DNA of 25,540 bases from positions 1 through 25,540 of IMG/VR virus record IMGVR_UViG_3300037313_000084, one strand, 5' to 3'. The notes beneath the pieces are model-generated. The model was not told the origin of the DNA, did no database searches, and was given only the letters and a program-made list of their open reading frames with translations. Both the position numbers and the translations under genes were made by a program. Below are positions 1 to 25,540 of the stretch, piece after piece (position 1 is the first letter of the stretch; each line of letters starts with the position of its first letter). This DNA comes from a virus. Taxonomy: Duplodnaviria > Caudoviricetes.

Positions 1-216
1 GTAGCTCCCGTGTGATCGTCGACACACAGATCATGGTCGCGGGCTTGCCTCACAGCCATGACGCTGTCTATGTTGATGATCTCGCGCATAGCGCGACGCA
101 CCCGATCATCGATGCGTCGGCTCGGGCTCAGCGTTCGAGACGTCGCTGCTCGATCTGCGCTGTGTCACGCCCTGATGCGGGGGCCATGTAGTTACGAATC
201 GACGAAGAGGGGCTCG

Positions 217-528
217 ATGTATCGCATTGCACGGGGACGCGCCCGCCTCGCACTCGCACTCACCCGCCGACACTCACTCTCACTGCTGCTCTGGGTTGCC
301 GCCGTGCTGCTCTTGAGCTACGCGACCGCGATGGGCGTCGAGCAGCTACGCGCATGGGCCGTGCTGCTCGCGTTGCTCGCGACAACTGCTGCTGTCGCTG
401 ACATGTCGCGGCACATCATCAATCGACTGACGCAGATCATCGGGTACTTTCACGACAACGTGAGCCACGACAGCAGCCGCACGAGCCACGACACGGGCAC
501 TGTGCGACCCATCAGGAGGATCAGATGA
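217..528 (+). CDS. Hypothetical membrane protein (2 TM), first of five coupled ORFs
   Basis: ATG at 217 follows AAGAGGGG (SD-like), preferred over the track start at 58. Two hydrophobic segments (SLLLWVAAVLLLSYATAMG; AWAVLLALLATTAAVA). Stop overlaps the next ATG (ATGA). Confidence 0.6.
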   Translation: MYRIARGRARLALALTRRHSLSLLLWVAAVLLLSYATAMGVEQLRAWAVLLALLATTAAVADMSRHIINRLTQIIGYFHDNVSHDSSRTSHDTGTVRPIRRIR

Positions 529-956
529 TCAGCGACAAGTTCGGCGAGGTCACTGACACGATCGTCGATCGCTCGATCGCCAACGAGCGCAGCTTCGTCG
601 ACGACCCACAGCGCGCTCGCAAGCTGCTTCGTCGAGACATTGCGCTCGCCGTGCTCGCGCTCACTTCGATCATCGTCGCGAACGGCGCGATCGACATCGA
701 GCCGCTGCAAGGGCTCGCGACAGCGATCGTCGGCGCGTTCGTCGGCGTCGGGCTCTTTGTCGGCATGCAGCGCGCGACCGCATATCGCAGAGGCTGGCTC
801 GCCGGTCGCGGGCAGATGATCGGCTCGATGAGCGAAGCGTTCCACCGGGGCATGTCGCTCGATCAGTGGGTCCAAGCTGAGCTGACGCGCGACTTTGCCG
901 TCATGGGCATCGAGCCGAAACATCGACTCGACGACGACATCGACGGCGAGCAATGA
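525..956 (+). CDS. Hypothetical membrane protein (2 TM)
   Basis: Purine-rich AGGAGG upstream; ATGA overlaps at both ends; two hydrophobic segments (IALAVLALTSIIVANG; GLATAIVGAFVGVGLFVGM). Confidence 0.75.
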   Translation: MISDKFGEVTDTIVDRSIANERSFVDDPQRARKLLRRDIALAVLALTSIIVANGAIDIEPLQGLATAIVGAFVGVGLFVGMQRATAYRRGWLAGRGQMIGSMSEAFHRGMSLDQWVQAELTRDFAVMGIEPKHRLDDDIDGEQ

Positions 957-1180
957 GACGTCGAGACGATCAGCCCGAGCCGCCGAGCGGTGTGCGTGTG
1001 ATCGATCGCGACGGGCACGAGCACGCGTGCGACGTGCACTTCATCGGCGTCAACTTCGAAGGGCTCGCAGAGTGGGCAGTCGACGCGCCGATACCGTTCG
1101 AAGCGGTCATGAGCGCGCGCGTCGCAACGTTGCCGCCTCGCACATCGTTACTGTTCCCCGGCCCGATTGAGAACTCATGA
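953..1180 (+). CDS. Hypothetical protein
   Basis: 75 aa; ATGA overlaps on both sides; protein-like composition. Confidence 0.7.
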   Translation: MRRRDDQPEPPSGVRVIDRDGHEHACDVHFIGVNFEGLAEWAVDAPIPFEAVMSARVATLPPRTSLLFPGPIENS

Positions 1181-1407
1181 GCGAAACGACGATGCAGCTC
1201 GACGTCGACGACACGACACGTCGTCTGATCGAAATGCTGCGCGCAGCTCATCAAGACGAGCCAGAGCGTCCCGATCCCGGTCAGCACCCTGACGCTCTGC
1301 TCGAAGAGATCGCGCGCGCACACAGCGAGTGGTCGCGCACGATCGGCGCACTGCGCTACTTGATCGGCGCACGACTGACGAGCTTGTCGCTGTACGGCTC
1401 GCCATGA
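1177..1407 (+). CDS. Hypothetical protein
   Basis: 76 aa; ATGA overlaps on both sides. Confidence 0.6.
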   Translation: MSETTMQLDVDDTTRRLIEMLRAAHQDEPERPDPGQHPDALLEEIARAHSEWSRTIGALRYLIGARLTSLSLYGSP

Positions 1408-1712
1408 CTCGCTGGTACGACATGGACGGCAATGAGCTGCACGACATGGACGAAGTCGAGCGGCTGCTGATCAACGCAGATGCTCGTCGCATCGCATTCA
1501 CAGAGCTCGGCGACGTACGCGTCTCGACAATCCTGCTCGTGCTCGATCACAACTTCGGCCCCGGCCCACCGATGATCTTCGAGACGATGATCTTTGGTGG
1601 CGGCGAAGAGCTCGACGGCTGGTGCGAGCGCACGCCGAACAAGATCGCTGCTCTCGCTGCGCACGATCGAGCTGTTGCATACGTGCGCGAAGAGCTCAAG
1701 CAACACCATTGA
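1404..1712 (+). CDS. Conserved-looking phage hypothetical protein (VST-x-L-x-LDHNF...FETMIFGG type)
   Basis: Start moved to ATG 1404 (ATGA overlap). The motif VSTILLVLDHNFG..PMIFETMIFGG resembles, from memory, a recurrent phage hypothetical family. Confidence 0.75.
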   Translation: MTRWYDMDGNELHDMDEVERLLINADARRIAFTELGDVRVSTILLVLDHNFGPGPPMIFETMIFGGGEELDGWCERTPNKIAALAAHDRAVAYVREELKQHH

Positions 1713-1804
1713 TCGGGGAGTCACGGACTGGCGGACGTTGCGCACGTCGGCGGGCAACGTGTCGTGACCAGCGAGGATTGGTGGGCAGACCTCGCGCACA
1801 AAGC

Positions 1805-1853
1805 GAGACGCCCTCAGCTCGACGAGTCTGGGACTCGGGGCTGAGGGCGTCTC
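1805..1853. terminator. Probable bidirectional intrinsic terminator
   Basis: Perfect 14-bp inverted repeat GAGACGCCCTCAGC (1805-1818) / GCTGAGGGCGTCTC (1840-1853), plus inner CGAGTC/GACTCG stem, lying between convergent genes. Confidence 0.8.
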
Positions 1854-1893
1854 TGTGACTAGAGCTGCACGAGCTCTAGCGGCAGCATAGCTG

Positions 1894-2295
1894 CTAGCTC
1901 TGCTGTGCTGCCAGCTCGGCGCGCAGCTCGCGCAGCTCGTGACGCTGACGCTTGATCGTGCGGTGCTGACGCTTGATGCGGTGGTGCTGACGCTTCATCG
2001 TGCGCGTGTCGATGCGCCAGTCGAGCTTGATGAACGCAATGCGCTCGTGCAAGTCGGCAATCTGGTCGCGCTGCGTGTTGATCGTCGCGTACAGCCCATC
2101 GACAGTGTGCAGCAACATCGAGGCACCCTCGCGGTACTGCTGAATCTGCACGTTGAGCGGATCGATCCACGGGTCGCACACAGTCGGCGCGGGCTCGCTC
2201 GGCGGAATGCCGGGAGCCATTGTCGCGCTCGCGCTCGGCGCGAGGCCGAGCGTGAGCGTCAGAGCGAGAGCGATGCTGTAGAAAACGGCCTTCAT
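1894..2295 (-). CDS. Secreted coiled-coil protein with Sec signal peptide
   Basis: ATG at 2295 after GGGGGAATC. Signal peptide MKAVFYSIALALTLTLGLAPSASA, Pro-rich linker, then heptad repeats. Confidence 0.75.
   Translation of the reverse strand: MKAVFYSIALALTLTLGLAPSASATMAPGIPPSEPAPTVCDPWIDPLNVQIQQYREGASMLLHTVDGLYATINTQRDQIADLHERIAFIKLDWRIDTRTMKRQHHRIKRQHRTIKRQRHELRELRAELAAQQS
1944..2006. repeat. Three imperfect 21-bp tandem repeats encoding heptads (KRQHHRI/KRQHRTI/KRQRHEL)
   Basis: GCTGACGCTT(G/C)AT recurs at 1944, 1965 and 1986. A 9-bp GCGCAGCTC duplication is adjacent at 1921-1938. Confidence 0.85.
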
Positions 2296-2357
2296 GATTC
2301 CCCCAAATGAGTGAGTGAGTTGTGTATACGGAGAGTACGTGAGCGAGCGCACTGCTG

Positions 2358-3851
2358 TCAGAGCTTCCACTCGGGCTGCAAGCGGTCGGTGTCGAAGCGG
2401 CAGCCGCCGCGCGTCTTCGACGCCTCGACGCGAATCGTCACGAACAGATCGCGCAGCAGCGCGCGACGCTGTGAGAGATTGAGCTGCTCCCAGCGCTCGC
2501 GCATGTCGCTCGCGTCTTCGATGAGCGTCAGCGCGTTCGTCTTCGTCGCACGTGAGAGCGCTGAACGATTGACATGCAGGCGCTCATTGACGATCTCGCG
2601 AGCTGCGGCCCACTCGGCGCGCGTGATCTCGCCCTCTTGCCGATCAGTCATCAAGTCGATCAGCTCTTGCTCATCCTTCGTGATCGCGGCAGTCAGCTTG
2701 CGCACGTCGCTCGCGCTGATCGACTCGTCGTGACGAGCTGCGAGACGCTTGAGCAGCGTCGAGCGCGGCTGTGACAGAAACTCGATGACGAGCTCTTCGA
2801 CGTGCTGCTCAGCGCCACTTGCAGACACGCTGAGTCGCCCGCATCCCGCGACCTTGCTCGTCGGGCGATTCGGGTCACAGCGATAGTTGCGACGCCCGCC
2901 GCGATCGACGCCAGCAGACATTGGGTTGCCGCAGATCGAGCACGACAGAACGCTGCTCAGCAAATGACGAGCTGTCGCGCTCTTCGATTGCGCACGATCT
3001 GACGATGAGAACAAGCGACGCAGCTTGTCGCTCGTCTCGACGTCGATGATCGACTCCCAGAGCCCATCGGCGACGATCTCGCCGAGCTTGCTGCCTTCGC
3101 GACCGACTTCGCGTCGCCCGCTGATGCGAGCTGACGTCAGCACGAGACGCAGAGCAGTGCGCGACCAGCGACCGCCCGTCGACGTCTTCACGCCGTCGCG
3201 ATTCCACTCACTGACGATCGAGTTGAGCGACTCGCCCGCAAGCACGCGCTTTGCAGCGAGTCGAATGAGCTCAGCTTCGTCAGGCTTCGTCGCGACGCGA
3301 TCGAAGTCGTACCCGAACGGACGTGGCCCGCCCGACCACGGCTTGCCATTTCGTGCAGCTTCATCGCTCGCTGCGCGCTGACGCTCTGACTTGTGCTCGA
3401 TCTCCTGACGAGCAGCAGCGCCAACGATGCGCGCGACGAGTCGACCTGTCGGCGTCGAGAGATCGACTTCGCCGGTCACGGTGCCGAGCTGTAGCCCGTG
3501 CTGTTCAGCCATGCTGATGACGTGCTCAAGCTCAGCGGGCTTGCGCGTCAGCCTGTCGACGTGCCAGCAGACGATCGCGTCTATCTTGCCCGCTTCGATG
3601 TCAGCAAGCATGCGCAGATATTCGGGGCGCGGCTTTCGACTCGTCGCGCTGACGTCATTGTCGCTGTAGACCTCGACGACGTTCCAGCCGTCGCGATGAG
3701 CTGCGATCCACTCGCGGCAGAGTCGCTCTTGACGCTTCGTCTTCATGCCCGCGCCAGTGCGGTCCTGACTGATGCGCACATAGATCGCGACGCGGGTCGT
3801 GGTTGCGTGTTTCCTGATGAGAGCTCGTGAGCTCGATGCTGTTCTAGTCAT
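2358..3851 (-). CDS. int: Large serine integrase (resolvase + recombinase + zinc-ribbon + coiled-coil domains)
   Basis: AIYVRISQD catalytic serine motif; VYSDNDVSA; RPEYLRML; VDRLTR; GGPRPFGY; LLSSVLSCSICGNPM...YRC...C zinc ribbon. Start is 3851 (leaderless, preferred) or 3863. Confidence 0.97.
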   Translation of the reverse strand: MTRTASSSRALIRKHATTTRVAIYVRISQDRTGAGMKTKRQERLCREWIAAHRDGWNVVEVYSDNDVSATSRKPRPEYLRMLADIEAGKIDAIVCWHVDRLTRKPAELEHVISMAEQHGLQLGTVTGEVDLSTPTGRLVARIVGAAARQEIEHKSERQRAASDEAARNGKPWSGGPRPFGYDFDRVATKPDEAELIRLAAKRVLAGESLNSIVSEWNRDGVKTSTGGRWSRTALRLVLTSARISGRREVGREGSKLGEIVADGLWESIIDVETSDKLRRLFSSSDRAQSKSATARHLLSSVLSCSICGNPMSAGVDRGGRRNYRCDPNRPTSKVAGCGRLSVSASGAEQHVEELVIEFLSQPRSTLLKRLAARHDESISASDVRKLTAAITKDEQELIDLMTDRQEGEITRAEWAAAREIVNERLHVNRSALSRATKTNALTLIEDASDMRERWEQLNLSQRRALLRDLFVTIRVEASKTRGGCRFDTDRLQPEWKL

Positions 3852-3858
3852 GCTCACG

Positions 3859-3888
3859 ATCATACGTCAGAACGACGTCATAAGTGAA
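3859..3888 (-). promoter_or_regulatory. Putative sigma-A promoter for a leaderless int transcript
   Basis: Minus strand reads TTCACT-N18-TATGAT-N7-ATG(3851); no SD sequence upstream of int. Confidence 0.55.
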
Positions 3889-3924
3889 AGGTCGCGAGGG
3901 CCACGTTTCGATAATGACGTCGTT
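3871..3924. other. Candidate attP site of the serine integrase
   Basis: 54-bp dyad: perfect AACGACGTCAT (3871-3881) / ATGACGTCGTT (3914-3924), plus GAAA/TTTC (3886-3889/3906-3909) and further inner matches; centre dinucleotide AG at 3897-3898; directly upstream of int. Confidence 0.7.
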
Positions 3925-4124
3925 ACTCTGTGAGCGTGACGGACGCTCAGCGCGAGCTCGACGTCAGCACGTCGACCATATCGATATGCGACGCGTCGGG
4001 ACTAGCTCTCCCACTCGCTGGCTTTCGTCTGCTTGAATGCTGCATGCGCTCATGATCGCGTGCATAGACTCGCGATCGAGCGTGCTTGCACTGCACACTC
4101 GGGTAACTAGTGGAAGGCAATCGA

Positions 4125-4517
4125 ATGGCACGAAACTCGGCAGCTCTGCGCGTCGTTCAAGCAGAGCTAGAAGAGCCGACCGGCGATATCTCGCTGACGC
4201 GTGAAGCGATGAGCGGCTGGCGAGAAGGGCAGCGGCGCTGTCGAGCTCGCAAGCGGCACAACTGGGGTCCGCACACTGTCTTGGAGTACCGCTACCACTA
4301 TGAAGTCGTCGAGCAGTGCACGCACTGCCGCAATCGACGCAAGGCGGATTTCTCGAAGACGGGGCGCAAGCTGACTGCGTGGAAGGCTGACTATCGAGAG
4401 GGCTACTTGCTCCCGAAGGGCGCGCAGCGAATCGTCGACGAGCTGCAAGACGAGCTCTGGCTGGGCGACATTCTCAGTCGACGCATCGTCGAGGCTCCCG
4501 ACCCAGAAGATGAGTGA
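4125..4517 (+). CDS. Hypothetical basic protein with putative Zn-binding motif (C-x5-H...CxxC)
   Basis: GGAAGG SD before ATG 4125; CRARKRHNW...CTHC; overlaps the next ORF by 8 bp. Confidence 0.75.
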   Translation: MARNSAALRVVQAELEEPTGDISLTREAMSGWREGQRRCRARKRHNWGPHTVLEYRYHYEVVEQCTHCRNRRKADFSKTGRKLTAWKADYREGYLLPKGAQRIVDELQDELWLGDILSRRIVEAPDPEDE

Positions 4518-4779
4518 TGAGATCGAATGGGAAGATCCGCCCGATGCGATTCTCAATCGCGAGCGTCGAGGGAAGTATGACGACTTCGCTGACGCGCTGC
4601 GTGAGCGCCCTCAGCAGTGGGCAGTCGCTCCCTTCGAACGCACCATCAAGGGCGCTGATTCGCTCGTGAACAGCATTCGTCACGGCAAGATGCGGACGTT
4701 CCCCAAAGGCGAGTTCGAAGCAGTATGCGATCGTCATACAGGCAAGGTGTGGGTTCGCTACATCAAACGAGAAGCGTGA
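4510..4779 (+). CDS. Actinophage hypothetical protein, possibly DNA-binding
   Basis: 89 aa; pattern WEDPP...KY...ALRERPQQWA...GEFEA...VWVRY resembles recurrent small actinophage proteins. Confidence 0.75.
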   Translation: MSDEIEWEDPPDAILNRERRGKYDDFADALRERPQQWAVAPFERTIKGADSLVNSIRHGKMRTFPKGEFEAVCDRHTGKVWVRYIKREA

Positions 4780-4809
4780 CTAGAGAAGCAACGAGAGGAA
4801 GAGATCATC

Positions 4810-5319
4810 ATGGCAAGAGAGATCATCGCGTGGTGCGACGCGCACCTGATGAACGACCCTGACGAGCGCGTGCAGGGCGCGCAGTACGTCTTCGCAATCA
4901 ACGGTGTCGAGCGCTCGATCGACATGTGCGACGACTGCTTCAAAGAGCTTGTCGAGCCGCTGCGCTCGCTGCTCGACGACGCAGGCCAGCGAGTGCACGA
5001 CGTTGCTCGTTTCAAGCCGAGTTCTGAGAAAAAGATCGAGTGCCCGATGCCGGGGTGCGTCAAGCGCTACTCGAATCGTGAGGGCTTGCGCAAGCATCTG
5101 AACAAGTTCCACGACATGACGCTGACCGAAGTCGAAGCACAGCTCAACTCAGAAGCGGGTGCACAAGCGCTCAGCGACACTCTCGGCACCGGCCCCTATG
5201 CGTGTCCCGAAGACGACTGCTCGCGCAGCTTCGAGACGCCGCAAGGTCTCGGCGCGCATCGCAGTCGCGCGCACGGCTACGTCAGCCCGCACACGAACGG
5301 CGGCAAGAAGGCGAGCTGA
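4810..5319 (+). CDS. Lsr2-like N-terminal domain fused to two C2H2 zinc fingers; putative regulator
   Basis: Purine-rich GAGAGGAAG upstream. FAINGVERSIDM..L...L....AGQRV parallels Lsr2 FGLDGVTYEIDL..L...L...AGRRV. Two C-x4-C-x3-[YF]-x5-L-x2-H-x4-H motifs at 5041-5112 and 5203-5274. Confidence 0.8.
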   Translation: MAREIIAWCDAHLMNDPDERVQGAQYVFAINGVERSIDMCDDCFKELVEPLRSLLDDAGQRVHDVARFKPSSEKKIECPMPGCVKRYSNREGLRKHLNKFHDMTLTEVEAQLNSEAGAQALSDTLGTGPYACPEDDCSRSFETPQGLGAHRSRAHGYVSPHTNGGKKAS

Positions 5320-5325
5320 CACACG

Positions 5326-5365
5326 AAAGAGCCCCTCGCAGTCTCATGACTGCGAGGGGCTCTCT
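5326..5365. terminator. Bidirectional intrinsic terminator
   Basis: Perfect 16-bp stem AGAGCCCCTCGCAGTC (5328-5343) / GACTGCGAGGGGCTCT (5348-5363), 4-nt loop, between the convergent zinc-finger gene and holin. Confidence 0.88.
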
Positions 5366-5423
5366 CTATGTGCAGATGATCTGTGCGCGCGTCAGCGACG
5401 AACCTCGCGCGTCGTGCGAGCTC

Positions 5424-5627
5424 TCAGAGCGTGTCGTCGCTCGTCTGATTCGGCACGATGTACGTCGTCAGTCCTGCGACGACAGCACTCGCGATGACGA
5501 TGAGCCACTGCACGAGCCCCATGTCATCGACGTCTGTGCGTCCCTGCACTGTCGCGATGAACGACATCAGTGCAGAGATGATCGCGGCAACGTATGCCTT
5601 GTGTGCAGTCTGCTTCTGAGCAGCCAT
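5424..5627 (-). CDS. Holin (2 TM)
   Basis: 67 aa; KAYVAAIISAL...WLIVIASAVVAGLTTYIVPN; directly after the endolysin; GGAG SD. Confidence 0.8.
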   Translation of the reverse strand: MAAQKQTAHKAYVAAIISALMSFIATVQGRTDVDDMGLVQWLIVIASAVVAGLTTYIVPNQTSDDTL

Positions 5628-5642
5628 GTCACGCGCTCCTAT

Positions 5643-6431
5643 CTATCTCAACGGCAGTCGCTTGCGCTGCTTGCGCAGCTCGTCGCGCACGTCTTTGACG
5701 ACGCCTTCGCGACCGTCCTTGACTGCTGCGTCGAGCAGCTCGATCGCGTCCTTGAGCAGTGCGCGAGCTCGACTCACTCGCGTCGGCTTCTGCGTCGTCG
5801 TGCTCACAGTCGTCGGCCCCTTTCGCAGTGTCGCTGCGACGTCAGCTCGAAAGAGCTTCATGTCGACGTGACCGGGATCGCTCTTGAAGTCAGACCACTC
5901 CTTGTGGCCGATCACGCTCTTTGCTGACCAGCCGTGAAAGTCGCAGAGCGCAGCAGCAAGCAGCACGAGCGACGCGCGCGCTTTCGACGTCGGCTCTTTG
6001 TTGCCTGAGTAGAACGTCTCAACGCCGTAGAAATGCGAGTTCCCGTCGACAGCACCTGATGAGCCGGTGTGCTCGTGCGTCACGGGCGGAAAGTCGCCGT
6101 AGCTCTCAGCTCGCACAGCGTCGAGCACGCGCGGATCGCCGCCGCCTGCGTGGTTCGCTCGACCGTTGCCGACGACATAGATCATGCCGACGTCGTCGCA
6201 GCCGAACTGCGCGAGTGGGCCGGGAAGTCCGCTGCGACCGTTGATGATCACTGAGAGATCAACATTGTCAGGCGCATCGTCTCCGGTGTGGTGCACGACG
6301 AAGCCGTTGACGTTGTCGAACGGGCCATGTCCCGCTCTGTTGCGTGTCTCCCAGCCGGGGACGACGACGTGCGGCACGCGCCATTTCTTGAGCTGCGCAA
6401 GCGTCTGCGCAGGCGTGATCGGCTTGCTCAT
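5643..6431 (-). CDS. Endolysin, N-acetylmuramoyl-L-alanine amidase (Amidase_2)
   Basis: GWETR, VVHHTG, RANHAG, GVE, VIGHKEW and KSDPG zinc-amidase motifs; start at 6431 by ATGA overlap. Confidence 0.93.
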   Translation of the reverse strand: MSKPITPAQTLAQLKKWRVPHVVVPGWETRNRAGHGPFDNVNGFVVHHTGDDAPDNVDLSVIINGRSGLPGPLAQFGCDDVGMIYVVGNGRANHAGGGDPRVLDAVRAESYGDFPPVTHEHTGSSGAVDGNSHFYGVETFYSGNKEPTSKARASLVLLAAALCDFHGWSAKSVIGHKEWSDFKSDPGHVDMKLFRADVAATLRKGPTTVSTTTQKPTRVSRARALLKDAIELLDAAVKDGREGVVKDVRDELRKQRKRLPLR

Positions 6432-6925
6432 CTGCACTCTCCACTCGGCAGCTCAGGCAGAGGGTTCTGCTTGCGCTCACGTTCGTTGCGCTCAGTCGTC
6501 TTGACCCACGCTTCGAACGTGCGCAGTCGCTGCTTTGCGTCTTCGTTGCGCTGCCGATACAGCGCGAGCAGCATGTCTTGCAGTGCCTTGCGATCTTGAT
6601 CACCGAGCTTCGAGCGCAATGTGACGACTTCTGCAAACTCATGATTGAAGTCGGCCTGACACGCGGTCACGTCATTCAAATGATGTGTCGTGCGCGTGTT
6701 CTGAACGACAGTGAAGATCGCGAGCAGCAGCACGACAATGCCGATAATGCGCGTCGCGTTCTGCGTCGTCAGCCGATGCCCGTGCCATGCGACGAACGTG
6801 CTGTTAGGCATCGCTTCCTCCTGCTGCTGTAAGCGACGAGACGCTGAGGCGACCCACCAGCCGATGACGAAGCCGATCACTGACCACGTGATCGAGTTGA
6901 CGAAGTAGAAAAGAGCGTCATTCAC
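6428..6925 (-). CDS. Lysis-cassette membrane protein (2 TM plus Cys-containing extracytoplasmic domain)
   Basis: TM segments ITWSVIGFVIGWWVA and IIGIVVLLLAIFTVV; GTGA/ATGA overlaps; directly upstream of the endolysin. Confidence 0.75.
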   Translation of the reverse strand: MNDALFYFVNSITWSVIGFVIGWWVASASRRLQQQEEAMPNSTFVAWHGHRLTTQNATRIIGIVVLLLAIFTVVQNTRTTHHLNDVTACQADFNHEFAEVVTLRSKLGDQDRKALQDMLLALYRQRNEDAKQRLRTFEAWVKTTERNERERKQNPLPELPSGECR

Positions 6926-7128
6926 GAGCTATCACCGTCTCGTCGATCGTCGTGACGCGAGTCGTTGCGAGCACCGATCGCGAGCAGACCACCGACGATT
7001 GACATGAAGACGGCATGGATCGTCGGGTCAGGGTCGTAATCGGGCATGAAGAGCCCCGCTGCGAAGTTGACTGCCCAGACTGTTGTAACGACGGCAATGA
7101 TGATGTTGCGCACGCGCTCGCTGGGCAT
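6922..7128 (-). CDS. Small membrane protein (2 TM), holin-like/lysis accessory
   Basis: 68 aa; IIIAVVTTVWAVNFAAGLF and IHAVFMSIVGGLLAIGA; charged C-terminus. Confidence 0.75.
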   Translation of the reverse strand: MPSERVRNIIIAVVTTVWAVNFAAGLFMPDYDPDPTIHAVFMSIVGGLLAIGARNDSRHDDRRDGDSS

Positions 7129-7145
7129 TTCGACTCACGCACCCC

Positions 7146-7586
7146 TCAGAGCTCGTCGACCATGAGTACCGTTGTGGGGTTGCCGCCGTAGATCGCGCAC
7201 GTGCCGCCCTGTCCGGATACGACAGCGTTGATCTTCATAGAGGTGTAATCCGCGCCGGTCCACGTGAACTCACCAACGATGTTGATCGAGACGATGCGCC
7301 CTGACAGACGACAGTCGGTGTAATCGACCCCGAACTGTGTTCCGGTGACGCTCGACGACGGGTCATAACGAAGAGAAGAGCGAAAGTACTGTCCACTGGT
7401 CCCGGGCAACAGTGCGCACTTGAACGTGGCGCGGTACCGGCGATTGCTGCGCAAGGTGACGGTGACCTGACCGCCGTTGAACTCAACGCCACTCGCGAAA
7501 GTGGGGCCAGTTGTCGTGTCAGTGATCTGCGTAGCGAGGTTGCGCACCGTGCCGCCGATGTCCTTGACGGTCCCGTCCCACGTCAT
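7146..7586 (-). CDS. Minor tail protein, beta-rich; possible receptor-binding tip
   Basis: 146 aa, Gly/Thr/Ser-rich beta pattern ending LMVDEL; last gene of the tail module; ATGA overlap. Confidence 0.65.
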   Translation of the reverse strand: MTWDGTVKDIGGTVRNLATQITDTTTGPTFASGVEFNGGQVTVTLRSNRRYRATFKCALLPGTSGQYFRSSLRYDPSSSVTGTQFGVDYTDCRLSGRIVSINIVGEFTWTGADYTSMKINAVVSGQGGTCAIYGGNPTTVLMVDEL

Positions 7587-8608
7587 GACGCGACCGCCAG
7601 CACGTCAGAGAGCGAGCGTGCGGCCATGCCGACCGGCGAGAGCGTGATCTCGTCACTGTCGACGCTGTATGTCGTCTCACCGATCACGAAGTCGACATAC
7701 GGCAAGATCAGCCCTTGCTCGTTGCGCACGCCGTGCAGTCGCACCATCTGACCCGCCTTCACGATCGGCAGATACGCAGGCGTGCCGCCCGGTGTGGTGA
7801 GCTGCCAGCGACTCGGCTTGACGGGGTTCGTCCAGCCGAGTCGAGCTTTGCCTTTGTCGAGCAGCCCTTGCGCTGTCGCTGTCGCTGTCGCTGTCGAAAC
7901 GCCGCCCAAGTTGCGCCCGTCGACTGCGAACTCTCGACGCCCGTACTGCGTCGCTGCGAGCGAGTTGCCGACGTGCACTGTGCTCAACGCGTACGTCGTG
8001 CTGTAGAAACGCAGATAGATGTCGCTCGCGTACTCGTCATCAGCGAGCCCGAAGACACCCGACCCCGGTGTCATGTGCCACGTCGGCACTGTCGGATCAG
8101 CTCGCACAAAGACCCTACCGAGTTCGTCGACTCCCCAGCGTTGAGAGATCGACTGCGCGTAGGCGTCGAGCAGATCGCTGACGTAGTTGAGCGCGTCAGT
8201 CGTGTCACCAGTTGCGAACGGCGACGAGCTGATCGACGTCGGTCGCGTCCAACGCATCCCACGTGTGATCGCCTGATCGATTGCTGTGTTCGGCGTTGAC
8301 GTCGTGACGCCTGACGCTGTGAGACAGAGATAGCCGCCGCCGTCTGCGCTGAGTCCGTCAGCGTGAAGCTGCCAGCCGTCATCGCTGTCGTCAGGTTCGC
8401 TCAGCACGCCCTTGAAGACATTCTGCGAACCCGTCTTGATCTCGACGAGCTGCCCGCGTCGCAGTGACGGGTGGCTGTAGCTGTGTGGGAGCTGCATGTT
8501 CCACGACGCTTGACCACAGCCGCCGTCTGCGAGCGTCGACCACGTGAGATCGGCCCACGCGCCGAGCGTGCTGAGCCACGTCCCGCCGACGAGAACGTTG
8601 AGACTCAT
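7583..8608 (-). CDS. Minor tail protein (baseplate hub/Tal-like)
   Basis: Second gene after the tape measure; GGCGQASW..LRRGQLVEI..VFKGVLSEP and VKAGQMVRL..FVIGETTY patterns; TGATG overlap start at 8608. Confidence 0.75.
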   Translation of the reverse strand: MSLNVLVGGTWLSTLGAWADLTWSTLADGGCGQASWNMQLPHSYSHPSLRRGQLVEIKTGSQNVFKGVLSEPDDSDDGWQLHADGLSADGGGYLCLTASGVTTSTPNTAIDQAITRGMRWTRPTSISSSPFATGDTTDALNYVSDLLDAYAQSISQRWGVDELGRVFVRADPTVPTWHMTPGSGVFGLADDEYASDIYLRFYSTTYALSTVHVGNSLAATQYGRREFAVDGRNLGGVSTATATATAQGLLDKGKARLGWTNPVKPSRWQLTTPGGTPAYLPIVKAGQMVRLHGVRNEQGLILPYVDFVIGETTYSVDSDEITLSPVGMAARSLSDVLAVAS

Positions 8609-10824
8609 CAGCTCGACCCGACGTGAGTGTGCCAACGGGGGAAGTAGCTGAGCACGATCGCTGCTGCTGTGCTGCCTGATGTCGCTGTGAAGACGTTGAC
8701 TTGCGGCGGCGCGAACTCGTGCACACCGAACGAGAGCACCTTCTCACCTGCGCCGAGCTCGTCGCTGCGATCAGATGCTGTGCCGAGCGAGATCGACGGC
8801 TCAGGATTGTCGAGCGACGCAGCGTCGAGCCAGAGACGCGACGCAGAACCGCCGCTCGATGGTGCGCCAGTACCGCATTCGACCCAGCTCAGTCGACCTG
8901 TCTCGACGTTGAAGAGCCAAGCTTCGTCGAGCTCGACGCCAGCCGGGGCAGACAGCGTCAATCGCACGATGCCGCTGCTGCCGAGCTTGCGCGTCGGCAA
9001 GTTGAGCGCTGCGACTGTGACGATTGTCCACGTGTTCGCAGCGAGCGCGACGTCTGTCGTGCCTGACTGACCGACGTCGTCTGTCGTGCCCATGCGCGAC
9101 TTGCCTGACCACGTCAGCGTGTATGTCGCAGCAGATGCGTGACGAATGCGCGCGAGCAGGAGATGCCCGCCCGCTTGAATGCCTGTTGCGGGCACGTCGA
9201 AGTTGTGCGCCGTCGACAGCGGCGTACGCGCACCAGAGACGAGCGAGCTGTCAGGCGTGACAGTTGGGCCAGCGACGAGATAGTTACGCAACGGAGGCTG
9301 CGCCATGCTCGCGATTACAGGCGACGTATAGACGAGCGTCGAGCCGAGAGCTGCGGGCGTCGCATCGACAAGCGCGAGATTTGCTTGAGCTCGCGCAGAG
9401 CCGTGCACGTCGACTGTTCGGAAATTCTCGCGCCCTGTCGTGCCGATCGTGAGCGCATTCGTTCGCGCGATCTCGTCGACGTAGCCGTAACCCGACGACG
9501 GTGGGTATGTGACACGGAACGACGTCAGCGTGCCGCCGATCGCGCTCGTGTCGAGCCAGTACGTGCTGCCACTCTGAGCGAGCACGCTCAGCGTCGTACC
9601 TTGCGAGAGTGTCGACGTCGACGCATGAGCTGTGCCTGTCCATGCGTAATCAGAGGTCGACGTGTCAGGGGTAGCGCCGTCGAAGTACGCGCCAGCAGAA
9701 GATGCCTGCTCAAACAGCACGCCGTCGATGTACTGCTGATCGGCTGTTGGGCCTTCGAACGAAACGAAGATCGCCGCCTGCGTGGTGCCCGCTGGTGCAG
9801 TCAACGTCGCGACGAGCCGCGTCCAGCTCCCGACGACAGTGTTCCCTTGAACGACTGTGCTACCGAGGGTTGTGCCCGTTCCGCTGTAGAACGTGACGTT
9901 CAGCGACGCAAGTCGCGCAGTCGTGACAGCTCGTACATACACACTCGCTGTGTACGTCTGCCCGCCAGTCGCAGGCATTGTCGGGTTCGTGACGCAGCCC
10001 GACTGATTGGTACCCGGTGACGACAGCACCATCGAGTAACTGCCCGAGAATGCAGCGGTGTTAACTCGCGTGAGCACTGTGCCGTTGAGCCCGCCCCACC
10101 CGGTTGTGTTCGTCTCGAATGACGGATTCGGGACGAGGTTCGTTCGCACGACCGCGAAGTTGGCGAGGAAGCTGCTCACGAGCGAGCCAGCGACGACGCG
10201 TAGATACGGCGTCGTTCCCATCGTGACCGCAAGAGCGTTGCGCTGTAGCCATGTTGTGTTGAACGGATCGAGCCCGACGCGCACAGTGCCGCCGCTCACG
10301 CTCGGGGTTCCCGAGCCTGACCAGTTCGTCGTCGCTGAGCCGTCGTCAATGACGACTGTCGTCACGCTCGCGGGCGGCGCAGGGATCGACACTGTCGTCA
10401 GCTCTTCTGAGCGCGCGAACGGCAGTGCAGGGATCGTCAGTACCCAGCGACGAAGGCCGTTCTGCTCCATGTCGTCGTCACGTTGAAACGCGAGCTTCGC
10501 GACGAACGTGTCAAAGACTGTCGCTGCTGCGATGCCGTCACCGGGGTCATAGACGAGCGTGTTACGCGGCTTCGCAGCTTCGAGCGCGAGCGCTGCTTCT
10601 GCGTCTGCTTGCGCAGCGAGATCGTCTGTCTCGACGAGGATCGTGAGCTCGATCTCGCGATTCGACGATCGATCAGCAGAGACAACTTCGCCGTCTTGAA
10701 GCTGCTGCTGCAACGCCTCGACGACGAGCTCAGGTGTGCCGAGCTCGCCGCCGTACTCCCACAGATACGGCGCGGCAGTGAGATCAAGATCGCCGTAACG
10801 AATGCTCGCGTTGAGCTCAGTCAT
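8608..10824 (-). CDS. Minor tail protein: Dit-like N-terminus with inserted carbohydrate-binding (CBM4/9-like) module
   Basis: First gene after the tape measure. DGEVVS..SNREIELTILV N-terminus; internal TNLVPNPSFETNTTGW...GQTYTASVYVR...WTRL...YIDGVLFEQ...YFDG. Confidence 0.8.
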   Translation of the reverse strand: MTELNASIRYGDLDLTAAPYLWEYGGELGTPELVVEALQQQLQDGEVVSADRSSNREIELTILVETDDLAAQADAEAALALEAAKPRNTLVYDPGDGIAAATVFDTFVAKLAFQRDDDMEQNGLRRWVLTIPALPFARSEELTTVSIPAPPASVTTVVIDDGSATTNWSGSGTPSVSGGTVRVGLDPFNTTWLQRNALAVTMGTTPYLRVVAGSLVSSFLANFAVVRTNLVPNPSFETNTTGWGGLNGTVLTRVNTAAFSGSYSMVLSSPGTNQSGCVTNPTMPATGGQTYTASVYVRAVTTARLASLNVTFYSGTGTTLGSTVVQGNTVVGSWTRLVATLTAPAGTTQAAIFVSFEGPTADQQYIDGVLFEQASSAGAYFDGATPDTSTSDYAWTGTAHASTSTLSQGTTLSVLAQSGSTYWLDTSAIGGTLTSFRVTYPPSSGYGYVDEIARTNALTIGTTGRENFRTVDVHGSARAQANLALVDATPAALGSTLVYTSPVIASMAQPPLRNYLVAGPTVTPDSSLVSGARTPLSTAHNFDVPATGIQAGGHLLLARIRHASAATYTLTWSGKSRMGTTDDVGQSGTTDVALAANTWTIVTVAALNLPTRKLGSSGIVRLTLSAPAGVELDEAWLFNVETGRLSWVECGTGAPSSGGSASRLWLDAASLDNPEPSISLGTASDRSDELGAGEKVLSFGVHEFAPPQVNVFTATSGSTAAAIVLSYFPRWHTHVGSS

Positions 10825-13553
10825 GACACCTTCCTGCGGCGCTTCGCTGCTGCTGCTGTGTCGTTCAGCGCGTTAGCTGTCTCGCGACCCGTCTTGTGCG
10901 GCTGCGTTCTGAGCTCCTTGTGGATCACGTCGAGCGCGTGACGCACCTTCGCGAGCTCAGCAGCTTCGGGCGATACGCCGCTGACTGCTGTGCCGATCTG
11001 GCTCGTCAGTCGCTGAATCTGGTTGAACTGGCTTTGTGCTGACTTCGCTTGCGACGCTGGGCCAGCAGCGAGCGCGAGGATCAGATCGGTGTTCCCTGAC
11101 GCGAAGAGCTGCTGCAAGAACGCGCCAGAGATGCCCTCTCTCGACAGCTTCTTAACGGCCTTGAGCACGCCGGGGAGCGTGCCCAAGCTCGACGCTGCTG
11201 TGCCGAGCAGATCGCTCAGTGAGCCTGAGAAGAGATCGGGGCGGAACGCATCCCTGACGCTCGACCCGATCTCGCTCATGCGCCCGACGAGCGACGAGAA
11301 ACGCTCAGTGAGTTTCTTCGCGAGAGTGGCAAGCGCCTTGTGTGCCTTGTCGCCGCCCTTGCGGATGCCCTCTGCGAGCCCTGCGGGAATCTGGATGCCG
11401 ATGTCACGGAACAGCTTCGACGGCGAGCTGATGTGCAGGAACTTCCTGATCGGGGCGGGAATCTTTTTGACGAGCTCGTCGATCTTGTCAGTGACGAAGT
11501 GCCATGCTCCCGCGATGCCGTTCTTGAGCCCGTTGACGATGTCTTCGCCGATCGGCTTGAGCAGATCGCCAAGCTTGCCGATGCCCTTGAGAATCTTCCC
11601 GCCGATCGTGCCGACGAAGCTGATCAACTTCGTGACACCCTTGCGCGCACCACGGCCTGCTGCTTCGAACGCTTCGAGCGCCCACACGCCGAGCCGCGTC
11701 TCCATCGTCTTCCAGAAGTTGAGCAGTCGACCCGGCAGGCCCTTGAACGCGCCGAGCACTTTGCTGATGATGCCCGCGCCGGGGAACTTGATGCTGCCGA
11801 AGCCCTCGCGGAACGCCTTGAAAAGATCGCCGCCGAAGCTCTTGAGCTTGTCGCCGAGCGCTTGCAGCCAACGCACTGTCGCTGCGAGGAACTTCCCGAC
11901 GAATGGGATGCGCGTCAAGATGCGCTCAAGTGGTGCAGCGAGCTTCGACGGCAAGAATGCGATCGACAGCGCTGCGATCAGAATCTCGGGCAGATGTTCC
12001 CAGATGCCTTTCCACAGAGCCGGGTCGCTGATGCCGTTGATGAGTCCTGTTGCGAGCCCGAGCACGAACGGCAGCGCAAGCGTGCCGACTTGGATGCCGA
12101 GTCCAACCCAGTCGATCGCCGCGAAGACGTCGCCGATCTTGCCGATGATCGCGCCCGTCTGCTGAGCGAGCGTGTCGATCGCGTTGAGGATGCCGTCTGC
12201 GAGCGCCTGCCCGAGCGACTTCGTGTCGAGATTGCCGAAGTCGATCTCAGAGACGCCGTCTGCGATTCGTCCGAGCGCGTCAGCGGCCTTGCCGAGTCCG
12301 CTGCGCAGATGATCGGCGGCGTCGCTCATGACGTCGAACGACGCTGCGAGTGCCTTGTGACCGGCCCCGTTCGTGAAGAAATCGTGCAGCTTCTCAGCCG
12401 CTGGGCCGACCCTCTTGCCGATGTCGTGGAACGTCGGCCCGATCCCGTTGATGCCGTCAGTCAGCAAGTGCAGACCGCTGATAACAGCGGGAGCGATGAA
12501 GCGCCCGAACTGAAGCGTGGCTGTCTCAAGCGAGCCCTTGAACTGCTCGACTGCGCCAGCGGTTCCCTTCATGCGCGCATTCGCGACGCGCTGCGCAGCG
12601 TCTTGATCCTTCGTCGCCTTGATGTACTTCGCGATGCCGCCCGCGCCCTCCTTCATCAAGACAGTCGCGGCACGCGTTGCGTCAGAGCCAAAGATCGTTG
12701 TCAGCGCGGTCGTGCGCTGCTCTTCTGACAGACCCGACAGGTTGGTACGGAGCTGCTCAGCAACTTTCGTGATCGGCAGGAAGTCGCCGTGCGCATCGAC
12801 GAAGTTGAGATGCAGGTGCTTCATCGCTGTAGCCGACTTCTCGGTCTGCGGCGCGAGACGCGACAGCATCGTCTTGAGCGATGTACCTGCGTCTGATCCC
12901 TTGATGCCCGCAGCGTCGAACGCAGAGAGCACGCCGACCGTCTGCTGAAGTGACAGACCGGCGTTCGTTGCACCGGGGCCGACTTGCCCGAGAGCTTCGC
13001 CGAGCGACTCGACAGACGCAGATGATGCGTTCGCGCCGCCAGCGAGAGCTGCGGCAACAGCGTTCATCTTGTTGCCACGCAAGCCAAACGTGTTCATCGC
13101 GTTCGATGCGATCGTGGCGGCGGTCGCCATGTCAGTACCGCCAGCAGCGGCGAGCGTCAGCGTGCCAGCGAGTGCGCCCGCCTTGATGTCTGCTGCGGAG
13201 ATGCCGCCCTTGGCGAGCTCAAGCATCGCGTCGCTTGCTTGCCCAGCGCTGAAGACGGTGTCAGCACCCATCTTGATCGCGAGTGCCGACAGCTCTTTGA
13301 CTTGAGCTTGTGGCACGTTCGCGACAGCGGCCATCGTGTTCATCGTTTGCGAGAACGACGCTTCGAGCCCGACAGCCTTCTTGATGAATCCGCCGATGCC
13401 GACTGCTGCGCCACCGCCGAGCAGCAGACCGAGACGACCGCCGAGACGCTTGCCGACGCCGTCGAGCTGGCCGCCGAGCTGACGCTCAGTCGCGAGGCCG
13501 AAACCACGCGCAGAGGGCATCAGCGACACAAACGCGGAGGCGACTTCGGCCAC
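10821..13553 (-). CDS. Tape measure protein (TP901-type core)
   Basis: 910 aa, Ala/Gly-rich. MAEVASAFVSLMPS start, TVFSAGQASDAMLELAKGG, GIKGSDAGTSLKTML, LHISSPSKLF; GGAGG SD before GTG. Confidence 0.96.
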   Translation of the reverse strand: MAEVASAFVSLMPSARGFGLATERQLGGQLDGVGKRLGGRLGLLLGGGAAVGIGGFIKKAVGLEASFSQTMNTMAAVANVPQAQVKELSALAIKMGADTVFSAGQASDAMLELAKGGISAADIKAGALAGTLTLAAAGGTDMATAATIASNAMNTFGLRGNKMNAVAAALAGGANASSASVESLGEALGQVGPGATNAGLSLQQTVGVLSAFDAAGIKGSDAGTSLKTMLSRLAPQTEKSATAMKHLHLNFVDAHGDFLPITKVAEQLRTNLSGLSEEQRTTALTTIFGSDATRAATVLMKEGAGGIAKYIKATKDQDAAQRVANARMKGTAGAVEQFKGSLETATLQFGRFIAPAVISGLHLLTDGINGIGPTFHDIGKRVGPAAEKLHDFFTNGAGHKALAASFDVMSDAADHLRSGLGKAADALGRIADGVSEIDFGNLDTKSLGQALADGILNAIDTLAQQTGAIIGKIGDVFAAIDWVGLGIQVGTLALPFVLGLATGLINGISDPALWKGIWEHLPEILIAALSIAFLPSKLAAPLERILTRIPFVGKFLAATVRWLQALGDKLKSFGGDLFKAFREGFGSIKFPGAGIISKVLGAFKGLPGRLLNFWKTMETRLGVWALEAFEAAGRGARKGVTKLISFVGTIGGKILKGIGKLGDLLKPIGEDIVNGLKNGIAGAWHFVTDKIDELVKKIPAPIRKFLHISSPSKLFRDIGIQIPAGLAEGIRKGGDKAHKALATLAKKLTERFSSLVGRMSEIGSSVRDAFRPDLFSGSLSDLLGTAASSLGTLPGVLKAVKKLSREGISGAFLQQLFASGNTDLILALAAGPASQAKSAQSQFNQIQRLTSQIGTAVSGVSPEAAELAKVRHALDVIHKELRTQPHKTGRETANALNDTAAAAKRRRKVS

Positions 13554-13585
13554 TAGATCAACCTCCGAACGTCGAGAGAGTGAGC

Positions 13586-14008
13586 TCAGCGCGAGCGAGT
13601 CGGTAGCGGGCCGTAATGCCCAGCAGCACGAAGAGCGGCGATGATCTCGCTCTGCGTCAGACGTGCATCAGGCTTCGCACGCTTCGTCGTGTTCGACGAC
13701 CACGGGCGGGGGTACGGCTTCGGGCGGGGACCCTTGCGACCGCTCTGCGCCCACGCGATCTGATGCTGCAAGTCAAAGAGGCTCATCAGCACGATCGCGT
13801 CATGCGTGATCGGGTGATCCCAGCCAGAGACGGCAGCCGCGACGTGCGACGACGGGTCGATCGAGAGCTGCTTCGTGATTCGCAGCGCTTCGCCCCATGA
13901 CATCGAGCGACCGATCACGCGTAATGACAGGCGAAGTCGCGCTCGCCAGTCGTATTCGAACGCTCCCCGGTGTGCGTCGATCAGATTGACGAGCGCGACT
14001 ATTCCCCC
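13586..14008 (-). CDS. Tail assembly chaperone, -1 frameshift extension (gpGT-like C-terminal part)
   Basis: Open -1 frame from the slippery site to 13586; AFEYDW..MSWGE..KPYPRPW pattern; lies between the chaperone and tape measure. Confidence 0.82.
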   Translation of the reverse strand, partial: GGIVALVNLIDAHRGAFEYDWRARLRLSLRVIGRSMSWGEALRITKQLSIDPSSHVAAAVSGWDHPITHDAIVLMSLFDLQHQIAWAQSGRKGPRPKPYPRPWSSNTTKRAKPDARLTQSEIIAALRAAGHYGPLPTRSR

Positions 14009-14292
14009 AGCGATGCGCCTGAGAGCGCCTCGTACTCTGCTTGCCACGCGACGAACATCGACTGGAAGTCGTTCAAGTCCATTTCGTCGATCACGTCGGC
14101 CTGATCAGGGATCAAGTTCTCAAGCAGCTCAAACATGACAGCGGCGCTCATGTCGCGATCTGCGAGAGCTCGAATGACCTTGAGCTTGATGCGCATCGGA
14201 ATGCGCACGTGATCGCCCTCGTCGGTCGTCCAGATGAACGTGCGCCCGTCGATGCTGTACCGCTGACCGTTCGTCGCTGTCTTCTCTGGCAT
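13999..14292 (-). CDS. Tail assembly chaperone (gpG-like)
   Basis: 97 aa after the major tail gene; ends CTG GGG GAA TAG (LGE*); GAGAGG SD. Confidence 0.88.
   Translation of the reverse strand: MPEKTATNGQRYSIDGRTFIWTTDEGDHVRIPMRIKLKVIRALADRDMSAAVMFELLENLIPDQADVIDEMDLNDFQSMFVAWQAEYEALSGASLGE
14002..14008 (-). promoter_or_regulatory. Programmed -1 frameshift slippery sequence GGGGGAA
   Basis: Immediately precedes the TAG stop; the -1 frame continues GGA ATA GTC GCG CTC; typical of actinophage tail chaperones. Confidence 0.85.
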
Positions 14293-14350
14293 GCGCGTGC
14301 CTCTCTGTGTGCGCGGATAGATGAATTCGCGCGGAATCGTGTTGTGAGAA

Positions 14351-14393
14351 CGTCGGGCGACGCGCGTCCGCGCAGAGCACGCGTCGCCCGACG
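14351..14393 (-). terminator. Stem-loop after the major tail gene (terminator/attenuator)
   Basis: Perfect 14-bp IR CGTCGGGCGACGCG (14351-14364) / CGCGTCGCCCGACG (14380-14393), 15-nt loop; followed by UUCUC in the mRNA. Confidence 0.7.
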
Positions 14394-14398
14394 AGCTG

Positions 14399-14953
14399 TT
14401 ACGGCGTCTTGAGCGCAGTCGCCCAGCGCTTGAAGTTGAACCCAGCGGTCGGATCGAGATCGGCTTCGATCGTGACTTCGTAACCGATCGGGTCGCCGTT
14501 GCTCAGCGTGTGTGCGCCGACCTCCGTAACGACGCCCTTCGGGACGTAATCACGAATCAGCTCAGCGCCGTCGATCGCATCGATGACGTAGCTATTGTCA
14601 GGTCGCGTCGTCACTTCGAACTCGAAAGAGCCCTCAGTCGCGCCAGATGTGACGCTGACGCCGAAATACGTCTCGACTGTGTCGATCGTCGTCTCGATCA
14701 TCGTGAAGTGCCACGACGGATTCTCATCGCTCGGCGTGCGAATCGTGCGCACGGTCGTCCCGTTCTGCCACGCCTTGATCGGCGTCGAATCGCCCGCACC
14801 GGGCATCGAGATTTCGACGCCGTCTTCACTGATGTAGCCGAGCTCGGTGTGAGCTGCCGGTGCGCCTGACGTGCCGGTCGGCGCAGTCGCACCGTAGTCG
14901 CCCTTGAAGACGCCACCAGTGACGGCCACGCGCACATTGCCCGCGTCTGTCAT
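14399..14953 (-). CDS. Major tail (tube) protein
   Basis: NVRVAVTGGV, LGYISEDGV, IKAWQNG, FTMIET and IGYEVTI motifs; AAGGAG SD. Confidence 0.93.
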   Translation of the reverse strand: MTDAGNVRVAVTGGVFKGDYGATAPTGTSGAPAAHTELGYISEDGVEISMPGAGDSTPIKAWQNGTTVRTIRTPSDENPSWHFTMIETTIDTVETYFGVSVTSGATEGSFEFEVTTRPDNSYVIDAIDGAELIRDYVPKGVVTEVGAHTLSNGDPIGYEVTIEADLDPTAGFNFKRWATALKTP

Positions 14954-14956
14954 GTC

Positions 14957-15109
14957 TTACTCCTTCGTTGTGGCGTTGTCCGCCGTGTCGGTTGCTGCTT
15001 TCTTGCGGGGCGCGGAAACAGTGCGCCAGCCTTGCGACTCGTACATCGGCACTTGGGCAGGCGAGACGTCGATCTTGTGATCGCTGGCGGGGTGCTTCAT
15101 CTTCGGCAT
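14957..15109 (-). CDS. Small hypothetical protein (50 aa), not in the ORF track
   Basis: Hand-translated MPKMKHPASDHKIDVSPAQVPMYESQGWRTVSAPRKKAATDTADNATTKE*; fills the gap between tail terminator and major tail; GAGAGAG upstream. Confidence 0.7.
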   Translation of the reverse strand: MPKMKHPASDHKIDVSPAQVPMYESQGWRTVSAPRKKAATDTADNATTKE

Positions 15110-15124
15110 GTCGACTGCTCTCTC

Positions 15125-15517
15125 TTACGGGGTGGGTTGCAGCTCTTCGCCACGCACGACGACTTCAAACGTCATGTATCTACGCGGCGTCGAATCTGCG
15201 ATCGGCGACGGCCCTGACGTCTGTTGCACGCGCACGATCGGCGTGCCGTCAGCAGCGATGCGCATGAGCGCGCAGAGCGTCTGCGCGAGGTTCGCGACCT
15301 TCTGCTCTGTCGCGTCGAAGACGTTGACGCCGAGTCGAGCTGCTTCGCGTACGACGTCGAGCGTCGGGCCACCGTCGCGACGCACCCACACTGCTTGTGT
15401 CTGTGTCTCGCGGCGGTTCGAGACGAAGATGTCGGGATAGCCGTACTCAGCGAGCGCGCTGCGTAGATACGTCGTGACGACGAGCTCGACGTCAGGAAAG
15501 ACGATCGGCGTGCTCAT
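15125..15517 (-). CDS. Tail terminator
   Basis: FPDVELVVTTYL, VWVRRDGG and SGPSPIAD motifs; synteny; ATGA overlap. Confidence 0.85.
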   Translation of the reverse strand: MSTPIVFPDVELVVTTYLRSALAEYGYPDIFVSNRRETQTQAVWVRRDGGPTLDVVREAARLGVNVFDATEQKVANLAQTLCALMRIAADGTPIVRVQQTSGPSPIADSTPRRYMTFEVVVRGEELQPTP

Positions 15518-15786
15518 CGTGCAGCGTCCAGAGCTCGCGCGAGATTGCCTGTCTGAGCTTCGACCCAGAGAGCGTGATCAGTACCCGCGACGATGCGTGC
15601 GACAACGCGATCTGTATGCACAACTTCGATGTGCAGCGAGTCGCGATAAGCGCCTGTCGCAACAGGCGCATTGCTCTTCGCGAACGCGAGCGCCTTCGAC
15701 ATGCGCGCTTCGAGCATGTCGCCGACCTTCGTCGAGTTGAGCAGCTCTGCCATGCCGCGCGCGTCGAGTCGGGTCCTTCTGCGCAT
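15514..15786 (-). CDS. HK97 gp10-like neck/tail-completion protein
   Basis: APVATGAYRDS...HALWVEAQTGNLARAL; start moved to ATG 15786. Confidence 0.82.
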   Translation of the reverse strand: MRRRTRLDARGMAELLNSTKVGDMLEARMSKALAFAKSNAPVATGAYRDSLHIEVVHTDRVVARIVAGTDHALWVEAQTGNLARALDAAR

Positions 15787-15793
15787 CGACGTC

Positions 15794-16138
15794 TCACCCT
15801 CTCGATCGCTCGACTTGCACGACGAGCCCCGGCTGCCAATCGGCGAGCGGCGAGCGCCACTCGGCAGGCTCGCCAAGCACGCTGTATGTATTGCCGCGAA
15901 CGACGACGCGACTGCTCGCGTCGATCGCTGTACCTGCTGGCAGATAGAGCGTGAAGCCGCTGACGACTTGATTCCGCGCGTCTTGCAGTGGCTCGCCAGA
16001 TGGGCGCGGCTCGACTGCGACGCCTTCGACTGTGACGCTCGTTGCGTTGTCCCAATCGGGCGCGTCTTCGTTCGAGTACGGGTCAGTCGTGACGCCCGCT
16101 GTCAGTACGTTGATCGTCTCGCCGTACGGGTAGCTCAT
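15794..16138 (-). CDS. Head-to-tail stopper
   Basis: DPY...DW, FTLYLP, RVVVRGNTYSVLGEPAEW; synteny. Confidence 0.85.
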   Translation of the reverse strand: MSYPYGETINVLTAGVTTDPYSNEDAPDWDNATSVTVEGVAVEPRPSGEPLQDARNQVVSGFTLYLPAGTAIDASSRVVVRGNTYSVLGEPAEWRSPLADWQPGLVVQVERSRG

Positions 16139-16665
16139 GCGCGCGGCGGGATCGTGTAGCGCGCGAGAGCTGGACTCGCTTCGAGCTCGCTCTGCGCGAT
16201 CTGGCTAAACGTGACAGAGAACGGGCCTGCTGCTTGCTGCTGGATCGTCTGATCGCGACCAGACGATCGACATAGCGCTGCTGCGAGTGCGAGCAGCTCA
16301 GCAGGGCAGTCTTCGTAACCGTGCACGATGTCGAGCTCGACAGGGCCGATCGGCCATGCTGAACCGCGATAGAGACAGCCTGCGCGAAAGCGCGGTGTCT
16401 TCGCCGTCTGTACGTCGTCGCTCGACACGATCGCGTTCTCGTTGACGTCGCGAATCTCTGTGACGCTGTCGAGCCAGAGTGTCGGCAGAAGCAGATACTG
16501 CCCGCCGTCGCTGTCGACGACGACTGTCTCTGTGATCTGCGGTGCGATGTGCCACCCCGCCGCAGCGCGCATCGCTGCGTCGACGCTCGTCACGACGTCA
16601 GCCGCGAACGGGGCACCGGGAAAGACTGCGAGATCAGCAGCCTCGAAGAGCGGCGGGGTGGGCAT
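16135..16665 (-). CDS. Head-to-tail adaptor
   Basis: RAAAGWHIAP, LLLPTL, HGYEDCP, AGPFSVTF and LARYTIP motifs. Confidence 0.87.
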   Translation of the reverse strand: MPTPPLFEAADLAVFPGAPFAADVVTSVDAAMRAAAGWHIAPQITETVVVDSDGGQYLLLPTLWLDSVTEIRDVNENAIVSSDDVQTAKTPRFRAGCLYRGSAWPIGPVELDIVHGYEDCPAELLALAAALCRSSGRDQTIQQQAAGPFSVTFSQIAQSELEASPALARYTIPPRA

Positions 16666-16668
16666 CGA

Positions 16669-16833
16669 TCAGCTCGACTTGTTCGCTACCGACTTGCGCG
16701 CCTTGTTCTGCGCAGTCTTGCTCTTCGCTGCCTGCTCAGCTTCTGCCTGCGCAGCGTCGAACGCCTCTGCGTCGTCGTCGTGGACGAGCACAGTCACTTC
16801 GTGACCGTTGATCGTCTGCTTACGTTCCTGCAT
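16669..16833 (-). CDS. Small post-capsid hypothetical protein (54 aa)
   Basis: AAGGGAG SD before ATG 16833; C-terminal KTAQNKARKSVANK pattern typical of small head-associated proteins. Confidence 0.7.
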   Translation of the reverse strand: MQERKQTINGHEVTVLVHDDDAEAFDAAQAEAEQAAKSKTAQNKARKSVANKSS

Positions 16834-16870
16834 GTCTGGACTCCCTTGCTCCGTGCGACTGTCTGACGAC

Positions 16871-16936
16871 GAAGGGACGTCAGCGACGACGCTCGACGTT
16901 GCAGCTCCGCCGAAGATCGCGCGCTGACGCCCCCTC
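16871..16936 (-). terminator. Stem-loop after the major capsid gene
   Basis: mRNA GAGGGGGCGUCAGCG pairs with CGCUGACGUCCCUUC (15 bp, two G-U pairs), 36-nt loop, 7 nt after the capsid stop. Confidence 0.55.
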
Positions 16937-16943
16937 ATCGAGC

Positions 16944-18173
16944 TCACGCCAGCGTCACGACGTCGAAGGCGCTCGGGCGGTAAACCGCCAGACCGAGACG
17001 CTCTTCGGCGCGGATCGTGCTGATGTTGCTGCGGAACTTGTCACCGTCGCTGTTCGTGCTGTCGACGGTGATCCCGCCCTTGCGGAACACCTGCGCACCA
17101 GCAGCCCACGCAGCGACGACAGCAGTGCCAGCAGGCACAGCAGGCGTCACGACGGTGCGAAGACCCCAGACGCCAGGGTCGTTCACGACGCCGCCCTGAC
17201 CGTACGGGCCGACGAACGGCCCGCCGCCGTAGAACTGACCATTCCCGTCCGTCGCAAGACGGAGCTTCTGGTAGTCAGTCGGGTTGATCACGACGCCGTC
17301 AGGCTCAAGCAGTGACACCGTGCGAATCTCAGTGATCGCGCGGTACAGCGCAGCGAAGTTGTCCGCTGCGCTCGCAGACGCCTCGGTCAGTACGCCGGTC
17401 GTGTTGAGGATTCCGCGCACGTTCGGCGCAGTGCCGTTGCCGTTGAGGATCTGATCCTCTTCCTCCTGCTGAATGAACAGCGTGAGTCGCCCGTCGATGT
17501 ACGAACGCGCAGCGTCCATGTCTTCGAGGAACTCGTCAGGCACGTCGAGCACGGTCGCGATCTTCGACAGCCCGTGCTCGACACGAGCGAGCGTCAGATC
17601 GGACGGAGGCTTGACGCCGCCTTCTGCGACAGCAGCAGCAGCGTTCGTCGAAGCCGTCTCACGCAGGTACGACAGCACAGAGCCGCTCATCTGCCCCTGC
17701 GCGAGCAGATCAGCGACGACAGGCCGGTTGAGCGCCTGCGTGAGCAGAGGCCCTTCCTGCACGCCGCCGATGCGCACGCCGACAGTGGTCAGCGCCTTGA
17801 TGTTGATGCCGGTGTCGACAGCCTTCGTCGTGTAACGAGAGCCGCTCTTCACCGCAGCGAGAGCATCGAGGTACGCATCGCTCTTGACGAACGCTTCGCC
17901 GATCGACTTGAACTGCTTCTGCACGCCGCCGCCGTCGTCGTTCTCGTCGTCTTCGTCGCCGCCCTTGAGGGCCGCGCCGAGACGCGTGCGCAGCTTCGCG
18001 TCGTCAGCAATGTCCTTGATCTGCACGAGCAGCTCTTCGGACGTCTTCATGTGCGAGCGCACCTTGTCGCGCTCGTCATCCTTCAGCGGGCGATTCTCAC
18101 TCTTCGCCGTGTCGATGATCGACTTTGCGGCTTCGAGCTCGCTCACTCGCTGCTCTTCCAGCGTCGGAGGCAT
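16944..18173 (-). CDS. Major capsid protein, HK97 fold, with N-terminal delta/scaffold domain
   Basis: VAEGGVKPPSD, KIATVLDVPDEFLED, EEDQILNGNG, VINPTDY, IRAEERLGLAVYRPSAF. Confidence 0.97.
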   Translation of the reverse strand: MPPTLEEQRVSELEAAKSIIDTAKSENRPLKDDERDKVRSHMKTSEELLVQIKDIADDAKLRTRLGAALKGGDEDDENDDGGGVQKQFKSIGEAFVKSDAYLDALAAVKSGSRYTTKAVDTGINIKALTTVGVRIGGVQEGPLLTQALNRPVVADLLAQGQMSGSVLSYLRETASTNAAAAVAEGGVKPPSDLTLARVEHGLSKIATVLDVPDEFLEDMDAARSYIDGRLTLFIQQEEEDQILNGNGTAPNVRGILNTTGVLTEASASAADNFAALYRAITEIRTVSLLEPDGVVINPTDYQKLRLATDGNGQFYGGGPFVGPYGQGGVVNDPGVWGLRTVVTPAVPAGTAVVAAWAAGAQVFRKGGITVDSTNSDGDKFRSNISTIRAEERLGLAVYRPSAFDVVTLA

Positions 18174-18175
18174 GG

Positions 18176-18976
18176 TTAGCCCCTCTCTGTGAGTAGTTGC
18201 AGTTCGAGCAGCAGGTCGTCGTCGGCCGGACCAGTCGGGGTGGGTTCGTCGGTCTTCTCGCTTGCGCGTTCGTCGACCTTCACCGGGCTCGCTGGCTGGG
18301 CGTCCTTGCCCTGTGCGGTGGTGCTTGACGTGCCGTCGTCGTCAGACGACTGCGCGTCGATCAGTGCGAGCACGCGCCCGATCGCGTCGTACGCGTCTCG
18401 CAAAGCTGTTTCGTTCGACGCGCTGAGTACGCGTCCGACCTTGAGTCGCAGCGCAGCGAAGTCGTTCGCGCTGATGACTGCGAAGCCTTCGTCATTACGC
18501 TTCGCGTCGAGCGTGCGCGTGTTCTGGTTCATCCCGATCAGAGTCGGGCCGACTTCGAAGAGCTTGAGCTCGCGCAGCGCAGTCTCGCCGGGACCGTCTT
18601 CGTCAGGGCCTGCGTCGATGACTTCGTACGCGAACGAGTAGTTACGAACGCGACCGCCCTTGATGAGCTTGAACGCCTTGCGCGCCTTGTCGTCTTCCAT
18701 GTCGAGCTGCGCGCGAACAAAGAGCCCTTCGTCGATCTCTTTCGCTTCGATGACGTCACCGAGATACGCATCGAGATCGTCATGCATGTGTGACCAGATG
18801 AACGGAATCTGGTTGTCGCTCGCTGCCCACTCTTCGAGCGACTTCGCGAACGCACCCGGCACGATGCGATCGCCGATGCTGTCGACGTCGTACGTGGCGA
18901 CGAGCGCTTCGACGATGCCTGCGCCGCCCTCAGCGCTGTCGACAGCCTTGATCTGAACAGGAAGGGTCTTGAGCAT
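18176..18976 (-). CDS. HK97-family prohead (capsid maturation) protease
   Basis: DSIGDRIVPGAF, IWSH, YSFAY and LFEVG motifs; acidic C-terminal extension. Confidence 0.94.
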   Translation of the reverse strand: MLKTLPVQIKAVDSAEGGAGIVEALVATYDVDSIGDRIVPGAFAKSLEEWAASDNQIPFIWSHMHDDLDAYLGDVIEAKEIDEGLFVRAQLDMEDDKARKAFKLIKGGRVRNYSFAYEVIDAGPDEDGPGETALRELKLFEVGPTLIGMNQNTRTLDAKRNDEGFAVISANDFAALRLKVGRVLSASNETALRDAYDAIGRVLALIDAQSSDDDGTSSTTAQGKDAQPASPVKVDERASEKTDEPTPTGPADDDLLLELQLLTERG

Positions 18977-18988
18977 CGTGTGCGCCTC

Positions 18989-20974
18989 TCAGAGAGAAAT
19001 CTCGATGTGGCAGTTACACCCAGCGACCTCGTCTGCGATCCCACGCTCGCCGGGGTACTGCATTCCGTTGCTGAAGGGCTCATGCAGCGGCACCGTCTCG
19101 CCGCTCATGCGCGCGTGAGTGGGACGCGGATTTGAGCCCGTTATCCACGTCTTCATCGGCTCGACGTCGTTTCGCTCTGCGATCTGCGACGCGACTTCAC
19201 GCGCTGCGAAGCCAGCAGCAAACGTGCCGACGAGGGTCGCGACACCGCTCGCGCGCTGATCGCGCGCCTTCTCGAAGACGTCAGCAGGGTCGCTGTCGTT
19301 CTCGATCGCGTCGTCGAGCTGACTCTTTGTCGTCGCGTTGACGTTCGTCGCGAAGCGCTCTGCCGCGTTGCGCAGAAATACGACTGTGCGAGCTTCGTCG
19401 TACTCGTCAGCGTCGAAGCCGAGTCGCTCTGCTTCGCGTCGTCCGATCGTCGCCGCGATCTGAACCGCGAGCGGATGCACAGCGTCTGTGAGTTCGCGGT
19501 CCCAACGTTCGCCGTCCCACCAGTCGCGATCGCCTGCGCCGAGTCGAGACAGCACAGTGCGCGACTGCTTGCCGAAGAATGTCGCGAAGACTTCTGCGAT
19601 CTTGCGCTGCTGCTGCTCGTCGACACGCGCTTTGATGCTGATCACGTTGCTGTGCTCGCCGCTGGCGAGCTGTGCGAGCTGCTTCGTGCTGTCGAGCGCT
19701 CGCGACGCTGCCGACGCGGGAGGCGCGCTGTCACGCGGCGACGCTTGCCCGCCGACGAGCACGTTGAGCGGCACGACGAGCTCGTCAGCGCCCTCGACAG
19801 GTGGCATGTTCAGTCGAGCTCGTGCCTCAGATCGCGTCATCCACGGTGCGCCGACGCTCGTCTGCATCGCTGCTGCTTGCTCTTCGAAGCTGCCTTGCAG
19901 CTTCTCGGCGATGTTGAACTCGACATAGAGCTCATCGGTGTCGTCGAAGCGTGTCACCAAGAACGCGTTCAGACGATCTTCGATCGACGCCATGATCGGG
20001 CCGAGCGTGTCGCCGTACAGCATTTTGCGGAACTCGCGAACGTTCGAATAGTTCGCGTTGTCGAGCAGGCCGACCATCGTCGGGTTGACGTGATAGATCG
20101 CAGCGACGAGCGACAGAGACAGCTTTGCTGCGTCGATCCACTCTGCTTCGCGCGCGTTGAACTGCTGCGAGTTGAGCTTCATGCCGTCTTCGAGAAGCAT
20201 GAAGCCGCCGCGACGAGTGCCCTCGCCGCCGAACTTCTCGCGCACGTCGCTGATGAAGCGCTCGCGTGCGCCCTCTTTCCACTGCACGCCTTGCGGTCGC
20301 TCGATCGCGCCGCCGATCTGTGCGCCGTTCTGCCATGCGAGCTTGCGAAACTCGAATGCAGCAGCTTGCTCAGCGATGACGCTCTTGATCGAGTCGAGCG
20401 GCGAGCTCGGGATGCCGACTGCTGTCGTCGGATTCCAGCCGGGGAAGTACAGCACTCGATCAGCAGGCACGTCGACGCCGCCGCCGTTCTTGACGTCTGC
20501 GACGTGGAACGACTCGATCGCACTGAGCGGGTCGTCTGCGTTGTGCGCTGTCACGCGAGCAGGCGGGATGCGCGTCAGCGTGTCATTCCCGTTGCTGTCG
20601 CGCCCGATGAGCCAGTACGCGCGCTCATAGAGCGCTTTGTCGCAGATCAGCCCGAAGATCAGCTCGTACGTCGTCGTCGTCGGATTCGGTCGACGCAGCA
20701 CGTTCGACAGCGCGTGATCGCGCACGCGCTCGCGCTGGTTGTCGTCGATGCGTCGATACGTATGTACGCCGAGCTGTGCGATGTTACGCGCGAGAAACGT
20801 GACAACAGTGCGCACGTAGGGCTGTGTGTTCCAGACCTTCGACGGTGGCAGTGACAGCGCCCATGCTGTAGCGCGTCGCACTTCTGTCGACACGTCAAAA
20901 ACGCTGTTGTCTAGCGCTCGCTCGACCGGGCGCGGCGCGGCAGCCTTGAGCCCGATGCGCTCAAGCAGGCTCAT
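18989..20974 (-). CDS. HK97-family portal protein fused to a MuF-like minor head domain
   Basis: Portal motifs RRPNP, LLEDGMK, IYHVNPTMVG, YSN, WMTRSEAR. C-terminal KTWIT...RPTH...GETVPLHEPFSNG..YPG...GCNC. Confidence 0.92.
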   Translation of the reverse strand: MSLLERIGLKAAAPRPVERALDNSVFDVSTEVRRATAWALSLPPSKVWNTQPYVRTVVTFLARNIAQLGVHTYRRIDDNQRERVRDHALSNVLRRPNPTTTTYELIFGLICDKALYERAYWLIGRDSNGNDTLTRIPPARVTAHNADDPLSAIESFHVADVKNGGGVDVPADRVLYFPGWNPTTAVGIPSSPLDSIKSVIAEQAAAFEFRKLAWQNGAQIGGAIERPQGVQWKEGARERFISDVREKFGGEGTRRGGFMLLEDGMKLNSQQFNAREAEWIDAAKLSLSLVAAIYHVNPTMVGLLDNANYSNVREFRKMLYGDTLGPIMASIEDRLNAFLVTRFDDTDELYVEFNIAEKLQGSFEEQAAAMQTSVGAPWMTRSEARARLNMPPVEGADELVVPLNVLVGGQASPRDSAPPASAASRALDSTKQLAQLASGEHSNVISIKARVDEQQQRKIAEVFATFFGKQSRTVLSRLGAGDRDWWDGERWDRELTDAVHPLAVQIAATIGRREAERLGFDADEYDEARTVVFLRNAAERFATNVNATTKSQLDDAIENDSDPADVFEKARDQRASGVATLVGTFAAGFAAREVASQIAERNDVEPMKTWITGSNPRPTHARMSGETVPLHEPFSNGMQYPGERGIADEVAGCNCHIEISL

Positions 20975-22683
20975 CAGATGATGACCAATCCGTGCTCGTC
21001 GTCGTACGCGCTCGACACTGCGGGCTCGGCAGTCATCACCATCGACATAGCTGTGGTCGCTGCCGACCAGCCGTCGATCTTGTCGCCCGACTTGCGCTTG
21101 TCAGGCTTGACGTTGCCTGCTGCGTCCATCGCAACTGCGAGATTGTCTGTCTGCCAGCGCATCAGCGGGTTTCCTCCGTGCCTGTATCGAGGCGTCTCGT
21201 TCGTGCCCTCGCGCAGTGCGTGACCGATCTGCTTGAGCGGCGCTGACATCGACGCGAACCCTTGACGCACTTGCACCATTGGCGCTTCGTCGCCGATCAG
21301 GTCATTGACGAGCTGCGAGCTGTTCCACGGGTCGAAGCCGATCGCGGCGACATCGAAGAGCTCGCGATCGTGGTTGATCTGCTGACGGATGAAGTCGTAA
21401 TCAGCGACGTCGCCTGACGTGACGGTGAGCAGCCCTTCGCGACGCCAGATGTCAGCGGCGCGAGCTGTGCGCTTGCTGAGTCGATCGAAAGCTGACTCTG
21501 GGCACCAGTGCCGCCAGACGACGTCATAGCCGCCCGTGCCGTCTGGGAACGTCCAGCAGAGCGAGCAGAGATCGCTCGTCGCAGCGAGGTCAAGCCCGCC
21601 GTATGCAGTGCGCCCGTGCAGTCGCTCGACGTTGACGATGCCAGCGTTTCGGTCCCACACGGGAAGCTCGACGAAGCGCGTCTCTTGCTTCGTTCTGATG
21701 CCGAGATGCAAGCGCAAGAATGACGAGAGCTCTGCGGGGCTGTTTTTTGCGCGTGCTGCTCTGTCGAGCAGGTACTGACGTGTCGGGCTGATCCCGTAGC
21801 CGGGGTTCGCCTTCGCCCACGTTGCCTCGCTGAATGGGTCGTCGTCAGCGTCTGCACACCAGATGACGCCGTACGTTGCTGCATCTTTGATGACGCGCGA
21901 TGCGAGCTGCTCGACGTAGTTACGTTTCCGGGCGTAGATCGTGTCTTGTCGCCCGTCGTCGGCTGTCGTGATCATGCAGACGAGCGGCTGCGTACGTGAG
22001 CCGGTGCCTGACTCGATGACTTCGACGAGCTCGCTGCTGCGATGCGCGTGCAGCTCGTCGACGATGCCGCCGTGCAAGTTGCCGCCATGCAGGGCTTCTG
22101 CGACTGAGCTGACAACTTCCATATAGCTGTTCGTTGTCTTGTGCACGATGCGCGACGCGTACGCCTTCACGTGCGGTCGCAGAGCTGGCGACTTCGCTGC
22201 GAGCTGACGCACCGGGTCGAACACATAGCGCGCTTGCTTCGTCGTCGTCGCTGCTGCGACGACTTCTGCGCCTTGCTCGCCGTCAGCACACGTGAGATAG
22301 ACGCCGATGCCGCCGAGCAGCGTGCTCTTCCCGTTCTTGCGCGAGACCTCGACGTACGCCGTGCGCACTATGCGCACATAGTCATTCGCGTCGTCTTCCC
22401 AGCGAACCCAACCGAAGACAGGCGCGATGATGTACGCGATTTGCCACGGGTCAGGGATCAGTGGGTGACCGGCCCAACGACCCTTCGTGTGTCGCAGTCG
22501 CTTGAACGCGTCGAGCACTCGATCGACACGAGCAGGATCGAAGCGTGCGCCTTTGACGTTGCGCGGCTCTGGCGTCTTGATCTCAGGCGGGCACGTCGGC
22601 AACGGGATACCGCGATCGCGTAGATACCACGCGACTTCGGGCGACAGCTTGAGCTCGTCAAGATCAACGTCTGCTGTAGTCAT
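20974..22683 (-). CDS. terL: Terminase large subunit
   Basis: HTKGRWAG, Walker A VSRKNGKST, Walker B IVDELH, ITTA, YGGLDLA, DPWN, KIDG. Start is 22683 or 22695. Confidence 0.97.
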   Translation of the reverse strand: MTTADVDLDELKLSPEVAWYLRDRGIPLPTCPPEIKTPEPRNVKGARFDPARVDRVLDAFKRLRHTKGRWAGHPLIPDPWQIAYIIAPVFGWVRWEDDANDYVRIVRTAYVEVSRKNGKSTLLGGIGVYLTCADGEQGAEVVAAATTTKQARYVFDPVRQLAAKSPALRPHVKAYASRIVHKTTNSYMEVVSSVAEALHGGNLHGGIVDELHAHRSSELVEVIESGTGSRTQPLVCMITTADDGRQDTIYARKRNYVEQLASRVIKDAATYGVIWCADADDDPFSEATWAKANPGYGISPTRQYLLDRAARAKNSPAELSSFLRLHLGIRTKQETRFVELPVWDRNAGIVNVERLHGRTAYGGLDLAATSDLCSLCWTFPDGTGGYDVVWRHWCPESAFDRLSKRTARAADIWRREGLLTVTSGDVADYDFIRQQINHDRELFDVAAIGFDPWNSSQLVNDLIGDEAPMVQVRQGFASMSAPLKQIGHALREGTNETPRYRHGGNPLMRWQTDNLAVAMDAAGNVKPDKRKSGDKIDGWSAATTAMSMVMTAEPAVSSAYDDEHGLVII

Positions 22684-22954
22684 CGGGCGTCGCAATCAGT
22701 GCGAAGACGACCCACGCGCATGCAGCGGTCGTCAGGGCAGTGCGTACGCCGAGCTCTGTGTTTCTGATGATCTGCTCGATGTTGCTGACGACTGTCACGC
22801 CGAGCAGTGCAAGCAGCGATTGCGACATCAGACGCATGCGAGCTGTCCAGCGTGACCACTTCGTGAGCAGGCTGCGCGCGATCATGACGAACGCGATCGC
22901 AGCAAGCAGAGCGTTCGTTGTGCGCCAGATGTCGCTGAGCAGCAGTGAGCTCAT
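22664..22954 (-). CDS. Membrane protein (about 3 TM) between terS and terL
   Basis: 96 aa with three hydrophobic stretches; ATGA overlap with the terS stop. Confidence 0.7.
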   Translation of the reverse strand: MSSLLLSDIWRTTNALLAAIAFVMIARSLLTKWSRWTARMRLMSQSLLALLGVTVVSNIEQIIRNTELGVRTALTTAACAWVVFALIATPDDYSRR

Positions 22955-23409
22955 CGTGCGCCAGCGAACGGGTTCGCACCGTCATCGTCGTCACGATCAC
23001 GATCGATGCGCGCGCGAGCTGACGGGGTGAGCCCGAACTCTTGCGCGAGCTGGCGAATCAGATGCGCTGCGTCGCGCTGAATCTGAATCGCTGGGTTGCG
23101 CACGAGATTGCCGTGCATGCCCTTGACGAGCACGGGGGAGCGCGCGAGCAGAGCCGACGCCTTGCGGTGCTTGTCGACTGCTTCGCAGTACGCGACGAGC
23201 GCGTCACGATCAGCGGGCGACGCGATCTTCATGAACTCAAGCTCGGCGACTGTGTAATCGAAAATCTCGCGCACGTCGTCGCTCATGTCGACGGGCGGCA
23301 CGATCTCACCGCTGCGCGCGACAGGCTCAGTCGTACTGACGTCGCGCTCGCGTGCGCCGTTGAGCAGGCGCAACGAGGCGGGCTTCGGCGCTGGTCCGCG
23401 TCGTCCCAT
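22951..23409 (-). CDS. terS: Terminase small subunit, P27 family
   Basis: MGRRGPAPKP..L..LNG, LVAYCEA, NPA, EFGLTPSARARI; GAGGTG SD. Confidence 0.95.
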   Translation of the reverse strand: MGRRGPAPKPASLRLLNGARERDVSTTEPVARSGEIVPPVDMSDDVREIFDYTVAELEFMKIASPADRDALVAYCEAVDKHRKASALLARSPVLVKGMHGNLVRNPAIQIQRDAAHLIRQLAQEFGLTPSARARIDRDRDDDDGANPFAGAR

Positions 23410-23413
23410 GTCG

Positions 23414-24838
23414 TCACCTCTCTTCTGGCTTGTGCAGCACGATCACTGGCTCGAATCGCTGCATCTGCTCGCCCTGACCGGGCACGCGTGACAGCGGGAA
23501 TCGCTCGACACGCAGCAGCTCGAAGCCGAGCTCTTGCGCGACGTCGCACGTCCACTGCACAAGCGGATAGGTCGTCGAGCCGATCTTGACGTCTGCGATG
23601 TTGATGACGTTGTGCGCGCCAGCTCGAAGCGCGACGTACTGCAACGCGAGCATCGGGCGCAGGAAGCCTTCGCGCCATGCGTCGCCGCTCTTGTATCGCT
23701 GCCAGCTCTGCGTGTCGTCGTCGCTGTATTGCTCTTTCGAGAAGTACGGCGGCGACGTGAATGCGAAGTCGCACGAGTCGCGCAGCGGGATCGCGTCAAC
23801 GTCTTCTGCTGGCAGATTGATCAGCTCGACGCCGTCAATGCCGAGCGTCTTCGTCATGCGCAGATTGCCGTCGTGCGTCGGCACGTTCGGATCGATGCCG
23901 ATGTACCGACTGCACTTGCTCGCTGCGTAGCCGATGAGCCTGCCGCCGAAGCCCGTTGACGTGTCGAGCACTGTCGCGCCGTCTGGTGCAAAACGTCGAT
24001 ACATCAGCAGCGCGAAGCCGGGTCGAAAGTTCGCTGCGACTTGCGTGCCGAGCACCATGCCGAGCGAGCTCAGCAGTGACGTGTCGTTGAGCTTCGAGCC
24101 GTCGTCGATGACGAGCTCGATCGCGCGTCGCATGCGCTCGTCATCGTTGAACGCGTCGACTGCTGTGCGTGAGCGCTTGCCTGCGATCGGGACATGCCAG
24201 CGATGCGGGTGATAGCTGTCAGCGACGTGATAGCCGATGTCTGTCGTGAGCAGTGCTTCGCTGTCGAGCGTCGCGAGCTTGTTGAGTTGCTGCATCTGCT
24301 CATGCAGTGCGAGCTCGCGATATGGAAACCCGCGCTCGCGATAGAAGTTCATCGCTGCTTCGACGATCTGCTCACGCGTGAACATCGAGAACGCGTCGAG
24401 CTCTGCATCTTGCTCGACGTCTGTCGCTGCTGCGACGTCGAGTGACGACATCAGTGCGAGCAAGTCTTCGTCGCTGTAGCCGGTGCCGTCGAGCTCGTCG
24501 AAGCCTTGCAGCAGCTCGACGAGCTGAGCTTCGTCATAGTCAGCGACGTCGTTACTGCGGTTGTCGACGAGCAAGATGCGTCGAGCTCTGTCGTCGTCGA
24601 CGTCGAGCCAGATGACAGGCAGCTCGTCGATGCCGCGCTCGCGAGCTGCGAGCAGTCGATGATTTCCAGCGAGCACGTAGCCGGTCGAACGCTGCGCGAT
24701 GACTGAGCCATAGAAGCCGTTGTCGTCGATCGAGCTCGCGATCTTGTCGACGTCACCGCGTCGCGGGTTGTGCGGGTGCGTACGCAGCTCGTCGATGTTG
24801 ACGAGCTCGTACTGCTGCGCGATCACAGCAGCGCTCAT
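23414..24838 (-). CDS. ParB/Srx-domain protein fused to an amino (N4-C/N6-A) DNA methyltransferase
   Basis: N-terminal HPHNPR..IASSI..GF..LAGNHRLLAA..DNR. C-terminal motif I VLDTSTGFGG, YIGID and motif IV FTSPPY. Start at 24838 by ATGA overlap. Confidence 0.88.
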   Translation of the reverse strand: MSAAVIAQQYELVNIDELRTHPHNPRRGDVDKIASSIDDNGFYGSVIAQRSTGYVLAGNHRLLAARERGIDELPVIWLDVDDDRARRILLVDNRSNDVADYDEAQLVELLQGFDELDGTGYSDEDLLALMSSLDVAAATDVEQDAELDAFSMFTREQIVEAAMNFYRERGFPYRELALHEQMQQLNKLATLDSEALLTTDIGYHVADSYHPHRWHVPIAGKRSRTAVDAFNDDERMRRAIELVIDDGSKLNDTSLLSSLGMVLGTQVAANFRPGFALLMYRRFAPDGATVLDTSTGFGGRLIGYAASKCSRYIGIDPNVPTHDGNLRMTKTLGIDGVELINLPAEDVDAIPLRDSCDFAFTSPPYFSKEQYSDDDTQSWQRYKSGDAWREGFLRPMLALQYVALRAGAHNVINIADVKIGSTTYPLVQWTCDVAQELGFELLRVERFPLSRVPGQGEQMQRFEPVIVLHKPEER

Positions 24839-25485
24839 GCCCACGACCCCCAGATTCGGGTTATGCAACGTCGATAGTTCGCGAGATCAGCAGGCTTCGG
24901 CGCATCGTGAGCGAGCAGCGCGACTTGTGCGCCGACACTGTGGAACGCGCACACTTTGCCTCGCCAGTTCGGCATCGTCACGAGCGTCATGAAGTAGACA
25001 AGCGCGCCGACGCGCTGCGCGTACTTGACCATGCGAGCTGCGAGCTCGCGATCGTCAAAGCTCTTCGTCTTGAGCTCGAAGCACGGCACGACGCCGCTTC
25101 GCTTGCAGATGCGCACAAGCTCGGCGTAGGAGTGAATGCGCACGCGTGACCCGTATGACGTGCCGACGTGTCGAGTGCGTCGCAGCCGCTTCACGTCGCG
25201 TGTCGACCAGAAGATCAGCGGTCGATCGAGCTCGCTGTCAGTCAGCGCGCGACGCCCGAGGCGACTGCGACGCACGATGAACAGATAGCCGTTCGCGCGC
25301 GGCGTTCCCCAGTGACAGCCGCAGACACCGTCTGCTGTGCGTTGCAGATTGAGATCGATGAAGCGCCCGCCGTCTGAGCCGACTCGCTGTCGTGCAGCGT
25401 TACGCACAGCACGAGGAGAGTCGCCGAGCCAGTACGGCTCGACATGCAGTCGATCAGTGCGTGCGGGCATCGCGACGTCGATCAC
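24835..25485 (-). CDS. Divergent glycerophosphodiester phosphodiesterase (GDPD)/PLC-like TIM-barrel protein
   Basis: FIDLNLQRTADGV...HW parallels the GDPD pattern IELDVxxTxDGxxVxxHD; PCFELKT parallels NIELK; GAGGGGG SD before GTG. Confidence 0.6.
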   Translation of the reverse strand: MIDVAMPARTDRLHVEPYWLGDSPRAVRNAARQRVGSDGGRFIDLNLQRTADGVCGCHWGTPRANGYLFIVRRSRLGRRALTDSELDRPLIFWSTRDVKRLRRTRHVGTSYGSRVRIHSYAELVRICKRSGVVPCFELKTKSFDDRELAARMVKYAQRVGALVYFMTLVTMPNWRGKVCAFHSVGAQVALLAHDAPKPADLANYRRCITRIWGSWA

Positions 25486-25540
25486 GAGCTCGATCCCCCT
25501 CGACTCAGATCACGTCAACTCACGCGGTTGAAAGCGCAGC

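Follow-up and report, generated by a model that had tools for sequence, protein, structure and literature searches.

A phage protein joining an Lsr2-type dimerisation domain to two C2H2 zinc fingers, and the family to which it belongs

Introduction

Protein P0001, of 169 aa, is encoded on the plus strand at positions 4810..5319 of a phage genome, and appears to place two zinc fingers of eukaryotic spacing behind a domain resembling the dimerisation domain of the silencer Lsr2, which raises the question of what such a combination is, how far it extends among phages, and what it would do for its virus. A preliminary description, made from the DNA alone, had proposed either a counter-silencer acting on host Lsr2 or a sequence-guided prophage silencer in place of a classical repressor.

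The window, that is, the whole stretch of DNA analysed, corresponds to a whole virus record of 25,540 bp (G000), with a completeness of 61% according to CheckV. The virus is a temperate siphovirus with 62.5% GC, whose terminase, portal, capsid, tail and amidase genes lie in a minus-strand block, and we infer an actinobacterial host from the GC content, the Lsr2-type gene and the Atlas taxa. The stretch was present in 11 soil or rhizosphere DNA runs, with at least half of its words found in 10 of them; three of the runs are possible sources. Upstream of the terminase gene, a minus-strand gene (23414-24868) encodes a fusion of a ParB-like domain with a region that weakly matches a DNA methylase.

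Results

Gene layout of the locus

P0001 is the third and last gene of a plus-strand operon (4125-4517, 4510-4779, 4810-5319). The first gene (4125..4517) encodes a zinc-ribbon-like protein of family phrog_4480, with the pattern C-x5/6-H-x-W ... C-x2-C; its longest ORF begins at 4110, and the likely ATG start is at 4125. Between this gene and P0001, a small inserted gene (4510..4779) matches phrog_2660, and a purine-rich stretch resembling a ribosome-binding site precedes the P0001 ORF. A hairpin with 19-bp arms lies 3' of the P0001 stop codon (5325..5366), at the end of the operon facing the lysis genes; found by an inverted-repeat search and not called by a simple terminator scan, it is the likely terminator between the operon and the convergent lysis cassette. 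Contigs from two other public runs match the P0001 region with 0 differences (X4 over 4053-5089 and 5138-5393; X6 over 4140-5268); as they are identical over the ORF, P0001 is not an assembly artefact.

On the other side, a large serine integrase gene (2358..3863, minus strand) is divergent from the P0001 operon, and just upstream of it an imperfect inverted repeat (3871..3924) is the likely attP. In run X10, a contig of 151 nt and low depth agrees with 3878-3924 apart from 3 differences, beyond which it continues into unrelated DNA. Next to this repeat, the dyad GAGCG-N7-CGCTC (3932..3948) is a candidate operator or att-accessory site, taken as a lead only. Behind the integrase, the product of the minus-strand gene at 1894-2370 begins like a signal peptide and carries, at its C-terminus, basic heptads (KRQH) in repeat; it is possibly a secreted or membrane protein expressed in the lysogen.

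A distant Lsr2 dimerisation domain with a zinc site at the N-terminus

The N-terminal domain of P0001 (aa 1-62; 4810..4995, plus strand) is a distant Lsr2 dimerisation domain with a treble-clef zinc site, as indicated by five concordant lines of evidence, each of them non-decisive. By sequence the likeness is weak: PF11774 was the top Pfam match for aa 1-71 (E 0.058, 13.5 bits), under its cut-off of 29.6, and a search of the whole record at E<=0.001 gave no PF11774 match. When 26 aligned N-domains were compared with Pfam, PF11774 matched 9 of them at E<=1 (best 0.0018) and each of 11 other families matched 1; across the wider family, the best members reached E 0.0013-0.0018. The AF2 model of the domain (pLDDT 91) displays a beta-beta-alpha arrangement, with strands at 24-30 and 33-39 and a helix at 41-58, and when this model was compared by Foldseek to 350,542 chains, chains A and B of the solved Lsr2 dimer 4E1P occupied ranks 1 and 2 (prob 0.91 and 0.82; TM 0.57/0.64), with E values of 0.32 and 0.58 that are not significant. 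Lsr2 clusters were also retrieved in the Atlas at TM 0.65-0.67, under the Atlas naming bar, and the hhalign comparison with five annotated phage Lsr2 proteins reached P 2.6e-5 (prob 75). The kinship with Lsr2 first perceived by eye is thus upheld, with structure and family evidence in agreement. A bridging case is P0235, in which this zinc N-domain is followed by a genuine DNA-binding domain of Lsr2 (E 1e-9, above the Pfam cut-off), and which matches annotated phage Lsr2 genes in 54 records, 32 of them over 80% of the P0235 length.

At the ten conserved Lsr2 residues listed in PMC3374832, P0001 has six identical (D12, F25, I34, D35, L44 and L48), two conservative and two changed positions. The equivalents of D12 and D35 are kept in 121/129 and 110/129 homologues, respectively; Lsr2 Y32 and W51 are not kept, and the D28-R45 salt bridge is lost, being replaced by N31/V48 in P0001, with V, L or I at the R45 position in 113/129. 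The CxxH...CxxC motif noticed at the outset is present as C9-x2-H12 and C40-x2-C43, the four predicted zinc ligands. In the classification of treble clefs in PMC4999995, the Lsr2 N-domain is counted among treble clefs and homologues with all four ligands are noted; in the alignment given there, C9, H12, C40 and C43 fall on D11, D14, S37 and N40 of 4E1P. Since homologues retaining the zinc ligands have been published (PMC4999995), the zinc site itself is not new; two of these, I8QSD7 and Q47NC6, have the same four ligand positions, and no C2H2 fusion is described for them in the part of that source dealing with Lsr2.

A homodimer was predicted with an ipSAE of 0.61, versus 0.00 for the best of 3 controls, with pLDDT >=85 and 100% contact agreement between runs; the ipSAE mark used is reached by 20/30 solved homodimers and 1/23 single chains. 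In the model, strand 27-30 pairs in antiparallel fashion within a four-stranded sheet, the antiparallel helices cross at L51, and residues 59-60 pack on 35-37, like in 4E1P. The N-terminus therefore models as the Lsr2-type beta-beta-alpha homodimer, and this pass may itself derive from the likeness to 4E1P.

The first cysteine lies at position 9 in 89/129 homologues, two residues before Lsr2 D11, so that the N-terminus is 2 residues shorter than in Lsr2, and Ala, Ser or Val occupies position 2; a longer N-terminus is found in 36 members. Once the initiator Met is removed, the short form would begin at the position of Lys4, from which Lsr2 forms chains after its activation by a protease; the two aspartates that bind the Lsr2 N-terminal amine are kept in the family, and the Lys side chain is not.

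Two classical C2H2 fingers follow, and the AT-hook is absent

Both fingers lie on the plus strand: finger 1 (aa 76-101; 5035..5112) reads C78-x4-C83-x12-H96-x4-H101, and finger 2 (aa 130-155; 5197..5274), with recognition helix QGLGAH, reads C132-x4-C137-x12-H150-x4-H155. The spacing originally read from the translation is borne out by Pfam, with zf-C2H2 (PF00096) at E 9.8e-8 and 32.5 bits against a cut-off of 25.2. The classical consensus C-x2-4-C-x12-H-x3-5-H is satisfied, including the aromatic/Leu core (Y87/L93 and F141/L147), and all finger ligands but C83, together with C9 and C40, are invariant in 91/91 aligned homologues. The AF2 model of the whole protein, built with 91 sequences (mean pLDDT 87, pTM 0.48), contains three confident independent modules, namely the beta-beta-alpha unit (residues 24-58), finger 1, which is extended by a helix at 105-117, and finger 2, with pLDDT >90 on both finger helices. 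Top Foldseek rows for the fingers were C2H2 proteins throughout (best E 5e-3), and profile matches went down to E 2.8e-19. Neither the RGR AT-hook nor PF23359 was found in P0001 by Pfam, consistent with the absence of the usual AT-hook domain already remarked.

The preliminary description had also compared the HDMTLTE tail of finger 1 with Ros/MucR. The tail is present, but the likeness is loose: finger 1 has a spacer of 12 residues versus 9 in MucR (C-x2-C-x9-H in Ros/MucR; PMC9779718), and the H-x-[ML]-T-x-x-E tail occurs in 3/102 two-finger homologues in strict form and 8/102 in loose form. In the hhalign comparison with the MucR encoded in locus L011 (P 2e-4, prob 47), finger 1 aligned only with a 3-residue gap, and we rejected a MucR-type finger on account of the spacer and the gap. 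The region of the helix predicted after finger 1 aligned to the MucR tail, to which it may be similar. PF05443, the Ros/MucR family, is absent among the Pfam matches listed for the Lsr2-C2H2 proteins. Both systems have an oligomerisation domain with a C-terminal zinc finger, which acts as a silencer in MucR and putatively does so here, as well as the H-x4-H spacing, and a helix is predicted after finger 1 as in MucR, whereas MucR, besides its shorter spacer, has one finger and an unrelated N-domain.

Regarding DNA recognition, helix position +3 is G, S or A in 83/102 first and 86/102 second fingers; as the helix positions that read bases in eukaryotic fingers mostly hold small residues, strong sequence-specific reading is not evident. 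Long linkers separate the two fingers (n=102; median 16 residues, the shortest 10, and none <=8), with no short linker of TGEKP type, and the C-terminal parts of the family are basic (median pI 9.2). In the finger 2 helix (n=102), Q is found at +2 in 49, G or A at +3 in 75 and G at +5 in 60 proteins. Strict QGLGAH occurs in just 39/131 matches found with the N-domain alone, hence its near-invariance in the first homologue set reflects ascertainment. The plant Q-type (QALGGH) EPF/ZPT fingers (PF00096/PF13912) share the consensus and the long linkers, with QGLGAH in register (Q at +2, a small residue at +3, L at +4 and G at +5), although 2 of the 6 letters differ and the protein here is phage-encoded and built on a dimerisation domain of bacterial type; common descent is no more likely than convergence. 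Plant proteins with long linkers and QALGGH fingers bind short AGT cores (PMC3268024).

The architecture recurs in a large family

A four-sequence profile found 185 proteins, of which 120 form the listed set. To this was added a 26-sequence profile of the N-domain only, searched against 1.84 billion sequences, which yielded 1374 clusters (50% identity) at E<=0.001 and 305 at E<=1e-10, so that the family comprises at least 305 clusters at the latter threshold; weaker N-domain matches beyond the best 150 may include canonical Lsr2. Fusion counts rest on these best 150 of the 1374 matches, 131 of them new. By regular expression, 127 of the 131 have at least one C2H2 finger, 100 proteins carrying two, 26 a single one and one protein four, while 4 lack any; among those listed RGR[ILV] occurs in 0/131 and PF23359 only in P0235. 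The union of an Lsr2-type domain with C2H2 fingers and no AT-hook is therefore recurrent, with hundreds of uncultured relatives. Pfam gave C2H2-type families for most of the first 35 of the 131. The four fingerless matches correspond to two proteins whose finger has a wider Cys spacing, one unrelated repeat protein, and P0235. The counts given with n=129 and n=102 exclude P0157 and P0235.

Several variants were observed. A subfamily of 34/129 by regular expression (P0128, P0130, P0139, P0201 and others) has a helical C-terminal extension with GDPxG after finger 2, and P0201 carries the whole finger pair twice. An excisionase-like HTH is apparent by eye after the fingers of P0061, and P0117 and P0120 have GLGAH-type fingers with the Lsr2 domain absent. 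Locus L018 encodes tandem Lsr2-C2H2 paralogues, two-finger and single-finger (4317-4931 and 5001-5474), with one partner gene.

Genomic context: a constant partner gene and the integration region

Scans yielded a total of 24 loci (9 viral, 1 genomic and 14 metagenomic), of which 15 hold the N-domain and 14 are distinct, given that L023 duplicates L008; the other nine are cut by a contig end or contain the finger motif only. Every locus was retrieved by its match to the PQGLGAHR pattern and several are close kin, so the counts are not independent events and describe the context of one subfamily only.

The phrog_4480 zinc-ribbon gene is directly upstream in all 15 loci holding the N-domain (14 distinct), and in the eight loci checked its stop codon and the Lsr2-C2H2 start overlap or are at most 3 bases apart; the phrog_2660-type gene inserted in the window was found in none of the related loci. 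Family phrog_4480 is common in phages, with Atlas clusters of up to 476 members, and structure and Atlas comparisons found no solved relative. Gordonia phage MaVan has a phrog_4480 gene without an Lsr2-C2H2 gene.

An integrase is adjacent in 10/14 distinct loci (7 serine, 3 tyrosine). The closest relative, L017 (40% identity), has the same layout as the window. In L001-L006, the Lsr2-C2H2 module is divergent from an early operon with HTH_17 and exonuclease genes, which is the classical switch position, and in L001-L007 the excisionase-like HTH_17 gene is separate. Locus L014, from Mycobacterium phage Anthony (gp32-33), shows a canonical Lsr2 gene converging on a serine integrase gene, as the Lsr2-C2H2 gene does in L001-L006. 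An XRE (HTH_3/HTH_31) gene lies directly upstream in L002, L003 and L004, between the module and the early operon; in G005 such a gene lies some 5 kb off, in G001 there is just a weak match on the HTH_17 gene, and none was found in G006 (100% complete), G007 (96%), G008 (23%) or G000 (61%). With XRE genes in three relatives, the Lsr2-C2H2 protein is not needed there as sole repressor. The silencer proposed from the start fits this context, but its role as a substitute for a classical repressor is not general.

Candidate DNA sites

No operator common to all loci was found. In L001-L006, GACACGCC is enriched in the non-coding flanks of the module, with 14 copies in 6 kb versus 4 in 122 kb elsewhere (for example, at 5379, 6503 and 6515 of L001, and 4727, 6480 and 6509 of L004), and it is not present in the window. 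It contains GACAC, the host WhiA motif (PMC10243135), and might be a sign that WhiA/WhiB of the host regulate the phage switch in those loci. The exact dyad GAGCG-N7-CGCTC is found once in the window and once in L017, in the same place. L017 also has an attP-like inverted repeat between integrase and operon (1420-1465), as the window has at 3871-3924.

Discussion

Our preferred reading, to which we give an even chance, is that P0001 dimerises, binds DNA, likely through its fingers, and silences or co-represses phage genes from the lysogeny/integration region. Each dimer would present two finger pairs on flexible linkers, so that it could grip or link short major-groove sites that recur along a GC-rich phage genome. 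GC across the loci is 59-75%, and even the most AT-rich 200-bp windows of the genomes have 54% GC; in such a genome an AT-hook would find few targets. Silencing would then resemble that of prophage CGP3 by CgpS (PMC7074111) with the reading head swapped, the fingers standing in place of the AT-hook, and the genomic setting is similar to that of lsr2 genes, which in temperate actinophages are enriched near integrases and repressors (PMC8612146). The phrog_4480 partner would work with the Lsr2-C2H2 protein, with an XRE repressor alongside in some phages and possibly none in others; more speculatively, dimers might chain through the N-terminal strand, no proteolysis being required. A bolder version, which we regard as rather doubtful, would see in the gene pair a widespread non-HTH lysogeny switch of uncultured actinophages, in which a scaffold that polymerises constitutively, its N-terminus in 89/129 members beginning where that of protease-activated Lsr2 does, is steered by the fingers to short repeated sites of GC-rich phage DNA, acts as a eukaryote-style zinc-finger chromatin silencer in bacteria, and has no other repressor beside it in phages like G006 and G007.

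Other functions would account for part of these observations. Mixed dimers or chains with host Lsr2, which is reportedly needed for mycobacteriophage infection, might lift silencing or drag Lsr2 to phage DNA. Such counter-silencing or retargeting would fit the hydrophobic dimer core conserved at the F25, I34, L44 and L48 positions and the induction of CGP3 by truncated N-terminal CgpS (PMC7074111); nevertheless, we hold it to be unlikely, considering the loss of the D28-R45 bridge and of Y32/W51, the location of the gene in the integrase/immunity region rather than in an early lytic operon, and the retention of fingers in 127/131 of the homologues listed, for which a pure dominant-negative protein would have no need. 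The frequent integrase neighbour, and the attP-like repeat and shared dyad behind which the operons of the window and L017 start, would also suit an architectural accessory of integration or excision, either an Xis/IHF-like bender or a directionality factor, alone or with the phrog_4480 partner. Accessory needs, however, differ between serine and tyrosine integrases, and the gene is tied to both (7 and 3 loci); moreover, L001-L007 already contain an excisionase-like HTH_17 gene, and this role seems improbable to us.

The fingers might instead be interaction modules of a protein- or RNA-binding adaptor, with a treble clef that acts like the ClpG N1/McsA zinc domain rather than as a chromatin scaffold. 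Foldseek placed the ClpG N-domain 8P66, likewise a zinc-site fold, at rank 3 (prob 0.77), an Atlas structural row pointed to a UVR-motif cluster (TM 0.51), and both the small recognition-helix residues and the long linkers speak for such modules. Against this, Lsr2 outranks ClpG in every comparison, the Lsr2-specific N-terminal strand, D-L-C motif and terminal Gly are kept, and the plant QALGGH fingers bind DNA with the same small residues and long linkers (PMC3268024), which makes an adaptor quite unlikely. Lowest in probability, and very unlikely in our judgement, is a lytic-phase organiser compacting replicating phage DNA: canonical Lsr2 genes do occur in lytic as well as temperate actinophages (PMC8612146), but the operon here runs opposite to those of the early and late genes, and its place is the switch/att region.

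Lsr2, CgpS and the phage proteins annotated as "Lsr2-like DNA bridging proteins" (PF11774 and PF23359; 4E1P) share with P0001 the beta-beta-alpha N-domain and predicted dimer geometry, the layout of a linker and C-terminal DNA-binding part, and the proximity to integrases in temperate actinophages. Conversely, the P0001 family is distinguished from them by one or two C2H2 fingers replacing the AT-hook, the zinc ligands kept, the D28-R45 pair lost, the constant zinc-ribbon partner gene and the GC-rich genomes. A classical finger fold in a prokaryotic virus has a precedent in the AFV1p06-type proteins of archaeal viruses (PMC3541406), but these are small, single-finger archaeal proteins with no Lsr2 domain. 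A search of the full-text literature on Lsr2, C2H2 and lysogeny in phages, at the level of titles and abstract openings of the papers listed and with subscription papers outside its reach, found no description of an Lsr2-C2H2 fusion, and the main text of the survey of Lsr2 in 2951 actinophages (PMC8612146) contains none of the words "zinc", "fused" or "cysteine". We regard the family as a real and widespread variant among Lsr2-type regulators, one that seems not to have been described.

According to PMC3541406, bacteria have practically no classical C2H2 fingers, and here such fingers are the usual C-terminal module, placed on an actinobacterial silencer scaffold, in a family that numbers at least 305 clusters. 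If the fingers read DNA, they would show how a xenogeneic silencer can exchange AT-rich minor grooves for GC-rich phage DNA as its target, adding a possible non-HTH route to lysogeny control; the proteins would also be natural test cases for the debate on the origin of eukaryotic zinc fingers from MucR, and their zinc-binding Lsr2 domains would test the treble-clef origin of Lsr2. Lsr2-C2H2 proteins are small and easy to assay. Proteins of Microbacterium phages Casino, Burro, Arete and their kin, mostly annotated as "DNA binding protein", match the two-finger region weakly (best E 2e-3), and are possibly tractable phage C2H2 proteins.
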